Positions 1-64,000 of a stretch of DNA of 64,000 nucleotides are shown here, in pieces (positions within the stretch are counted from its first letter, which is position 1; every line of letters begins with the position of its first letter). Made by a program: the position numbers and the translations under genes. The DNA is taken from NCBI GenBank assembly GCA_944392965.1, contig CALXYM010000011.1, positions 738-64,737 of the forward strand. Reading direction: 5' to 3'. This DNA comes from an uncultured Spirochaetaceae bacterium (GTDB taxonomy: Bacteria > Spirochaetota > Spirochaetia > Sphaerochaetales > Sphaerochaetaceae). The notes beneath the pieces are model-generated. The model did not search any database. It was not told the origin of the DNA and saw only the letters and a list, made by a program, of their open reading frames with translations.

Positions 1-367
1 ATTCCTCTTTCAATACATAGACCGCGTAGTCATCCTGAGGAATTCCCATGTGAACGGTCTCCCCAAGTGTCTTGCAGAGTTGTTGGGCAAAAGGGCGGGC
101 CGTACTTACAAGATCGATATATTTCAGCGACCTTGATCCCACGGAGAACATCTTCAGCGTCAGATGGTAACGGTCCGCACTGTCACGGTAGACATAGCCA
201 AGGTTTGACAAGGATGAGAGAAAGCGTAGAAGGGTTGCCTTAGGCAGTTCAGTCTGCTTGCTAAGACTCTCTAGATTGCTCGATTCGCATGCAGAGAGCG
301 TCTCGAGTATGTTGATGGTGCGCAATACCGCACTCATCTGCTTTTCTTCATCCTTCTCTTTTGCCAT
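1..367 (-). CDS. IclR-family transcriptional regulator (KdgR-like), N-terminal part. The 3' end runs off the window.
   Basis: Own translation of the minus strand from the ATG at 367 gives MAKEKDEEKQMSAVLRTINILETLSACESSNLESLSKQTELPKATLLRFLSSLSNLGYVYRDS..., an IclR-type winged HTH. It starts 4 nt after the uxaC stop on the same strand. It is absent from the ORF track because there is no stop in the window. Confidence 0.7.
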   Translation of the reverse strand, partial: MAKEKDEEKQMSAVLRTINILETLSACESSNLESLSKQTELPKATLLRFLSSLSNLGYVYRDSADRYHLTLKMFSVGSRSLKYIDLVSTARPFAQQLCKTLGETVHMGIPQDDYAVYVLKEE

Positions 368-370
368 CAA

Positions 371-1774
371 TCAACCCTCGAAATACTTCTGAGCGTTGTT
401 GAATGAGATATCCTCGACGATCTTACCAAGATATTCCTCGTCGTATGGGACTTCCCCATTTTCCGCCCATGTTCCGATCACGTTACAGAGTATTCTTCTG
501 AAATACTCGTGTCTCGGGTAGGAGAGGAAGCTCCTTGAGTCGGTGAGCATTCCAACGAACTTTGGAAGTGTTCCAAGGTTTGCGAAGGTCTTGAGCTGCT
601 CTTCCATTCCATCTTTATGATCACAGAACCACCATGCAGATCCCATCTGGAGCTTTCCAGAAACTCCTCCTCCCTGATAGCATCCGATAAGGGTCATGAG
701 AGTGTAATAATCCTTTGGATTGAGAGAGTAGACGATTGTCTTTGGCACACTGTCTGTATCCGTCAGGCGACTGAAGAAGATTGAGAAACCTTCAGCGAGT
801 TCCTTATCATGTACACCATCAAATCCAGTGTCCGGTCCCATCGCCTTGAACATGAGTGCGTTGTTATCCCTGATGGATGCAAAGTGGAGCTGCATCGCGA
901 TATTCCTCTCGTGATATGCCTTTGCGAGCGCGAAGAGGACATATGTTCTGTATGCATCAATCTCTTCTGCTGTAAGGGATGCACCATTCATCTTCTTCTC
1001 GAATACGAGATTTACATTCTTCTCATCCCAGAATGTGTGAGGACATGTGATAAGAGCATGGTCACTTGCTCTGCAGCCGAGGCTTGCGAAGAAATCGAGT
1101 CTCTTGATGAGTGCTTTTACGACATCTGCGACACTCTTGATCTCCATGTCTGCCGCTTTCCCCAGCTTATCGATGTAGGCGGCATAATCGGCCTTGTCGA
1201 TGTTGATCGCCTTGTCTGGGCGGTATGATGGGATGACCTTTGCCGGACACTTTCCTTCTTCCCTGATCTTTTTGTGCATTGCAAGATCATCTGCAGGATC
1301 ATCTGTTGTGCCAACTGCGTATACGTTGAACTTCTTCATGATGCCGAATACGGAGAGTTCTGGATCATTTGCAAACTTATCGTTAGCCTCATCATAGATC
1401 TTTTTCGCCGTTTTTCTTGAGAATACGTCTGTGATTCCAAAGTATCTCTGGAGCTCAAGATGCGTCCAGTGATAGAGGGGGTTTCCGATCAGGTTCTCCA
1501 TTGTCTCTGCCCATGCCATGAACTTTTCGAATGGATCCACATCTCCTGTGATGATGTTCTCATCAAAGCCCATCCATCTCATCTGTCTCCATTTATAGTG
1601 ATCCCCGCCGAGCCATGCGTCAGTGATTGTCGTAAATCTCTTATCCTCTGCGATCTGGGAAGGGATCAGGTGGCAGTGGTAATCAAAAATAGGCATCTTC
1701 GCAGCATGGTCGTGGAAGAGCCTTTTGGCCATTTCATTGTCTAATAGAAAATCTTCATCCATGAATTTCTTCAT
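371..1774 (-). CDS. uxaC: Glucuronate isomerase (uronate isomerase)
   Basis: The ORF 371..1813 reads MKKFMDEDFLLDNEMAKRLFHDHAAKMPIFDYHCHL..., typical of UxaC. I place the start at the ATG at 1774 (M14 of the track ORF), which is preceded by AAGGAGG. Confidence 0.9.
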   Translation of the reverse strand: MKKFMDEDFLLDNEMAKRLFHDHAAKMPIFDYHCHLIPSQIAEDKRFTTITDAWLGGDHYKWRQMRWMGFDENIITGDVDPFEKFMAWAETMENLIGNPLYHWTHLELQRYFGITDVFSRKTAKKIYDEANDKFANDPELSVFGIMKKFNVYAVGTTDDPADDLAMHKKIREEGKCPAKVIPSYRPDKAINIDKADYAAYIDKLGKAADMEIKSVADVVKALIKRLDFFASLGCRASDHALITCPHTFWDEKNVNLVFEKKMNGASLTAEEIDAYRTYVLFALAKAYHERNIAMQLHFASIRDNNALMFKAMGPDTGFDGVHDKELAEGFSIFFSRLTDTDSVPKTIVYSLNPKDYYTLMTLIGCYQGGGVSGKLQMGSAWWFCDHKDGMEEQLKTFANLGTLPKFVGMLTDSRSFLSYPRHEYFRRILCNVIGTWAENGEVPYDEEYLGKIVEDISFNNAQKYFEG

Positions 1775-1837
1775 AAATTCCTCCTTGTGTAATAAAGAGG
1801 GGAGGCTAGACAAGAGCTAATCTCCCCACTCTTTGTA

Positions 1838-3355
1838 TTATAGTACGACCCCGTCTTTGAGAATCGATATCTCTGCGTAGCCGTTTTCTTCGTTTTTCGT
1901 CCTCTTTTCCCCGTTTGCGATTGCGATTATCAGTTTGAGAAGATCCGAAAGGACTTTCTCCGCATCTTCTGTAAGCATCGCTCCTGCATTAAAGTCAATC
2001 CAGTTGGCCTTCTTCTCTGCAAGAGTTGGGTTGGTGGCGATCTTGACTGTCGGAACAGGAGATCCAAGCGGTGTGCCTCTTCCTGTCGTGAATAGGATCA
2101 TATGTGCTCCTGCCGCACTCTGAACAGTTGTCGATACGATGTCGTTTCCCGGTCCCGTGAGAAGGTTCATTCCCTTCTCCTTGACCCTTTCTCCGTATTT
2201 GAGAACTGCAGATACTGGAGCTCTTCCACCTTTCTGGATGCACCCAAGGCTCTTATCCTCCAATGTTGTGATTCCTCCGGCCTTATTTCCCGGGCTGGGG
2301 TTCTCGTAAACTACCTGTCCATGGGAGGTAAAGTAATGTTTGAAGCCGTTTATCATGTCGACGATGTCGTTATATACATCCTTGTTGACAGCCCTGTTCA
2401 TAAGGATCTGCTCTGCTCCGAACATCTCGGGTACTTCCGTAAGTATCGCTGTTCCTCCCATCGCAACAAGTTCATTTGTGAACCTTCCAACAAGGGGGTT
2501 TGCCGTGATTCCTGAGAATCCATCAGAACCACCGCATTTCATTCCTACTACAAGACGGGACATGGAGACGCTTGTCCTTCTGTCATTCTTCATGACTTCG
2601 GCAATTTCCTTCATCAGGCTCTTTGCCTCTTCCAGTTCGTCCTCGTAGTCCTGGCATACCATGAATTTTACCCTTTCAGGATCCACGTCTCCGCATAGAG
2701 CTTTGAACTCGGGCATCGTGTTGTTCTCGCATCCAAGTCCTATTACGAGAACGCCACCTGCGTTCGGATGGTTTACGAGATCCGCGAGAATCACACGCGT
2801 GTTCTCATGATCTCCTCCCATCTGCGAGCATCCGAAGGGATGGATCCATGCGTGCACTCCATCTTCTAGTCCCAGGTTCTCATTTCCCCAGGCTTCAAGG
2901 TTCTTGGAAATCTGGTTCACGCATCCGACGGTCGGGACAATCCAGAGTGCGTTCCTGATTCCGATCTTCCCATTCTTTCTCTCATATGCATTGATCGTAG
3001 GAACTTTTGAGTCCGTGTATCCCTTCTTTTTCTCATTCATCTCGAGGACACATTCTTTTGCCATTCCCTCGTCATATGTGTATTCGGCATTTTCACTGAG
3101 TCCTGTTTTCACATTGAACGTATGAACTGCGCTTCCAACAGGAATGTCTTCCTTCGCATAGCCGATGGGATATCCGTATTTGATCACAGGTTCACCCTTC
3201 TTTATATCGAACAGTGATATCTTATGTCCTGCCGTGATATCCATTGTGGATGTGATCGTAAGGTCGTCGATGTTGAGCACATCCCCTTTTACGATAGGGG
3301 ATAGTGCAACTGCGACATTATCCTTATCAGTTATCCTAATAAGTTTTTTCGCCAT
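1838..3355 (-). CDS. uxaA: Altronate dehydratase (UxaA family, SAF N-terminal domain)
   Basis: 505-aa ORF with MAKKLIRITDKDNVAVAL...GHKISL (SAF domain) and a C-terminal UxaA/GarD-like region. It lies between uxaB and uxaC. Confidence 0.9.
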   Translation of the reverse strand: MAKKLIRITDKDNVAVALSPIVKGDVLNIDDLTITSTMDITAGHKISLFDIKKGEPVIKYGYPIGYAKEDIPVGSAVHTFNVKTGLSENAEYTYDEGMAKECVLEMNEKKKGYTDSKVPTINAYERKNGKIGIRNALWIVPTVGCVNQISKNLEAWGNENLGLEDGVHAWIHPFGCSQMGGDHENTRVILADLVNHPNAGGVLVIGLGCENNTMPEFKALCGDVDPERVKFMVCQDYEDELEEAKSLMKEIAEVMKNDRRTSVSMSRLVVGMKCGGSDGFSGITANPLVGRFTNELVAMGGTAILTEVPEMFGAEQILMNRAVNKDVYNDIVDMINGFKHYFTSHGQVVYENPSPGNKAGGITTLEDKSLGCIQKGGRAPVSAVLKYGERVKEKGMNLLTGPGNDIVSTTVQSAAGAHMILFTTGRGTPLGSPVPTVKIATNPTLAEKKANWIDFNAGAMLTEDAEKVLSDLLKLIIAIANGEKRTKNEENGYAEISILKDGVVL

Positions 3356-3356
3356 C

Positions 3357-4844
3357 TTATTTCTCCATGAGCTTTGTAATCGCCTTCTCCATGCCCTCTG
3401 TCCAGATGCTTTCGAGATCTTCTGCGATTACCTTCTCCAGTCCATCGACCTTAGTCAGATCCTGCCCCCACCATGCATCCATGGAGAGAACTGCGTTTGC
3501 AATCTTCTCACTCTTTTCCTTCACAGAGGAATAGGAAGCACTGTAGAGTTCCTGGAATTTCTTGAGGACATCCATGCTGTCCTTGATCTGATAGACTTCT
3601 CCATTTCTCATTCCTTTGAGGTAATCTGCCTCAATCTCTGTTCCCTCATAGAAGGAGATCAAAGCGGCAAGGCTGAATGGAAGAACCTTTGGCAGACATT
3701 TTTTCTTCTCGATATATCCAAGAAGGGAAGGAAGGTCTCTTGTCTTGAACTTTGATGTGCTGTTGAGGCTGATTGAGAGGAGAAGGTGTACGATGTACGG
3801 GTTCTGGAATCTCTCAAGCACATCGCCTGCATATGATGTAAGAAGAGTCTTGTCTCCATCCATGCTCTCGATGATCTCATCGAAAAGGCCTCTCTTCATG
3901 AAAGAGGAGATGAGAGGGGAGTGCATGCACTCTTCAACAGTGTTCAGTCCTGTCTGGTAGGCTGCGAGGACGCTCATCGTGTGTGCACCGTTGAGGATGC
4001 GTACCTTTCTCGTGCGGAAGAACGTCATGTCATCCGTCCATACGACATTGAGTCCTGCCTTTCCGGTAGGAAGCTCATCCTCATGACTCTTGGCCTTATA
4101 TTCAATGGCCCAGAAGAGGAAGCTTTCTGCAGCGTCAAGAAGATTGTCCTTGTATCCGAGTTTTTCCTGGATCTTCTCTGCTTCTGCTCTCGGGTAACCC
4201 GGAACGATCCTGTCGACAAGACTGTTGCAGAAATCACATGCATTGTTTACCCAGTCGATGAACTCTTTTTCCAGACCCCAGGCTTCAGCGTGCTGAAGGA
4301 CATACTTCTTAAGTGTGTCTCCATTCTTGTCTATGAGCTCGCATGGAATGAAGATCAGACCCTTTGAAGCATCTCCACCGAATGTCTTGAATCTTCTGTA
4401 AAGGAATGCGGCAACCTTTCCTGGGAAGGATTTCTGAGGCTTGTCTTCAAGTTTTACAGATGGATCATATGCGATTCCCGCCTCTGTTGTGTTGGAGAAT
4501 ACGAAGCGAAGATCCGGGTTGTCAGCCTGGCTGATATAGTTCTCGTAATCGGTATATGCGTTTATGCATCCACGTACGGAAGTGATCTTTCTGTAGTCCT
4601 CGATCTCCTTTCCATTTTCGATTCCTCTGAGAACCGTGGTATAGAAGCCGTTCTGGGCATTGATCATGTCTCCCATGCCCCTTTCAAGAGGCTGAACCAT
4701 TATCACATCTCCATTGAAATCTGTTTTCTCATTCAAAATGTCGATCTGCCAATCGATGAATGCTCTTAAAAAGTTTCCCTCCCCGAACTGGATCGCCTTG
4801 ATTGGACGATTTGGACGGGTTGTGATTTCCTGAATTGCCTGCAT
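3357..4844 (-). CDS. uxaB: Tagaturonate reductase / altronate oxidoreductase (mannitol dehydrogenase family)
   Basis: 495-aa ORF with N-terminal IKAIQFGEGNFLRAFIDWQID, typical of UxaB. It is the first gene of the uxaBAC operon. Confidence 0.85.
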   Translation of the reverse strand: MQAIQEITTRPNRPIKAIQFGEGNFLRAFIDWQIDILNEKTDFNGDVIMVQPLERGMGDMINAQNGFYTTVLRGIENGKEIEDYRKITSVRGCINAYTDYENYISQADNPDLRFVFSNTTEAGIAYDPSVKLEDKPQKSFPGKVAAFLYRRFKTFGGDASKGLIFIPCELIDKNGDTLKKYVLQHAEAWGLEKEFIDWVNNACDFCNSLVDRIVPGYPRAEAEKIQEKLGYKDNLLDAAESFLFWAIEYKAKSHEDELPTGKAGLNVVWTDDMTFFRTRKVRILNGAHTMSVLAAYQTGLNTVEECMHSPLISSFMKRGLFDEIIESMDGDKTLLTSYAGDVLERFQNPYIVHLLLSISLNSTSKFKTRDLPSLLGYIEKKKCLPKVLPFSLAALISFYEGTEIEADYLKGMRNGEVYQIKDSMDVLKKFQELYSASYSSVKEKSEKIANAVLSMDAWWGQDLTKVDGLEKVIAEDLESIWTEGMEKAITKLMEK

Positions 4845-4901
4845 TTTCCTTTCTCCTTGTTTCTTGAACTTTTATATTTGCATTATTCCGCTTTATTCTT
4901 A

Positions 4902-4923
4902 TTTGTGGAACATGGTTTCATTT
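4902..4923. promoter_or_regulatory. Imperfect palindrome TGGAAC-ATG-GTTTCA upstream of uxaB; candidate IclR/KdgR-type operator
   Basis: The minus strand reads AAATGAAACCATGTTCCACAAA, which resembles the TGAAAC..GTTTCA core of KdgR boxes. It sits about 60-80 nt upstream of the uxaB start. Confidence 0.3.
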
Positions 4924-5063
4924 TAGTTTTACTATATGTTAACTGTCAATTAAAAAGAATTGTATTTTGCCGTATCCTTTTGAATTAATAAGTTGATTTT
5001 TGGTTATGAACCAAGGCTTTTCTATTGCATTCCTTTACTTTTCCGGTTAATCTCTTTTCCCCG

Positions 5064-5756
5064 ATGAGAGATGATATAATAAAAAGACTTGAGAAACTTG
5101 ATTACTACAGCCATGTGGATATAATCCATCTGCTGAGAAAGGAGATAGGAGAAATCCTTTATTATGATGATTCTGTGGGGCTTGTGCTCAGGCATCCTGT
5201 CGGAACCGTTTTCGCCGTTCCTTTTTCCTGCGATTTCCAGCCGCTTTATGATGCCATAGGAGAAGAGGAGCTCATCTCTGTGCATTCAGAGCGGATGTAT
5301 GAGCACTATCTATCCATCGGCTATTCATCCAATGGTCCCTGCTATACATATTCCTATCATGGAGGAATGCTTGATGAGGGGCCTTATGAGTATCGTATCA
5401 TGCGTCTTAATGATCTTGATATCCTCAAAGAACACTATAATGCAAGCGAAGAGTCTCTTATATATGATTTAGAGCATGAAAACGTTTTCTCCATTGAGAA
5501 GGATGGGACGATCATGGGGTTCTGTGGCTTCCATTGTGAGGACTCGATGGGCCTTCTTGTCATCTTTCCTGAATACAGGAGAAAAGGACTCGGTACGTAT
5601 ATGGAAAGCCATGTCATAAACGAGGCTCTCAGGCGGAGACAGGTCCCATTTTGCAATGTATATCTGACGAATGAGGCGAGTATCGGTCTTCAGGAGAAAC
5701 TCGGGCTCATAAAAGGGGATGTGCTTTCCTGTTGGGTCTGGAAGGAACGTTCCTGA
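5064..5756 (+). CDS. GNAT-family N-acetyltransferase
   Basis: The C-terminal half reads GFCGFHCEDSMGLLVIFPEYRRKGLGTYMESHVINEAL..., with an acetyl-CoA binding R-x-x-G-x-G/A-like motif. The start is chosen at MRDDIIKRLEKL (M14 of track ORF 5025..5756). Confidence 0.7.
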   Translation: MRDDIIKRLEKLDYYSHVDIIHLLRKEIGEILYYDDSVGLVLRHPVGTVFAVPFSCDFQPLYDAIGEEELISVHSERMYEHYLSIGYSSNGPCYTYSYHGGMLDEGPYEYRIMRLNDLDILKEHYNASEESLIYDLEHENVFSIEKDGTIMGFCGFHCEDSMGLLVIFPEYRRKGLGTYMESHVINEALRRRQVPFCNVYLTNEASIGLQEKLGLIKGDVLSCWVWKERS

Positions 5757-5819
5757 CCGTCTTCCATTATGCTACCTGCAAGGTAGTCCGTCACCGTGGC
5801 CTCTGGCTCTGATAGCTAG

Positions 5820-6222
5820 TGATGGTTCTCCCATTTCTTCAGAAAGGTCCGCCATTCTTTTATCAGATTATTTTCAATATCTGCTTCCAAATCCAGAGTA
5901 TCTATATTCAGAAGTCCCGCCTTTGCCAGGATTATAAAATTTTCTTCTAGGTAATGACTTAGTGCATAGGTGTTCGATGAACTGCCACTAAGCTCTGGTT
6001 CAATCCCGTCAAATCCATATGCAAGATCCTTTCGCTCATCTGTATTGTCCAGAGCTTTACAATCTCATTGATGCGGAGATGAACCGCATTGAGTTCCGTT
6101 TTAGTTATTTCTGACAAGGAGGATAGAATTCTTCCATTGTTTTCTGCTTTTCTTCTCGGGGTAAACCGTTCATATCTGCCTGGATTAGTTTTAAGGTTTC
6201 TTGAAGTGTGGCGTTTTTTCAT
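5820..6222 (-). pseudogene. Multi-frameshifted gene remnant of unknown family
   Basis: Three minus-strand frames each carry protein-like stretches. These are KNATLQETLKLIQADMNGLPREEKQKTMEEF, then LSEITKTELNAVHLRINEI, then DERKDLAYGFDGIEPELSGSSSNTYALSHYLEENFIILAKAGLLNIDTLDLEADIENNLIKEWRTFLKKWENHH*. None forms a complete ORF. Confidence 0.3.
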
Positions 6223-6396
6223 GGAAACATGGAGGCAAGTGTTTGTAGAATAATAAGATGGAGGAGGAAAGAAGTGCTATTTTTGTTGCATTTTGTTGTT
6301 TTTTCAGTTTTCTGCAAAATATGCTGGCCTTTCATAATTCATTGCCGTTCCGTATTTTAGACCGGTTTTCAATGATTTGACTTCCCTCTATTTTAT

Positions 6397-6425
6397 TTGA
6401 CAGCGACAGACATGACCTTTACAAT
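6397..6425 (+). promoter_or_regulatory. Sigma70-type promoter of the BMP/nucleoside ABC operon
   Basis: TTGACA (6397-6402), a 17-nt spacer, then TACAAT (6420-6425). It lies about 30 nt upstream of the RBS and ATG at 6456. Confidence 0.5.
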
Positions 6426-6455
6426 TATCTCACGATAACTCTATTTAGGAGAGAC

Positions 6456-7520
6456 ATGATGAAAAAATTCTTAGCAGTTTTATTGATGGTTGCTCTGTCT
6501 TTCGCTGCTTTTGCCCAGGGTGCAGGCGAGAGTGCAGGTTCTTCTGATTCTCTGAAGATCGGAATGGTTACTGATGCCGGTACCATTGATGACCGTTCTT
6601 TCAATCAGGGAACTTATGAAGGTATAGCTCGTGCAGCCGAGGAACTCGGTCTTGAATGTACATATCTTCGTCCAGCGGGAACAACGACGACGGATTATCT
6701 TACGGCAATCTCCGATCTTTACGATCAGGGATACAGGTTCATTGCCTGCCCTGGATATCTTTTCGTAGAGGCCGTTTCCCAGGCACAGCAGATGTATGAG
6801 GATCTCATGATCGTAATCATCGATGATGCCCTTGCTTCTGGAATAGGTGCGAACACGGTTGCCGTCACATTCCGTGAGAACGAGGCAGGGTTCCTTGCCG
6901 GAGTTGCTACGGCATTAAAGCTCGGTGAGGGAGAAGTAGGCTTTGTCGGTGGTCTTGAGATTCCTGCAGTTCAGAAGTTCAACTGGGGATTCCAGCAGGG
7001 AATCACATATGCGAATGAGAATCTTGGAACGAATATTACGATGAACGAGAATAACTTCGTATATTCCGGATCTTTCGCAGACCTTGCTCTTGGTCAGCAG
7101 CTTGCAACAGCTATGTATGATTCAGGCGTTGATGCTATCTTCGCTGCTGCTGGTGGTACTGGTGTTGGTGTTATCAATGAGGCAAAGAACAGAAGGCTCT
7201 CTGGCGAGGATGTCTGGGCCATCGGTGTCGACGTTGACCAGTATACGGTAGGAGATATGGGAAATGGTGAGTCCTGTGTCCTTACAAGTGCAATGAAGGA
7301 TGTCGCAGGTGTTGCTTACGACCAGGCTGTTGCAGCAGCAAACGGCACGTTCGAAGGTGGACGCCATATCGAGCTCGGTGTTGCTGAGGGAAGAGCGGGA
7401 ATTCCTGCATCCAATCCTAATCTCACTCCTGAGATCGAGGCTCAGGTTGCACAGGTCGCGGAACTTATCAGGTCCGGAGAGGTTACCGTACAGGCAACCA
7501 GTGATGGTCTTTTCAAATAA
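6456..7520 (+). CDS. BMP-family (PnrA/TmpC-like) ABC substrate-binding lipoprotein, probably nucleoside-binding
   Basis: Signal peptide MMKKFLAVLLMVALSFAAFA, followed by KIGMVTDAGTIDDRSFNQGTYEGI, a BMP family hallmark. Matching ABC ATPase and permease genes follow. Confidence 0.9.
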   Translation: MMKKFLAVLLMVALSFAAFAQGAGESAGSSDSLKIGMVTDAGTIDDRSFNQGTYEGIARAAEELGLECTYLRPAGTTTTDYLTAISDLYDQGYRFIACPGYLFVEAVSQAQQMYEDLMIVIIDDALASGIGANTVAVTFRENEAGFLAGVATALKLGEGEVGFVGGLEIPAVQKFNWGFQQGITYANENLGTNITMNENNFVYSGSFADLALGQQLATAMYDSGVDAIFAAAGGTGVGVINEAKNRRLSGEDVWAIGVDVDQYTVGDMGNGESCVLTSAMKDVAGVAYDQAVAAANGTFEGGRHIELGVAEGRAGIPASNPNLTPEIEAQVAQVAELIRSGEVTVQATSDGLFK

Positions 7521-7541
7521 GAATTGAACGCGCATAAGTAA

Positions 7542-7568
7542 GGGCCGCCTTATTTTGGCGGCCTTTTT
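7542..7568 (+). terminator. Intra-operon rho-independent terminator/attenuator after the binding-protein gene
   Basis: GGGCCGCC-ttatttt-GGCGGCC stem-loop followed by TTTTT. Confidence 0.6.
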
Positions 7569-7610
7569 ACCTACTAGTCGTGCAGAAATGCACCCTCATT
7601 TGGAGAAGTA

Positions 7611-9134
7611 ATGAGTCACGTAATTGAAATGATTGGGATTCGGAAGGAGTTCCCGGGGATTGTTGCAAACGATGATATAACCCTGCAGGTAGAGGAGGGG
7701 GAGATCCATGCGATACTTGGAGAGAACGGAGCCGGTAAGAGCACTCTCATGAGTATCCTTTTCGGACTTTACCGCCCAGACAGGGGAATAATAAAAGTCA
7801 GGGGAAAGGAAGTTCATATAACAAGCCCGAATGACGCCTTCGATTTGGGCATCGGCATGGTTCATCAGCATTTCCAGCTTGTACATAATTTCACGGTTGC
7901 CGAGAACATCATATTGGGAAAGGAAGGCGGGTTCGTATACGATATAAAAAGCGCAAGCAAGAAAATCAAAGAGATTTCAGACCGTTATGGACTCTCTGTT
8001 GACCCAGAGATGGTCATAGAGGAGATAACGGTAGGAATGCAGCAGCGTGTTGAGATATTGAAGATGCTTTACCGTGATGCGGATATTCTCATCTTTGATG
8101 AACCAACTGCTGTTCTCACCCCACAGGAAATAGACGAGCTCATGCAGATTATGAGAAATCTCGCAGCTGAGGGGAAATCCATCATTCTCATCACCCATAA
8201 GCTCGATGAGATAAAAGCCGTCGCAGAGCGGTGTACGATTATAAGACGTGGAAAACTCATAGATGTCGTCGATGTGAAATCGACATCCGCTGAGGATATG
8301 GCGGCTCTTATGGTCGGGCGGCCTGTCAGTTTCAAGGTCGAGAAATCAGAAGCCATGCCGAAGGACGTTGTTCTTGAGATAAGAAATCTGAATGTAATGA
8401 ATAACAAGAAGGTCCTCGGAGTCAAGGATTTCTCCCTTTCTGTAAGAAGAGGGGAGATTGTGGGTATTGCAGGTGTCGATGGAAACGGGCAGAGTGAACT
8501 GGTTGAAGCCATAAGTGGACTGAGAAAAGTTGAGAGTGGAAATATAATCTTCAATGGTAAGGATATTACAAACGCCTCCATCCTGGAGAGGAATGAGATG
8601 GGACTTGGACATATCCCTGAGGACAGGCAGAAACGAGGTCTGATCCTCTCCTTGCCGCTTTCAACGAATTTCGTAGTAAAAGAGTTCTTTAAGGAGCCGT
8701 ATTCCAGGCATGGAATATTGAATAACGAGGCTATTGAGGAATATGGAGAGAAGATCATAGATAAGTTCGATGTCAGAAGCGGGGAGGGTATCCACTCCTA
8801 TGCAGGAAAGCTCTCAGGTGGTAATCAGCAGAAGGCTATTATTGGAAGGGAGATCGAGGCAGATCCAGAACTTCTCATCGCAGTTCAGCCGACCAGAGGC
8901 CTTGATGTCGGAGCAATTGAATTCATCCACAAGGAGCTCGTTAAGGAGAGAGATAATAACAAGGCTGTTCTTCTTGTGTCTTTCGAGCTTGATGAGATAT
9001 TCAATCTTTCAGACAGGATTGCCGTAATGAACGCCGGTCGTCTGATCGACATCGTCTATACGAAGGATACAGATGAACATGCTGTGGGCCTGATGATGGC
9101 GGGAATAAAGAAGGAGGAGAGAAGTGAAGAGTAA
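7611..9134 (+). CDS. ABC transporter ATP-binding protein with two fused ABC domains
   Basis: Walker A GENGAGKST, a second-domain Walker A-like GVDGNGQSE, and signature LSGGNQQK. The protein is 507 aa. Confidence 0.9.
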   Translation: MSHVIEMIGIRKEFPGIVANDDITLQVEEGEIHAILGENGAGKSTLMSILFGLYRPDRGIIKVRGKEVHITSPNDAFDLGIGMVHQHFQLVHNFTVAENIILGKEGGFVYDIKSASKKIKEISDRYGLSVDPEMVIEEITVGMQQRVEILKMLYRDADILIFDEPTAVLTPQEIDELMQIMRNLAAEGKSIILITHKLDEIKAVAERCTIIRRGKLIDVVDVKSTSAEDMAALMVGRPVSFKVEKSEAMPKDVVLEIRNLNVMNNKKVLGVKDFSLSVRRGEIVGIAGVDGNGQSELVEAISGLRKVESGNIIFNGKDITNASILERNEMGLGHIPEDRQKRGLILSLPLSTNFVVKEFFKEPYSRHGILNNEAIEEYGEKIIDKFDVRSGEGIHSYAGKLSGGNQQKAIIGREIEADPELLIAVQPTRGLDVGAIEFIHKELVKERDNNKAVLLVSFELDEIFNLSDRIAVMNAGRLIDIVYTKDTDEHAVGLMMAGIKKEERSEE

Positions 9135-10368
9135 ACTCGTGAATAAACCTCTTGAGGCAAGAAAGGCATCTCCTCTTCTTGTCAGCCTTTCCGCGGTGTT
9201 CCTGGGCATAGTGGCAGGAGCGCTTTTGATAGCCCTGATAGGGAAAAATCCTGTTACGGGATTTGACAGGATCATATTCGGAGCTCTTTCGAATGTGAGA
9301 AGAGTCGGCAATACGCTTGGTATGGCAACACAGCTCATCCTGATAGGGCTCTCGGTGGCTTTCGCCTTTAAAACCGGGCTTTTTAATATCGGTGCATCTG
9401 GACAGATGCTCATGGGTGGAATAACGGGAAGCATTCTCGCGTATTACATTCCGCTGAGCATGCCCCGCCCGCTGTATCTCCTGATCATAATCATCGCCTC
9501 CGCTCTTGTCGGAGCTCTCTGGGGATTCATCTCAGGTTTTCTGAAGGCAAAGTTCAATGTGCATGAAGTAGTTTCCACGATAATGCTCAACTGGACGGCC
9601 TACTGGCTCGTCTATGATTGGATTCAGCGTTTCATTGTTGATCCGACCATCGTCGTCAAGTCAAAACCGATAGAGACCGTGCATACCCTCCGAGCTGATT
9701 GGCTGACAGAGCTTACGGGATTTTCAACTCTCAATTACGGTTTCTTCATCGCCATCATCGCTTGTGTCGTAATCTGGTTCATTCTTGAGAAAACAACCCT
9801 GGGTTTCCGCTTGAAAGCTGTGGGTTCTAATAGGTTCTGTGCTGAGTATGCGGGAATAAAGGTCAATCGCTCCATCATGATATCAATGGCGGTAGCCGGA
9901 GCTCTGGCCGGACTTGCAGGGCTCACGTATTACTGTGGCTATTCGAACATCATGGAGATGGGAAAGATGCCGAATGAAGGCTTTGATGGAATCGCCGTTG
10001 CCCTTCTTGGCAACTGTTCTCCTGTAGGAGTGTTCTTCTCTGCTGTTTTCTTTGGAATCCTGAAAATGGGAAGAGGTTCTCTTGCTGCGACGGGAATCCC
10101 GACTGAGATCGCAGATACCATAATCGCGACCATAATATATTTCACGGCCACCAATGTCATTCTCGCCAATTTCTGGAATGGACGTTTTAGAAAGAGTTTT
10201 GAGAAGATGGAGGAAGCTGTCGGCCTTGCATTGAAAAGTCAGGGAAGGGAAAGCGTGAACATATCCGATTTGAGCAAAGAGGAGAGAAAGGAGTTGCAAA
10301 AACTCGGTAAGCCAATGTTGAAAGAACAGAAACAGAAAGAGAAGAATATTGGAAAGGAGGCTAAGTGA
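9124..10368 (+). CDS. ABC transporter permease (BMP system) with a Lys/Glu-rich C-terminal tail
   Basis: Polytopic hydrophobic 414-aa ORF overlapping the ATPase stop. The tail reads ...SKEERKELQKLGKPMLKEQKQKEKNIGKEAK. Confidence 0.85.
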   Translation: MKSKLVNKPLEARKASPLLVSLSAVFLGIVAGALLIALIGKNPVTGFDRIIFGALSNVRRVGNTLGMATQLILIGLSVAFAFKTGLFNIGASGQMLMGGITGSILAYYIPLSMPRPLYLLIIIIASALVGALWGFISGFLKAKFNVHEVVSTIMLNWTAYWLVYDWIQRFIVDPTIVVKSKPIETVHTLRADWLTELTGFSTLNYGFFIAIIACVVIWFILEKTTLGFRLKAVGSNRFCAEYAGIKVNRSIMISMAVAGALAGLAGLTYYCGYSNIMEMGKMPNEGFDGIAVALLGNCSPVGVFFSAVFFGILKMGRGSLAATGIPTEIADTIIATIIYFTATNVILANFWNGRFRKSFEKMEEAVGLALKSQGRESVNISDLSKEERKELQKLGKPMLKEQKQKEKNIGKEAK

Positions 10369-11318
10369 TGGAAGTTTGGTCGGTTATTACTAGTATCATT
10401 CCTGCGGCAATCGCTTATACGATGCCTCTTTTAATGGGGGCCTTGGGAGGCCTTTTCTCTGAGAGGAGCGGAGTTACCAACCTCTGTATAGAGGGACTGA
10501 TGCTTACCGGATGTTTTGCATCTGCGACAGTGATATACCTGATGCAGAGCGCGGGAGTATCTTATACCCTTGCGATTGTATGCGGCATCATAGTCGCGAT
10601 GATTGCATCTGCCCTTCTTTCTCTTCTGCATGCTGTGGCCGCTATAAACCTGAAAAGCAATCAGGTCATCTCGGGAACTGCGATAAACATGCTTGCAACT
10701 GCTTTGACGCTGTTCCTTGCTCAGACGATCACAGGAAGCGGAAACGTGACGGTTTTAAGGGGAATAATCCGGCAGGACATCCCTGTCCTCTCGAAGATTC
10801 CAATCATAGGTCCGCTTCTTTTTACAAGGACATACTGGACCACGTGGATCTGTCTTGCAATCTGGGCCATTTCCTTCTTCATGCTGTATAAGACCCGTTT
10901 CGGCCTCCGTCTCCGTGCCTGTGGTGAACATCCATCCGCAGTCGCATCTGCGGGAATCAACGTCCATAGGATGCGTTATATCGGAGTCCTTCTCTCCGGC
11001 CTTCTCTCCGGTCTTGGAGGGGCTTGTATCCTTGCCACCTATGCGGGAGAATATAACTCGACAAGTGGCATAAACGGGCTTGGATTCCTCGCAATCGCAG
11101 CCTTGATCTTCGGGCAGTGGAAACCGCTTGGAATCATGGCTTCCACGTTCTTTTTCGGAATCTGTATGACGATAGCGAACATGGGAAGGGTAATTCCTGT
11201 GTTCCAGGGAATTCCGACAGGTTATCTTGGCCTCTTCCCTTATGTCGCCACACTTATCGCGCTCGTGCTTTCAAGTAAGAAGAGCTCAGCTCCTCTTGCA
11301 TCAGGAGAACCATTTTAA
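10365..11318 (+). CDS. ABC transporter permease (BMP system)
   Basis: Polytopic 317-aa ORF with a 4-nt ATGA overlap onto the preceding permease. Confidence 0.85.
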   Translation: MMEVWSVITSIIPAAIAYTMPLLMGALGGLFSERSGVTNLCIEGLMLTGCFASATVIYLMQSAGVSYTLAIVCGIIVAMIASALLSLLHAVAAINLKSNQVISGTAINMLATALTLFLAQTITGSGNVTVLRGIIRQDIPVLSKIPIIGPLLFTRTYWTTWICLAIWAISFFMLYKTRFGLRLRACGEHPSAVASAGINVHRMRYIGVLLSGLLSGLGGACILATYAGEYNSTSGINGLGFLAIAALIFGQWKPLGIMASTFFFGICMTIANMGRVIPVFQGIPTGYLGLFPYVATLIALVLSSKKSSAPLASGEPF

Positions 11319-11329
11319 GGAGATTATTT

Positions 11330-12148
11330 ATGATGATAGACAATTTAAAAGACAGTGCCGCTTATATCAGGAAAAAACTCGGTGGGGTGGGGTATGAATA
11401 TGCCCTCGTCCTCGGTTCCGGTCTGGGAGATCTTGCCGAAGAGATCAAGGATCCCATTGTGATAGATTATCATGCCATTCCTCATTTTCCCGTTTCCACG
11501 GCTCCCGGACATAAGGGACGTCTCGTTGCGGGAATACTGGAAGGAAAAAGAATCATCGCCATGCAAGGCCGTTTCCATTTTTATGAGGGCTGGAGCATGG
11601 ATGAGGTCGTTTATCCTATCCGTGTATTCAAACTTCTCGGTATAGACAAGCTTATCCTCACCAATGCCGCAGGTTGTGTTAACAAGGAGTGGGAAACAGG
11701 TTCTTTAATGCTCATAACGGATCATATCAAACTTATCGCGGAGTGTCCTAATCGTGGACAGAACATCGATGAGCTTGGTCCAAGGTTTTTCGATATGAGT
11801 GAGGCTTACTCAAAAGAGGGAAGGGAAAAGGTGAAGGAAGCAGCAGCCTCCATAGGACTTGATCTGAAGGAGGGCGTGTACATGATGTTCTCAGGCCCGA
11901 ATTTTGAAACACCTGCCGAAGTTCGTTTTGCCCGTATCGCGGGAGCGGATGCCGTCGGTATGTCGACTGTTCCTGAGGCGATAGCCGCATCCCATATGGG
12001 AATGAAATGTATAGGAATAAGCTGTATGACGAACATGGCTGCCGGTATACTCGATCAGAAACTTAATCATGAGGAAGTCCTTGAGACAGGGGAGAGGGTT
12101 AAGAAGAGCTTCCAGGCCCTTGTGAAAGAGACTATCAAACGCTGGTAA
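11330..12148 (+). CDS. punA: Purine nucleoside phosphorylase (trimeric PNP family, inosine/guanosine type)
   Basis: 272-aa ORF containing LVLGSGLGDLAEEI...HFPVSTAPGHKGRLVAG...GRFHFYEGW...MSTVPE, typical of PunA-type PNPs. Confidence 0.85.
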   Translation: MMIDNLKDSAAYIRKKLGGVGYEYALVLGSGLGDLAEEIKDPIVIDYHAIPHFPVSTAPGHKGRLVAGILEGKRIIAMQGRFHFYEGWSMDEVVYPIRVFKLLGIDKLILTNAAGCVNKEWETGSLMLITDHIKLIAECPNRGQNIDELGPRFFDMSEAYSKEGREKVKEAAASIGLDLKEGVYMMFSGPNFETPAEVRFARIAGADAVGMSTVPEAIAASHMGMKCIGISCMTNMAAGILDQKLNHEEVLETGERVKKSFQALVKETIKRW

Positions 12149-12154
12149 CATTCT

Positions 12155-12181
12155 CACCCCCTGTTTTTCAGGGGGTGTTTC
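12155..12181 (+). terminator. Terminator after the PNP gene
   Basis: CACCCCCTG-ttttt-CAGGGGGTG stem-loop followed by TTT. Confidence 0.5.
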
Positions 12182-12222
12182 ATTAGAGTCACAATCATAG
12201 TGAAGAGTTTTTGATATTTTTT

Positions 12223-12245
12223 GATGTAACTATTTACATTACATC
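12223..12245. promoter_or_regulatory. 23-bp palindrome GATGTAA-N9-TTACATC (copy 1); candidate Rrf2 operator
   Basis: Exact inverted repeat of 7-nt arms, upstream of the SnoaL-like gene. Confidence 0.5.
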
Positions 12246-12272
12246 AAGGGTTATGTATCTTTCTTCGTATTA

Positions 12273-12295
12273 GATGTAATAATTATAGTTACATC
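12273..12295. promoter_or_regulatory. 23-bp palindrome GATGTAA-N9-TTACATC (copy 2); candidate Rrf2 operator
   Basis: Exact inverted repeat 50 bp downstream of copy 1, ending 6 nt before the RBS of the 12316 gene. Confidence 0.5.
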
Positions 12296-12315
12296 AAGAT
12301 CAGGAGGAAAATACT

Positions 12316-13089
12316 ATGACGAAAAAAGAAAAGGCTCTTGCCTTGATCTCAACCTTCGCATCAGGAGATGTCAAAGAGGCGGAGAGACTTCTTGCCAAGG
12401 ATTATATTCAGCATAATCTTTCTTATGGAACGGGTAGGGATGCATTCATCTCATCCGTTGAATACCTCACATCTGCACCTGTGAAAACGACAGTTAAGAA
12501 CATCAGGACATTTGAAGATGATGACAAGGTATTTATGCAGACGGTCTATAACTTCGCAGGGGCTGGAGAACAGGTTGCCTTCGATATCTTCCGTTTCGAT
12601 GAGGATGGGCTTATTGCTGAGCATTGGGACAACCTTGCTTCTCTTGCAAAGCCGAATCCATCAGGACATACGCAGATCGACGGATACATGAAGTTAGAAG
12701 ATTTAGACAAAACCGAGGAGAACAGAAAGCTTGTTGAGTCATTCCTTGTTGACGTGATGCAGGGAAAGCATCCGGAAAAGACCGCATCATATTTTGATGG
12801 GGATAAGTATATCCAGCACAATACGGGCATTGCAGATGGCCTGAGTGGTCTTGGAGCTGCACTTGAAGCTCTTGGAAAGCAGGGAATCCAGATGATCTAT
12901 GACAGAACCCACATGGTCCTTAGCCAGGGTAATTTTGTCCTTGGTGTCAGTGAAGGCACATTTGGCGGTGCTCCTACAAGCTATTACGACCTATGGAGAG
13001 TAGAAAATGGCAAGATCGCAGAGCACTGGGATGTCATGGAGACGATCGCCGATCCGTCAACATGGCAGAATGATAATGGCAAATTCTGA
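12316..13089 (+). CDS. Tandem SnoaL-like / NTF2-fold protein (COG4922-like)
   Basis: Two internally repeated halves, each ending in an ...IAEHWD motif (GLIAEHWDNL and GKIAEHWDVM). The protein is 257 aa. Confidence 0.65.
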   Translation: MTKKEKALALISTFASGDVKEAERLLAKDYIQHNLSYGTGRDAFISSVEYLTSAPVKTTVKNIRTFEDDDKVFMQTVYNFAGAGEQVAFDIFRFDEDGLIAEHWDNLASLAKPNPSGHTQIDGYMKLEDLDKTEENRKLVESFLVDVMQGKHPEKTASYFDGDKYIQHNTGIADGLSGLGAALEALGKQGIQMIYDRTHMVLSQGNFVLGVSEGTFGGAPTSYYDLWRVENGKIAEHWDVMETIADPSTWQNDNGKF

Positions 13090-13110
13090 TGTAACTATTC
13101 AAATTACAGC
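13088..13110. promoter_or_regulatory. Third copy of the palindrome (GATGTAA-N9-TTACAGC), ahead of the Rrf2 gene
   Basis: It overlaps the stop of the SnoaL-like gene. A TATAAT at 13117-13122 follows, and the rrf2-family ATG is at 13142. Confidence 0.45.
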
Positions 13111-13141
13111 AAAAGATATAATATGATGGTGGAGTTCTTAT

Positions 13142-13576
13142 ATGCAGATATCATCAAGATTCACCATAGCCCTGCACATCTTTACCTGTGCAGAGGTATT
13201 TAAAGATCAATGTAAGGTTACAAGTGATTTTCTCGCTTCAAGCATAAACACAAACCCTGTCATCATACGTAAGATATTGGGCCAGCTTAGTAAGGCTGGC
13301 CTGATTAAGGTCCTTAGAGGTACAGGTGGTATAGAAATAACACGATCCTTAAAAGAGATCACGTTCTATGATGTGTATAAGGCAGTGGATTCTGTAGAGG
13401 GGGGCAGCCTGTTCCACTTCCACGATAATCCAAGCCCTGAGTGCCCCGTGGGAAGAAATATACATAGGCTTCTTGATGGAAAACTCCAAGCGATACAGGA
13501 GGCGATGGAGGAGAAAATGAGAGGTTACACCATCGCTGACCTGAAAAATGAGATGTCAGTCATCCTGCAGGAATGA
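13142..13576 (+). CDS. Rrf2-family transcriptional regulator (YwnA-like)
   Basis: MQISSRFTIALHIFTC...SDFLASSINTNPVIIRKILGQLSKAGLIKV is an Rrf2 winged HTH. The protein is 144 aa. Confidence 0.85.
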   Translation: MQISSRFTIALHIFTCAEVFKDQCKVTSDFLASSINTNPVIIRKILGQLSKAGLIKVLRGTGGIEITRSLKEITFYDVYKAVDSVEGGSLFHFHDNPSPECPVGRNIHRLLDGKLQAIQEAMEEKMRGYTIADLKNEMSVILQE

Positions 13577-13609
13577 GGCGTACTCTGGATTTCAGTGAAA
13601 TCATCCCTG

Positions 13610-14638
13610 CTACGTAGAATCCCGTAATATGAGTTCCGTATTAGCCTCCATGAAGAGCCTGGGCCTTGCCGGATCCTTTATCTTGGACAGGATGGCGAAT
13701 GCCGTACATTCCCCCAATAGTTCCTTTGGTATTCTTATCGTGGTAAGAGGAGGAAGTGAGTCAGACGCGTCAGGAATGTCATCAAATCCTGCAAATGCTA
13801 TGTCTCTGGGGATAGAATATCCACAGAATGTGAATGCATGCATCAACTGTAAAGCTGTACTATCGTTTCCGCAGATATACACTTCAGGAGGGTTTTTCAT
13901 CCCCCGTATTTTTTGTACAAGATAATTGTTGTTTGAAAACTGTTCTTGCGTCTCCTTTGTAAAGGAATATGCTTTTTCCTCTTCCAGTGACAACGCAGAA
14001 AGAGTTTCGGTAAAGGCCTCATACCGTTTTATGATTCCATCACTGACATTGAATGAATTGAGATTACCAGCAAAGGAGAACCTTCTTTTTCCTTTATCAT
14101 ATAGATGTCTTATCAGCTTCTTTATGTTTTCTTTATTTTCCATTGTGATGACATCCATGATCTTGTTTATTTCATTTTCCGCGGGAGGCATATCGACTGT
14201 TACGACAGGGAAACCGAGATTCACGATCTTTGTACAGATTGCCGCGTTGCATACTTCTACAAGAATAATTCCTTTTATGCTTTTATCATTGAGAATGGTT
14301 GGAAGTTTTCCCTGCAGAATCTCATCCTCTGTTATTATCCCCAATACAAGGGTGTAACCACTTCCTTCCAGACCCTTGTTTATCCCATCCATTACTTTCA
14401 GCCAGAATCCGGATTGACTGCTGGCTTTCGTGAGAAAGATTATGGATCCCAGGTGTTTCACTTCTTTCTCTTTTTCTGAATATTCAAGTATGTATTGCCT
14501 GTATTTCATCTCACTTGCGGTGGCAAGTATCTTTTTCCTTGTTTCTTCAGAAACTCCCGGTTTCCCGTTTATTGCTTTGGAGACTGTGTTCCTGGATATT
14601 CCCAGATATTCGGCAATTTGATTTATTGAACAGTTCAT
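13610..14638 (-). CDS. LacI-family transcriptional regulator of the fructan/sucrose locus
   Basis: HTH MNCSINQIAEYLGISRNTVSKAINGKPGVSEETRKKILATASEMKY plus a periplasmic-binding-fold C-terminus. The start is set at M28 of track ORF 13610..14719. Confidence 0.85.
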   Translation of the reverse strand: MNCSINQIAEYLGISRNTVSKAINGKPGVSEETRKKILATASEMKYRQYILEYSEKEKEVKHLGSIIFLTKASSQSGFWLKVMDGINKGLEGSGYTLVLGIITEDEILQGKLPTILNDKSIKGIILVEVCNAAICTKIVNLGFPVVTVDMPPAENEINKIMDVITMENKENIKKLIRHLYDKGKRRFSFAGNLNSFNVSDGIIKRYEAFTETLSALSLEEEKAYSFTKETQEQFSNNNYLVQKIRGMKNPPEVYICGNDSTALQLMHAFTFCGYSIPRDIAFAGFDDIPDASDSLPPLTTIRIPKELLGECTAFAILSKIKDPARPRLFMEANTELILRDST

Positions 14639-14781
14639 ATGACTATTATAAATGTGTTGTTTTGCATTATCAAGTATAATTTGTGCATATGTAACAATCG
14701 TGCACTCTATGTACTTCATTCAATGAAATTAAAATTTATTTCATTGTAATTTAAGTAAATAATATGAAAATTAAAAAAATC

Positions 14782-14809
14782 TTGACATCTGGATAAACAG
14801 TGATAGAAT
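14782..14809 (+). promoter_or_regulatory. Sigma70-type promoter of the GH32/ABC operon
   Basis: TTGACA (14782-14787), a 16-nt spacer, then TAGAAT (14804-14809), preceded by TG. TTTGTAA/TTACAAA/TTTGTA half-sites at 14813-14849 follow. Confidence 0.5.
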
Positions 14810-14867
14810 GAATTTGTAAAGAAAAAAAGTTACAAACGCACACTTTGTATAGTGCAAAAGGGAGAAT

Positions 14868-16274
14868 ATGAGAAGTTTTTCTTATAAGCCAAATAATGGA
14901 TGGGTTGGAGATGTCATACCATATTATGAAAATGGTAAGTATTATGCCTTTTATCTTCACGACCCAAGGAATAGTGGTGATGGCGTTTATGCGGAAAACA
15001 CCACATGGCATTTAGCTGTTACAGAAAATGGCATTGATTTTGAAGATATGGGAGAATCCATTGAAAGAGGAGATGAGACGAAACCATATTTGAATAACTT
15101 TACCGGTTCTGTATTGAAGGATAGGGATGGTGTATATCATGCTTATTTCACGGCTTTCAATGAATCATATAAGCAGGATGGGAAAGCCGTACAGTCTGTG
15201 ATGGAGGCGACGGGAAGAGATCTTCTTAATTTGAAAATCAGACAGGATTCCCGTTTCACAGCCGATGATTATATCTATGAGATGTTCGACTGGAGAGATC
15301 CTTATGTCTTCTATAATGAAGAAGATCGGAAGTACTGGATGCTTTTATGTGCTAGAAGGAAAGGAGAAGGCTATCACAGGGGAGGGTGCATTGCTCTCTG
15401 CACTTCTGAGGATTTAAAGACATGGAAATACGAAAAACCGTTCTATGAGCCCAATACTCATATAACAATGGAATGCCCGGAAATTTTTAAAATGGGATCA
15501 TGGTATTACCTTGTGTTTTCCACATTCTCAGACAGGTTCCTTACTCATTATAGAAAGGCGGATAATCTCAATGGTCCTTGGATTATACCGGAGGAGGACA
15601 GTTTTGATGCAAGATGCTGTTATGCCATAAAGACGGCGGGAACAGATAAGGAGAGGTTTGCTTTTGGCTGGATTCCGACACGGATTGGAATGACCGATTA
15701 CGGTCCCTGGGAGTGGGGAGGAACGATGATGGTCCACAGGGTTGAGCAGGAAGATGATGGTGATTTACGTATACTTCCTCTTCCGGCCATGGATGAACTT
15801 TACTGTGAGAAGGGATTGAAGGAGGAGGATGTGCATCTTTCGTCACAGGGGCTTGTATCCCATCTTATTTCCTCTTCGCAGAACTTTCTTCTTGATGCGG
15901 AGATTTCATCCTCTTCATCGGAATTCGGTTTTTTCCTTGATACGGATGATGCTCTTGAGAACGGTTATCAATTGAGGGTTAAAGCAAATACAATGGCCTG
16001 GGATATGTGGCCGAGAAAGATGAACACGGGTCCGTACCAATGGCAGATTGATGGAGATAGGCCCTTCCTTGTAGAGACGCTTAGGTATTTAAAACCGTCA
16101 AATACGTATAAGCTCCGCATTGTCAGGGCAGGTGAGGCTGTTGTCGTTTATGCCAATGATGAGGTCGCCCTTTCTATAAGGTTCTATGGTAAGGAAGGTA
16201 AAAAGATGGGATTTTATTCCATCGGTGGTGAGACGGTCATCAAAAGATGTGAGATGAAACTGCAGAAGCAGTAA
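14868..16274 (+). CDS. Glycoside hydrolase family 32 (fructan beta-fructosidase/levanase-like), cytoplasmic
   Basis: GH32 motifs are present. They are NNGWVGD (a variant of WMNDPNG), WRDPYVF (RDP) and ECPEIF (EC). Confidence 0.85.
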   Translation: MRSFSYKPNNGWVGDVIPYYENGKYYAFYLHDPRNSGDGVYAENTTWHLAVTENGIDFEDMGESIERGDETKPYLNNFTGSVLKDRDGVYHAYFTAFNESYKQDGKAVQSVMEATGRDLLNLKIRQDSRFTADDYIYEMFDWRDPYVFYNEEDRKYWMLLCARRKGEGYHRGGCIALCTSEDLKTWKYEKPFYEPNTHITMECPEIFKMGSWYYLVFSTFSDRFLTHYRKADNLNGPWIIPEEDSFDARCCYAIKTAGTDKERFAFGWIPTRIGMTDYGPWEWGGTMMVHRVEQEDDGDLRILPLPAMDELYCEKGLKEEDVHLSSQGLVSHLISSSQNFLLDAEISSSSSEFGFFLDTDDALENGYQLRVKANTMAWDMWPRKMNTGPYQWQIDGDRPFLVETLRYLKPSNTYKLRIVRAGEAVVVYANDEVALSIRFYGKEGKKMGFYSIGGETVIKRCEMKLQKQ

Positions 16275-16288
16275 AAGGAGAAATATAG

Positions 16289-17566
16289 ATGAAGAGATTA
16301 TTTTTATTTGCAATCATTTCGATTCTCATGCTCATGCCTGTAATGGCAGGAGGTGCGAGTGAGGAAGAGAGTGACGTGACAACCGTCACATGGTTTGCAT
16401 CCCGACCTCTAGGCGGCGAGATAGATACTACGATGAGGGAAATCGCCGAGCGTTATAGTCAGGAGCATGGCGGTAAATGGGTTCTTGAGATTGAGACAAC
16501 GGCAGACAGGCCTTCATATCTTCAAAGACTGAGAACCCTCATAGCTGGAAACAACATGCCTGATATCATCGATATTGATGCAGATCCGTATTGTCAGAGT
16601 CTTGTTGATGCCGGCTTACTTGTCGATGTCAAGCAGTTCCTGATTGATGAGGGCAGATACGATGACTATCAGGAGACCGCTTTAAGATATCAAGAGTTCA
16701 CCGATGGTAGTATGTATACTCTTCCTCTTGAGTACCATATTGAGATGATCTGGTACAGGAAGGACATCTTCGCTCAGTATGGACTTGATGTTCCTCAGAC
16801 AATGGAGGAATGGCTTGATGTCTGTAAGACGCTCAGTGAGAATGGGATAACCCCCATAGCCGTAGATGGCGTCGACAGATGGCCTGTCCTGCGTTATATG
16901 GCAATGATTCCGTTCCGTTATTCTGGTAATGACTATATTATTGCTCTGCGTGATGGAAAAGCCTCCATGGGTGATCCGTTAGGACGTCAGGCGATAGAAT
17001 TCGTCCAGGAGATAGGACAGTATTTCAACGAGGGGTTTGCCGCTACCGATTATGCGACCGCACAGAGCATGTTCCTAAATGGACAGGCTGCGATGTACTA
17101 CATCGGGGACTGGGAGCAGAATGCGATGCTGGAGGCGTATGAGGCGGGCCTTGTCGATTACTTTCTGTTACCAACAGCTCCAGATGGTACGACAGGGGCG
17201 AATGAATACTGTGCAAACAGTGGTATCGGCATGGCTTTCAATGCTGAGACCTTCGATGAGAAGACAAAGGATTTCATTCTCTACGTGATTGAGAATTATG
17301 GAGAGATCTATGCTTCAAAAATGCAGATGTCTCCTCTTAAAGTGGATCTTCCGGAAGATGTGGAATTTACGGATCTTTATTACAGGATTGCAGAGGATAT
17401 GGATAATTTCGGTCCAGCCTTCATGAAACCATGGGATACGTATCTTGATTCTGCGACGAATACGATCATGCAGGATAACATACTTCTCCTTGCATCAGGA
17501 GATATGAGTGCGGAAGATTTCATATCACTTATAGATTCGTCCATCGCGGCGAATGCCAATAAGTAG
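16289..17566 (+). CDS. Extracellular solute-binding protein, carbohydrate ABC transporter (family 1)
   Basis: Signal peptide MKRLFLFAIISILMLMPVMAG in a 425-aa sugar-SBP-like ORF upstream of two MalF/MalG-type permeases. Confidence 0.85.
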   Translation: MKRLFLFAIISILMLMPVMAGGASEEESDVTTVTWFASRPLGGEIDTTMREIAERYSQEHGGKWVLEIETTADRPSYLQRLRTLIAGNNMPDIIDIDADPYCQSLVDAGLLVDVKQFLIDEGRYDDYQETALRYQEFTDGSMYTLPLEYHIEMIWYRKDIFAQYGLDVPQTMEEWLDVCKTLSENGITPIAVDGVDRWPVLRYMAMIPFRYSGNDYIIALRDGKASMGDPLGRQAIEFVQEIGQYFNEGFAATDYATAQSMFLNGQAAMYYIGDWEQNAMLEAYEAGLVDYFLLPTAPDGTTGANEYCANSGIGMAFNAETFDEKTKDFILYVIENYGEIYASKMQMSPLKVDLPEDVEFTDLYYRIAEDMDNFGPAFMKPWDTYLDSATNTIMQDNILLLASGDMSAEDFISLIDSSIAANANK

Positions 17567-17622
17567 TTTTATTTCTCAGCCGTTCCCTTCAAAAGGGGAC
17601 GGCCTGCCATAAGGGAGGAAAA

Positions 17623-18501
17623 ATGAAAGGAATCATAAAGAATAAAGTAGCTTATCTGGTATTCCTGCTTCCTGCATTGCTGTTTTATCTTTTCGCGGTT
17701 TTCTATCCGATTATCGACTCAATAAGATTGAGTTTTGTAAGCTGGGGCGGCATAGGACCTCAGAAGTATGTTGGTTTTGATAACTACATCAGATTGTTCT
17801 CTGATTCTGTGATGTGGGAATCATTTTTCAATAATCTTGTCTATGTCGTAATTGTAGTCTCGATGCAGCTTCTTATCGGTCTCCTTTTCGCGGTTCTTCT
17901 CACTTATATGCAGAAGAATGTCACGATTGTGAAAACCCTATATTATATTCCCTGTATCATAACAACAGTAGCTGTCGGACAGATGTTTAGAAGCATGTAT
18001 GCCACTCAGCCTATGGGATTGTTTAATATCGTGCTGAGTGCTCTAGGACTGGGAGATCTTGTACGTAGCTGGCTTGCCGATGTTGATACGGTCCTTGTTG
18101 CAGTATCTCTTCCTGAAGGATGGCGGTTTACCGGAATGTATATGGTCATCTATTATGCCGCTTTGATATCCATAGATACGGAAGTTTCTGAAGCTGCCAT
18201 AATAGATGGGGCGAGCAAGTGGAAAACTCTTTGGAAGATAAAACTTCCGATGATAAAGCCTGTCATACTGCTTACTCTTACCATGTGTATAACGGGAGCT
18301 CTTAGAGGTTTTGATATCCCATATCTTCTTACAAATGGAGGTCCGGGAAATGCGAGTGAGCTTATGAGCACATATATGTATAAGCAGGCATTTTCCTCTC
18401 TACAGTTCGGTTATGGGAGTGCGATAGCCGTATTCATAATAGTCGAGAGCATTATTGCTGTCATAATTTTACGCCTGGTTGGAAGGAGGGGAGAGAAATG
18501 A
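17623..18501 (+). CDS. Carbohydrate ABC transporter permease (MalF/UgpA-like)
   Basis: Polytopic ORF with an EAA-like loop, SEAAIIDGASKWKTLWKIKLP. Confidence 0.9.
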   Translation: MKGIIKNKVAYLVFLLPALLFYLFAVFYPIIDSIRLSFVSWGGIGPQKYVGFDNYIRLFSDSVMWESFFNNLVYVVIVVSMQLLIGLLFAVLLTYMQKNVTIVKTLYYIPCIITTVAVGQMFRSMYATQPMGLFNIVLSALGLGDLVRSWLADVDTVLVAVSLPEGWRFTGMYMVIYYAALISIDTEVSEAAIIDGASKWKTLWKIKLPMIKPVILLTLTMCITGALRGFDIPYLLTNGGPGNASELMSTYMYKQAFSSLQFGYGSAIAVFIIVESIIAVIILRLVGRRGEK

Positions 18502-19349
18502 GAGACAATGAAGTATATAAGAAGCTGGCAATCTTAAAAAAAGTGGTTTTCGCCATTGTCATAATTCTTTTCTTGCTCATTCAGGTATATCCTGTATTCT
18601 GGGTTTTTATGGCAAGTCTGAAACCTACTGTCGAACTTTCCGCATCTCCTTTTTCCCTTCCTTCTGCTCCGACTTTTGAGAATTTTATAAAGGTCATCAA
18701 AGAAGGAAAGATATGGGGATATATGATTAACAGTGTGAAAGTCACTGGAGGTTCTCTGATTCTAATCATGGCTCTCAGCTCCATGGCCGGATACGCATTA
18801 TCCAAATTCGTATCGAGATTCAACAATGCCTTGTACTCGTTTTTCACATTTGGAATCATGATTCCTGTACAGATTACGCTTATTCCGCTTTTCATTTTCT
18901 ACAGTCGGATGGATATTCTCAATACATCCTTTTCCCTGATCCTTCCGCAGGTCGGTTTCGCCCTTCCTTTGTCCATAATGATGTTCGTCAGCTTCTTCAC
19001 ATTCGTTCCGAATGAGCTGATAGAGGCTGCAACGATAGATGGTTGTACTCCATATGGTATCTTTGTAAAAATAATACTTCCTCTTGCAAAGAACACGTTT
19101 GTAACGATAGCCTCGATGTATAGTATTCTTATCTGGAACGATTTCATCTTCGCTAATACTTTTATAAGTAAGGATTCTGCGAAAACGGTGGCAATGGGGC
19201 TGAAAGATTACGTAGGTGCTTTTGGAAATGTCGACTGGGGTCTTACATTTGCGGCAATTACGATTTCCATCCTCCCTCCGATGATCGTTTATTTCGCTTT
19301 GAACAAGCATGTCACCGCTGGAATGTCCGCAGGTGCGGTAAAAGGCTGA
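18498..19349 (+). CDS. Carbohydrate ABC transporter permease (MalG/UgpE-like)
   Basis: Polytopic ORF with an EAA loop, IEAATIDGCTPYGIFVKIILP, and a 4-nt overlap with the previous permease. Confidence 0.9.
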   Translation: MRDNEVYKKLAILKKVVFAIVIILFLLIQVYPVFWVFMASLKPTVELSASPFSLPSAPTFENFIKVIKEGKIWGYMINSVKVTGGSLILIMALSSMAGYALSKFVSRFNNALYSFFTFGIMIPVQITLIPLFIFYSRMDILNTSFSLILPQVGFALPLSIMMFVSFFTFVPNELIEAATIDGCTPYGIFVKIILPLAKNTFVTIASMYSILIWNDFIFANTFISKDSAKTVAMGLKDYVGAFGNVDWGLTFAAITISILPPMIVYFALNKHVTAGMSAGAVKG

Positions 19350-19401
19350 GGAGAGGAAGGCTTTAAGACCTTTTGACCTGATAGGAGGATAGATAATCTC
19401 A

Positions 19402-20706
19402 ATGAAAAGGATGCTGCATTTGAAGCCTGAAAGAGGATGGATGAACGATCCCAATGGGTTATGTTTTTTTAAAGGATTATTTCATGTTTTCTATCAGTGT
19501 AATCCTCATGGGCTTGATTGGGCGAGAATGCACTGGGGGCATGCGGTAAGCAGGAATCTTATTGATTGGGAATACTGCCCGATCGCACTTTATCCAGATA
19601 GATCATATGAGTGTGATGAGGATGGAGGGTGCTTCTCTGGTTCTGCCATTGTCGTCGGTGACAGACTTTTCCTTATCTATACTGCGGTAGGAGGGGGAAA
19701 GCAGAGGGTTTGTCTTGCTTATTCGGATGATGGTGTGAATTTCAAGAAGCATGATGGCAATCCTATTATTGAGAATCCCCTTTTCAGGGACTTCAGAGAT
19801 CCCAAGGTATTCCTGCATGATGGAAAATATTACCTTGTAATAGGTGCTTATGACAAAACAGGAAAGGGACAGATTCTTTTATACTCTTCTTCCAATCTTC
19901 TAGAGTGGAACTATATAGGACCTCTTTTTGCTGCGGGAAAAAACATAGGAACGATGCTGGAGTGTCCGGATCTTTTCTTTTTGGATGGAAAATGGGTCCT
20001 GACGTTTTCTCCCGTGGATGAGGGGTACGACGGATATCCTGCAATGGCGGTCATTGGTGATGTTGACTTCTCGAAACCAGATTTTCTTGTTGAAAATATC
20101 ATTCCTCTGGATTATGGAAAGGATTTTTATGCCACACAGACTTTTATGCATGAAGATCGTCGTATAATGTTTGCCTGGTGTGGATCCTGGCCTTGGCTTC
20201 CTGAGTTTAATGGTTTTGATAAGCATGATACATATACAGGGCATCTTTCCTTACCTAGGGAATGTCATATCAGGGATGGCAGATTTTATTCAAAGCCGGT
20301 AATGGAAGTAGAAGAACTATTTAACGGAGCAGGACGAGAAATAGAGATTTCTTCTGAGCGAGTACGGTTGGAAGTTGTCAATCGATTGCGAATAGAGAAG
20401 ATGTTAGAAGGAAAAAGATCTGGAAAAATAGAGATTGGAATTTCGGAAAATCATCGTCTGATAATTGATTTCAGAGGCTCTAATGCGGTTTTTCTTTCTA
20501 TGGAAGAAGGAGGAATAAAGAGTCTTTCAAATATTCCTTTCTGCAAAAGTGATAAATTCATCTTAGAAGTGTTTTATGATTGTGATACTCTTGAAGTGTT
20601 TATCAACGAAGGGGAGGCGACATATACAGAGAATATCGGGCTAGGAGAATCTTTTTCTCCTTGGATTCGGAGCTTAGAGGGTATAAACTTATTAAAAATA
20701 TTTTAG
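19402..20706 (+). CDS. GH32 beta-fructofuranosidase / sucrose-6-phosphate hydrolase-like
   Basis: Canonical WMNDPNG, FRDPKVF and ECPDLF motifs. Confidence 0.85.
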   Translation: MKRMLHLKPERGWMNDPNGLCFFKGLFHVFYQCNPHGLDWARMHWGHAVSRNLIDWEYCPIALYPDRSYECDEDGGCFSGSAIVVGDRLFLIYTAVGGGKQRVCLAYSDDGVNFKKHDGNPIIENPLFRDFRDPKVFLHDGKYYLVIGAYDKTGKGQILLYSSSNLLEWNYIGPLFAAGKNIGTMLECPDLFFLDGKWVLTFSPVDEGYDGYPAMAVIGDVDFSKPDFLVENIIPLDYGKDFYATQTFMHEDRRIMFAWCGSWPWLPEFNGFDKHDTYTGHLSLPRECHIRDGRFYSKPVMEVEELFNGAGREIEISSERVRLEVVNRLRIEKMLEGKRSGKIEIGISENHRLIIDFRGSNAVFLSMEEGGIKSLSNIPFCKSDKFILEVFYDCDTLEVFINEGEATYTENIGLGESFSPWIRSLEGINLLKIF

Positions 20707-20718
20707 AAGGAGTTTCCC

Positions 20719-21684
20719 ATGATAGATGTTCTAGCAGTAGGCGAGATATTGATAGATTTCACTGAGAATGGATTAAGTTCTCAGGGGAATAAGGTGTTTG
20801 AAGCCAATCCTGGAGGTGCACCGGCTAATGTGCTTGCCGCATTGAGAAAACATGGAAAGAATGTAGCTCTCGTCGCAAAAGTAGGAAAGGATGGATTTGG
20901 AAAGATTCTTACCTCTGCTTTGATGGAAGCGGGGATAGATACTTCTTATGTCGCTGTTGATGAGAGTGCACCTACGACGCTTGCTTTCGTTCAGACGTTC
21001 GCGGGAGGGGAGAGGGAATTCTCTTTCTATCGTGACCAGACTGCCGATGTGATGCTTTCTAAGGAGGATGTTCCCCTGAGTGCTGTGAAAAATAGCAGGA
21101 TAATCCATTTCGGATCTGTCTCTCTCAGCTCAAATCCAGCACGTGAGGCCGTCCATCATATGATTGAAGAAGCTTCGAAGATGGATAAGTTCATCTCTTT
21201 TGATCCCAATTACAGACCTCTTCTGTGGTCTGATGAGGAGGAAGCGCGAGGTGAGGTGTTCTGGGGAATATCGAAGGCGACTCTGCTTAAGATTGCCGAT
21301 AATGAGATCGAGTGGCTCCTTGGAACTTCTGATTATGAGGCTGCAGCGAAGAGGCTTTTAAAAGAGAATGCCAACCTTAAAGGTATAGCGGTAACACTGG
21401 GAAAGGATGGAAGTTTCCTGATGACGGAGGATGAGATTGTCAGGGTACCTACGTTCTTGGATATCATCCCTGTGGAGAAGACCGGGGCGGGGGACACGTT
21501 CTTCGGTACTTTTCTCCTTTCCCTCCTAGATAACGGTCTCAAACTTCCAAAAGGAGAGCCTGCAAAATACGCTCTCAGGCGTGCAAATGCAGCAGCAACA
21601 TTGATTACAACGAAGAAAGGTGCTCTGAAGGTGATGCCTGAAGCATTTGAGATCGATGATCTGATGAAGAGCTTTCCATTATAA
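20719..21684 (+). CDS. PfkB-family sugar kinase (fructokinase)
   Basis: VGEILIDF...GGAPANV N-terminal motif and the C-terminal TGAGDTF motif. It is the last gene of the fructan locus. Confidence 0.85.
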   Translation: MIDVLAVGEILIDFTENGLSSQGNKVFEANPGGAPANVLAALRKHGKNVALVAKVGKDGFGKILTSALMEAGIDTSYVAVDESAPTTLAFVQTFAGGEREFSFYRDQTADVMLSKEDVPLSAVKNSRIIHFGSVSLSSNPAREAVHHMIEEASKMDKFISFDPNYRPLLWSDEEEARGEVFWGISKATLLKIADNEIEWLLGTSDYEAAAKRLLKENANLKGIAVTLGKDGSFLMTEDEIVRVPTFLDIIPVEKTGAGDTFFGTFLLSLLDNGLKLPKGEPAKYALRRANAAATLITTKKGALKVMPEAFEIDDLMKSFPL

Positions 21685-21955
21685 GGTTTTAAATCTTTTT
21701 CCAGAGAGTAAAAAAAAGAACCCCTTTTTTTAGAGGCATTTTCGTTTTTATCTAAAAGGCCTCTAAAAGAGAGCTACCTTAATTAAATAGTCTCTAAATA
21801 ATTTTGGGTAGCTCAGCAAAGGGGGTGTAGCCAAATATAAGGCTACAGACTCAGAATAACAGCAATTTCAATATTTTACAAATAAAAAGTATAAAATTCT
21901 TTTACTGTAATTAATTATCAGGATTCTTCTCTAATTTAGAAAAAGACCGCTATAT

Positions 21956-22909
21956 CTAGTGCTTATAGATGCTCAATATGTTTTCGAGGTAGTTTATAAG
22001 CCGTCTTTTATAGTTTTCCGGGCTTATAACCTCCACGCTCGTACCACTTTGGATTATTCTGAGCATGAGTTCTATTGAATTCTCCGCATCGAAAGAGGCT
22101 ATAAGTTCTCCTTTTTCATTCTTTCTGAGCTCAGGCTTCCCATGGATTATCGTGGAAAAGCTGTTAAGAGCTGATTTCTCCCGTATTTTCAGCGTGAGAG
22201 GAATCATGTCGATTGCGTCATATCCCTTTTCTTCTCTCTTTTTAAATGGTTTCAAATTATCTGGGATCGTATATGTCTCATCGAGCATGACAGCATCGGT
22301 CATGCTTGCGATATCCAGTGTCACGATATCCATCGTATGACGAAGCCTTCCTGTCACCGTGATAGGACGGCGGCCCTCTTTCTCATCTTTAAAGCCTATG
22401 AAGTAGGGGGCTATCTCAATTTCTTCGCTTCCACTCGTAATCCTCGCGATATGACCGCTTATCCAGCAGTCGATGAGAACCTCCAGTATCTTATTGAACA
22501 CCATGGACTGTCCCATGTTGTTCTTAAGTCCTTCATCGATCTTGTCTGCCAGGGCGAATATGTTGGCACTGACTTTTGGAGCATAGGAACTCATATTCAT
22601 GGCAATCTTCCTGAGCCCTGATGCCAGATGCGGATTCTGTATCTCTATGTTCGAAGCAAGAAGCTCTGCGCTCATGTTGAAAGCCAGGGACTCATAGACG
22701 CTGAGAGCCTCGGGGCCTTCATCCTCTTTCGCCTTTATCTTGATGAGGCTGTTCTCCTCATACAGGTCTATTTTCTTGGAGAGGTCTTCGACATAACGGG
22801 AGATGGTTGAGCGATGCACGCCCAGTCTCCTGGCAATTTCCGCTCTTCTCATCCCCTCAGGATGGCTTCTTAATAACAGTTCGAGTTGTGCGACCCTTTC
22901 TCCTTTCAT
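21956..22909 (-). CDS. HTH + WYL-like domain transcriptional regulator
   Basis: N-terminal MRRAEIARRLGVHRSTISRYVEDL HTH. The central region (IARITSGSEEIEIAPYFIGF...TLDIASMTDAVMLDETYTIP) resembles WYL/WCX architecture. The domain call is from memory, not a search. Confidence 0.5.
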   Translation of the reverse strand: MKGERVAQLELLLRSHPEGMRRAEIARRLGVHRSTISRYVEDLSKKIDLYEENSLIKIKAKEDEGPEALSVYESLAFNMSAELLASNIEIQNPHLASGLRKIAMNMSSYAPKVSANIFALADKIDEGLKNNMGQSMVFNKILEVLIDCWISGHIARITSGSEEIEIAPYFIGFKDEKEGRRPITVTGRLRHTMDIVTLDIASMTDAVMLDETYTIPDNLKPFKKREEKGYDAIDMIPLTLKIREKSALNSFSTIIHGKPELRKNEKGELIASFDAENSIELMLRIIQSGTSVEVISPENYKRRLINYLENILSIYKH

Positions 22910-23025
22910 CTCTCAGCTCCTTTTACTTAGGATAACAGAAAAAAGAGGATTATGCGAACTTTGTTGCATTTTGTTTTATTTTTGTCTTATTGCTTTTCCT
23001 CATCCTTTGATGGATAATCATTTTC

Positions 23026-23226
23026 ATGCAGGAAGAATTGGATGCTCTTGAGATAAAGGTCAGTTATTTAGAGCTCAAATGTGATGAGCTGAATGAGGTC
23101 ATAGTCGAGCAGGACAGGGCCATAAGCAAGATGAGGGCACAGCTTGAAGCTCTAGAGAAGAAGGTCATAGATCTGGAAGAGGAGGCCGGTCAGGACAGGC
23201 CCAACCGTAAGCCTCCACATTACTAA
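23026..23226 (+). CDS. slyX: SlyX-family coiled-coil protein
   Basis: 66-aa coiled-coil ORF, LEIKVSYLELKCDELNEVIVEQ..., ending in the characteristic ...RKPPHY. Confidence 0.75.
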   Translation: MQEELDALEIKVSYLELKCDELNEVIVEQDRAISKMRAQLEALEKKVIDLEEEAGQDRPNRKPPHY

Positions 23227-24008
23227 TTTTTCTTATACCAGTAGGAGTTTGCTTCAAAGACGATCTTATCGTCAGCTTTTTTCCTGATTCTGTGAACAAG
23301 GGATAGATTACCTCCATCCTTCTGTGTTATCGCGGTCTCTACTGCGACCTCCTCGTTTTCAAAGGTCTGGCTCTCCCACTGCACGTCTATCGTCTTTATC
23401 CCGTATCCGATAGGAATCTCATCGGGAAGTGCTTCGCAGAGCCAGTTTATATAAACAACGTTGTTCACATGGTTGTTGATGTCTATGTCGAAATAATTCG
23501 GACAGAATGTCCTTTCTTCAAAGATCTCAATCTTCTCCACATCATCGTATTTCATGATCTTTCCTATGTCAGGATTGTGGAATTTAGACTCATCCTGCAG
23601 ATTGAACATCGGCTCGATCAGTTTTGGGGGAAGAGGCCTTTTCCTAACGATATCCATGAGAACCCAGTGCGTCATGGCGTTCATCACTATTTCTCCTTTC
23701 TCATCCCTGGCCATTACCACACGTGGACAGTATAGCTTGTAACCCTTCTGTGGAAATGTCTCGAATGTAAGGCGCTCCCTCCATTTTGGAATCCTCGCAA
23801 AGTCCATCCTCGTCCTAACGATCACCCAGGTCCTCTGGTCCCGTTCACTCATCTCCGCAATTCCCAGTCCAAGCTGGGTCGCATGCTCTCCCGCAACTTC
23901 CTGGCTGGAAGAAAAGAAGAAGGGCAGGGTGGCATCATAGAACCTGTCAGTATCTGCTGCGCGCAGTGATATCTCCTCTATTCCGATGTTGTCTTCTGTG
24001 ATTATCAT
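23223..24008 (-). CDS. Acyl-ACP thioesterase
   Basis: 261-aa double hot-dog architecture with RTWVIVRTRMDF and ...NNHVNNVVYINW motifs typical of FatA/B-like thioesterases. Confidence 0.8.
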   Translation of the reverse strand: MIITEDNIGIEEISLRAADTDRFYDATLPFFFSSSQEVAGEHATQLGLGIAEMSERDQRTWVIVRTRMDFARIPKWRERLTFETFPQKGYKLYCPRVVMARDEKGEIVMNAMTHWVLMDIVRKRPLPPKLIEPMFNLQDESKFHNPDIGKIMKYDDVEKIEIFEERTFCPNYFDIDINNHVNNVVYINWLCEALPDEIPIGYGIKTIDVQWESQTFENEEVAVETAITQKDGGNLSLVHRIRKKADDKIVFEANSYWYKKN

Positions 24009-24554
24009 CTAGTCCTCCGAATCAGATTTATAGAATCTCAGTATCGAACGGCCGTATTTCCTTTCTTCCTGGAATGTCCAGCCTTCAATCTCCCCGCTCC
24101 AGAGCTCTCTCTCCTCCTCCGGGTAGTGTATTATGAAGAGTCCTCCCGCTTTCAGGAGTTTCTTTCTTGCTATCTTCCTTGCAAGCTCGACCTTCTTCTC
24201 CATGTTGAATGGTGGATCTGCATAGATTATGGAATACCTCATCGGGGCAAGCTCCAGGAATCTCATCACATCCATCATGAAGAGCTTCTTCTCTTCTTTT
24301 ACAAAGGAAAGGTTCTTCTCAATTGTTTCCTTTTTGCCCCTGTCCATCTCGACAAGGTGTATGGGCTCGGCACCCCTGCTTGCCGCTTCTATTGCGACAC
24401 AGCCACTGCCTGAGAATAGATCTAGGAAACTGTCCCCGTCCAACGGTCCCAGATGTGCGAAAAGGGATTCCCTCATCCTGTCCATGGCAGGGCGGATGAC
24501 ACCTTTGGGACATTCGATGTTTCTTCTTACGTATTTTCCACCTGTAATGCGCAT
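24009..24554 (-). CDS. rsmD: 16S rRNA (guanine966-N2)-methyltransferase RsmD
   Basis: MRITGGKYVRRNI...RPAMDRMRESLF, LDLFSGSGCVAIEA and the DPPF motif (YADPPFN). Confidence 0.85.
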   Translation of the reverse strand: MRITGGKYVRRNIECPKGVIRPAMDRMRESLFAHLGPLDGDSFLDLFSGSGCVAIEAASRGAEPIHLVEMDRGKKETIEKNLSFVKEEKKLFMMDVMRFLELAPMRYSIIYADPPFNMEKKVELARKIARKKLLKAGGLFIIHYPEEERELWSGEIEGWTFQEERKYGRSILRFYKSDSED

Positions 24555-24556
24555 GA

Positions 24557-26578
24557 TTAAAAAATATTCCCTTTGCTGTGTTTTCTCAAGATGGCATTCT
24601 CCGCTTTTATGAGGCCTTTATCCTCTCTTGCGATCTTTTCCGCCTCTTCTTTTGCAAGTGCTATCAGATCCGTATCTTTGACGAGGGATGCAAACTTGAG
24701 TTTCAGAAATCCGGACTGTCTGAGTCCTGAAATCTCCCCAGGGCCTCTTATCTCAAGATCCTTTTCTGCTATCAGAAAGCCGTCATTCGTCTGCTTCATC
24801 ACCCTCAGCCTCTCTTTTGCATCTGCTGATATCCCATCCGAATACACGAGAAAACAGTATGATGGCAGCGTTGAACGACCGACCCTTCCCCTTAGCTGAT
24901 GAAGGGCGGCAAGCCCGAAACGGTCGGCATGTTCAATGACCATGCATGTCGCATTAGGTATGTCGATTCCTACTTCTATCACGCTTGTCGCGACGAGGTA
25001 GGTATATTCTCCAGCACGGAAGCGGTTCAGGATGTCTATTTTCTCATCATCCTTCAGATGCGAGTGCACCATCATGGACTTGTATCCGGGATAGATGGCT
25101 TTAAGTTCCTCGTACATTCTTTCCACCGCTTTTATGCTGCCCTCCTCATCCTCCTCGATCCTGGGATAGACGAAGTATGCCTGATGACCTCTTCTGAATT
25201 CCACCTCAATTGCTTTGAACATGTCGTTTCTTTTCTTTTCCGATACAAGATAGGTGGTGATGGGAAGTCTTCCGTTCGGCTTCGTTTTTATTACGGAAAG
25301 ATCCAGGTTTGAAAAGAGTGTCAGAGCAAGGCTTCTTGGAATAGGGGTTGCCGTCATGTTCAGCACGTTCGGCTCCTTTGCCTTTTTAGTAAGCAGGCTT
25401 CTCTGTTCTACGCCGAAACGGTGCTGCTCGTCTATTATCACGTAACGCAGGTTCTTGAATACTACGTCATCAGTAAAGAGGGAGTGTGTTCCAATTGCGA
25501 GATCCACATTCCCATCTTTCAGTGCTTTGAGAAGCAGGGTCCTTCCTTTTTGTGATATGGCACCTGTGAGGTAGCATATTCTCACTCCAAGCGGTTCAAG
25601 GAGGCTTGCAGCGTTTTCCGCATGCTGTTTTGCAAGAAGCTCAGTTGGTGCCATGAATGCCACCTGTGCCCCTTTTGCTATCTCATGCAGGGCGCTGAGC
25701 CATGCGACAAGGGTCTTTCCTGATCCCACATCCCCCTCAAGAAGGCGATTCATCGGGACATCTGAGTCCAGATCCATTCTAATGTCATCCAGAGCTCTTT
25801 TCTGATCTTCTGTAAGAGAGAAGGGAAGAGATGCGATCAGTTTTCTTTCCAGTCCGGTTATCACGCTGGGCCTTTTTCCCGTGTATCTTCTCTCTCTCAC
25901 GTTATCAAGTTCCAGGTAAAAAAGTTCTGTGAATGCAAGTGTCATTCTGGCCCTTTCCACGTCTTCAATCACTCTCGGATGATGCAGACGAAGATAGGCA
26001 TCTTTCTGGTGAAGGAGTCCAAGGCGTTCATAGAATGGAAGGGGAAGTTCATCCTCAATCGGAGAGAGGGCATTCAAGGCATAATCAACAGCTCCTCTCA
26101 CTGTTTTCTGTGAAAGGTTTCCACTCAGTGGATAGACGGGAAGAATGCGTCCAAATCCCAGTTCCTCAGGGTGTGTCTTTATCTCAAACGCACCTGCGCG
26201 ATATACGCCCTTTGTCTTGCTGACGCTTGCGCTTATATAATACTCATCTCCTATATGGAGACTCTTGTCGAGAAATTCTCTGTTGAAGCAATATAGTTCC
26301 AAAGGACTGCCATCGTCATCCCTTGCCTCTATTTTCAATATTCTTCCACCTCTTTTGGAAGGGATGAAATCCTTTCTTATTATTCTTATCCGGCAGTATA
26401 TGGTAGTATTGTCGACGCTTAAGGATCTGAGTCGTCTCTCACTCCTTCTGTCCTCATAGTCCCTTGGCATCAGGGATATCATATCGGAGAGAGTGGATAC
26501 TCCGAGGTTTGAGAAATCAGTTTTTGCCGCCTTTCCTATCCTCGGGATCTCTAAGATGCTCTCAGATCCTTTTTTCAT
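24557..26578 (-). CDS. recG: ATP-dependent DNA helicase RecG
   Basis: Wedge/OB N-terminus, Walker A GDVGSGKT, the DEQHRFG motif and a C-terminal helicase domain. The protein is 673 aa. Confidence 0.9.
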   Translation of the reverse strand: MKKGSESILEIPRIGKAAKTDFSNLGVSTLSDMISLMPRDYEDRRSERRLRSLSVDNTTIYCRIRIIRKDFIPSKRGGRILKIEARDDDGSPLELYCFNREFLDKSLHIGDEYYISASVSKTKGVYRAGAFEIKTHPEELGFGRILPVYPLSGNLSQKTVRGAVDYALNALSPIEDELPLPFYERLGLLHQKDAYLRLHHPRVIEDVERARMTLAFTELFYLELDNVRERRYTGKRPSVITGLERKLIASLPFSLTEDQKRALDDIRMDLDSDVPMNRLLEGDVGSGKTLVAWLSALHEIAKGAQVAFMAPTELLAKQHAENAASLLEPLGVRICYLTGAISQKGRTLLLKALKDGNVDLAIGTHSLFTDDVVFKNLRYVIIDEQHRFGVEQRSLLTKKAKEPNVLNMTATPIPRSLALTLFSNLDLSVIKTKPNGRLPITTYLVSEKKRNDMFKAIEVEFRRGHQAYFVYPRIEEDEEGSIKAVERMYEELKAIYPGYKSMMVHSHLKDDEKIDILNRFRAGEYTYLVATSVIEVGIDIPNATCMVIEHADRFGLAALHQLRGRVGRSTLPSYCFLVYSDGISADAKERLRVMKQTNDGFLIAEKDLEIRGPGEISGLRQSGFLKLKFASLVKDTDLIALAKEEAEKIAREDKGLIKAENAILRKHSKGNIF

Positions 26579-26579
26579 A

Positions 26580-27182
26580 TCAGAAAGGAATCCTTGATGC
26601 CATCATGTAGGCGAAGTTGAATATGTATTTTAAGACGAAATAGAGGACTATGAAGATCAGCAGTGTGATGAGGTTCACGGTACTCTGTTTTACATAGCGG
26701 TTACGGAAGAACGTCCTCTGTACCCATGCTGCGATAGGATCTGCGAATCCTCCTATGCGGCTCATTGCCACAGAGAAGTTCGAATTGGTCATGAATGAGG
26801 CGATCGTCTTCATTACAAGGAGTATGAATCCGAATGTGAAGAATATCGAGACTCCATAGCTCCAGAATGCGCTTATGAAAAGGCATACGATGAGCGAGAG
26901 CGACATCATACCATATGTCCCGTATATCTGGAACACGGATTGAACCACCGAAAGCAGGCCTATCCCGATGATCGGTGAGAAGTCCAGCATTCCGGCCCTG
27001 AAATGCCGGGAACGGAACATGTTGAGATATGGATCCACGATTCTTGCGAGGTAGTAGGTGAATGATCCCACTCGAGGAAACGGATTGATCCAGGAAACGA
27101 GGATTCTTATCCAGATTATAAAGGAATATATGCTTAACAGTCTTGCTATGAAAAGTGCTATAGTCGCCATTTGAGTCTCCAA
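26580..27182 (-). CDS. YggT-family membrane protein
   Basis: Polytopic 200-aa ORF with the LLSIYSFIIWIRILVSWINPFP motif. Confidence 0.6.
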   Translation of the reverse strand: METQMATIALFIARLLSIYSFIIWIRILVSWINPFPRVGSFTYYLARIVDPYLNMFRSRHFRAGMLDFSPIIGIGLLSVVQSVFQIYGTYGMMSLSLIVCLFISAFWSYGVSIFFTFGFILLVMKTIASFMTNSNFSVAMSRIGGFADPIAAWVQRTFFRNRYVKQSTVNLITLLIFIVLYFVLKYIFNFAYMMASRIPF

Positions 27183-27192
27183 TAGAAAGAAG

Positions 27193-30100
27193 TTAATAAA
27201 CTCTCACGCTTTCGACAACCGGAAGCTCCTTAAGCTCCTTCATCCCATCGCTTGAGTACTCCATGTACATGTCATAGTTCAACTTCAGTCCGACCTTGTC
27301 CTCCTCGATCTCGAGGGACACTGGGATATCTCCTTTGTTACCCTCAAGCGTCCTCTTCAGCTCCTCGATGTTCCCTCTTTCCATGATCTTCGCCTTCCTC
27401 AGCACGATGGCAATCCTTGCTATGTTCTCCGGGCTAAGGGCATCTGGGGCGCATACCTCATCTATGGCGAAGCTAAGACCGTTCTCACGGGCGGAGAAAG
27501 TACCTTTGAAGCCGTAAACGTTGTTCTCTTCCAGCATGTTCTCAAAGCGTTCGAATGTCTTAGGAAAACAGACGGCCTCAATCTCTCCCTCCCTCGTCTG
27601 CAAGGTATAGATGCCCATCTTCTTGTCTCCTTTTGTCTTTAAGACCTTCTTCGCTATTACAAGAGCGATGAGTGCCTCGCTCTTGGAAAGAGGAATATCC
27701 TCCTGCTGGTCTAAGCGTATTCTCACACACTCCTTTATCTTCTCTTCATAACTGTCAAGCGGATGGCCTGAGATGTAGAATCCGAGCATTTCCTTCTCAA
27801 TCTTGAGCTTCTCTTCCTTCGTCCAGTCATCGACATATCTCATCGTGAACTCATTCATGGCCTCATCCTCATCCCCGAAGAGGGACATCTGACCACCTGC
27901 GGTAAGATCCCTTGTGGCCTTTCCATAATTGAGTGCTTCTTCCAGATTCGCCATGAGTGTTGCCCTGTTCTCCCCGAGCTCATCGAAACATCCGGCTTTT
28001 ATCAATGATTCACAGAGTCGGGAGGAGGGGGCTTCTGGAAGACGGGTTATGAAGTTGATGAAGTCCTTGTAAGGGCCGTTCTCGGTTCTTTCCTTGACTA
28101 TCATCTGACAGACAGCCTCTCCGACGTTCCTTACTCCTGATAGTCCGTATACGATGTCTCCCTCTGATACTCCGAAGTCCTTATAGGAACGGTTTATCGA
28201 TGGAGGAAGTATCTTTATGCCCATCTGTGGTGCGAGGTTGAGATACTCGGTGAATTTGTTCGGGTTGTTCTTCTCATTTGTAAGGTTCGCGGCAAGGAAT
28301 TCGGCAGGGTAGTTCGCCTTTAAATATGCCGTCTGGTAAGCGACGATGGAGTACGCAACCGCATGGCTCTTGTTAAAGCCGTAACCTGCAAATGGTTCGA
28401 GGATGTGGAATATCTCCTCCGCATGTTCTGCCGTATAGCCACGCTTAACAGCCCCCTCACGGAATTTCACGAGCTCCTCGGCAAGTTTCTCCGCCTGCTT
28501 CTTACCCATGATCCTTCTTAGGATGTCTGCCTGTCCAAGGGAGTATCCCGCGATGATCTGTGCTACCTGCATTACCTGTTCCTGATAGACGATGACCCCG
28601 TACGTGTTTTTCAGTACTGATTCCAGACTGGGATCAGGATATTTAATCGGAATGACTCCATTCTTACTGTCTATGTACTGGTCGATGAACTGCATGGGGC
28701 CCGGACGGTATAGGGCGTTGAGGGCGACAAGGTCTTCTATGTTCGACGGCTTTGCACGTTTGAGTATCCTTCTCATGCCCTGACTCTCAAACTGGAATAC
28801 GCACGCACTGTCTCCATCGGAGAGCATCTGGAATGTCTTCTTATCAAGTTCATCTATCTTATTGATGTCAAAATCAGGTTCCTTCATTCTCACAAGATCG
28901 ACCGCGTGCTTGATGAGTGTCAGGGTCTTAAGCCCCAGGAAGTCCATCTTTACAAGACCGCAATCCTCGATCTGTTTCATCGTGTACTGTGTTGCGATGG
29001 CTCCTGTAGCCTTATCTGCACAGAAGAGCGGGACGTATTTCTCAAGATCCTCCCTTCCTATTACCACACCTGCGGCATGGAGGCTGGTATGGCGGTGAAG
29101 GCCTTCAAGTTTCATTGCCGTTTCAAACAGTTCTGCGTATATTCCACCTCTCTTCTGATATTCCTTTAGTCTGGGTTCCTCATCAAGAGCTTTTCTGATT
29201 GTCATCTTCGGCTCATCAGGGATGAAGGAACAGATCTTGTTCGATTCGTCATACGGGATGTCCAAAACCCTTGCGACATCCTTTACGGCCTGTTTTGCCT
29301 TGAGTGTTCCGAATGTGACGATCTGTCCGACCCTGTTCTTGCCGTAGTGCTCGGTCACATAGTCGATTACCTCGCCGCGGCGTTCGAAGCAGAAGTCGAT
29401 GTCGAAATCCGGCATGCTTACACGTTCTATGTTCAAGAACCTCTCGAACAGGAGAGAGTATTTCATTGGTTCGACATCCGTGATCGTGATCGCGTATGCG
29501 ACAAGGCTTCCTGCGCCCGAGCCCCTTCCAGGACCTACCGGGATGTCATGTGCCTTCGCCCATGCTATGTAGTCCCTTACGATCAGGAAGTAACCAGGGA
29601 AGTCCATCTTTATGATTACAGAGAGCTCATAGTCGAGTCTGGACTGCAGTTCCCTCGTAACAGTCTCATACCTCTTTTTAAGGCCGTCGTTTGCTAAATA
29701 TACAAGGTACTCGGCCTCGCTCTTGAAAGGTTCGGGAATGTCGCATTTTGGCAGTATTGGCCCGGGAAAGTTGATTTCGATATTACACTGTTCTGCGAGT
29801 CGTACCGTATTCTCCAACGCCTCCGGACACCATGAGAAGAGTTCTTCCATCTCCTCGGGTGTCTTGAAATAGAACTCCTGATTTGGAAACCTCATCCTGT
29901 TCTCCTCGTTCTTCTTGGAGTTCGTTCCAATGCAGAGCAGGGTGTCTTGTGCGTTGGCATCCTCTTTCTCTATGTAATGGATATCATTGGTACATATGAT
30001 GGGGACATCCATCTCATGTGCAAGTTCCACAAGAATCGGATTTGTATATTTCTGTTCTACGAGACCATGATCCTGCAACTCTATGTAATAGCGGCCCGGG

Positions 30101-30648
30101 AATATCTTCTTGAACCAGGCGACTCTTTTCTTTGCCTCCTCATAGTTTTTCCTGGCCTGTTCCTCGAAAGGCGGAGTAAAAGGTACACCTCTCTGCTGCG
30201 GTGTCATGAGGATCTGGAGTATCTCTCCTGCCAGACAAGCGGATGTGCAGATCAGATCTTCGCTGTGCTTCTCAAGGCTCTCATCATCTATTCTCGGTTT
30301 TGAGTAATAGCCTTCCTTGTATGCGATCGCATTGAGTTCCATCAGGTTATGATAGCCCTTGTCACTGGTGGCAAGGAGTATCAGGTGGTAGTATTTGCTG
30401 CCACTGTCTGTGCTCTTTGCCCTCCTGTCCTTCGGATTGACATAGAACTCACATCCGATTATCGGCTTTATACCGTTTGCCCGGCATTCATTATAGAAAT
30501 ATATCGCACCGAACATGTTTCCATGATCCGTGATGGCAAGGGAGTCCATTCCACAGGCTTTCGCCTTTTTCACATATGCGGAGATCGAAGCCGCTCCATC
30601 AAGAAGGGAAAAGTCCGTGTGGTTGTGCAGATGTACGAATTTGCTCAT
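27193..30648 (-). CDS. dnaE: DNA polymerase III alpha subunit
   Basis: PHP domain start MSKFVHLHNHTDFSLLDGA, the PDFDIDF catalytic motif and an OB-fold C-terminus. The protein is 1151 aa. Confidence 0.95.
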   Translation of the reverse strand: MSKFVHLHNHTDFSLLDGAASISAYVKKAKACGMDSLAITDHGNMFGAIYFYNECRANGIKPIIGCEFYVNPKDRRAKSTDSGSKYYHLILLATSDKGYHNLMELNAIAYKEGYYSKPRIDDESLEKHSEDLICTSACLAGEILQILMTPQQRGVPFTPPFEEQARKNYEEAKKRVAWFKKIFPGRYYIELQDHGLVEQKYTNPILVELAHEMDVPIICTNDIHYIEKEDANAQDTLLCIGTNSKKNEENRMRFPNQEFYFKTPEEMEELFSWCPEALENTVRLAEQCNIEINFPGPILPKCDIPEPFKSEAEYLVYLANDGLKKRYETVTRELQSRLDYELSVIIKMDFPGYFLIVRDYIAWAKAHDIPVGPGRGSGAGSLVAYAITITDVEPMKYSLLFERFLNIERVSMPDFDIDFCFERRGEVIDYVTEHYGKNRVGQIVTFGTLKAKQAVKDVARVLDIPYDESNKICSFIPDEPKMTIRKALDEEPRLKEYQKRGGIYAELFETAMKLEGLHRHTSLHAAGVVIGREDLEKYVPLFCADKATGAIATQYTMKQIEDCGLVKMDFLGLKTLTLIKHAVDLVRMKEPDFDINKIDELDKKTFQMLSDGDSACVFQFESQGMRRILKRAKPSNIEDLVALNALYRPGPMQFIDQYIDSKNGVIPIKYPDPSLESVLKNTYGVIVYQEQVMQVAQIIAGYSLGQADILRRIMGKKQAEKLAEELVKFREGAVKRGYTAEHAEEIFHILEPFAGYGFNKSHAVAYSIVAYQTAYLKANYPAEFLAANLTNEKNNPNKFTEYLNLAPQMGIKILPPSINRSYKDFGVSEGDIVYGLSGVRNVGEAVCQMIVKERTENGPYKDFINFITRLPEAPSSRLCESLIKAGCFDELGENRATLMANLEEALNYGKATRDLTAGGQMSLFGDEDEAMNEFTMRYVDDWTKEEKLKIEKEMLGFYISGHPLDSYEEKIKECVRIRLDQQEDIPLSKSEALIALVIAKKVLKTKGDKKMGIYTLQTREGEIEAVCFPKTFERFENMLEENNVYGFKGTFSARENGLSFAIDEVCAPDALSPENIARIAIVLRKAKIMERGNIEELKRTLEGNKGDIPVSLEIEEDKVGLKLNYDMYMEYSSDGMKELKELPVVESVRVY

Positions 30649-30656
30649 TTTTCTCC

Positions 30657-31574
30657 TTATAAGCTCGTGTTTGCCTCATCAAGGGAGGCTGCTGTCAACG
30701 CGTTTATGTTCAGGTCGTTTATTATCTCTTTTATTATACCCCTCGTCCTGATCTTCTGCAGGGGTGAGATCGATGGAAATGTCGCCATTCCCATTTCGAT
30801 TATAGCATCCTCAATGCTCTGGCTCTCACTCTGGTCAAGGGGGAATCTGGCACTTGAGAATATGTTGTCGAGATCATGGCTTGCAATGAACCCGAGGTTC
30901 GGATAGGTTATCGCGATGCGTGCGTCATTGAAGTTGTCCTGATCGGGATTGCCTGATATCGCGATCGATACCGAGTTCTCCTGATCCTGGAAGAATGATC
31001 CCTCCTGGAAGAATTTCTGATAGCTCCTCTCATAGAGGTTTATCCTTATCCTCGATACCAGAGCCCTTTCCGGCAGGTTCAGTTTGCCTCCCTTGTCATA
31101 GATCGTCATCAGGGGAAACCATTTTGAGTGCATTCTCTTCTTTTTCATGTAACGCACCTCGCAGGATGCGTCGAATAGGCTGAGAGTGCCTGGAAGCGAT
31201 GATCGGAAATCCGTGGTGCAGAGACTTCCTCCGAGCGTTATCCTCCCTGTTACGATGTTCCCTCCGAAGCTCTGTATCGTTTTGATGAGTATCTTCGGCA
31301 GGATCGTTCTCCCTGTTGAGACCACTTCATAGAGATTCACCATCGCTCCAAACTCGGCGATGCGGTCATTACGCTGGAATCGATGAAGCTCCTCGATCGT
31401 GCCAAGATATATTATCTCGTCGTTCGTGGTGCTGCTTGGATAGAAATCTCTCCGGCTCATTATGTATGTGCCCCCCGCCCATAACGATGAAGTGGGGTAG
31501 TGCTGGATTATGGAAGAGTATTCACTCAGATTTGACGGGGTATGGATATTGGGTGATCTAAGACCTTCGAGCAT
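30657..31574 (-). CDS. FAD-binding (CoxM/XdhB-like) subunit of a xanthine-dehydrogenase-family complex, divergent
   Basis: An N-terminal pattern, HTPSNLSEYSSIIQHYPTSSLWAGGTYIM, matches the PCMH-type FAD-binding start (P.sl.E...AGGT). It overlaps the 2Fe-2S subunit gene. Confidence 0.6.
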   Translation of the reverse strand: MLEGLRSPNIHTPSNLSEYSSIIQHYPTSSLWAGGTYIMSRRDFYPSSTTNDEIIYLGTIEELHRFQRNDRIAEFGAMVNLYEVVSTGRTILPKILIKTIQSFGGNIVTGRITLGGSLCTTDFRSSLPGTLSLFDASCEVRYMKKKRMHSKWFPLMTIYDKGGKLNLPERALVSRIRINLYERSYQKFFQEGSFFQDQENSVSIAISGNPDQDNFNDARIAITYPNLGFIASHDLDNIFSSARFPLDQSESQSIEDAIIEMGMATFPSISPLQKIRTRGIIKEIINDLNINALTAASLDEANTSL

Positions 31575-32037
31575 GTCTCTTCCTCCTGATCTCGCTTGCT
31601 GCCTGAACGATTCTTATTACGTCTCCTGCTTCCAAGCAGTGGCATTTCAGGCTTTCCATCTCCCTTATCACATCCTCCCTGCTGGTGAGGTTGCTTGAAA
31701 GGAGGGATTCAATTAAAAGTGTTCTCGCGTTATAACACGATTGGCATGGTCTGAGATGCGTGAGATCGTATGCCTTCTCTATGTCCTTCGCATTCTTCGT
31801 TTTAGCATATCCCTCGAAAGTTATTATCGTCTTTCCTCTGATTTCAAATGCTGGGATAAGGCAGCTTAATACCGCCTTGCCATCCATGAGGACGACGCAG
31901 AGGCCGCACATCTGTCCATTGCAGTGGCTGCTGATCGAGGCATTCTGGATATCCTCTGCGAGTATCAGCGAAAGCGGTTTATTTGAGTTGAGGGAAAGCG
32001 AGAGGGCCTTCCCGTCGATGACACAGTCAATTTTCAT
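31558..32037 (-). CDS. (2Fe-2S)-binding small subunit (CoxS/XdhC-like)
   Basis: Both cluster ligand sets are present. They are C-x4-C-x2-C-x11-C (CNGQMCGLC...SC) and C-x2-C-x30-C-x-C (CQSC...CHC). Confidence 0.75.
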   Translation of the reverse strand: MKIDCVIDGKALSLSLNSNKPLSLILAEDIQNASISSHCNGQMCGLCVVLMDGKAVLSCLIPAFEIRGKTIITFEGYAKTKNAKDIEKAYDLTHLRPCQSCYNARTLLIESLLSSNLTSREDVIREMESLKCHCLEAGDVIRIVQAASEIRRKRHARRS

Positions 32038-34138
32038 CGCCTTTCCTCCTTAAATGAAGAATATCCTCTGCACTTATGGGCAGTGTCACCCTTTTCCCAA
32101 TGGCCTGTTCCAGCGCCGATGAGAGGCTGCTGATGACGATGGCTTTTGTTACGGAGACGACTGAGGCGATTCCCTCGGCATCCCTTCTGACGAAGGAGAT
32201 GTTTATCCTGAGACTGCTGTCTATCTCCATTCCACATTCGATGAGTGTCCTGAGTATCAGCTGCTTGATTGATGAGGTGAGGATTGCACTGTCCGCAATC
32301 AGGCCGACACTGTATTCTGCCCATACCTCCTTCACTTTTGGTGAAAAGGATGTCTCTGGCAGCATTACCTCGATCGCCATTGCCGCATATGCGCTCTCAT
32401 CGAACTCACAGGGGAAGAACCTGTTCTCCACGTCGAAGGTGATGGCGATAGGAAGCTTCTCTGTTTCTTTCAGGCTTTTCAGTTTCCTAGCATTCGTCTG
32501 CAGCTGCTTTGAGAAACTGCATATAAAGCGGGAGAGAATCTTCGGTCCTGAGTCTATTGTGCTATGGTCGTTGTTTGAAAAAAGGACACTGTCCTCACTT
32601 GGCAGTTCAAGTTCCTCTTTCAGGATCTTCTTCCAGAAATTCACAGCCGTTCCCCTGCTGTAGGCGGAGGTGTCGACGACGATAGCCCCCCTCTGGGTAT
32701 ACGTCAGTTTCGCCTGATATTCATGCTCAGTTACAAAGGAGGTGGAGAATCCTGCAATCCCGGTTCCGGCTGCGATTCCGATTCCTTTTGTATATCCGAG
32801 CAGGGAAGGGTTACTTCGTCCAAGGTCATTGGAACTCCACTTCCTGCTGAATGATGATTTCATCGCGATATCCGTAAGTAGCCGCTTTATATCCCCCATC
32901 TGTGTCGCCGGCAGATAGTCAGTGAACTTCCTCTTATCCTTTAGTGCCCACAGCCTGAACTCGTATGGGCTCATCCCGATCTCTTTTGCGAGGACTGAGC
33001 TATGATATTCCGTTGCTGCAAGGGCTTCTGAATATCCCATGCTCGAATATATGAAAGAGGGGAAATTAAAGCTTTTCTCAATCTTTATTGAAGCCTTGAA
33101 AGCCTGTAGCGGATAACTTGGAATGATTCCCGTCATCGCATGACGCTCTACCTCTCTCTCCAGCATCTGATAGGCTCCGATGTCCAACGTATGTACGACC
33201 TCTTCAGCTATCGGCCTAAGATCATTATTGAGATATGTGATCCTCTTTGTCTTGATGGCTCCTCTGCGGTTTATTGCTCTTGTTTTTATCTCCACGGGAC
33301 ATTTCATGCTTAATGACGCGCTTGCCGTTATCGAGGCTATGATCGCAGGGTAGAAAAGGTATTCATCCGAAGTCTCGGAATACTGGCTCGTGTGTATGAT
33401 TATCTTTCTCCTGTCGAATCCTGTAACCCTTGCCACCGTATCGGCAACCAGCTTTGGATACTGGGTGGGGACCATCACATGCAGACTTGATCCCTCACTC
33501 CAGCATGTCGCGCTGAAAAATGTGAAAGATGTGTATTTGATCGGGTCGAGGCTGAATGTGGTGCTGACCTTCTTGTATTCATGTATGATTACCTCTTCCT
33601 CCTCCTCTGTCTTTTCCTCTTCTGCTGCGACTTCCTCTTTCTCTGTATCTTCCTTCTCTTCTCCCTCTCCGCTCTTCTCCTCATCGGCCTCTGCAGCCTT
33701 TTCCTCTTTTTCTTCCTCTTTTATTACGCTTTCAGCAGGTTTTTCTCTTTTTATCGTCTCCTTCCATCCGAGTCGGAAATCCTCGATGTTTCCCCAGCCG
33801 TAATCCTCCTGATAAAGGCTGGCCTCTTCGCTTATCTCCTCCTCGCCCGTTTCAATGGCTATCTCCCTTCTTGCGATTGCAGCACTTTCATAATCAGGGG
33901 CAATGACTGCTACTATTGGCTCCTCTTCATACATGACGGCATCCTTTGCCATCACGGGCATCTGGGAGCCTGCGAACTCTAGCAGGTTCTCCCCCTGCAG
34001 GCTCTCAGCTCTCAGGATGAAGTATTTCTGATTCAGTTCGGGAATCTTTATTTCCTTTATTTTCCTGCCAACTTCTGAAGATGTGTAGATTAAGCCATAG
34101 CGCATGTTCAGTCTTGGGACGTTTGTTTTATCAGCCAT
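32027..34138 (-). CDS. Xanthine dehydrogenase/aldehyde oxidase large-subunit-like protein, highly divergent (possible pseudoenzyme)
   Basis: Overall XDH large-subunit layout (...HVMVPTQYPKLVADTVARVTGFDRRKIIIH...). The position of the canonical GGGFGGK motif reads TSQYSETSDEY, and there is a roughly 55-aa Glu/Lys-rich insert at aa ~128-183. Confidence 0.5.
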   Translation of the reverse strand: MADKTNVPRLNMRYGLIYTSSEVGRKIKEIKIPELNQKYFILRAESLQGENLLEFAGSQMPVMAKDAVMYEEEPIVAVIAPDYESAAIARREIAIETGEEEISEEASLYQEDYGWGNIEDFRLGWKETIKREKPAESVIKEEEKEEKAAEADEEKSGEGEEKEDTEKEEVAAEEEKTEEEEEVIIHEYKKVSTTFSLDPIKYTSFTFFSATCWSEGSSLHVMVPTQYPKLVADTVARVTGFDRRKIIIHTSQYSETSDEYLFYPAIIASITASASLSMKCPVEIKTRAINRRGAIKTKRITYLNNDLRPIAEEVVHTLDIGAYQMLEREVERHAMTGIIPSYPLQAFKASIKIEKSFNFPSFIYSSMGYSEALAATEYHSSVLAKEIGMSPYEFRLWALKDKRKFTDYLPATQMGDIKRLLTDIAMKSSFSRKWSSNDLGRSNPSLLGYTKGIGIAAGTGIAGFSTSFVTEHEYQAKLTYTQRGAIVVDTSAYSRGTAVNFWKKILKEELELPSEDSVLFSNNDHSTIDSGPKILSRFICSFSKQLQTNARKLKSLKETEKLPIAITFDVENRFFPCEFDESAYAAMAIEVMLPETSFSPKVKEVWAEYSVGLIADSAILTSSIKQLILRTLIECGMEIDSSLRINISFVRRDAEGIASVVSVTKAIVISSLSSALEQAIGKRVTLPISAEDILHLRRKGDEN

Positions 34139-34262
34139 GTAAATTAAGATAGCATAAGAGAGGGCATTTCACAATAAAATGAGCGTTATGCTGACAGGCT
34201 GAAAAGAAAAAACAACCGTTCTCAATAAAGAAAAATACGGTCTTCTATGCTATAGTGAAAAC

Positions 34263-36359
34263 ATGAATGTAAGAAGTGAGATGGAAAAGCTCGTTAAGAC
34301 GCTTTCCGAATATCAGAGGGCGTATTATGTGGATTCTAAACCACTGGTCAGCGATATGGAGTATGACAGGCTTTATGATGAGCTTGTCCGTCTTGAGAAG
34401 GAGCATCCCGATCTGGTTCTTCCTGATAGTCCTACCCGACGCGTCGGTTCCGATCTCAGCAATGATTTTCCCGAATTTCGACATACCATTCCCGTTCTTT
34501 CTCTCGATAAGGCATATAGCCGGGATGAGGTGATCTCTTTCATGGATAAGACGATAGCAAAGGAACAGAGGAATCTGAGTTTCGTTGCAGAGGAGAAGAT
34601 CGATGGTATCTCAATGGTTCTGTATTACGAGAAGGGAATCCTGGTCCGTGGCGTTACCAGAGGAAACGGGGAGATTGGAAATGATGTCACCCAGAATATA
34701 AAAACGATTGGTTCCATTCCTCTTCGCCTGAGCGAGGATATTGATATAGCAGTCAGAGGAGAGGTCTTTCTTTCGAAGGAGGCTTTCTTAGAGGTCAACA
34801 GCAGGCTCGATGAGGATAAGAAGGCGGCGAATCCTCGAAATCTCGCTGCCGGGACTGTGAGAAGGCAGAAGAGCTCAGAGGCAGCGTCCGTCCCGTTGGA
34901 TATTTTCTGTTACGAGGGATTCTGGAAGGAAGGAGAGAATACTCCTGAGAGCCATCTTGAAATCCTGAGCTATTTAAAGCATCTCGGATTCAAAATAAAT
35001 CCTCATCTGGCATGTTTTTCAGAAAGCAAGGAAAAGAGTGAGGCAATGCTCCGTTCTGCAGGTCTGGAGGGAAGGTCCTATTCCTTTTCTGAGATGCAGG
35101 ATTACATAGATTTCAAAACCGGTGAACGTAAAGGCCTTAAGTATGAGATAGATGGTCTTGTGTTCAAGGTCAATGAGATCCGTGTCCGTGAGAGGCTCGG
35201 CTATACCGAGCATCATCCCCGATGGGCCATCGCATATAAGTTTGAATCTCCTCAGGCAGTGAGCAAGCTGTTGTCTATCAGCGTACAGGTAGGACGTACC
35301 GGGCGTATCACACCAGTTGCAGAACTTGAGCCGGTTGCACTTGGCGGTTCTACGATAAGGCGTGCGACACTACATAATCAAGAGTACATAGATAATCTTG
35401 AACTTGCCATCGGTGATACCGTCTCTATCGTAAAACGGGGAGATGTTATTCCCCAGGTAGAGGATGTGATAGAAAAGAACGAGGAAGGCAATACCGTCTA
35501 TAAGATTGATATGCACTGCCCCTGCTGTCATAGTGTACTGGAAAAAGATGGAGCTCATCTTTTCTGCCGTAATCCCGAGTGCCCAGAGCAGCAGCTTGGG
35601 GCGTTGACGTTCTTCTCTTCCCGGACACAGATGGATATTGAGACTCTAGGGCCTAAGACGATAAAGATATTCTATGATGCAGGGCTTCTGAGAAAGGTTG
35701 AGGATATCTACACCGCAAATTACGCATCACTTCTTGGAACAAGGGGGATTGGAGAAAAGACAGTAAGTGCGATTGTTGAGTCTGTCAATGAGTCAAAGAA
35801 CCGCCCCTTCAAAACAGTCCTCTCTTCCCTTGGAATAAGTGAGGTTGGAAAGAAGAGCGCGGAGATTTTAGTATCAGGTGGCTTTGATTCCTTTGAACGG
35901 CTGAAAACTGCCAAGGAAGAGGAGCTCATGGCGATAGACGGCATCGGAGAGAAGATGGCCCGTATAATCGTCGAGAGCTTTAAAAATCCTCAACTGCTTG
36001 AGACTGTCGAGAAACTTGGCAAGGCTGGTCTTCATATGAGTGTCTCTGATGATGGGCAGGATAGCACGGAGTCTTATGAGCAGAGCTTTGCCGGAACACT
36101 CTGGTGCGTGACTGGTTCCTTTAAGAACTTCAATCCCCGGTCAAAGGCAATGGAGGAGGTTGAGAAGAGGGGAGGGAGGACGACTACGAGTGTCAGTGGT
36201 AAGACGACGCACCTTCTTGCAGGAACGGGCGGGGGAGGAAAACTGAAAGATGCTGAGCGTCTTGGAGTTAAGATCGTCAGCGAGGAGGAATTTTTAAGAA
36301 TGCTTGGAAAAGGTGAGGAAAAAAGTGCTGAAAAAGAAGGACAGCTTGAGCTTTTCTGA
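34263..36359 (+). CDS. ligA: NAD-dependent DNA ligase
   Basis: Contains YYVDSKPLVSDMEYDRLYDEL, the adenylation motif EEKIDG, a Cys4 zinc finger (CPCCHS...CRNPEC), HhH repeats and a BRCT C-terminus. Confidence 0.95.
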   Translation: MNVRSEMEKLVKTLSEYQRAYYVDSKPLVSDMEYDRLYDELVRLEKEHPDLVLPDSPTRRVGSDLSNDFPEFRHTIPVLSLDKAYSRDEVISFMDKTIAKEQRNLSFVAEEKIDGISMVLYYEKGILVRGVTRGNGEIGNDVTQNIKTIGSIPLRLSEDIDIAVRGEVFLSKEAFLEVNSRLDEDKKAANPRNLAAGTVRRQKSSEAASVPLDIFCYEGFWKEGENTPESHLEILSYLKHLGFKINPHLACFSESKEKSEAMLRSAGLEGRSYSFSEMQDYIDFKTGERKGLKYEIDGLVFKVNEIRVRERLGYTEHHPRWAIAYKFESPQAVSKLLSISVQVGRTGRITPVAELEPVALGGSTIRRATLHNQEYIDNLELAIGDTVSIVKRGDVIPQVEDVIEKNEEGNTVYKIDMHCPCCHSVLEKDGAHLFCRNPECPEQQLGALTFFSSRTQMDIETLGPKTIKIFYDAGLLRKVEDIYTANYASLLGTRGIGEKTVSAIVESVNESKNRPFKTVLSSLGISEVGKKSAEILVSGGFDSFERLKTAKEEELMAIDGIGEKMARIIVESFKNPQLLETVEKLGKAGLHMSVSDDGQDSTESYEQSFAGTLWCVTGSFKNFNPRSKAMEEVEKRGGRTTTSVSGKTTHLLAGTGGGGKLKDAERLGVKIVSEEEFLRMLGKGEEKSAEKEGQLELF

Positions 36360-36406
36360 GCATTGTTGTATTTTGGCCTCAAGAATAATAGTTATGGAGG
36401 ACGCCC

Positions 36407-37702
36407 ATGAATGAATTAGCGAAAGAACTGAATGATGTTCTTGATAAGAGTGTGGTTTCTTCTTTTCTCTCTCCATTAGGAAGGAGGATGTATTTTCCTA
36501 AAGGCATCGTAGCACAGAGTGCGGAAGCTGGAGAGAAGGCAAAGAAGTATAACGCTACCGTTGGCCTTGCTACGAAGGGTGGGGAACCCATGCACCTCAG
36601 TGATATCTACAGCCGTTTTGAAGAAGGCGTTTACCAGCCGAAGGAGATTTTCAATTATGCTCCAGGTGGAGGTGACAAGGCTTTAAGGGCGCTCTGGAAG
36701 GAAGAGATGATAAAGAAGAATCCCTCTCTTGAGGGAAAGAGCTTCTCTTCTCCCCTTGTAACTTCCGGTCTGACACATGCGATAAGCATCGCTGCTCAGA
36801 TGTTCATCGCAGAGGGCGATGAGGTCGTCTGTCCTGATCTTTTCTGGGATAACTATGATTTGATATTCACCGATCTTGTGGATGCTAAGATCATTCCATT
36901 CGATTTCTTCAAAGATGGAGGCTTCAACATCGATGGAATGAAGAAGGCTCTCCTTAGTGCAAGAAAGGATACTGTCCGTCTGATACTGAATTTCCCTAAC
37001 AATCCTACAGGGTACACTCCGACGCATGAAGAGGCGATGATGATCGTCTCTGCTCTGAAAGAGGTCGCAAAGGAGAAGAAGATCCTCGTAATAGTAGATG
37101 ATGCCTATTTCGGACTCTTTTATGAGAATGAGACTGAGAAGCAGTCCCTTTTCACATATCTCTGTGATCTTGATGAGAACATCTTCGCCATAAAAGGAGA
37201 TGCCGCGACGAAAGAGGAGATGGTATGGGGATTCAGAATCGGATTCATCACATATGGGGGCAAAGGGCTTACCGATGAGGTCTATCAGGCTCTTACCAAT
37301 AAGACGCTCGGTGCGATAAGATGTACGGTTTCCAACTGTGACAGGCCGGGACAGACACTCCTTCTTGATGCGATGAAGAATGGAAAGCACCGTGACGATG
37401 ACAAGGATAAGCTCTTCAAGGAGATGAATCTCCGTTATGATATATTCAAAAAGGAACTTGAGAAATACAAGGACAGTACACTGCTCCGTCCATATCCGTT
37501 CAATTCCGGATATTTCATGGCGTTTGATACTCTCGGCCACAGTGCAGAGGCACTTCGCCGCTATCTCCTTGATGAGTACGGAGTAGGTGCTGTGAACATC
37601 TTTGATCGCACATTCCGTGTCGCATACTGTTCCGTAGAGCCTGAGAAGATCAAGGATCTGGTTGCCCTGATTTACAAGGCCGCAGGTGAGATATGGACCT
37701 GA
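36407..37702 (+). CDS. Class I/II PLP-dependent aminotransferase
   Basis: 431-aa ORF with LNFPNNPTGYTP and a later lysine region (...AIKGDAATKE) typical of fold-type I aminotransferases. Confidence 0.8.
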   Translation: MNELAKELNDVLDKSVVSSFLSPLGRRMYFPKGIVAQSAEAGEKAKKYNATVGLATKGGEPMHLSDIYSRFEEGVYQPKEIFNYAPGGGDKALRALWKEEMIKKNPSLEGKSFSSPLVTSGLTHAISIAAQMFIAEGDEVVCPDLFWDNYDLIFTDLVDAKIIPFDFFKDGGFNIDGMKKALLSARKDTVRLILNFPNNPTGYTPTHEEAMMIVSALKEVAKEKKILVIVDDAYFGLFYENETEKQSLFTYLCDLDENIFAIKGDAATKEEMVWGFRIGFITYGGKGLTDEVYQALTNKTLGAIRCTVSNCDRPGQTLLLDAMKNGKHRDDDKDKLFKEMNLRYDIFKKELEKYKDSTLLRPYPFNSGYFMAFDTLGHSAEALRRYLLDEYGVGAVNIFDRTFRVAYCSVEPEKIKDLVALIYKAAGEIWT

Positions 37703-38067
37703 AAGTGAAGATATACCTTACCGATGACGGGGGAGAGAAATTCATGGGGATCGGGGTCATCTGGCTTCTTGAAGAAATTGGGAAGGCCGGTTCCCTCAGA
37801 AAGGCTGCTATCAATCTCGGTATATCCTATACCAAGAGCTATGCCATGCTCTCAAGGGCGGAGGAGAACCTCGCTTTTCCCCTTGTCGAGAGGAGAAAGG
37901 GGGGCTCGAACCATGAGGGGGCGGTTCTGACTGAGAAAGCTAAGGAATTTATTAAGCTCTATTGGGATTTCCAATCTAGGGCGAAAGAGAGGGTGGAGGA
38001 GGAATTTGAGGACTTCAAAAAGTCCCTTTCCAGCCTTTATAAGGAGGATTATGATGGCTCAATATGA
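37693..38067 (+). CDS. Small ModE-N-terminal-like (LysR-type) winged-HTH protein
   Basis: GIGVIWLLEEIGKAGSLRKAAINLGISYTKSYAMLSRAEENLAFPLVERRKGG matches the ModE N-terminal HTH pattern. It overlaps both neighbouring genes. Confidence 0.6.
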   Translation: MDLKVKIYLTDDGGEKFMGIGVIWLLEEIGKAGSLRKAAINLGISYTKSYAMLSRAEENLAFPLVERRKGGSNHEGAVLTEKAKEFIKLYWDFQSRAKERVEEEFEDFKKSLSSLYKEDYDGSI

Positions 38068-39382
38068 TTTCACTGTCGAAAAACTTGGAGAAGCGAAGCT
38101 CAACTCTCCGATAAGAATGGGAACCAAGCAAGGAGACGGGATATCCGATTATGTCTCCGATGATGACAGAATTCTCTATGATCTCGATACTGAGGTCGTC
38201 GGAGGTAAGACCGTTCCAAAGAATTCCGATTCTCTGGAACTTGCAGGGCCAAGGGAGAAGATATACTTCAATCCAAGTCATGTTCATGCCGCAATCTGTA
38301 CATGTGGTGGTATCTGCCCTGGATTGAATAACGTCATAAGGGCGGTTGTCCGCTGCCTGTGGTATCGTTACGGGGTAAGAAGGATTTCCGGAATCCAGTA
38401 TGGGTACCTTGGACTTCTGGAGAACTCTCCATGGCCTCTCATTCCGCTTGATCCGGATGTTGTCGATGATATCCAGGAAAAAGGTGGTACGATCCTCGGT
38501 TCTGCAAGAGGTGGTGGAAAGCAGGTTGAGGAGATCGTGGATTCTCTTGAAAGGCTGAACATCAACATCCTTATCTCAATCGGAGGAGATGGAACTCTCC
38601 GCGGTGCATATGATATCGGAGAGGAGATTAAAAAGAGGGGGCTCAAGATCGCAGTTGTCGGTGTTCCGAAAACGATTGATAACGACCTCTCGTTCATCGA
38701 TTCTTCCTTTGGCTTCGATACTGCAGTTGCAAGTGCTGTTCCTTCCGTGCGTGGTGCTCACGTTGAGGCAAAGAACAGTATTAATGGAATCGGACTTGTA
38801 AAGGTCATGGGTAGGGAATCCGGATTCATCGCGGCTTCCACAGCTCTTGCCCAGTCTGATGTCAATTTCTGTCTTATTCCTGAATCTCCGTTTGATCTCA
38901 CGGGTCCAAACGGCTTCTTCGAGCACCTCAAGAACAGAATTCTTGACAGAGGCCACGCAGTCATCCTTGTAGCAGAGGGAGCGGGGCAGAACCTTGTACC
39001 TCCTACGGGAAAGGTTGACGCTTCAGGTAATAAGAAATATCAGGATATCGGACTCTTTTTGAAGGATGAGATTGGAAAGTATTTTGCAGAGCAGGGTATC
39101 CCTACATCGATAAAATACATCGATCCCTCTTATATAATCCGTTCAACTCCTGCAAACAGCTATGATTCAATTTACTGTGCCCGTCTGGGAGCCCATGCGG
39201 TACACGCTGCAATGGCAGGAAAGACGCAGTGCATAGCATCCAGGGTGAACAACCAGTTCGTATATCTGCCGATAAAGGTTGCCGTCTCAAAGCGCAGTCA
39301 TGTTGAGATCGAAGGTTCTCTCTGGCGCGATGTTCTTGAGAATACGAGACAGCCATACAGCATGCTTAATTCACAGCATTAA
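38054..39382 (+). CDS. pfk: 6-phosphofructokinase, long PfkA-family form (phosphoryl donor uncertain)
   Basis: CTCGGICPGLNNVIR, SIGGDGTLRGA, VGVPKTIDNDL and MGRESGFIA motifs. The start is set at the second ATG, 6 nt after AGGAGG (the track ORF begins at 38006). Confidence 0.85.
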   Translation: MAQYDFTVEKLGEAKLNSPIRMGTKQGDGISDYVSDDDRILYDLDTEVVGGKTVPKNSDSLELAGPREKIYFNPSHVHAAICTCGGICPGLNNVIRAVVRCLWYRYGVRRISGIQYGYLGLLENSPWPLIPLDPDVVDDIQEKGGTILGSARGGGKQVEEIVDSLERLNINILISIGGDGTLRGAYDIGEEIKKRGLKIAVVGVPKTIDNDLSFIDSSFGFDTAVASAVPSVRGAHVEAKNSINGIGLVKVMGRESGFIAASTALAQSDVNFCLIPESPFDLTGPNGFFEHLKNRILDRGHAVILVAEGAGQNLVPPTGKVDASGNKKYQDIGLFLKDEIGKYFAEQGIPTSIKYIDPSYIIRSTPANSYDSIYCARLGAHAVHAAMAGKTQCIASRVNNQFVYLPIKVAVSKRSHVEIEGSLWRDVLENTRQPYSMLNSQH

Positions 39383-39389
39383 CCTCTAA

Positions 39390-39421
39390 GGGACGTTGCT
39401 TCAAGGCACGTCCCTTTTTTT
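39390..39421 (+). terminator. Rho-independent terminator after pfk
   Basis: GGGACGT-tgcttcaaggc-ACGTCCC stem-loop followed by TTTTTTT. Confidence 0.7.
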
Positions 39422-39576
39422 CAAAGGATGTGACCTTTCCTGTATTCTTTCGGGGTCATTCCTGTAAGTAGTTTGAACTGATGGGAGAACGTGTAAAGGT
39501 CAGGATATCTGAGAGATGTACTGATGTCCCATCGAAAGTAGCTATTTTGCGTTCCTCCAATTATTTTATAATTGGA
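39421..39576 (-). pseudogene. C-terminal remnant of an AraC-family regulator
   Basis: Own minus-strand translation gives ...SNYKIIGGTQNSYFRWDISTSLRYPDLYTFSHQFKLLTGMTPKEYRKGHIL*. This is the second HTH of an AraC domain (F..FK...G.TP.EYRK). An upstream in-frame stop is present and there is no start codon. Confidence 0.5.
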
Positions 39577-39637
39577 CTATAAATGAAGCTGGGAAAGAGT
39601 ATTACACTGCAAAAATAAAGGCTTTTTCTGCTATCAT

Positions 39638-40399
39638 GTGATTATGAATATCAGCTGGGACAGCAATAACTATAAGGATAACTTCTCTTTTGTTCCTTCC
39701 TATGGAATGGATGTCATGAATCTCATTCAAAAAGGACGGGATTCCACTGCCTTGGATCTTGGGTGTGGAAATGGTCGTCTCACAAATGAGCTTGAAAAGA
39801 AAGGTTTTCGTGTGATCGGGCTTGATCAGTCGAATGAGATGCTTTCACTTGCAAGAAGAGACTATCCTGGGATCATTTTCATCGAAGGTGATGCCGTTTC
39901 CTTCTCTCTCAAGGAAAAAGTGGATTTAATCTTTTCAAATGCGGTTCTTCATTGGATCGATGAGGATAAGCAGCCTGCTTTAATCGAGAACATCGCCTCT
40001 AATCTGAAAGACGGAGGAGAGCTTGTCCTTGAAATGGGTGGAAAAGGGTGTGCAGAGACCGTGCATTCGACCCTTGAGGGAATATTCAGCGAAAAGGGAC
40101 TGGAATATAAGAGGTCATTCTATTTCCCATCCATCGGGGAGTATACCTCGATAATAGATTCTCATGGATTGAAAACCGATTATGCGATCCTCTTTGACCG
40201 TCCGACAGTACAGAAGAATCCTGATGGCCTTGTCGACTGGATAAAGATGTTTAATAAGGCTCCTTTCGAGGGCCTTGCTGAAGATGTGAAGGAGAATATC
40301 TATGAGGAGGCACGTATCAGGCTTAAGGACAGTCTTTACCATAATGGTTCATGGATCATAGATTATGTCCGCCTACGTATAAGGGCACACAAGAGCTGA
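39638..40399 (+). CDS. Class I SAM-dependent methyltransferase
   Basis: Motif I ALDLGCGNGRLT and a post-I acidic residue (IGLDQS), in a 253-aa ORF. An ATG at 39644 is an alternative start. Confidence 0.8.
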   Translation: MIMNISWDSNNYKDNFSFVPSYGMDVMNLIQKGRDSTALDLGCGNGRLTNELEKKGFRVIGLDQSNEMLSLARRDYPGIIFIEGDAVSFSLKEKVDLIFSNAVLHWIDEDKQPALIENIASNLKDGGELVLEMGGKGCAETVHSTLEGIFSEKGLEYKRSFYFPSIGEYTSIIDSHGLKTDYAILFDRPTVQKNPDGLVDWIKMFNKAPFEGLAEDVKENIYEEARIRLKDSLYHNGSWIIDYVRLRIRAHKS

Positions 40400-40591
40400 T
40401 TTTGATGATTATAGTAAATCGGGTTTTGTCCTCATCTGTTTTTGAAGGCAAAACAAGAGTGGATGATAAGAGAAGATCTTTATGATTTTTCTTTACTTGA
40501 TTGAGAGGTACCCTGTTATCATTCTCCCTTTTCTGCTAAAATCCTTTACAGCTCCTGAGGCGGAAAAATCTTTTGAGGCAGAAGGTGACTT

Positions 40592-40837
40592 ATGGATACT
40601 CGCATAGCCGTCATCGGCATAATCGTTGAGAAGGAGGACTCGGTTGAGAGACTTAACCAGATTCTCCATGATTACCGTAAATATATTATCGGAAGGATGG
40701 GTGTTCCCTACAGGGAACGCGGCATAAACATCATCAGCATCGCAGTTGATGCCCCTCAGGATGAGATATCATCCCTTTCGGGGAAAATCGGAAAGCTCGA
40801 TGGCATAAGTGCTAAGACCGCCTATTCCTCCTTATGA
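40592..40837 (+). CDS. TM1266-family iron-only hydrogenase system regulator (ACT/NikR-C-like)
   Basis: 81-aa ORF, MDTRIAVIGIIVEKEDSVERLNQILHDYRKYIIGRMGVPYRERGINIISIAVDAP, immediately upstream of and overlapping hydE. Confidence 0.75.
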   Translation: MDTRIAVIGIIVEKEDSVERLNQILHDYRKYIIGRMGVPYRERGINIISIAVDAPQDEISSLSGKIGKLDGISAKTAYSSL

Positions 40838-41874
40838 TGTCACTAGCAGAAAAACTTTATAGGGAAAAGACTCTCCCATTTGAAGAATTGAAGATTCTTG
40901 TCGAAACTGAAGATGATGGGGTGATCCTTTATCTACGGTCAAGAGCAGAGGAGATCCGGGATGAGAGTTACGGAAGAAATGTGTTTCTCAGAGCCCTTAT
41001 TGAATTCACCAACTGGTGTAAGTGTGATTGTCTTTACTGTGGCATCAGGTGCTCAAACAGGCACGCAGAACGTTACCGGCTCTCGCCTGATGTTATCCTT
41101 TCTGCCGTTGAAGAAGGATATAAGCTGGGTTTCAGGACAGTCGTTCTTCAAGGTGGGGAGGATCCGTATTTCACCGATGAACGTCTTATCCCGATAATAG
41201 AGGAAATACGCTCATCATTTGATGTTCGTATCACTCTTTCCCTTGGAGAACGCAGTCGCGAGAGCTATGAAAGACTTTATAATGCTGGTGCAGGACGTTA
41301 CCTGTTGCGCCATGAGAGTATCACGGCTTCCCATTTTGCCCGCCTTCATCCTCCAAGGCAGACTCTGGATGGAAGGATTAAAGCCTTAAAAGATCTCAAG
41401 GAGATCGGTTATCAGGTGGGATGCGGTTTCATGGTTGGCTCTCCATTCCAGACGAGTGATGATATCACGAGGGATCTGCTGTTCATAAAGGAATTTACTC
41501 CTCACATGGTGGGAATAGGTCCGTTCATCGCACAGCAGGATACTCCGTTCGCCTCCTATCCGAATGGAAGTGCGAGTCTCACGTTGAAACTTCTTTCGAT
41601 AATAAGGATAATGAATCCTTTTCTCCTGCTGCCTGCGACGACAGCCCTTGCGACCGTGAGAGGAAAAGGGGAGATAGAGGGGCTTGGGTATGGAGCGAAT
41701 GTAATAATGCCGAACATCACGCCGAAGGAGGAGAGGAGGAAGTACCGTATCTATGATGATAAGGCATATGGAGGTCTGGAGGCCGCGGAGAACGTCGAAC
41801 GGCTGAAGTGGGAAGTCGGGAGATTAGGGTACTCCATACCCGTTGATTATGGAGACAGTAGAGTAGTGAACTAA
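40834..41874 (+). CDS. hydE: [FeFe]-hydrogenase maturase HydE (radical SAM)
   Basis: CKCDCLYC radical-SAM motif, BioB-like fold length (346 aa), and hydG/hydF neighbours. Confidence 0.85.
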   Translation: MMSLAEKLYREKTLPFEELKILVETEDDGVILYLRSRAEEIRDESYGRNVFLRALIEFTNWCKCDCLYCGIRCSNRHAERYRLSPDVILSAVEEGYKLGFRTVVLQGGEDPYFTDERLIPIIEEIRSSFDVRITLSLGERSRESYERLYNAGAGRYLLRHESITASHFARLHPPRQTLDGRIKALKDLKEIGYQVGCGFMVGSPFQTSDDITRDLLFIKEFTPHMVGIGPFIAQQDTPFASYPNGSASLTLKLLSIIRIMNPFLLLPATTALATVRGKGEIEGLGYGANVIMPNITPKEERRKYRIYDDKAYGGLEAAENVERLKWEVGRLGYSIPVDYGDSRVVN

Positions 41875-41941
41875 TTGACGTTTCATATGAACCGTCTGAA
41901 AGGGAAGGTTTGATACCTGACCATAAGAGGAGATAAAAGAA

Positions 41942-43360
41942 ATGTATGATCCGAGATCATTGAAAGCGGAAGAGTTCATCAATCATGATGAGATTCTTGA
42001 GACACTGAGGTATGCCGATGAGAACAAGGATAATCTTGAACTCATAGACAGCATTATCGAAAAAGCGAGGAAAAGAAAGGGGTTAAATCACAGGGAGGCA
42101 TCCGTCCTCCTTGTCTGTGAGGATAAAGAGAGGCTTGATGTGCTTTATTCTCTTGCAAAGGAGATAAAGAACGATTTCTACGGCAACAGGATCGTGATGT
42201 TCGCACCTCTTTATCTATCAAATTATTGTGTGAACGGCTGCGTATACTGTCCTTATCATCAGAAGAATAAGCATATTGCGAGAAAAAAGCTCTCTCAGGA
42301 GGAGATAAGAAGGGAGGTCATAGCCCTTGAGGACATGGGGCATAAGAGACTTGCACTTGAAACGGGAGAAGATCCTGTCAATTCCCCGATTGAGTACGTA
42401 CTTGAGAGTATCAAGACGATATATTCCATTAAGCATAAAAATGGAGCTGTAAGGAGGGTGAATGTAAATATCGCCGCGACCAGTGTAGAGAATTACAGGA
42501 AGTTGAAAGAGGCTGGTATCGGTACTTATATTCTTTTTCAGGAGACCTATCATAAGGAGAGCTATGAGAAACTGCATCCGACAGGACCAAAACATGACTA
42601 TGCATACCATACAGAGGCCATGGACAGGGCGATGGAAGGCGGCATAGATGATGTCGGACTTGGTGTTCTTTTCGGTCTTGAACTCTACAGATATGAGTTC
42701 GCAGGTCTTTTGATGCATGCAGAACATCTTGAGGCGGTACATGGTGTAGGTCCGCATACGATAAGCGTTCCCCGTATAAAGAGGGCAGATGACATAAACC
42801 CCGATGATTTTGATAACGGTATCAGTGATGAGGTATTCTTGAAGCTGATTGCATTGATAAGAATCGCAGTCCCTTATACCGGCATGATAATCTCCACCAG
42901 GGAGAATAAGAGCGTGAGAGAGCGTGCCTTGGAACTTGGAATCTCTCAGATAAGCGGAGCCTCGCGTACGAGTGTCGGAGGATACGCGGAGGAGGACAGG
43001 GACGAGGAGGATTCCTCACAATTTGATGTAAGTGATAACAGGAGCCTTGATGAGGTCGTCTCATGGCTTATGAGGAATGGACATATCCCGTCATTCTGTA
43101 CAGCCTGTTACCGTGAGGGGCGTACGGGTGACAGGTTCATGAGCCTCTGTAAGAGCGGTCAGATACAGAACTGCTGTCATCCAAACGCGCTCATGACGCT
43201 TAAGGAGTATCTGATGGATTATGCATCTTTAGAGACAAGGAACATAGGAGAGGCTCTTATTGAGAAGGAGCTTGAGAACATCCCGAAAGAGAATGTGAAA
43301 AACATCACGAAGGAGCGTCTTGAGCGGATTGAGAAAGGTGAACGTGATTTCAGATTTTAG
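41942..43360 (+). CDS. hydG: [FeFe]-hydrogenase maturase HydG (radical SAM tyrosine lyase)
   Basis: CVNGCVYC radical-SAM motif plus a C-terminal auxiliary cluster motif, CTACYREGRTGDRFMSLCKSGQIQNCC. Confidence 0.9.
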   Translation: MYDPRSLKAEEFINHDEILETLRYADENKDNLELIDSIIEKARKRKGLNHREASVLLVCEDKERLDVLYSLAKEIKNDFYGNRIVMFAPLYLSNYCVNGCVYCPYHQKNKHIARKKLSQEEIRREVIALEDMGHKRLALETGEDPVNSPIEYVLESIKTIYSIKHKNGAVRRVNVNIAATSVENYRKLKEAGIGTYILFQETYHKESYEKLHPTGPKHDYAYHTEAMDRAMEGGIDDVGLGVLFGLELYRYEFAGLLMHAEHLEAVHGVGPHTISVPRIKRADDINPDDFDNGISDEVFLKLIALIRIAVPYTGMIISTRENKSVRERALELGISQISGASRTSVGGYAEEDRDEEDSSQFDVSDNRSLDEVVSWLMRNGHIPSFCTACYREGRTGDRFMSLCKSGQIQNCCHPNALMTLKEYLMDYASLETRNIGEALIEKELENIPKENVKNITKERLERIEKGERDFRF

Positions 43361-43369
43361 GAGAAGAGG

Positions 43370-44557
43370 ATGTCTTTGAATTCAACGCCACGCGCAGAGC
43401 GCTACCATATCGCATTCTTCGGTAATCGTAACGCGGGCAAATCAAGTCTTTTAAATGCCGTTGCAAATCAGGATCTCGCAGTAGTCTCCCCTGTGCTGGG
43501 GACGACTACTGATCCCGTGTATAAGAGCATGGAGATCCTTCCCATCGGACCATGTGTCCTTATCGATACTCCCGGTTTTGATGATGAGGGTACATTAGGG
43601 GAGATGAGAATAAAAAAGACGAGGGATGTTCTTGGAAAAGCTGATGCAGCAGTACTCGTAATAGATGGCATAACAGGTAGGAGTGAGAAGGATGATGAAC
43701 TGATCTCCATTTTTCAGGAAAGGAAGATTCCCTATATTGTCGTCTATAACAAGGAGGATGAGGTTTCAGAAAGGAAGGATGGACTCTTTTACGTCAGTGC
43801 AAAGAATAAGAGCCACATAGATGAGCTGAGGATAAAGATTTCAGAACTTAAAGCAGAGAAAGATGAGAGGCATCTGGTTTCAGATCTGATTCCGCCTCAC
43901 TCTCTTGTCGTTCTTGTGATCCCTATTGATTCTTCTGCTCCAAAAGGTCGTCTGATCCTACCTCAGCAGCAGGTGATAAGGGATATTCTTGACTCGGGAT
44001 CTTCCGTGATCGCATCAAGGGATGTAGAACTTGAAAGGACACTGGAGGAAATGAAAAGAGAGCCAGATCTCGTGATAACCGACAGCCAGGTATTCGCTCC
44101 TGTTTCAAAGATCGTACCTCAATCCATTCCCCTTACATCCTTTTCTATCCTCATGGCACGTTATAAAGGCTTTTTAGAGGAAGCCGTAAAAGGTGTGAGC
44201 AGGATAAAGGATTTAAAGGATGGTGATGACATTCTGATCGCGGAAGGATGCACACATCATAGGCAGTGTGAGGATATAGGAAGTGTGAAGATCCCATCAT
44301 GGCTGAGGAAATTCACGGGAAAGGATTTCAATTTTAATTTTTCCTCCGGTTCCGGATTCCCAGATGATTTGAGTAAATATGGCCTTATAATCCACTGTGG
44401 AGCCTGCATGCTTAATAACAGGGAAGTCCTAAGCAGAATGGAAAGGGCTATAAAGCAGCAGATTCCTTTTACAAATTACGGCATAGCGATATCCTATATG
44501 AATGGAATACTGAAACGGAGCCTTGAAATCTTTCCTGATCTTGCTGGCATTCTTTAA
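43370..44557 (+). CDS. hydF: [FeFe]-hydrogenase maturation GTPase HydF
   Basis: G1 motif GNRNAGKSS, G3 motif DTPG, and C-terminal cluster ligands EGCTHH...HCGACM. Confidence 0.9.
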   Translation: MSLNSTPRAERYHIAFFGNRNAGKSSLLNAVANQDLAVVSPVLGTTTDPVYKSMEILPIGPCVLIDTPGFDDEGTLGEMRIKKTRDVLGKADAAVLVIDGITGRSEKDDELISIFQERKIPYIVVYNKEDEVSERKDGLFYVSAKNKSHIDELRIKISELKAEKDERHLVSDLIPPHSLVVLVIPIDSSAPKGRLILPQQQVIRDILDSGSSVIASRDVELERTLEEMKREPDLVITDSQVFAPVSKIVPQSIPLTSFSILMARYKGFLEEAVKGVSRIKDLKDGDDILIAEGCTHHRQCEDIGSVKIPSWLRKFTGKDFNFNFSSGSGFPDDLSKYGLIIHCGACMLNNREVLSRMERAIKQQIPFTNYGIAISYMNGILKRSLEIFPDLAGIL

Positions 44558-44801
44558 AAACAGCCCTCAAAAGAGGGCTTTCATAAAGGAAAATTATTCA
44601 GCTTCTTAATTTGTATACAACCTTTTAATATGTATACTTTAGGTATTTTATGCTTTTAGTTACTATTGTAAGAATATTAAAAAGAATAAAATTCTTTAAA
44701 ATACCTATTTAATGTGAATTATAAGTACATTATATGCGATATATAAACATTATATTAAAAAATTAAGAAATAAAAATTTTTTAAAAATTTTTCTAAAACC
44801 T

Positions 44802-44830
44802 CTTTACAAGCTTTTTTAAAGTCGATATAT
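44802..44830 (+). promoter_or_regulatory. Orphan sigma70-type promoter in the AT-rich tract
   Basis: TTTACA (44802-44807), a 17-nt spacer, then TATATT (44825-44830), with an A/T-rich UP-like region upstream. Confidence 0.55.
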
Positions 44831-44836
44831 TACTCA

Positions 44837-44930
44837 TGGAATTAAGGAATACGCATTCCTTATTCCGAACCTCCTTTTGTTCCCCACAGAGCGGTTTACC
44901 TCCTTTTGTCCGCAGTGGGGTTTTTTATTT
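44837..44930 (+). ncRNA. Candidate ~95-nt small RNA with two exposed ACCUCCUUUUGU (anti-SD-like) motifs
   Basis: The promoter lies just upstream. There is a 5' hairpin GGAATTAAGGAAT-acgc-ATTCCTTATTCC (44837-44865). Motif 1 (44868-44879) is in the linker. The terminator stem is CCCCAC..GCGG / CCGC..GTGGGG (44881-44919), with motif 2 (44897-44908) in its loop, followed by TTTTTTATTTT. There is no ORF downstream. Confidence 0.45.
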
Positions 44931-45165
44931 TATAATGGTTTTCAAAATCTTATTTCCATAAGTATTTGTTCTGAAAACAGGATTGCCTGCGTCTTAAAAT
45001 CCAGTTCTCATTTTGGAGGGGCAGTTAAGCCCGATGTAGACTGAAATGTTTTTGCTTGTTTTCCTATGTGGGAATATTCTGGCTCTTCACGTTTTCTTAG
45101 AGGATTGAGGTCTATTTGAAGGAATGGAGATGTAGTAACCCTGAGATTAGTAACTCCTGTTTGAA

Positions 45166-45200
45166 CTAAACACTCCTCTCTATAAGGGAGGAATGTTTAG
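45166..45200 (-). terminator. Hairpin directly after the Rpn 3' fragment (possibly bidirectional)
   Basis: CTAAACA-ctCCTC...GAGG-aaTGTTTAG inverted repeat ending 3 nt from the stop at 45203. The U-tract is weak. Confidence 0.35.
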
Positions 45201-45202
45201 TT

Positions 45203-45433
45203 TTAAATATTCGCTTTCAATGTGGTAATTTCCTCTATAGGAAGATTCGTGACATTGGCAATCGTTTCTAGGGAAAGGGAGGTTGTTTTAAGAAGGTTTT
45301 CGGCTACTTCTTTTTTACCTGAGTTTTTTCCTAGGATTATTCCCTCTTCTTTTCCAATCTCTCTACCTTCTTCCCTACCTAGGGCTCTCCCTTCTTTCCT
45401 TCCTTCCATTCTCTCTTTTCTCAATAATGGGTT
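45203..45433 (-). pseudogene. Rpn-family (PD-(D/E)XK nuclease / TIGR01784 putative transposase) gene, C-terminal fragment downstream of the IscB insertion
   Basis: NPLLRKERMEGRKEGRALGREEGREIGKEEGIILGKNSGKKEVAENLLKTTSLSLETIANVTNLPIEEITTLK shows the EG-repeat plus LS.E.IA..T.L..EEI tail typical of Rpn/TIGR01784 proteins. It is in frame with the upstream fragment once 45434-46999 is removed. Confidence 0.7.
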
Positions 45434-46999
45434 CATCAAATCATAGCCGAGGATACTCCAGCCTCTGTAGACAGGAGAGGAATCGGCTTCCTCCTTTCAA
45501 TGGTTCTTGTATTTACACGCTCAACGAGCGTGAGATTCCGATAGTGGATGCCTGAATGGACCCTAGCCCCGTCAAGTTTCCTTATATCGAAATATCCAGA
45601 GGCTCTTCTGCCATGGATATAGCAGACATCATCACCATATCTGACGATGTCGAAGAGTCCGAAGCCTCCTATCAGCTTCTCTGTCTGGTTCAGCTTCCTC
45701 TCACCGCCCTTGAGAATCGTATCCTTGTGGATTTTCCTGTTGTGGCTTCTGGTCTTGCGCATGTAATACCAACCTTCGTCAGAGGATGCTTCAGGATGCC
45801 CTGCAATGCATCTGGCATCGACGTGGTGCGATTTCTCCAGATTATGGGTAATCCTCGTGTTCTTTGTGAGGTACCCGTATGTCATGGATACATTCTCTTT
45901 CCCGTACAGCTTCTGCAGCCTGCTGTACAGCTCCCAGCGCATGACGCTCATCAGCGTTTCCGCCTTGAACTGCGGAGCTTTCTTGAAGATTGGTTTTACT
46001 ATTCCCTTATGCACGCCATCGTGGCAGTGGCTGCAGAGCGTTATGAGGTTGTCGGGACGGTCCGTGCCGCCATCCGAACGACGGATGACATGATGGACTT
46101 CAAGAGTTTTGTCTTTTGATTTTCCACCGCATATCCTGCATTTGTGTCCATCTCTATAGAGTACATATTCGCGAGTATTCCAGAAACCGAGCTGTTCTCC
46201 CTCCTGATAGCTTTTGCCTTCAATATCAGAATTCTTTATCTTCTGGATGTCGAATGCAGAGGTTTCAATTACAATACTGGATACAGGCAGGAATGAAGAA
46301 ATGAAAGCAACCATTTCCTGATGTGCTGAGAGTTTTTCTTCAATTGATGGCGGAAGCCAGCCTTCTATGCGTCTTCTGTTGTCGAAGCGTGCCTGTCTGT
46401 ATCTTGTCTTCCTGCTCCTTCTCGTTTTACGCTTCTCCCTTCTTTCCGTAAGAAGCTTTGGAATGTCGTTACGCATCTCCTCTTCCGCTTCGAAGAGGAT
46501 TTTGCTCTCCGTTGACGCCGAACAGCCGGCTGTCTGATACCCGGTGTCAACCCCGAGCGTCACAGGCTGCACCCTTTCGTTTCCGCTTCCATACAGAAGC
46601 TGGATCGTAAATGGTGAGCGTTTTACAACCTTCGCTCTTTTCTTTTTGAGAAGCCATCTGACTTTGCCATAGTGTTCTGTCGGCATCAATGGCTTTCCGT
46701 TCTGTGCGATTACATAGACCATGCAATCTCCTTTCCCGACTTAACGGGTAATGCAGGGATTGATCCCTGTCGTGAGGTATCTCTCCTCACTGTCCTTCGC
46801 CGATGTTATCGGAGGGTTATATATATCCGCAGCACTGTTCCTACCCATCAGAACTGTTTAACCACGGACCGCAGAGCGGCGGACTAGGACGACATCCGCC
46901 GGTGCCTGTATCTTCCTCCGTAACGTAGGTCTCAAAGACCTTGGGCTAGTCAACCAAGGCTTTCTCAAGCCTCACCTTCTTCAAGGTGGGGTAGTTGAC
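45434..46999 (-). mobile_element. TnpA-less IS200/IS605-superfamily element carrying iscB + omega-RNA (1566 bp; boundaries ambiguous by a 5-nt TGATG repeat, alternatively 45439..47004)
   Basis: Deleting this segment rejoins the two Rpn fragments in frame (...ESEGGKLM|NPLLRKERMEG...). TGATG is present in the flank (47004-47000, minus strand) and at the internal end (45438-45434). Subterminal imperfect palindromes lie at both ends (46973-46988 and 45446-45487). Confidence 0.75.
45436..46722 (-). CDS. iscB: IscB RNA-guided endonuclease (PLMP domain, split RuvC with inserted HNH, C-terminal TAM-interaction-like domain)
   Basis: The 428-aa ORF contains, in order:
- PLMP at aa 11-14.
- GVDTGY (RuvC-I, D59).
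- An Arg-rich helix at aa 93-118.
- IVIETSAFD (RuvC-II, E153).
- CRICGG...EVHHVIRRSDGGTDRPDNLITLCSHCH (HNH plus Cys4).
- SHHVDARC (RuvC-III).
- GFGLFDIVRYGDDVCYIHGRRASGYFDIRKLDG near the C-terminus.
The RBS AAAGGAG lies 6 nt before the ATG. Confidence 0.9.
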   Translation of the reverse strand: MVYVIAQNGKPLMPTEHYGKVRWLLKKKRAKVVKRSPFTIQLLYGSGNERVQPVTLGVDTGYQTAGCSASTESKILFEAEEEMRNDIPKLLTERREKRKTRRSRKTRYRQARFDNRRRIEGWLPPSIEEKLSAHQEMVAFISSFLPVSSIVIETSAFDIQKIKNSDIEGKSYQEGEQLGFWNTREYVLYRDGHKCRICGGKSKDKTLEVHHVIRRSDGGTDRPDNLITLCSHCHDGVHKGIVKPIFKKAPQFKAETLMSVMRWELYSRLQKLYGKENVSMTYGYLTKNTRITHNLEKSHHVDARCIAGHPEASSDEGWYYMRKTRSHNRKIHKDTILKGGERKLNQTEKLIGGFGLFDIVRYGDDVCYIHGRRASGYFDIRKLDGARVHSGIHYRNLTLVERVNTRTIERRKPIPLLSTEAGVSSAMI

Positions 47000-47020
47000 C
47001 ATCAGTTTTCCTCCTTCACT
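46723..47020 (-). ncRNA. Predicted IscB omega-RNA (HEARO-type): ~277-nt scaffold 46723..46999/47004 plus ~16-nt guide taken from the flanking Rpn sequence
   Basis: The non-coding leader is packed with stem-loops. Plus-strand coordinates are 46973-46988, 46958-46971, 46939-46959, 46928-40, 46877-46901, 46800-12, 46772-90, 46754-69 and 46735-48. There is also a long-range CGGAGG/CCTCCG pairing (46915-20 with 46810-15). The position immediately 5' of iscB matches the known omega-RNA arrangement. Confidence 0.65.
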
Positions 47021-47646
47021 CTCTTTTATTAATCTCAGCCTTTCTCGTAATATTCGATTGTGTATTTCCTCTGGTTTTGAAGTACATATATCATGTACCA
47101 CACTTCCAAGAAAGTCTTTTCTCTGGTTTGCCATGTTAACAAGCACATACTCTATCGTGATGAATGGAGTATCCTTATCCTTCCAAGTAAAAGTATAAAT
47201 GGGCTTTTTCTTCTTGAAAACATCTTTTGCATAAAAGAATATGACCGTGGCTCTTTTCCCTTGTAGATTCTTATAGGGGTATCCCTCTTCCAAAAGAGAT
47301 GAATAGAGGGCAGAACCATAGTAAGCCATCCTTTCAATTATATCTGCCTTCCTTGATGTCTGCATATCTATGGAGATGATGCTACCATCATCCGTCCTCA
47401 CTGTGACATCTGGGATAATGGTCTTGTATAGGCTTGGAAAAGGGTCTGCAGCTTTTACCAATATGATTTTCCCGTATTCAAGTCCACAGGCGGTAAGGAG
47501 GAGGGCTGTAACATCCTCTGCATCTCCAAAGCCGCTTTGAAAATCAGATCGTCACGTAAATCCGCACCTTCCAACCATGACCAATCCCTGTCGGTTTCAC
47601 GATAAGGAATATCTTCATCCCTTACAAAATCAGCTAGTTCAAGCAA
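47000..47646 (-). pseudogene. Rpn-family (PD-(D/E)XK nuclease) gene, N-terminal and core part; frameshifted near 47535-47545 and truncated by the IscB element
   Basis: Two frames are needed. One reads ...GADLRDDLIFK. The other reads SGFGDAEDVTALLLTACGLEYGKIILVKAADPFPSLYKTIIPDVTVRTDDGSIISIDMQTSRK... (the D..FK..FGD and D-x-IEMQ-like PD-(D/E)XK signature), continuing to ...LIKESEGGKLM at the insertion point. Confidence 0.7.
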
Positions 47647-47777
47647 TTCGTACCTCCTTATGGCTGTGTGTTGCTTATTAGTGGAAAAAAGTATTCATTT
47701 TGTTAAATATATGGCAATCGTATGCTGGTTGATTAAATTGATGTTTTTGGATGTTATATTATTAGAAGAGGTGAGGT

Positions 47778-48311
47778 ATGCAGTATATAAGTCATTACAC
47801 ATCGCCCCTTGGCAGAATCGCTTTATTCGCAGACGATGAGGGGCTTACGGGATTATGGTTTGAAGGTCAGAAATACTTTGCATATTCTGTCGAAAAGGGA
47901 GGAGATGAGGAAAGTATTCCCGTTCTAGATGAGGCAAAACACTGGCTTGATATCTATTTTTCCGGTAAGAATCCCGATTTCACGCCTCCTCTTCATTTAA
48001 AGGGATCCCCTTTCCAGATGGATGTGTGGGAGATCCTTCTGACAATCAAATATGGCTCTGTCTTGACCTATGGGGATATTGCAAAGAAAATTGCCGAAAG
48101 AAGGGGAATTAATAAGATGGCTTCTCAGGCTGTTGGCGGTGCTGTCGGACATAACCCCATCTCCATAATCGTTCCTTGTCATAGGGTTGTAGGAGCGGGA
48201 GGAAATCTTACAGGTTATGGTGGAGGAATAGATAAGAAGATAAAACTGCTTGAACTGGAAGGTCTTGATCTATCTTCATTCTATGTCCCTAAGAAAGGTA
48301 CGGCCTTATAG
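47778..48311 (+). CDS. ogt: Methylated-DNA--protein-cysteine methyltransferase
   Basis: Active-site IVPCHRVV plus the upstream TYGDIAKKI helix motif. The protein is 177 aa. Confidence 0.9.
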   Translation: MQYISHYTSPLGRIALFADDEGLTGLWFEGQKYFAYSVEKGGDEESIPVLDEAKHWLDIYFSGKNPDFTPPLHLKGSPFQMDVWEILLTIKYGSVLTYGDIAKKIAERRGINKMASQAVGGAVGHNPISIIVPCHRVVGAGGNLTGYGGGIDKKIKLLELEGLDLSSFYVPKKGTAL

Positions 48312-48320
48312 TAAGTCGTT

Positions 48321-48929
48321 TCACTTTGTAAGGACCTTTTTCATGTAGCTTTTCTTATCGCAATTCGGACATCTTAATTTTCTCTTTCTTCCGATATGAG
48401 GGGAGAATATGAACTCCCTTACATCGGGCCTATAGCGATAGTGGCAGGAGGGGCACTCATAGTATCCGATGGTGTACTCTATTTTCATGGCATAGTAGAT
48501 GCCTGCGATAAGAAGAGTGAACGCTAGGACCATGACGGGAATCAGAATCCTGAGATCTTCTGTTAAAAGGCTCACCGAGCCCAGTATCGCAATGTATGCG
48601 ATTGTTGAGATCGTACCGATTACTATCTCCAGTTTCAGAAGATATTTGTTGCTCTCTTCTTCTTTTCTTTTCATCTCAAGCAGCAGTTTCTCCGTTTCCC
48701 TTCTGTAATCTTCTTTTTCCAAGGCCCTTCCCAGAAGAAGTTCATTCACGCTTATCCCGAGTATCTCACAAAGAGGTATCATCAGGGCTGAATCGGGAAG
48801 GGAGCGACCACATTCCCATTTCGAGACCGCACGGTCTGTTATTCCGAGCTTATCGGCAAGCTCTCTCTGCGTTATGTGTTTCTCTTTTCTTTTTTCTGCT
48901 ATGAAGATGCCTATTTTAATCTGATCCAT
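48321..48929 (-). CDS. XRE-family HTH protein with transmembrane segments and a C-terminal zinc-ribbon
   Basis: The HTH reads IAEKRKEKHITQRELADKLGITDRAVSKWECGRSLPD. Two hydrophobic helices follow, then CPSCHYRY...CPNCDKKS. Confidence 0.75.
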   Translation of the reverse strand: MDQIKIGIFIAEKRKEKHITQRELADKLGITDRAVSKWECGRSLPDSALMIPLCEILGISVNELLLGRALEKEDYRRETEKLLLEMKRKEEESNKYLLKLEIVIGTISTIAYIAILGSVSLLTEDLRILIPVMVLAFTLLIAGIYYAMKIEYTIGYYECPSCHYRYRPDVREFIFSPHIGRKRKLRCPNCDKKSYMKKVLTK

Positions 48930-49782
48930 GTCTTTCTTTCCTTGTAAATGGTATGAGGAGTAGCAATGATGCTATTGCGGGTATTATTCCTGTAAGGGTT
49001 GGTCCGAATACCTGCATGGTACTATCTTTCAGGAATACAAGACCGATTGCCGCTATGGCGTTTATCGCACCATGGAATAATGATGGTGCCCAGATGGAAC
49101 CTGTTGTTTCCATCAGGAAGGCACACCATGCTGAGAGCGCGATACAGGAGATACACATCGCAAGTATCCCTGTGAGAGGATAGAATGGATAAGATGTTCC
49201 ATAATTATATCCCATCATGTTCACCGGGGTATGCCATAGCCCCCAGATTATTCCGATAAGAATAACTGCCTTCCGCTTTCCGATTCTCTCCTTCAGTCCC
49301 GGATATAGAAAGCCCCTCCAGCCAGCTTCCTCTCCGAGTGCGAAGAACATGTTTATAAAGGAGGCTCCAATTGCCGTGAGTATGATGAGAAGTATGTACG
49401 CAACCGGCTTTTGCGTTATTGAATTCAAAGTAGCAAGGGTGAAGGAGGAGGGGAAGATGAGAAAGAATATTACGCAGCCGGAAATGGTAAGTGCCGTCGG
49501 CATCAGCCAGGCTATGGCATATTGTCTCCTCTTTCCTTTTAACAATGGACGCCATGATACGTATATGATCTTCTCTTTGAACATCAGATGTGTGATGAAT
49601 GTGGCAAATAGGGGAGAGAACATCGTGATGGCGACCAGGGCCATGTATACCGGAGTTCCATATTGACCAAGAATGTTCAAAGTGATCCAGATCGTCCATG
49701 GAAGAAGAAATGCTATCACAATGTAGGTTATTATCCTTTTCATGAGTTCGATTATAGTTAAATGAATACCTTTATCATACAA
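48916..49782 (-). CDS. CPBP-family intramembrane glutamic endopeptidase (CAAX protease/Abi-like)
   Basis: Polytopic ORF with GEEAGWRGFLYP, LWHTP and FHGAINA motifs. It overlaps the XRE gene by 14 nt. Confidence 0.8.
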   Translation of the reverse strand: MYDKGIHLTIIELMKRIITYIVIAFLLPWTIWITLNILGQYGTPVYMALVAITMFSPLFATFITHLMFKEKIIYVSWRPLLKGKRRQYAIAWLMPTALTISGCVIFFLIFPSSFTLATLNSITQKPVAYILLIILTAIGASFINMFFALGEEAGWRGFLYPGLKERIGKRKAVILIGIIWGLWHTPVNMMGYNYGTSYPFYPLTGILAMCISCIALSAWCAFLMETTGSIWAPSLFHGAINAIAAIGLVFLKDSTMQVFGPTLTGIIPAIASLLLLIPFTRKERHGSD

Positions 49783-49796
49783 ACTATTGGTTGAGT

Positions 49797-50342
49797 TTAA
49801 AGGAAAAGGACCATCTTATCTAAATCCTGATAGCTCCCGTCCTTCTCTTTGAATCCATTCGGTGTCGTTCCTACTTTTTTAAATCCAAGTTTCTCATAGA
49901 GTTTTATTGCATTCCTGTTTGTTGATACCACCTCAAGTTCCACCTGCTCATACGAGAGGTCTTTCACCTCTCTTATTCCCTCCTTCATAAGATGGGTTGC
50001 TAGCCCCAGATTCCTGTATTTCTTTGCCACAGATACTGCGCACTCTGCCCGGTGTCTCATCTTAATGGAATCGTTATATGCAGAGAAATGGCAGGTTCCT
50101 ATGATTCTCTCCCCGTCCAGTGCGATAAGAAATATGCTTCTGCTATCTTCTTTCAAGTTCTCTATGAACGCCATTTCTGCTTTTGCTGTTATTTCTCTTT
50201 CCTCGGGGTAACGGGCGAGAGTCAGACAATCAGTGGTGAATATCTCACTCAGACATCTTGCCAGTTCTTCCGCGTCTTTTACCTCTGGTTTTCTAATTAA
50301 AATCTTTTTACCATCTTTTAAAAATACTTCTTTTTCCCACAT
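49797..50342 (-). CDS. GNAT-family N-acetyltransferase
   Basis: 181-aa ORF with the VSVAKKYRNLGLATHLM acetyl-CoA site motif. Confidence 0.8.
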   Translation of the reverse strand: MWEKEVFLKDGKKILIRKPEVKDAEELARCLSEIFTTDCLTLARYPEEREITAKAEMAFIENLKEDSRSIFLIALDGERIIGTCHFSAYNDSIKMRHRAECAVSVAKKYRNLGLATHLMKEGIREVKDLSYEQVELEVVSTNRNAIKLYEKLGFKKVGTTPNGFKEKDGSYQDLDKMVLFL

Positions 50343-50420
50343 GTTCTACCTTTTGCATTTAATTTTAAAACAGCGGTTTTCTTCAAGCAAATTAATTTAT
50401 TTTGCAATTATTTGTTAAAG

Positions 50421-50509
50421 AAAAAAATAAGGAGGTTTTGCAGACCTCCTAATTCTCTTCCCATCTATTATGGGGATATTTAACGACGATCTATATTATC
50501 GCCCTTCGT
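50421..50509 (-). ncRNA. Candidate ~90-nt small RNA or terminator-containing leader upstream of the GNAT gene
   Basis: A minus-strand promoter: TTGACT (50544-50539), a 17-nt spacer, then TAATAT (50521-50516). Two small hairpins follow, then the terminator AGGAGGT-ctgcaaa-ACCTCCT (50450-50430) plus TTATTTTTTT. Confidence 0.35.
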
Positions 50510-50586
50510 GATTTTATATTACTATGGGTATTCTTCTTAGTCAATATGATTTTTGCTGTTAGTGTAAGATTTGGGATATGGGTAAT

Positions 50587-50611
50587 GAAAAAGGCCACTC
50601 CAAGAGTGACC
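50587..50611 (-). terminator. Rho-independent terminator after the Hpt gene
   Basis: Minus strand GGUCACUC-uug-GAGUGGCC followed by UUUUU, beginning 8 nt after the stop. Confidence 0.6.
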
Positions 50612-50618
50612 CTGTTTT

Positions 50619-50954
50619 TCAGTTTTCCTTCAATGCTTTTACGACTTTCTGGTACTCTGCTTCAAGCTCCAGGAATATCGGCATTTCTTTCAAACCTTTT
50701 GCTTCCTCAAGCTCGCCTGCGATCTTTGCCAGAGTATTAAGACCGACCTTTTCCGACGCCTTCTTTATTCTATGTGCACCTTTTACTATTCTCTCTTCAT
50801 CTTTTTCCTCGACGGCTTTCTTAAGCTCAGGAAAGGATGTGTCGGCTTCGAAGGAGGCAAGTCTCTCTTTGAGCATGGCTATGTCTCCCCCGTAGTATTC
50901 CAGTGCTTCTTCCCAGTCAAGTCCGATCTTGTCTGCAATAGCTTTAATATTCAT
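50619..50954 (-). CDS. Hpt (histidine phosphotransfer) domain protein
   Basis: 111-aa four-helix-type ORF with KGAHRIKKASEKVGLNTLAKIAGELE, the Hpt signature (H-x-x-K-G/A-x-S). Confidence 0.65.
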   Translation of the reverse strand: MNIKAIADKIGLDWEEALEYYGGDIAMLKERLASFEADTSFPELKKAVEEKDEERIVKGAHRIKKASEKVGLNTLAKIAGELEEAKGLKEMPIFLELEAEYQKVVKALKEN

Positions 50955-50963
50955 CTGTTACCT

Positions 50964-52334
50964 CTAAAGTACGATATCTATTATACCTTTTATAGTAACA
51001 AAAAGAATTATGATTGGCAGTATGTAGGCACAATAGAATCTCAGTTTTTTCGGGAATTTGAGCCCTTCTCCCATGTCTGCCGTTTCTATGAACTTATTCC
51101 ATCCCCAGCCGTAACGGGAAGTACAGAAGAGTACCATCACCAGTGAGCCCAGTGGAAGAAGAAGATTCGATACGATGAAGTCTTCAAGATCCATTATTCC
51201 TGTCCCTTCTCCGAAAGGCATGAAGCCCGACCAGATGTTATAACCGAAGATGCAGGGAAGGATTGCGATAAGGAAGATCACGATATTTAAAACAGTCGCC
51301 TTCTTCCTGCTCATGCCCTTCATATCCATCCAGTAGGAGAGTATGTTTTCAAATACGGCGATAAGTGTCGTAAGGGCCGCGAATGCCATTGCAAGGAAGA
51401 AGAGCGTCGCCCAGAGCACTCCTCCCGTCATCTGGGAAAACACGTTCGGCAGGGTGATGAATAAAAGGCTAGGACCGCTTCCTGCTTCGATTCCGAATGC
51501 AGAACATGCCGGGAAGATGATGAAGCCAGAGAGCAGGGCGATTGACGTATCCAGGCATACGATCCTCACACTCTCTCCTGTAAGAGACCTTTCCGTGCTG
51601 AAATAGGATCCCATGATTGCCATAGCTCCTATGCCAAGGGAAAGGGTGAAGAACGCCTGTCCCATTGCTGCAAAGATGGATTCTCCGAGTCCGTATTCTA
51701 CTAGATTGCTTGGATCAGGCTTTATGAAGAACATCAGGCCTTCATGTGCTCCATCAAGCGTGACCGAATGGATTGCAAGAGAGATCATCAGGATGAACAG
51801 AAGGGCCATCATCACCTTTGATATCCTTTCTACTCCGTTCTTCAGTCCCATCACTGCGATAAGAGCGGTGATTATGAGGGCTGCTAAAGCCCATCCGAAC
51901 TGTCCTCCTGGATTTGCCAGAAGGTTTTGGAAGAATGAGTTGACCTCTTCTGTCTGCATGCCGGTAAACGTACCTGTGATTGAGGATGCGAAATAATAAA
52001 GGAGCCAGCCCGTGATCGGGATGTAGTAAAAGAGGAGCATGTAGTTGCCGATTATTGCAAAAGGTCCTGCTATATGCCATTTGCTGCCTTTCGGTTCCAG
52101 AGCCTTATATGCTCCGACTATGTTCTTCCTACCTCCCCGTCCTATTGAGAATTCCATCGTCATGATGGGTAGTCCCATTATAAGAAGGAATATCAAATAG
52201 ATAAGTACGAATACCGCACCGCCATACCGTCCCGTTATATACGGGAAGCGCCAGACGTTTCCCAGTCCGATGGCACATCCTGCCGAGAGCAGGATGAAGC
52301 CCAGACGGGAAGAAAGTGTCTCTCTTTCTGCCAT
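50964..52334 (-). CDS. Sodium-dependent transporter, neurotransmitter:sodium symporter (SNF/NSS) family
   Basis: SRLGFILLSAGCAIGLGNVWRFPYITGRYGG is the canonical NSS N-terminal motif. The protein is polytopic and 456 aa. Confidence 0.9.
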   Translation of the reverse strand: MAERETLSSRLGFILLSAGCAIGLGNVWRFPYITGRYGGAVFVLIYLIFLLIMGLPIMTMEFSIGRGGRKNIVGAYKALEPKGSKWHIAGPFAIIGNYMLLFYYIPITGWLLYYFASSITGTFTGMQTEEVNSFFQNLLANPGGQFGWALAALIITALIAVMGLKNGVERISKVMMALLFILMISLAIHSVTLDGAHEGLMFFIKPDPSNLVEYGLGESIFAAMGQAFFTLSLGIGAMAIMGSYFSTERSLTGESVRIVCLDTSIALLSGFIIFPACSAFGIEAGSGPSLLFITLPNVFSQMTGGVLWATLFFLAMAFAALTTLIAVFENILSYWMDMKGMSRKKATVLNIVIFLIAILPCIFGYNIWSGFMPFGEGTGIMDLEDFIVSNLLLPLGSLVMVLFCTSRYGWGWNKFIETADMGEGLKFPKKLRFYCAYILPIIILFVTIKGIIDIVL

Positions 52335-52358
52335 TTTCTCTCTCCCTGTGTTTTTTCT

Positions 52359-53867
52359 TTAGATGCTTCTGCCCGGATACTGTGGTTCTGATGTGTAGTT
52401 TATGCCGAGCTTTCTCATCCCGTCGATGTCTCCAGCAGATGGGATGTGTGTGAAATGGACATCCGTATCCCTGAGTTCTTTCAGAGCCTCAGAGGCCATC
52501 TTCGCATTCTCATCATATATTCCGGAAATTGAAAGCGCTATGAGTATCTCATCGACATTCAGTGACACACCTTTACTTGAAAGGATGTCCCTTTTGGTAT
52601 GTGTGACGGCTGAAATTACCTCTGAATGGATCAGAGCGATGTCCTTGTCGATTCCGATGAGGGTTTTGCATGCATTCAGTATGAGTGCTGCCCCCGCATG
52701 CATTAGGTTTGAATTGTGCGCGGTTATTATTCTTCCGTCAGAGAGCTCAATGGCTGCGGCACATACCGTTCCATCATCCTTTCCTTTATGTTCTGCAATG
52801 GCTTTTGCAAGTGCTTCCCTCGCAGGTGTGACCGTAGGCCGGTCCTCCTCTTTCAGGTGAGCCTTGTCGAGCAGGGCAAGAGCTCTTGTATAGACCTCTT
52901 TAGAACATATCCCCTGTAGATAGTCCGTCTTCGTATGGAATACGCGTCTGATTATCTCCATGTTGGCTGCATGGCGACAGACATCATCATCGATTATTCC
53001 AAAACCACAGCGGTTTACACCCATGTCCGTGGGGCTTTTGTAGATGCACTCTTCTCCCGTGATCTTCTCCAGGATCCTTTTCAGGAGGGGATATGCTTCA
53101 AGGTCCCTTGAATAGTTAACAGTGACCTCTGAGTATGCGTCATGGTGGAAGTGGTCGATCAGGTTCACATCTCCGATATCCACGGTGGCCGCCTCATATG
53201 CTATGTTTACAGGATGGTTGAGACTGAGATTCCAGATAGGGAAGGTCTCAAGTTTCGCATAGTTTGGCTTCTGTCCCATCTTCGCCTCATGATACATCTG
53301 GTTGAGGCAGGTGGCGAGCTTTCCTGATCCCGGTCCTGGAGCTGTGACAACCACCACAGGTGCATCGACAGGAACGTAGGGATTCTTCCCGTATCCCTCT
53401 TCAGATACAACGACATCGATGTCCGTCGGGTAGCCTGGGGTCGCCGTATGCTCATATACCTTGATTCCTCTCTGCTCAAGTTTTCTCTTGAACTGTACTG
53501 CTGCAACCTGGTTCTCAAACCTTGTGATGACGACCTTGTCACATTTCAGTCCATAGGTCTCAAAATCATGGATCATCTTCAGTACGTCGGCATCATAGCT
53601 TATTCCGAAGTCTCCTCTGATCTTCCTCTGTTCAATGTCCCCCGCATATATGCAGATTATGATATCAAGATGTTCTTTCAGTTCCTTGAATACCTTCATC
53701 TTGTTGTTTTCATCGAAGCCGGGTAGGACACGGGCGGCATGCTTGTCATGCAGGAGTTTTCCCCCGCATTCAATATAAAGACGTCCTGAAGAGGCTTTTA
53801 CCCTCTCCAGGATGTATTTCGTCTGTTCCTTGATGTATTTCTCGCTGTCAAAGCCTATTTTACGCAT
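52359..53867 (-). CDS. DUF1846 (UPF0371) family protein
   Basis: The 502-aa ORF begins MRKIGFDSEKYIKEQTKYILERV...GGKLLHDKHAARVLPGF, characteristic of UPF0371 proteins. Confidence 0.8.
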   Translation of the reverse strand: MRKIGFDSEKYIKEQTKYILERVKASSGRLYIECGGKLLHDKHAARVLPGFDENNKMKVFKELKEHLDIIICIYAGDIEQRKIRGDFGISYDADVLKMIHDFETYGLKCDKVVITRFENQVAAVQFKRKLEQRGIKVYEHTATPGYPTDIDVVVSEEGYGKNPYVPVDAPVVVVTAPGPGSGKLATCLNQMYHEAKMGQKPNYAKLETFPIWNLSLNHPVNIAYEAATVDIGDVNLIDHFHHDAYSEVTVNYSRDLEAYPLLKRILEKITGEECIYKSPTDMGVNRCGFGIIDDDVCRHAANMEIIRRVFHTKTDYLQGICSKEVYTRALALLDKAHLKEEDRPTVTPAREALAKAIAEHKGKDDGTVCAAAIELSDGRIITAHNSNLMHAGAALILNACKTLIGIDKDIALIHSEVISAVTHTKRDILSSKGVSLNVDEILIALSISGIYDENAKMASEALKELRDTDVHFTHIPSAGDIDGMRKLGINYTSEPQYPGRSI

Positions 53868-55222
53868 TATACGTAGCCCTGTGCGATCATTGCACTTGAT
53901 ACCTTCATGAATCCAGCGATGTTTGCCCCGTCAATGAAGTTGTCCTTCTTTGAATAGGTTTCTGCTGCCTCGCTGATGTTCTTATAGATGTTGTTCATGA
54001 TCGCTCTCAGCTCTTCATCCACTTTTTCGGGCGTCCATCTGAGGCGCTGTGAGTTCTGGCTCATCTCAAGGCCTGAGACTGCGACTCCTCCTGCGTTTGC
54101 CGCCTTAGCCGGAGCAAGAAGCACACCCGATGATGTAAGGATCTCCTCACTTTCGATTGAACATGGCATGTTCGCACCTTCTCCGACAAGTTTGATTCCG
54201 TTTCTGACGAGGTTCAAGGCATCGTCCTTTAATATCTCATTCTGTGTCGCACATGGGAATGCGTAATCGGCCTTGATGTTCCATATCGGGTTAGGCTCGC
54301 TCGGATTTCTTTCGATGTAAGGAACTCCGTATTTTTCCGCATATTCCTTAATTCTTCCTCTTTTCACGTTCTTCAACGTCTTCACGAAATTGAGCTTCTC
54401 CGTATCAATTCCCGCCTCATCTATGATCATTCCAGAGGAATCGGAAAGTGTTATTACCTTTCCTCCAAGAGCATTGATCTTCTCAACGGTGTACTGTGCT
54501 ACGTTACCACTGCCTGATACGAGACAGGTTGCACCTTCAAAACCCATTTTCTTGTCTCTCAGGATTGCATCGGAAAGATAAACAAGTCCGTAGCCTGTCG
54601 CCTCTGGCCTTATATAGGAGCCGCCATATTCTATACCCTTTCCTGTAAGAACTCCTGTGAACTGGTTCCTGATCTTCTTATACTGACCGAAAAGGTATCC
54701 GATCTCCCTTCCTCCGACACCGATATCTCCTGCGGGAACATCCGTGTCTGGTCCTATATGGCGGCAGAGCTCTGTCATGAAGGACTGACAGAAGCGCATC
54801 ACCTCATTTTCACTTTTTCCTTTTGGGTTGAAATCCGAACCACCTTTTCCTCCTCCCATTGGAAGTCCTGTGAGGCTGTTCTTGAACACCTGTTCGAAGG
54901 CGAGGAATTTCATTATCGATAGATTTACCGATGGGTGAAACCTCAAACCTCCCTTATACGGTCCGATCGCGGATGACATCTGTACTCTGAAGCCCCTGTT
55001 GACCTGGCACTTACCCTCATCATCGACCCATGGAACGCGGAACATGACGACCCTTTCTGGCTCGACCATTCTCTCAAGAACCTTGTGATAGGTTACCTCT
55101 GGAAGCTCATCAATGATCTTGTCAATGGAAAGCAGGAATGTGTATACCGCCTGCTGAAACTCCCTTTCCCCCGGGTCCCTTGTCAGGACCTGCTGGTAAA
55201 CCTGTTCTGTCTGACTGTGCAT
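53867..55222 (-). CDS. gdhA: NADP-specific glutamate dehydrogenase
   Basis: KGGLRFHPSVNLSIMKFLAFEQVFKNSLTGLPMGGGKGGSDF motif. The start is set at the ATG at 55222, preceded by GAGGAGG (the track ORF starts at 55237). Confidence 0.9.
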   Translation of the reverse strand: MHSQTEQVYQQVLTRDPGEREFQQAVYTFLLSIDKIIDELPEVTYHKVLERMVEPERVVMFRVPWVDDEGKCQVNRGFRVQMSSAIGPYKGGLRFHPSVNLSIMKFLAFEQVFKNSLTGLPMGGGKGGSDFNPKGKSENEVMRFCQSFMTELCRHIGPDTDVPAGDIGVGGREIGYLFGQYKKIRNQFTGVLTGKGIEYGGSYIRPEATGYGLVYLSDAILRDKKMGFEGATCLVSGSGNVAQYTVEKINALGGKVITLSDSSGMIIDEAGIDTEKLNFVKTLKNVKRGRIKEYAEKYGVPYIERNPSEPNPIWNIKADYAFPCATQNEILKDDALNLVRNGIKLVGEGANMPCSIESEEILTSSGVLLAPAKAANAGGVAVSGLEMSQNSQRLRWTPEKVDEELRAIMNNIYKNISEAAETYSKKDNFIDGANIAGFMKVSSAMIAQGYV

Positions 55223-55454
55223 GGTTTCCCTCCTCAAAAAGAAAATATCGTTGGAATTATAAAATAAAGGAAGAAGTTTATTAAAGTAATGTAGCGTACA
55301 AAATATGAAAATAGGAGAATGCTTTTTAATTCTTTCTTAAAAAAATATGTACCAAGCTCCATCGGAATTTTAATAAGAATCAGGATCTCTTCTTGTGATT
55401 CCTATGTTGGAAGATAACTGTTTAATAGTGGTGAGATTTATAGATTTTTTCAGT

Positions 55455-55554
55455 TGATTTTCAGTTGATAATCAGGTGAGAAAAAAGCTATTTACTTGTA
55501 TCATAAAGAATATAATCGGTTGAAAAATTGAATTTGCAGTTGATTTTCAGTTGA
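55455..55554 (+). repeat. 100-bp direct repeat, copy A (upstream of the AlbA_2 gene)
   Basis: It matches 57131-57230 apart from one T/C substitution and one extra T. Each end carries a CAGTTGA(T)TTTCAGTTGA twin motif. Confidence 0.9.
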
Positions 55555-55604
55555 GAGATTTGTTTTTTTACTATTATAATTAGTTGGCTAAGGAGAGAAT
55601 CTTT

Positions 55605-57128
55605 ATGACTGCAGAAGCTAGGAGTAATGCGATTTCGGATATTATCGATTCCCTCAACAGAGAGGGTGTGGATATTGAGTTCAAAGAGGCTTTTGATACC
55701 TTGCCGAAGTCAATATGGCAAACTGTATCTGCTTTTGCAAATACTAGTGGAGGGATCATAATTCTTGGAATTAAGGAGGTTCGCAGGAGATTCTACATTA
55801 CAGGCATCTCTAATCCAGATAAAATGGAATCGGATTTCTGGAATACCATACGAAATCCTAATAAAATCAGTTCTCTTTCTCTTGATACTCGTGCTTTTGA
55901 GATTATAACGGTAGAAGATAAGTATCTTATACGTATTACAATTCCTCAAGCTGATTATTCAGAACTCCCAGTCTATTTAAATAATGACATGCGTCAGACT
56001 TATATCAGGAGAGGAGAAGGGGATTATCAGGTAAATCAAGAGGAATTAAAGGCCTTGATAAGAAACAGTAGTCAGAAAGGTGTGGATAGAAATCCTTTAA
56101 AGGAGCTTACGCTTGATGATTTGGACAGAGTGGCATTAAGCAGATTCAAATCAATCATTGAGGCCAGATACCCTGAGGGAGCATATGAGGATATGAAGAT
56201 GCAAGATTTCTTATTGCACTTGGGACTCCTTGATGATTCCGATAAGCAATGCATCTGCCCTTATTCGGGGACTCTTCTGCTGTTTGGGAAATATAATACT
56301 ATAAAGAGATATTTCGATTCCTATCAGATGGATTATTTTGATTTCAGAGGTTCATCTGAACGATGGAGTGACCGTATTGCGACGGACGATCTTGGCCCTG
56401 ATGAGATGAACGTGTTTAATTTTTACAATCTTGTGTATCAGAAATTGCTTATGACAACAAAGGATGGATTTAAGCTGGATGAGAACATGGTAAGAGTGAA
56501 TACGAATATGAGAGAGGTGATGAGAGAGGCCCTTGTAAATACCATTGTTCATGCAGATTATTCGATTCCAAATGCGAGCATAAGGATAGAGGTATATGAT
56601 ACATATTATCGATTTGAGAATCCGGGAAAGATGCTTATTCCCGTAGAGAAGTTCTTCAGAGGAGGTACGACAAAATCACGAAATGATGTCATGATGAGTG
56701 TTTTCCGCAGAATGGGACTGTCTGAACGTCAGGGGTATGGCGGGTATCAGATATTTAAGACGATACGGAATAATATGTTCAGAGTTCCTGAGATTAATAC
56801 GTCTCTTGAGAAAACGGTATTGACTATATGGCTTGTAGATCTTCCCGGTTCTTATCCCGGTTTATCTGATGTTGAAAAGGCTATTCTTTCTACCCTTACG
56901 CATTCATATTCTCTTTCAAAAGGGGAAATCGAAACGGTTCTGGATTCAAAATATTCCGAATATAGAATTAAGAAAGCATTAAAGAATTTAGTTGATAAGA
57001 AAGTGCTTATAACAACGGGAAAAGGTCGTGCTGTGAAGTACTCAATAAGCGTTACCACCGCAGAAGGTTTGGGACAGTTTAGACTGGTTATGGACAATCT
57101 TACAGAATTGTTTGCTATGATGAAATAG
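55605..57128 (+). CDS. AlbA_2 (Schlafen-like) + HATPase_c_4 + C-terminal wHTH protein ('RecG-like putative DNA-binding/ATP-binding protein')
   Basis: N-terminal GVDIEFKEAFDTLPKSIWQTVSAFANTSGGIIILGI is an AlbA_2 signature. The middle region REALVNTIVHADYS...IRIEVY...FENPG resembles HATPase_c_4. The start is at the ATG at 55605, 8 nt after AAGGAG. A TTGAGA-18-TATAAT promoter lies at 55551-55580. Confidence 0.75.
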   Translation: MTAEARSNAISDIIDSLNREGVDIEFKEAFDTLPKSIWQTVSAFANTSGGIIILGIKEVRRRFYITGISNPDKMESDFWNTIRNPNKISSLSLDTRAFEIITVEDKYLIRITIPQADYSELPVYLNNDMRQTYIRRGEGDYQVNQEELKALIRNSSQKGVDRNPLKELTLDDLDRVALSRFKSIIEARYPEGAYEDMKMQDFLLHLGLLDDSDKQCICPYSGTLLLFGKYNTIKRYFDSYQMDYFDFRGSSERWSDRIATDDLGPDEMNVFNFYNLVYQKLLMTTKDGFKLDENMVRVNTNMREVMREALVNTIVHADYSIPNASIRIEVYDTYYRFENPGKMLIPVEKFFRGGTTKSRNDVMMSVFRRMGLSERQGYGGYQIFKTIRNNMFRVPEINTSLEKTVLTIWLVDLPGSYPGLSDVEKAILSTLTHSYSLSKGEIETVLDSKYSEYRIKKALKNLVDKKVLITTGKGRAVKYSISVTTAEGLGQFRLVMDNLTELFAMMK

Positions 57129-57130
57129 GA

Positions 57131-57230
57131 TGATTTTCAGTTGATAATCAGGTGAGAAAAAAGCTATTTACTTGTACCATAAAGAATATAATCGGTTGAA
57201 AAATTGAATTTGCAGTTGATTTTTCAGTTG
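57131..57230 (+). repeat. 100-bp direct repeat, copy B (begins 3 nt after the AlbA_2 gene stop)
   Basis: See copy A. The period between copies is 1676 bp. Confidence 0.9.
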
Positions 57231-57374
57231 GAATCAGAATTTATTCCTTTTTACATTGTTTCTTTCTCGCCCTTTTCTTGACCGCCTGAAATTAATAGTG
57301 TTTTTTGCTATAATTAATAAAGACTTCACACTCGTGTCATCATTAATTAACGACAGGGAGGTATTTTCGTCAGG

Positions 57375-58061
57375 ATGAAGGGCTTTAGGTTCATATACTT
57401 CGATGCGGGGCTTACCATACTGGGAAACAATCATGTCACGCTGTTTAAGGCAGCACTGAATGATCTTGGTTATGACAGGTCTTACAAGGAGGTTGAAAAG
57501 GCTTATCATCTGGCAAATAAGGAGGCTATGCGGAGAAATCTTTTCCACGCATCTGATGGCGGGGATGAGTTTGCTGGGATATTCCTCTCTTTTCTTTCCC
57601 TGCCTGTCAGTACAGAAGTTTTTTCTGATGCCTACAAGAAGTATTCAGGCTCTTTTAAATGGAGTCCCTTTCCGTTTACTAAGGATGTTCTTTTGCTCCT
57701 TAAAAGAAAAGGGTACGGTTTAGGAGTGCTTTCGAACTGGGATTCCTCTTTACGGAATATCTTAACAGAGGGTGGTATCTATGATCTCTTTGATACTGTG
57801 ATAATCTCATGTGAGGTTGGGTTTGAAAAGCCTGATGTGAGAATATTCGAGAAGGCTCTGGAATCTTCCCGGGTAGAGGGGGAAGAATGTCTTTTCGTCG
57901 GAGATAATTATTATGATGATATAGTGGGTGCGGAGAAAGCGGGAATAAGGACGATTCTCATAAATCCTGATCTGAAATCAGGAATAGAGGAACTCGATTA
58001 CCCATACATCATAAGTTCAATTGAAGAACTTCCCGCATTTTTATTAGGAGATATGATATGA
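57375..58061 (+). CDS. HAD-superfamily hydrolase (subfamily IA-like)
   Basis: Motif I variant YFDAGLT, motif III/IV region ...LFVGDNYYDDIVGAEKAG. The protein is 228 aa. Confidence 0.75.
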   Translation: MKGFRFIYFDAGLTILGNNHVTLFKAALNDLGYDRSYKEVEKAYHLANKEAMRRNLFHASDGGDEFAGIFLSFLSLPVSTEVFSDAYKKYSGSFKWSPFPFTKDVLLLLKRKGYGLGVLSNWDSSLRNILTEGGIYDLFDTVIISCEVGFEKPDVRIFEKALESSRVEGEECLFVGDNYYDDIVGAEKAGIRTILINPDLKSGIEELDYPYIISSIEELPAFLLGDMI

Positions 58062-59569
58062 GGAAGTTTTTGCTTCTTGTTCTTGTATTACTCATGCTCA
58101 TCTCTTGCTCAAGGGATGGGGGCACATCCGGTGGGAGTGCCGTTGCCGTTGAAAAGCCAAGCATCGTACGTCTGACGATGCCTTCCGAGCCGGACAGTCT
58201 TGATCCGTACATCTCAGATGCAAGTGACACGGAGGCTGTAATGCATAACGTCTATGAGGGGCTTGTCCTCTTCGACGAGGAAGGCAGGATCGTTCCTGGC
58301 CTTGCCGAGAGCTGGCAGATAAGCGAGGATGGCCTTGTCTATACGTTCCATCTCAGGGATGATGTGACCTTCCATAACGGTGATCATTTCGATTCATCAG
58401 ATGCGGCATATTCCTTCTCCCTGCTCTCTGGTCTCAGCACAGGAACACCTCTTTCCTCCCGCTTTGGTACGGTTACGAAGATAGAGACACCCGATGAATA
58501 TACCCTTGTCCTTTATTTAAGTGAACCTAATGCGGCGTTCCTTGAAGGCACGAGGATTGGAATCATTCCCGATGGCTATACGGATTCTGCAAGGAATCCT
58601 GTTGGGACTGGACCATATAAATTCGTTGAGTATGTTCCCTCCCAGCGTATCGTCCTGGAAAGGAATGATGAGTATTATGATGAAGAGAGAAAAGCAAGTA
58701 TAGAGAGGGCAGAGTTCTATATCATGAGCGATGAGAGTGCGATCGTCACGGCCCTTCAATCCGGGCAGCTGGATATGGCACAGGTCACGGGAGCGGATGC
58801 GGAGATATTGAGCAGGAATTTCACTATTTATTCCAATCCGCAGAACATGGTATGTCTCTTTGCTGTTAATAATGCAATTGAGCCTTTTAATAATATAAAA
58901 GTGAGGCAAGCTCTGAACTACGCCATAAACAAGGATGATATAATAAACGGGGCATTCGATGGGTATGCCACACGCCTTGATTCTGCCTTTTCTCCTGTAA
59001 TGGCATTCTATTACAACCCGGATGTTGAGAATTATTATTCCTATGATCCTGAGAAGGCGCAGGCTTTTCTTGCAGAGGCTGGGTATAAAGATGGTTTCAG
59101 CTTTACAGTTACCGTTCCCTCAAATTACTCAGCACACGTCAGTACCGCCCAGATCATAGCCGAGGCTCTGAAGAAGGTCGGCATTGACATGAGAATTCAG
59201 CTTGTGGAGTGGGGTACATGGCTTGAGGATGTCTATACAAACGGGGATTATGAAGCGACCGTCATCGGACTTACAGGGAAACTTGATCCATATGAGATAC
59301 TTGTCCGCTATGTATCGAATTACAGGAGAAACTTCTTCCACTACGAATCTGCTGAATATGATGACCTTATTGCCAGGGCTATGGTTGAAAGTGATGAGAA
59401 TGTGCGAGCAGATCTGTATAAAGAGGCAGAGATGGTTTTAACGGAGGATGCTGCTGCTGTCTGGACCTGTGATCCTAATCTAGTGATCGCCTCAAGACCT
59501 GATCTGAAAGGATATAAGGCATATCCGCTGAGTTTTACGGATCTGAGTTCACTCTATTATGAGGAATAG
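58058..59569 (+). CDS. ABC substrate-binding lipoprotein, family 5 (peptide/nickel type)
   Basis: Lipobox LLMLISCS in a 503-aa SBP_bac_5-like ORF (LDPYISDASDTEAVMHNVYEGLV). Confidence 0.85.
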   Translation: MRKFLLLVLVLLMLISCSRDGGTSGGSAVAVEKPSIVRLTMPSEPDSLDPYISDASDTEAVMHNVYEGLVLFDEEGRIVPGLAESWQISEDGLVYTFHLRDDVTFHNGDHFDSSDAAYSFSLLSGLSTGTPLSSRFGTVTKIETPDEYTLVLYLSEPNAAFLEGTRIGIIPDGYTDSARNPVGTGPYKFVEYVPSQRIVLERNDEYYDEERKASIERAEFYIMSDESAIVTALQSGQLDMAQVTGADAEILSRNFTIYSNPQNMVCLFAVNNAIEPFNNIKVRQALNYAINKDDIINGAFDGYATRLDSAFSPVMAFYYNPDVENYYSYDPEKAQAFLAEAGYKDGFSFTVTVPSNYSAHVSTAQIIAEALKKVGIDMRIQLVEWGTWLEDVYTNGDYEATVIGLTGKLDPYEILVRYVSNYRRNFFHYESAEYDDLIARAMVESDENVRADLYKEAEMVLTEDAAAVWTCDPNLVIASRPDLKGYKAYPLSFTDLSSLYYEE

Positions 59570-59572
59570 AAG

Positions 59573-60514
59573 TTGCGATATTATCTGAGAAAACTCGTAG
59601 GCCTTGTCATAACGCTTTTTCTGGTCTCTTTAGTGACGTTCTTCGTCTTTCAGATCCTTCCTGGGGATCCTGCCCTTATAATCCTCGGCATTGATGCCGA
59701 TCCTTATCAGGTAGAGGCTCTGAGAGCTTCCTTAGGGCTCGGCCGTCCTCTTTCCATGCGTTATCTTTCATGGCTGACGGGACTTTTCTCTGGAGACCTG
59801 GGTGTTTCCATAAGGTATAACCAGAGTGTATCTTCTCTGATTAAAGAGGGGTTGAAAGTGACCTCTCTTCTTGCACTTTACAGCATGGTGCTGACGGTTC
59901 TCATTGCCCTTCCTGTTGGCATCTGGCTTGCAGTGCATAGCAGGAAGAGATATTCGATTCCCGTATCCGTGCTTTCACAGATATCGCTCTCAGTTCCTTC
60001 TTTCTGCATGGGAATATTCCTTATAAGCATATTCTCCGTCCGTCTTGGTTGGCTTCCTTCAATAGGATATACCCCCCTAAGCGAGGGCTTACTTGCATCT
60101 TTCAAATCCCTTCTGCTTCCATCCCTTTCTGTAGCCATCGGATCGAGTGCTGTTCTCATACGGTATATCAAGGTCTCTGTTCAGAGAGAGGAGGGGAAGG
60201 ATTATGTACGCACTGCACGTAGCAAGGGACTTACCAGAGGAAGGATAATGTATACCCACGTGCTGAAGAATTCCCTGATTCCTGTCATTACGACCCTCGG
60301 CCTTCTGACTGCGGACATCCTTGGAGGAAGTATAATAATAGAGAACATCTTCTCCCTTCCTGGGATTGGTAGGCTTATAACGGTATCAATCGCAAGCAGG
60401 GACCTTCCCCTCATCCAGGGCCTGGTTCTTTATCTTGCGTCCATTGTCGTGGTATGTAATTTCATAGTCGATCTGATCTACTCACTCGTAGATCCCCGAA
60501 TAAGGCTGAGGTAG
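59573..60514 (+). CDS. ABC permease (DppB/OppB-like)
   Basis: TTG start. N-terminal RYYLRKLVGLVITLFLVSLVTFFVFQILPGDPA is typical of OppB/DppB. Confidence 0.85.
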   Translation: MRYYLRKLVGLVITLFLVSLVTFFVFQILPGDPALIILGIDADPYQVEALRASLGLGRPLSMRYLSWLTGLFSGDLGVSIRYNQSVSSLIKEGLKVTSLLALYSMVLTVLIALPVGIWLAVHSRKRYSIPVSVLSQISLSVPSFCMGIFLISIFSVRLGWLPSIGYTPLSEGLLASFKSLLLPSLSVAIGSSAVLIRYIKVSVQREEGKDYVRTARSKGLTRGRIMYTHVLKNSLIPVITTLGLLTADILGGSIIIENIFSLPGIGRLITVSIASRDLPLIQGLVLYLASIVVVCNFIVDLIYSLVDPRIRLR

Positions 60515-60518
60515 CGAT

Positions 60519-61331
60519 ATGGGAAGATATTTCAAGAACCCGAGCTTTCTTATCGGCTTTATAATTGTGTCGCTGATGTTCATGGTGCTCTTAATTTCCT
60601 TCTTCTATACTCCGTATGATGTCACAGCAATGGATTTCTCTATGAGGCTTTCCCCTCCTTCTCATGAGCATCTGCTCGGTACGGATCAGTTCGGCAGGGA
60701 TATCCTCAGCCGTCTTATGAAGGGAATAGAGGTCTCCTTTCTCATCGGTATCACTGCCGTGATCTCCGGGCTTTTCTTCGGTCTTGTCATCGGTTCTCTC
60801 TCCGGGTACTTCGGAGGCCATCTTGATGATGCCATCATGAAAGTCATCGATACGCTCATGGCATTCCCTGGTGTTCTTCTTGCCATGATGCTCATCGCGG
60901 TGTTCGGTAATGGTCTTACAAATACCATTCTTGCCCTCTCCATAATGGCTATCCCCCGGTTTGCCCGTATCACACGCAGTGGTTATATGGAATACAGGGA
61001 TTCCGACTTCGTCCGTGCAGAGAGGATCAGGGGTGCAGGAAGCGTGAGGATCATGTATCTCCATATACTTCCAAACATCCTCAGTGAGCTCGTTGCTACC
61101 TCTTCTCTCTCGTTTGCATCTGCTATAATGTCGGAGGCGGGGCTCAGCTATCTTGGTCTTGGAATGCAACCGCCAGCTCCGAGTCTTGGAATAATGCTCA
61201 GTGAGGCTCAAGATTATATGCTGCGCTCCCCATGGTACGTGCTTATTCCAACGATTACAATCGCTCTTTTGGTAATCGCGTTCAACCTGATCGGAGATGG
61301 GGTACAGGAAGTGAATGGAGGTGAGAGATGA
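60519..61331 (+). CDS. ABC permease (DppC/OppC-like)
   Basis: Polytopic ORF containing HLLGTDQFGRDILSRL, typical of OppC/DppC. Confidence 0.85.
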   Translation: MGRYFKNPSFLIGFIIVSLMFMVLLISFFYTPYDVTAMDFSMRLSPPSHEHLLGTDQFGRDILSRLMKGIEVSFLIGITAVISGLFFGLVIGSLSGYFGGHLDDAIMKVIDTLMAFPGVLLAMMLIAVFGNGLTNTILALSIMAIPRFARITRSGYMEYRDSDFVRAERIRGAGSVRIMYLHILPNILSELVATSSLSFASAIMSEAGLSYLGLGMQPPAPSLGIMLSEAQDYMLRSPWYVLIPTITIALLVIAFNLIGDGVQEVNGGER

Positions 61332-62314
61332 GCCTTGTTGAACTGAAAGATTTTTCCCTCTCTTTTTCCGAAAAAGGGAGGCTTCTTGAGGCCGTTAATT
61401 CAATCTCCTTATCCATTGAGCAGTCCGAGATGGTGGCACTGGTCGGGGAATCCGGGTGCGGAAAGAGCGCAACAGCTCTCTCCCTTATCGGACTTGAGAA
61501 TGAATCGGCTGTTTTCTCCGGTCATGTATATTTTGAAGATGTGGACCTGCTTACGTTCTCAGAAAAGGAGTGGGAGAAGATAAGGGGAAACCGCATTTCC
61601 ATGATTTTCCAGGAACCTATGACAGCTTTGAATCCCCTTTTGAAGGTCGGGCCACAGATTGCAGAGAATCTTTCGGTACATCATCAGAATGTAAGAAGGG
61701 CTGTAATCAGGGACAAGGTCCTGGAAATATTAAAGAGCGTAGGACTTTCCGATGTGGAGAGGATTTACAGAAGCTATCCTCATCAGCTCTCAGGAGGACA
61801 GAGGCAACGCATCATGATAGCAATGGCTCTAATCAACAATCCTTCTCTCTTGATAGCGGATGAGCCGACGACCGCACTTGATGTTACCATTCAAGCAGAG
61901 ATCATTGATCTGATAAAGAGGATGAACAGGGAAAAGGGGACTGCGGTCCTCCTGATTTCCCATAATCTCTCTCTTGTGAAAGGACTTACCCGTAGAGCTT
62001 ATATAATGTATTCGGGATCAATCGTTGAAAGTGGGCATACGGAGGAGATATTAAATAATCCGATTCATCCCTATACTAGAGGACTTCTAGCTTCCGTGCC
62101 CAGCATAAAGAGCAGGGGAAGAAGGCTTTATTCAATCCCCGGCTATGTTCCATCCTTGGAGGAAAGGAGCAATGTTGGCTGTCCATTCGCCTCCCGCTGT
62201 TCCATTAAAAGCGAGAAGTGCATGAAAGAAAGACCTAAGATGTCGGATCTTGGAGGACATGGTTATTCCTGTTTTTTCTCTCCTGAAGAGATTGAAAGGA
62301 GGATGAATGGATAG
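61328..62314 (+). CDS. ABC ATP-binding protein (OppD/DppD-like)
   Basis: Walker A GESGCGKS, signature LSGGQRQR, and a C-terminal oligopeptide-type extension (HPYTRGLL). Confidence 0.9.
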   Translation: MSLVELKDFSLSFSEKGRLLEAVNSISLSIEQSEMVALVGESGCGKSATALSLIGLENESAVFSGHVYFEDVDLLTFSEKEWEKIRGNRISMIFQEPMTALNPLLKVGPQIAENLSVHHQNVRRAVIRDKVLEILKSVGLSDVERIYRSYPHQLSGGQRQRIMIAMALINNPSLLIADEPTTALDVTIQAEIIDLIKRMNREKGTAVLLISHNLSLVKGLTRRAYIMYSGSIVESGHTEEILNNPIHPYTRGLLASVPSIKSRGRRLYSIPGYVPSLEERSNVGCPFASRCSIKSEKCMKERPKMSDLGGHGYSCFFSPEEIERRMNG

Positions 62315-63248
62315 TTTATTACGCCTTGAAGGGATAAGAAAAGAATATAAGATCGGAGCTGAGAGGATTAAGGCCGTTTGGAAAATAGACCTTGATATAA
62401 AAAAGGGTGAAATTCTGGGGCTTGTCGGAGAATCGGGGTCTGGCAAGTCTACGATAGCCAATATTATTACAAGGCTCATAACTCCTGATGAGGGCAGGAT
62501 AGTATTCAAGGGCGTGGAGATTTCCGCATTGAGTGAGCGGGCATTCAGGGAATATCGCAGGGATATCCAGATGGTCTTTCAGGATCCTTATTCTTCCATA
62601 AACCCTAAGAAGAAGATCGGCTATCTTCTAAACGAGTGCCTCCTCATACACGAAAAGGGCATGAGTAAGGCCGAAAGGATGAGGAGGGTCATGGAGAGCC
62701 TTGAGGAAGTCGGCCTGGATGCATCTTATGCAGAGCGTTACCCTGATAGCCTCTCCGGGGGACAGAGGCAGAGGGTTGCGATCGCTCTTGCCCTGATTCT
62801 CCATCCCAGCCTGATAGTCCTGGATGAGCCGGTATCTGCCCTGGATGTGTCAGTTGAGGCACAGATTCTTAACCTTCTGATGGATTTAAGGAGAAAGTAT
62901 GGTCTCACATATCTTTTCATCTCTCACGATTTGAATGTCGTATCGTATCTGTCTGACAGGATTGCCGTAATGTATCTGGGCTCCATCGTGGAATTGGGAA
63001 GGGTGGAGGATATCATAGGGAATATGGCTCATCCTTATACGAGAGCCCTGTTCTCAGCTTCCTCCGATGTTACGGCTACACTCTCAGGAGAGATTCCAAG
63101 TCCTCTTAATCCTCCTCCCGGCTGTCCTTTCCATACAAGGTGCGCATTTATAGAAGAGAGATGTAAAAAGGAAAAGCCAGAACTTGTGGAGATGGAAGGC
63201 GGGCATTATGTCTCGTGCCATTATCCGCTTTACAATAAGGAGGGGTGA
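62307..63248 (+). CDS. ABC ATP-binding protein (OppF/DppF-like)
   Basis: Walker A GESGSGKST, signature LSGGQRQR, and a C-terminal HPYTRALF...PPPGCPFHTRC motif. Confidence 0.9.
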   Translation: MDSLLRLEGIRKEYKIGAERIKAVWKIDLDIKKGEILGLVGESGSGKSTIANIITRLITPDEGRIVFKGVEISALSERAFREYRRDIQMVFQDPYSSINPKKKIGYLLNECLLIHEKGMSKAERMRRVMESLEEVGLDASYAERYPDSLSGGQRQRVAIALALILHPSLIVLDEPVSALDVSVEAQILNLLMDLRRKYGLTYLFISHDLNVVSYLSDRIAVMYLGSIVELGRVEDIIGNMAHPYTRALFSASSDVTATLSGEIPSPLNPPPGCPFHTRCAFIEERCKKEKPELVEMEGGHYVSCHYPLYNKEG

Positions 63249-63249
63249 A

Positions 63250-64000
63250 GTGAAAATTGCGACAATATCAGATCTGCATCTTGATATAAACAAGGACTAT
63301 CCTGTACTCGATGTTCTGAAAGAGGAAGTTGAGAAGGAAAATGCCGATTATCTTATAATCGCAGGGGATATCTACGAGGATTTCCGTAATGTTATAGGTG
63401 AGATGAGAATGCTTGAGAACGGGGCATCGTTCCGCGTTCTCTATGTTCCCGGTAACCATGATCTCTGGTCTCCGGAACCTCATAAATATAAAGTGGATTA
63501 TATCTACTCCTCTTTCTGTGATGATGAGAGATGCCTCTCTGGAAAGTACGTTATAGATAGAGATGTCGCATTCATAGGGGATGTCGGATGGTATGACTAT
63601 TCATTCGGCAATCATGAACGTTTCTCAGATGAGATGTTTGCGAAGATGTGCTATATGGGACGTACATGGCAGGACAGTATTAAGAATCCATGGACAAGGG
63701 ATAATATAAGACGATGTAATATACAACTCGAAGTGCTTTCCAATTCTTTAGACAAGATAAAAGGGAAAAAGATTGTCGCGGTAACGCACATGCTGCCGAT
63801 AAGGGAGTTTACTGTTCTTGATGCCCGACCCGAATGGGAGTATTTCAATGCTTTTCTCGGCTCTGAAAAGCTTGGAGAACTTTTTGAGAATAAGAGTGTG
63901 TCGTACTCCATCTCAGGTCATGTTCACTATAGGAAGGAAATAGAAAAGAAGGGAGTCCATTATATCTGTCCATGTCTTGGGTATAAGAGTGAATGGAAAT
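63250..64000 (+). CDS. Metallophosphoesterase (calcineurin-like), 3' end beyond the window
   Basis: Own translation from the GTG at 63250 (RBS AAGGAGGGG) gives KIATISDLHLD...IIAGDIYED...YVPGNHDLW...VTHMLP...SGHVHY. This is the D-x-H / GD / GNHD / GH-x-H motif series. It is not in the ORF track because there is no stop in the window. Confidence 0.75.
   Translation, partial: MKIATISDLHLDINKDYPVLDVLKEEVEKENADYLIIAGDIYEDFRNVIGEMRMLENGASFRVLYVPGNHDLWSPEPHKYKVDYIYSSFCDDERCLSGKYVIDRDVAFIGDVGWYDYSFGNHERFSDEMFAKMCYMGRTWQDSIKNPWTRDNIRRCNIQLEVLSNSLDKIKGKKIVAVTHMLPIREFTVLDARPEWEYFNAFLGSEKLGELFENKSVSYSISGHVHYRKEIEKKGVHYICPCLGYKSEWK

Follow-up and report, generated by a model that had tools for sequence, protein, structure and literature searches.

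A predicted IscB omega-RNA of the HEARO family, with its guide and TAM, in an IS200/IS605-type element inserted in an Rpn gene

HEARO RNAs, alias IscB omega-RNAs, reportedly go back to Weinberg et al. 2010 and Altae-Tran et al. 2021. For one IscB protein, GstIscB, the TAM (target-adjacent motif) has been determined experimentally as TTCAT (Meers et al. 2023, 10.1101/2023.03.14.532601); according to the same authors, the Rfam model of the RNA, RF02033, lacks the downstream structural elements of the omega-RNA. The omega-RNA of a second protein, OgeuIscB (PDB 7UTN, 7XHT), forms a nexus pseudoknot between C93-C96 and G155-G158 and, after this pseudoknot and a linker, ends in two terminal hairpins, TH1 and TH2, that are bound by the PLMP domain of the protein (PMC9640706). 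A guide of 16 nt is sufficient for OgeuIscB, whose structure shows ~17 bp (Kato 2022, PMC9640706).

TnpB, of IS200/IS605 and IS607 elements, likewise uses a guide RNA (omega- or reRNA) that straddles the right end of the element and copies its guide from the flanking DNA; its TAM doubles as the motif targeted by the transposase, and homing follows when the donor joint is cleaved. The locus described here resembles TnpB elements in these respects but differs in layout: the TnpB RNA is located at or beyond the 3' end of the gene, its guide is at the RNA 3' end and its TAM is 5' of the target. Moreover, TnpB has a RuvC domain only, and its RNA family is different.

Here we analyse a structured leader upstream of an iscB gene in a 64-kb window, that is, the whole 64,000-nucleotide stretch of DNA under study. 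We put at about 0.93 the probability of the reading developed below, in which a mobile element carries an omega-RNA and iscB and homes by means of its guide and TAM. The element is of the non-autonomous IS200/IS605 type and is inserted immediately 5' (on the iscB strand) of ATGAA in an Rpn gene. Coordinates of all features are collected in Table 1.

Table 1. Features of the element, its leader and its host gene (positions in the window; all on the minus strand)
Feature	Position	Strand	Remarks
Rpn (PD-(D/E)XK) gene, 5' part	47000..47646	-	Pfam PDDEXK_2, TIGR01784
Predicted guide segment AGGAGGAAAACUGAUG, 16 nt, possibly 17	47000..47015	-	Rpn-gene DNA just outside transposon right end
Whole element (omega-RNA gene and iscB only)	46999..45437	-	1563 bp, without target duplication
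Guide-adaptor domain	46949..46999	-	HEARO model positions 1-56; P1 encloses two hairpins
Stem P1	GUCAACUA 46999..46992 with UGGUUGAC 46956..46949	-	Covariation
Hairpin CACCUU/AAGGUG	46988..46973	-	Inside P1
Hairpin GGCUU/AAGCC	46971..46958	-	Inside P1
Core multi-helix domain	46799..46946	-	cmscan alignment to RF02033, RNAalifold, pair counts
Nexus-like stem closing core	GCCCA 46946..46942 with UCGGC 46803..46799	-	One C-C mismatch
Hairpin AGGUCU/AGACCU	46941..46927	-	Core domain
Central stem	GUUACGGAGG 46924..46915 with CCUCCG-A-UAAC 46815..46805	-	Core domain
Hairpin GC+CGGCGGAU/GUCCGCCG+GC	46905..46871	-	Core domain
Long 45-nt hairpin GUCCGUGGU...GCUGCGGAU	46869..46825	-	Core domain
Probable pseudoknot, GUCCU 46890..46886 with AGGAC 46796..46792	46792..46890 (span)	-	Read from sequence
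Terminal hairpin 1, GUGAGG-agagaua-CCUCAC	46772..46790	-	Largely 3' of Rfam model
Terminal hairpin 2, CAGGGAU-ca-AUCCCUG	46754..46769	-	11 elements
Third 3' hairpin, CCCG-uuaagu-CGGG	46735..46748	-	Directly before ribosome-binding site
Ribosome-binding site AAAGGAGA (GGAG 46731..46728) and iscB ATG (46722..46720)	46720..46734	-	Read from sequence
iscB ORF, 428 aa; PLMP motif, RuvC and HNH domains	45436..46722	-	Profile matches
Transposon left end, wholly within iscB 3' end, last base 45437	45437..45500	-	Alignment by eye
TAM ATGAA (iscB strand) = TTCAT (transposon top strand)	45432..45436	-	3' of target; host Rpn codons Met-Asn
Rpn gene, 3' part	45203..45436	-	TIGR01784 profile positions 205-271

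The leader and its fold

The HEARO covariance model matched the minus strand at 46999..46786 with 143.6 bits (gathering score 83; E = 5.6e-30), and the alignment spans the entire model, positions 1-211 of 211. On the same strand, the iscB ORF begins 64 nt past the end of the model and 277 nt past its start; HEARO lay upstream of iscB in the same arrangement in all 20 of the related loci scanned. Folding of the 298-nt stretch gave -107.1 kcal/mol as compared to -89.4 +/- 4.8 for 200 dinucleotide shuffles (z = -3.66, with 0 shuffles equal), and the G+C content of the leader is ~0.50-0.53 as compared to 0.23-0.25 in nearby intergenic DNA (44500-44950). Judged by its sequence, then, the leader is an ordinary and apparently intact IscB omega-RNA of the HEARO family. 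The sequence-only reading had proposed an omega-RNA scaffold in a structured leader of ~277 nt, unlike the AT-rich intergenic DNA elsewhere in the window, and had named the HEARO model as a check; a full-length match above the gathering score, a leader of 277 nt (46999..46723) and the identity of the ORF bear this out.

That ORF matches the NCBIfam guided_IscB equivalog model NF040563 with 358 bits (cut-off 175) and the Pfam families RRXRR (211 bits) and HNH (51 bits), and has a KPLMPT motif at residues 10-15. It is a homologue of OgeuIscB (E ~5e-45), with which it shares PLMP, RuvC, bridge helix and HNH; the alignment keeps the RuvC-I Asp (D59), the RuvC-II Glu, the HNH His-His and the RuvC-III His..Asp, in the motif pairs (here/OgeuIscB) GVDTG/GIDPG, IVIE/VVLE, EVHHV/HYHHV and HHVDARC/HYLDAYC. 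At 428 aa it is shorter than OgeuIscB (496 aa), and its C-terminal (TAM-interacting) region did not align. The full-length ORF with all catalytic residues indicates that IscB is intact. Close subfamily relatives were drawn from the protein database and their encoding contigs; a JGI metagenome scan with the IscB protein returned only relatives that are 50-56% identical.

The leader shares with RF02033 not only its position and strand relative to the HNH/RuvC ORF but also a stem P1 enclosing two hairpins, a nexus-like stem, a central stem and two internal hairpins. Covariation in homologous loci, which the sequence-only reading had proposed to look for, was found: 42 of 73 mapped pairs show changes on both sides, and RNAalifold (19 sequences) counts 31 of 51 pairs as compensatory. 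Of the cells in the mapped structure, 87.2% are paired; shuffling lowers this to 73.5% and sliding to 35-42%. The covariation score, 0.419, drops to 0.18 on shuffling and to <=0.12 on sliding. Stem P1, placed from cmscan start coordinates, keeps 7-8 of its 8 pairs in 20/21 sequences and shows full compensatory switches (GUCAAC/GUUGAC, CUCACU/AGUGAG, UUAAAU/GUUUAA, AUCAAC/GUUGAU); the one exception, L028, fails solely because the regex caught the wrong TAG, and the 77.6% P1 pairing in the MAFFT alignment is an undercount, the CTCACT group being 2 columns out of register. All six pairs of the CACCUU/AAGGUG hairpin have changed on both sides.

A pseudoknot probably joins GUCCU, the loop of the CGGCGGAU hairpin, to AGGAC, just past the nexus-like stem in the 3' direction; its counterpart in the omega-RNA of OgeuIscB is the nexus pseudoknot. 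Its three core pairs are present in 19/19 sequences and one pair switches from UA (10) to AU (9), following one phylogenetic split; the outer two pairs are lost to an alignment indel. The '[[[[[ ]]]]]' brackets of Rfam were considered as a pseudoknot and rejected, being WUSS notation for a nested multiloop-closing stem that is also nested in RNAalifold.

Every complementary segment of the ten helices listed in the sequence-only reading is present in the minus strand of the leader, and eight of the helices belong to the fold by consensus and/or covariation: CACCTT/AAGGTG, GGCTT/AAGCC, GGTCT/AGACC, CGGCGGA/TCCGCCG, the three 3' hairpins and the long-range CGGAGG/CCTCCG pairing, which is the central stem. 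The other two, CCTTGG/CCAAGG (with a loop of 9 nt, ttgactagc, rather than the 8 given) and CCGAT/ATCGG, are alternative pairings that clash with P1, the central stem and the nexus-like stem and are not kept in related loci. Missing from the list were P1, the 45-nt hairpin, the GC/GC closing pairs of the CGGCGGA hairpin and the probable pseudoknot.

Overall, the fold has the same parts as the omega-RNA of OgeuIscB (guide-adaptor hairpin, nexus stem, central stem, loop-to-3' pseudoknot and terminal hairpins), with a number of differences: firstly, the guide-adaptor is a three-way junction here and one long hairpin there; secondly, the central stem has the small hairpin on its 5' side here and on its 3' side there; thirdly, there are three 3' hairpins here and two there.

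These hairpins bear on where the RNA ends. The functional RNA very probably runs ~35-50 nt past the 3' end of RF02033, with 2-3 more hairpins than the model. In 11 subfamily elements the three 3' hairpins (46790..46735) together show 98.8% pairing and compensatory changes at 5 of 16 pairs. Terminal hairpin 1 is 100% paired and has compensatory changes in four of its six pairs (UA/CG, GC/CG, AU/GC, GC/UA); terminal hairpin 2, also 100% paired, has one (AU to CG). Pairing of the third hairpin is 95.5%; it shows a double compensatory change, CCUC/GAGG, in L175, albeit one alignment column out of register, and its stem is longer in L163.

Alternatively, the hairpins could form a cis-regulatory leader of the iscB mRNA, acting in translation control, stability or processing, with an omega-RNA that ends at ~46786. 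For the third hairpin alone, which abuts the ribosome-binding site, such a role is quite possible, though we lean towards the other assignment. For all three it is very unlikely. The Rfam model does end at 46786, and more distant IscB groups have different hairpins at the same place; against this, the model is the one said to be without the downstream omega-RNA elements (10.1101/2023.03.14.532601), and the 3' hairpins match the two PLMP-contacted terminal hairpins of OgeuIscB in the same arrangement after pseudoknot and linker (PMC9640706). Furthermore, hairpins 1 and 2 covary, none of the three sequesters the ribosome-binding site and none is followed by a U-run. The AAAGGAG of the ribosome-binding site is conserved in most related loci.

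Element boundaries, guide and TAM

The two parts of the Rpn gene on either side of the element are 97% identical to an intact 293-aa protein, P0001 (5' part), and 99.6% identical to L081 from position 960 onward (3' part). L081 is an intact Rpn copy from a closely related genome and provides the empty site, ...AGGAGGAAAACTGATG|ATGAACCC..., in which the 16-mer is followed directly by ATGAAC (the stretch is also given as ...AGGAGGAAAACTGATGATGAACCC...). Comparison with the occupied site reveals no duplication and a junction ambiguity of 2 nt (TG); from this empty site the element extends over 46999..45437. ATGAA occurs only once in the empty site of L081 and is therefore target, not element, sequence. 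It directly follows the element in 11/11 independent insertion sites, and the base after it is never A (0/11). The motif is compatible, at positions 1-5 (A-T-G-A-A), with the NWRR(NA) TAM of OgeuIscB, but differs at position 6, where OgeuIscB prefers A.

At the other end, conservation among the 11 subfamily elements begins exactly at GTCAAC (46999) while their 5' flanks are unrelated, and in 20 more distant loci the scaffold likewise starts at the transposon end. Because conservation starts at GTCAAC in the 10 other elements and the preceding 5 nt are unrelated, the predicted guide is 47015..47000; its length is taken from Kato 2022. By this analysis, the 16-nt segment would act as the guide.

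The sequence-only reading had left the boundary at 46999 or 47004, of which only the former agrees with the start of conservation. Its primary guide, 47020..47005, is consequently 5 nt off, and its fallback, shifted by 5 nt, coincides with the segment given here; it was right that the guide is flank-derived Rpn sequence. The empty site that it reconstructed, ...AAAACTGATGAACCC..., differs from the intact Rpn gene, which reads ...AAAACTGATGATGAACCC..., and the TAM is therefore ATGAA rather than the TGATG it predicted. A single TGATG copy in the original site is rejected by the L081 DNA and by the 293-aa protein, which contains 'KLMMNPLL'; the TGATG 'repeat' is largely coincidental.

The first 5 nt of the right end, GTCAA, are the reverse complement of the transposon-encoded motif (TEM), TTGAC (the top strand ends ...GTTGAC), which differs from the TAM, TTCAT, at positions 3 and 5. 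When the final 90 nt of 11 elements were compared by eye, the nucleotide sequence of the left end proved strongly conserved (AAGCCGAUUCC...GAGGCUGGAGUAUCCUCGGCU). It folds weakly better than shuffles as single-stranded DNA (z = -1.6 for the top strand and -1.95 for the bottom strand) and includes a long-range complement, AGCCGA/TCGGCT with GCCGG/CCGGC variants, seen by eye and confounded by coding constraints.

The element resembles the ISGst elements of Geobacillus stearothermophilus that encode GstIscB: both are non-autonomous and IS605-type with an omega-RNA bounded by the right end, both have the same TAM (TTCAT 5' of the left end, equal to ATGAA 3' of the target), both have a TEM that departs from the TAM at those same two positions, a pattern described for ISGst elements, and both lie in the same orientation as the upstream host gene, with a donor joint that is the guide's target. 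Unlike in GstIscB, the TEM is TTGAC rather than TTCAC, the left end lies entirely in the iscB coding sequence with the TAM completing the stop codon, and a cognate TnpA was not found for the element in the 64-kb window, which is a weak test.

Mobility and proposed mechanism

Two lesions make the host Rpn gene a pseudogene: the insertion itself and a 1-nt deletion between 47525 and 47524, in the 5' part. This 5' part supplies the guide template and probably also the promoter and the read-through transcription for the omega-RNA. A scan for sigma-70-like promoters upstream of the omega-RNA found none above chance, counts equalling chance, and the promoter/terminator scan found no terminator after the 3' hairpins.

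By analogy with GstIscB and OgeuIscB, transcription would enter from the Rpn gene, which has the same orientation, so that the RNA would begin with ~16 nt of flank sequence, the guide. IscB would bind the scaffold, its PLMP domain resting on the terminal hairpins, while the bridge helix and the RuvC domain would hold the guide-target duplex. The complex would then cleave copies of the locus from which TnpA acting in trans has excised the element, or which were never occupied, that is, AGGAGGAAAACTGATG followed by ATGAA. An unoccupied second target was not found in the 64-kb window.

No Y1 TnpA was detected in the window by tblastn with an approximate IS608 TnpA query and by a motif regex, which together make a weak test. 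Nor is there room for one in the element, because only the omega-RNA and iscB are present; any mobility at present therefore depends on a transposase encoded in another part of the genome, should there be one. This absence is expected, as tnpA is found near ~1.5% of iscB genes (10.1101/2023.03.14.532601).

It is unlikely that the element is a dead relic in which fold and ORF are intact merely through recent insertion and nothing is expressed or active. The doubly inactivated host gene, the lack of TnpA in the window and the JGI metagenome scan without close relatives would fit such a relic, but the ORF is full length and lacks none of the catalytic residues. Moreover, across 11 different sites, subfamily members with 70-90% protein identity have retained the ORF, the TAM and, through compensatory changes, the pairing of the RNA, which argues for ongoing selection and mobility in the lineage.

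Hardly credible is the view that the conserved structure acts as DNA only, as single-stranded right-end hairpins for a Y1 TnpA with no functional RNA: the first ~50 nt are indeed the transposon right end, and its top strand folds well as single-stranded DNA (z = -3.74, with hairpin CACCTT/AAGGTG 11 nt from the cleavage site), but IS200/IS605 ends require just a single subterminal hairpin, at most a few tens of nt from the terminus, whereas covariation here covers ~265 nt and includes G-U pairs, which would be mismatches on the complementary DNA strand (for example 189/207, GC:10 and GU:9; 219/272, GU:9 and GC:8), and homologues in this RNA family are seen as RNA in cryo-EM structures (PMC9640706). 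Within the first ~50 nt, the DNA-end and RNA roles coexist.

The TAM at stop and start codons

The iscB stop codon, TGA (45438..45436), takes TG from the element and A from the TAM. This overlap was considered as a general feature of IscB and rejected: ATGAA is absent at the stop in 95/107 wider-family IscB loci, and the stop/TAM overlap is therefore specific to this subfamily. At five of the 11 independent insertion sites, a long host ORF starts with the ATG of the TAM; there, the element precisely separates this ATG from the host Shine-Dalgarno sequence, and a TGATG stop/start overlap results.

Insertions right at the start codons of host genes are apparently over-represented in the subfamily.

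We raise, as a tentative and rather doubtful proposal, that ATGAA serves three purposes in this compact subfamily, as the target of transposase and nuclease, as the completion of the iscB stop and as the host start, and that this 'soft-landing' arose by selection. Alternatively, selection may play no part, and the pattern may arise simply because ATGAA looks like a Met-Lys/Asn start.

For annotation, the analysis yields boundaries to the base, a predicted 16-nt guide, a TAM, a 428-aa IscB, the target gene and an empty-site reference. An IscB of this size with a defined omega-RNA and a five-base TAM could suit compact genome editing, for which many such systems are already catalogued. Biologically, the locus is another case of IS200/IS605 guide-RNA homing and is nothing new in kind; the left end within coding sequence, the TAM-completed stop codon and the start-codon insertions are mildly interesting extras. 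The stop/start overlap could couple translation of the host gene to that of iscB, while the leader with the host Shine-Dalgarno sequence becomes the guide. If the proposal is true, soft landing would make insertion less costly and ensure that the guide is transcribed by read-through.

The omega-RNA scaffold

The leader between 46999 and the iscB ATG (46722, minus strand) had been read from sequence alone as densely structured, and all of the complementary segments named are found there. The 298-nt stretch folds to -107.1 kcal/mol, as compared to -89.4 +/- 4.8 kcal/mol in dinucleotide shuffles (z = -3.66), 0 of 200 of which folded as well, and leader G+C is ~0.50–0.53 versus 0.23–0.25 in nearby true intergenic DNA (44500–44950); the dense structure is therefore real and above chance. 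The comparison with the Rfam HEARO model proposed with that reading returned the sole match of a whole-window scan, at 143.6 bits (gathering score 83; E = 5.6e-30), and this full-length match, followed directly by an IscB ORF, bears out the omega-RNA assignment. The ORF scores 358 bits against the NCBIfam 'RNA-guided endonuclease IscB' equivalog (cut-off 175), contains Pfam RRXRR (RuvC) and HNH domains and a KPLMPT motif, and matches OgeuIscB (PDB 7UTN/7XHT) with E about 5e-45, keeping the catalytic RuvC-I Asp, RuvC-II Glu, HNH His-His and RuvC-III His/Asp in the alignment.

A genome scan gave 80 related loci, and all 20 that were scanned have HEARO in the corresponding position ahead of iscB (97–150 bits). 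The covariation check on homologous upstream regions, likewise proposed, was run on 19 leaders, onto which the HEARO consensus structure was transferred from the cmscan alignment for pair counts. Standard pairs fill 87.2% of cells, versus 73.5% when shuffled and 35–42% when partners are slid by 1–3 columns; 42 of 73 mapped pairs change on both sides, and the covariation score is 0.419 (0.18 shuffled, at most 0.12 slid). The fold that RNAalifold derives from the same alignment has 51 pairs, and 31 of these show compensatory changes. Because MAFFT partly misaligned P1, the first stem of the omega-RNA, we examined it from cmscan coordinates; it swaps fully between groups (GUCAAC/GUUGAC, CUCACU/AGUGAG, UUAAAU/GUUUAA, AUCAAC/GUUGAU). 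The core is closed by a 5-bp nexus-like stem, GCCCA/UCGGC, and holds one small hairpin and a 10-bp central stem enclosing two more; the long-range CGGAGG/CCUCCG pairing noticed earlier is this central stem. By contrast, the suggested helices CCTTGG/CCAAGG and CCGAT/ATCGG are not maintained in other loci and clash with P1, the central stem and the nexus-like stem. A candidate pseudoknot likely joins loop GUCCU (46890..46886) to AGGAC (46796..46792), with three pairs invariant or conserved and one UA-to-AU switch among the 19 leaders, analogous to the nexus pseudoknot of the OgeuIscB omega-RNA (PMC9640706).

Beyond the model end (46786) 64 nt remain, with three further hairpins. Ten further subfamily members (70–90% protein identity), obtained from the protein database and look-ups of the encoding contigs, were aligned with the window; in these 11 sequences the hairpins are 98.8% paired (30–53% when slid), and 5 of 16 pairs are compensatory, four in hairpin 1. 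In one member, L175, hairpin 3 reads CCUC/GAGG, a double compensation shifted by one alignment column. Kato et al. (PMC9640706) show that two terminal hairpins, contacted by the PLMP domain, close the OgeuIscB omega-RNA, and the best reading of hairpins 1 and 2 is as their counterparts; hairpin 3 may belong to the omega-RNA or to the mRNA leader alone. In a distant IscB group with P1 CUCACU/AGUGAG (L026, L009, L020, L013, L024, L014, L017 and L022; columns 305–388 of the 19-leader alignment), two other hairpins, e.g. CACUC-uucg-GAGUG and AAAUCC...GGAUUU, lie by eye between the HEARO 3' end and the RBS; thus, judged by eye, the terminal-hairpin module of the omega-RNA keeps its position and varies in sequence and number between groups.

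Features of the element and of host genes at related insertion sites
Feature	Position or sequence	Strand	Remark
Element	46999..45437	-	1563 bp, no target duplication
Guide AGGAGGAAAACUGAUG	47015..47000	-	cross-locus 5' boundary and L081 empty site
HEARO (RF02033)	46999..46786	-	model positions 1-211/211
Stem P1	GUCAACUA/UGGUUGAC	-	encloses two small hairpins
Hairpin 1	46790..46772	-	beyond Rfam model
Hairpin 2	46769..46754	-	beyond Rfam model
Hairpin 3	46748..46735	-	adjoins RBS
iscB ORF, 428 aa	46722..45436	-	directly downstream of HEARO match
TAM ATGAA	45436..45432	-	cross-locus boundary and L081 empty site
Host ORF at TAM ATG	L002:4285	-	350 aa, signal-peptide-like
Host ORF at TAM ATG	L003:4285	-	676 aa
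Host ORF at TAM ATG	L005/L165:2087	-	TctB, 157 aa
Host ORF at TAM ATG	L162:2087	-	at least 37 aa, runs off contig
Host ORF at TAM ATG	L175:2087	-	4Fe-4S protein, 211 aa

Element boundaries, guide and TAM

The flanks are two halves of one Rpn/PD-(D/E)XK gene. Searching with the protein rejoined from these halves recovered an uninterrupted 293-aa copy (P0001, 97% identical, reading ...GGKLMMNPLL...) whose locus, L081, carries the empty site ...GAGTGAAGGAGGAAAACTGATGATGAACCCATTATTG... in its DNA. The left flank aligns with L081 up to the G of CTGATG and the right flank from 45438, leaving a 2-nt (TG) ambiguity at the junction. In 11 subfamily elements at 11 different sites conservation begins at GTCAAC (46999), preceded by unrelated bases; on the far side, ATGAA and then a base other than A follow in all of them, and beyond this point the flanks differ. 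This cross-locus 5' boundary fixes the extents of element, guide and TAM. In the sequence-only reading, the primary guide (47020..47005) and the TAM, TGATG, are thus out of register, since conservation starts at 46999 and ATGAA stands at all 11 sites and in the L081 empty site; the alternative, shifted guide of that reading is the right one. The experimentally determined GstIscB TAM, TTCAT, written 5' of the left end (10.1101/2023.03.14.532601), is the reverse complement of ATGAA, which is also compatible with positions 1–5 of the OgeuIscB TAM NWRRNA. On the top strand the right end terminates in TTGAC; it departs from the TAM at positions 3 and 5, the pattern published for TAM/TEM pairs in ISGst elements (10.1101/2023.03.14.532601).

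Relative to L081, the Rpn gene also has a 1-nt deletion at 47525/47524 (minus strand; TTGGATGAT to TTGGAGAT), shifting its frame after ...DDLIFKAAL; the deletion reflects either a further inactivating mutation or a mistake in the assembly.

The left end and host start codons

The left end lies wholly inside the iscB coding sequence, and the stop TGA (45438..45436, minus strand) spans the boundary: TG are the last element bases, A the first of ATGAA. This holds for 10 of the 11 elements (window, L001, L002, L003, L005, L162, L163, L166, L175, L176, L178), the exception being L175, with its entire TGA inside the TAM. ATGAA is absent at the stop in 95 of 107 loci of the wider family (50–58% identity), which marks the compaction as a trait of this subfamily. 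Across the last 90 nt of the 11 elements, nucleotide conservation of the iscB 3' end (45437..45500; AAGCCGAUUCC...GAGGCUGGAGUAUCCUCGGCU) is far above that of the codons just upstream, and it contains a long-range complement, AGCCGA/UCGGCU (GCCGG/CCGGC in L175, L176 and L178); it is probably the left-end structure for TnpA recognition, superimposed on coding sequence.

In five of the 11 independent insertions a long host ORF starts at the ATG of the TAM. There the element thus separates the host SD from its ATG, the iscB stop and the host start overlap in TGATG, and the guides include the host SD (e.g. AAGGAGG or GAGGAGG). By a rough count, 14 of 254 ATGAA in the window (about 5.5%) lie at candidate gene starts; given this rough background, the binomial P for at least 4 of 11 sites at gene starts is about 0.002.

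Mobility and class of the element

The locus offers three observations: firstly, an intact IscB gene is preceded by an intact, conserved omega-RNA scaffold; secondly, the scaffold start is the transposon right end; thirdly, a near-identical genome carries an empty allele with the guide-matching target and the TAM. Published studies of GstIscB and OgeuIscB suggest that the guide RNA would be transcribed from the Rpn gene, in the same orientation, that the RNP would cleave the donor joint or the empty allele, and that recombination would then restore the element. Rpn read-through fits the bias in orientation that Meers et al. (10.1101/2023.03.14.532601) report, and no independent omega-RNA promoter stands out in a promoter scan upstream.

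The element encodes no transposase, and a weak test saw no TnpA in the 64-kb window; tnpA is nearby in about 1.5% of iscB genes (10.1101/2023.03.14.532601), and the TnpA-less element is thus typical. The missing TnpA is no bar to membership, as a non-autonomous member needs none. The closest IscB relatives (70–90% identity; L001–L005, L162–L178) are confined to Spirochaetales MAGs and a few ENA gut-type assemblies (ERZ162681xx–ERZ162682xx, ERZ172929xx); the next, at 58% identity or less, are scattered across Firmicutes, Bacteroidota and Proteobacteria and extend to archaeal MAGs. A spirochaete is the probable source of the window. Apart from the pseudoknot and left-end hairpin, both candidates, and the absent TnpA, the locus has the testable features of HEARO/omega-RNA, IscB and IS605-type elements, and its subfamily goes slightly past the textbook in its left end within coding sequence, its TAM-completed stop and its insertions at host starts.
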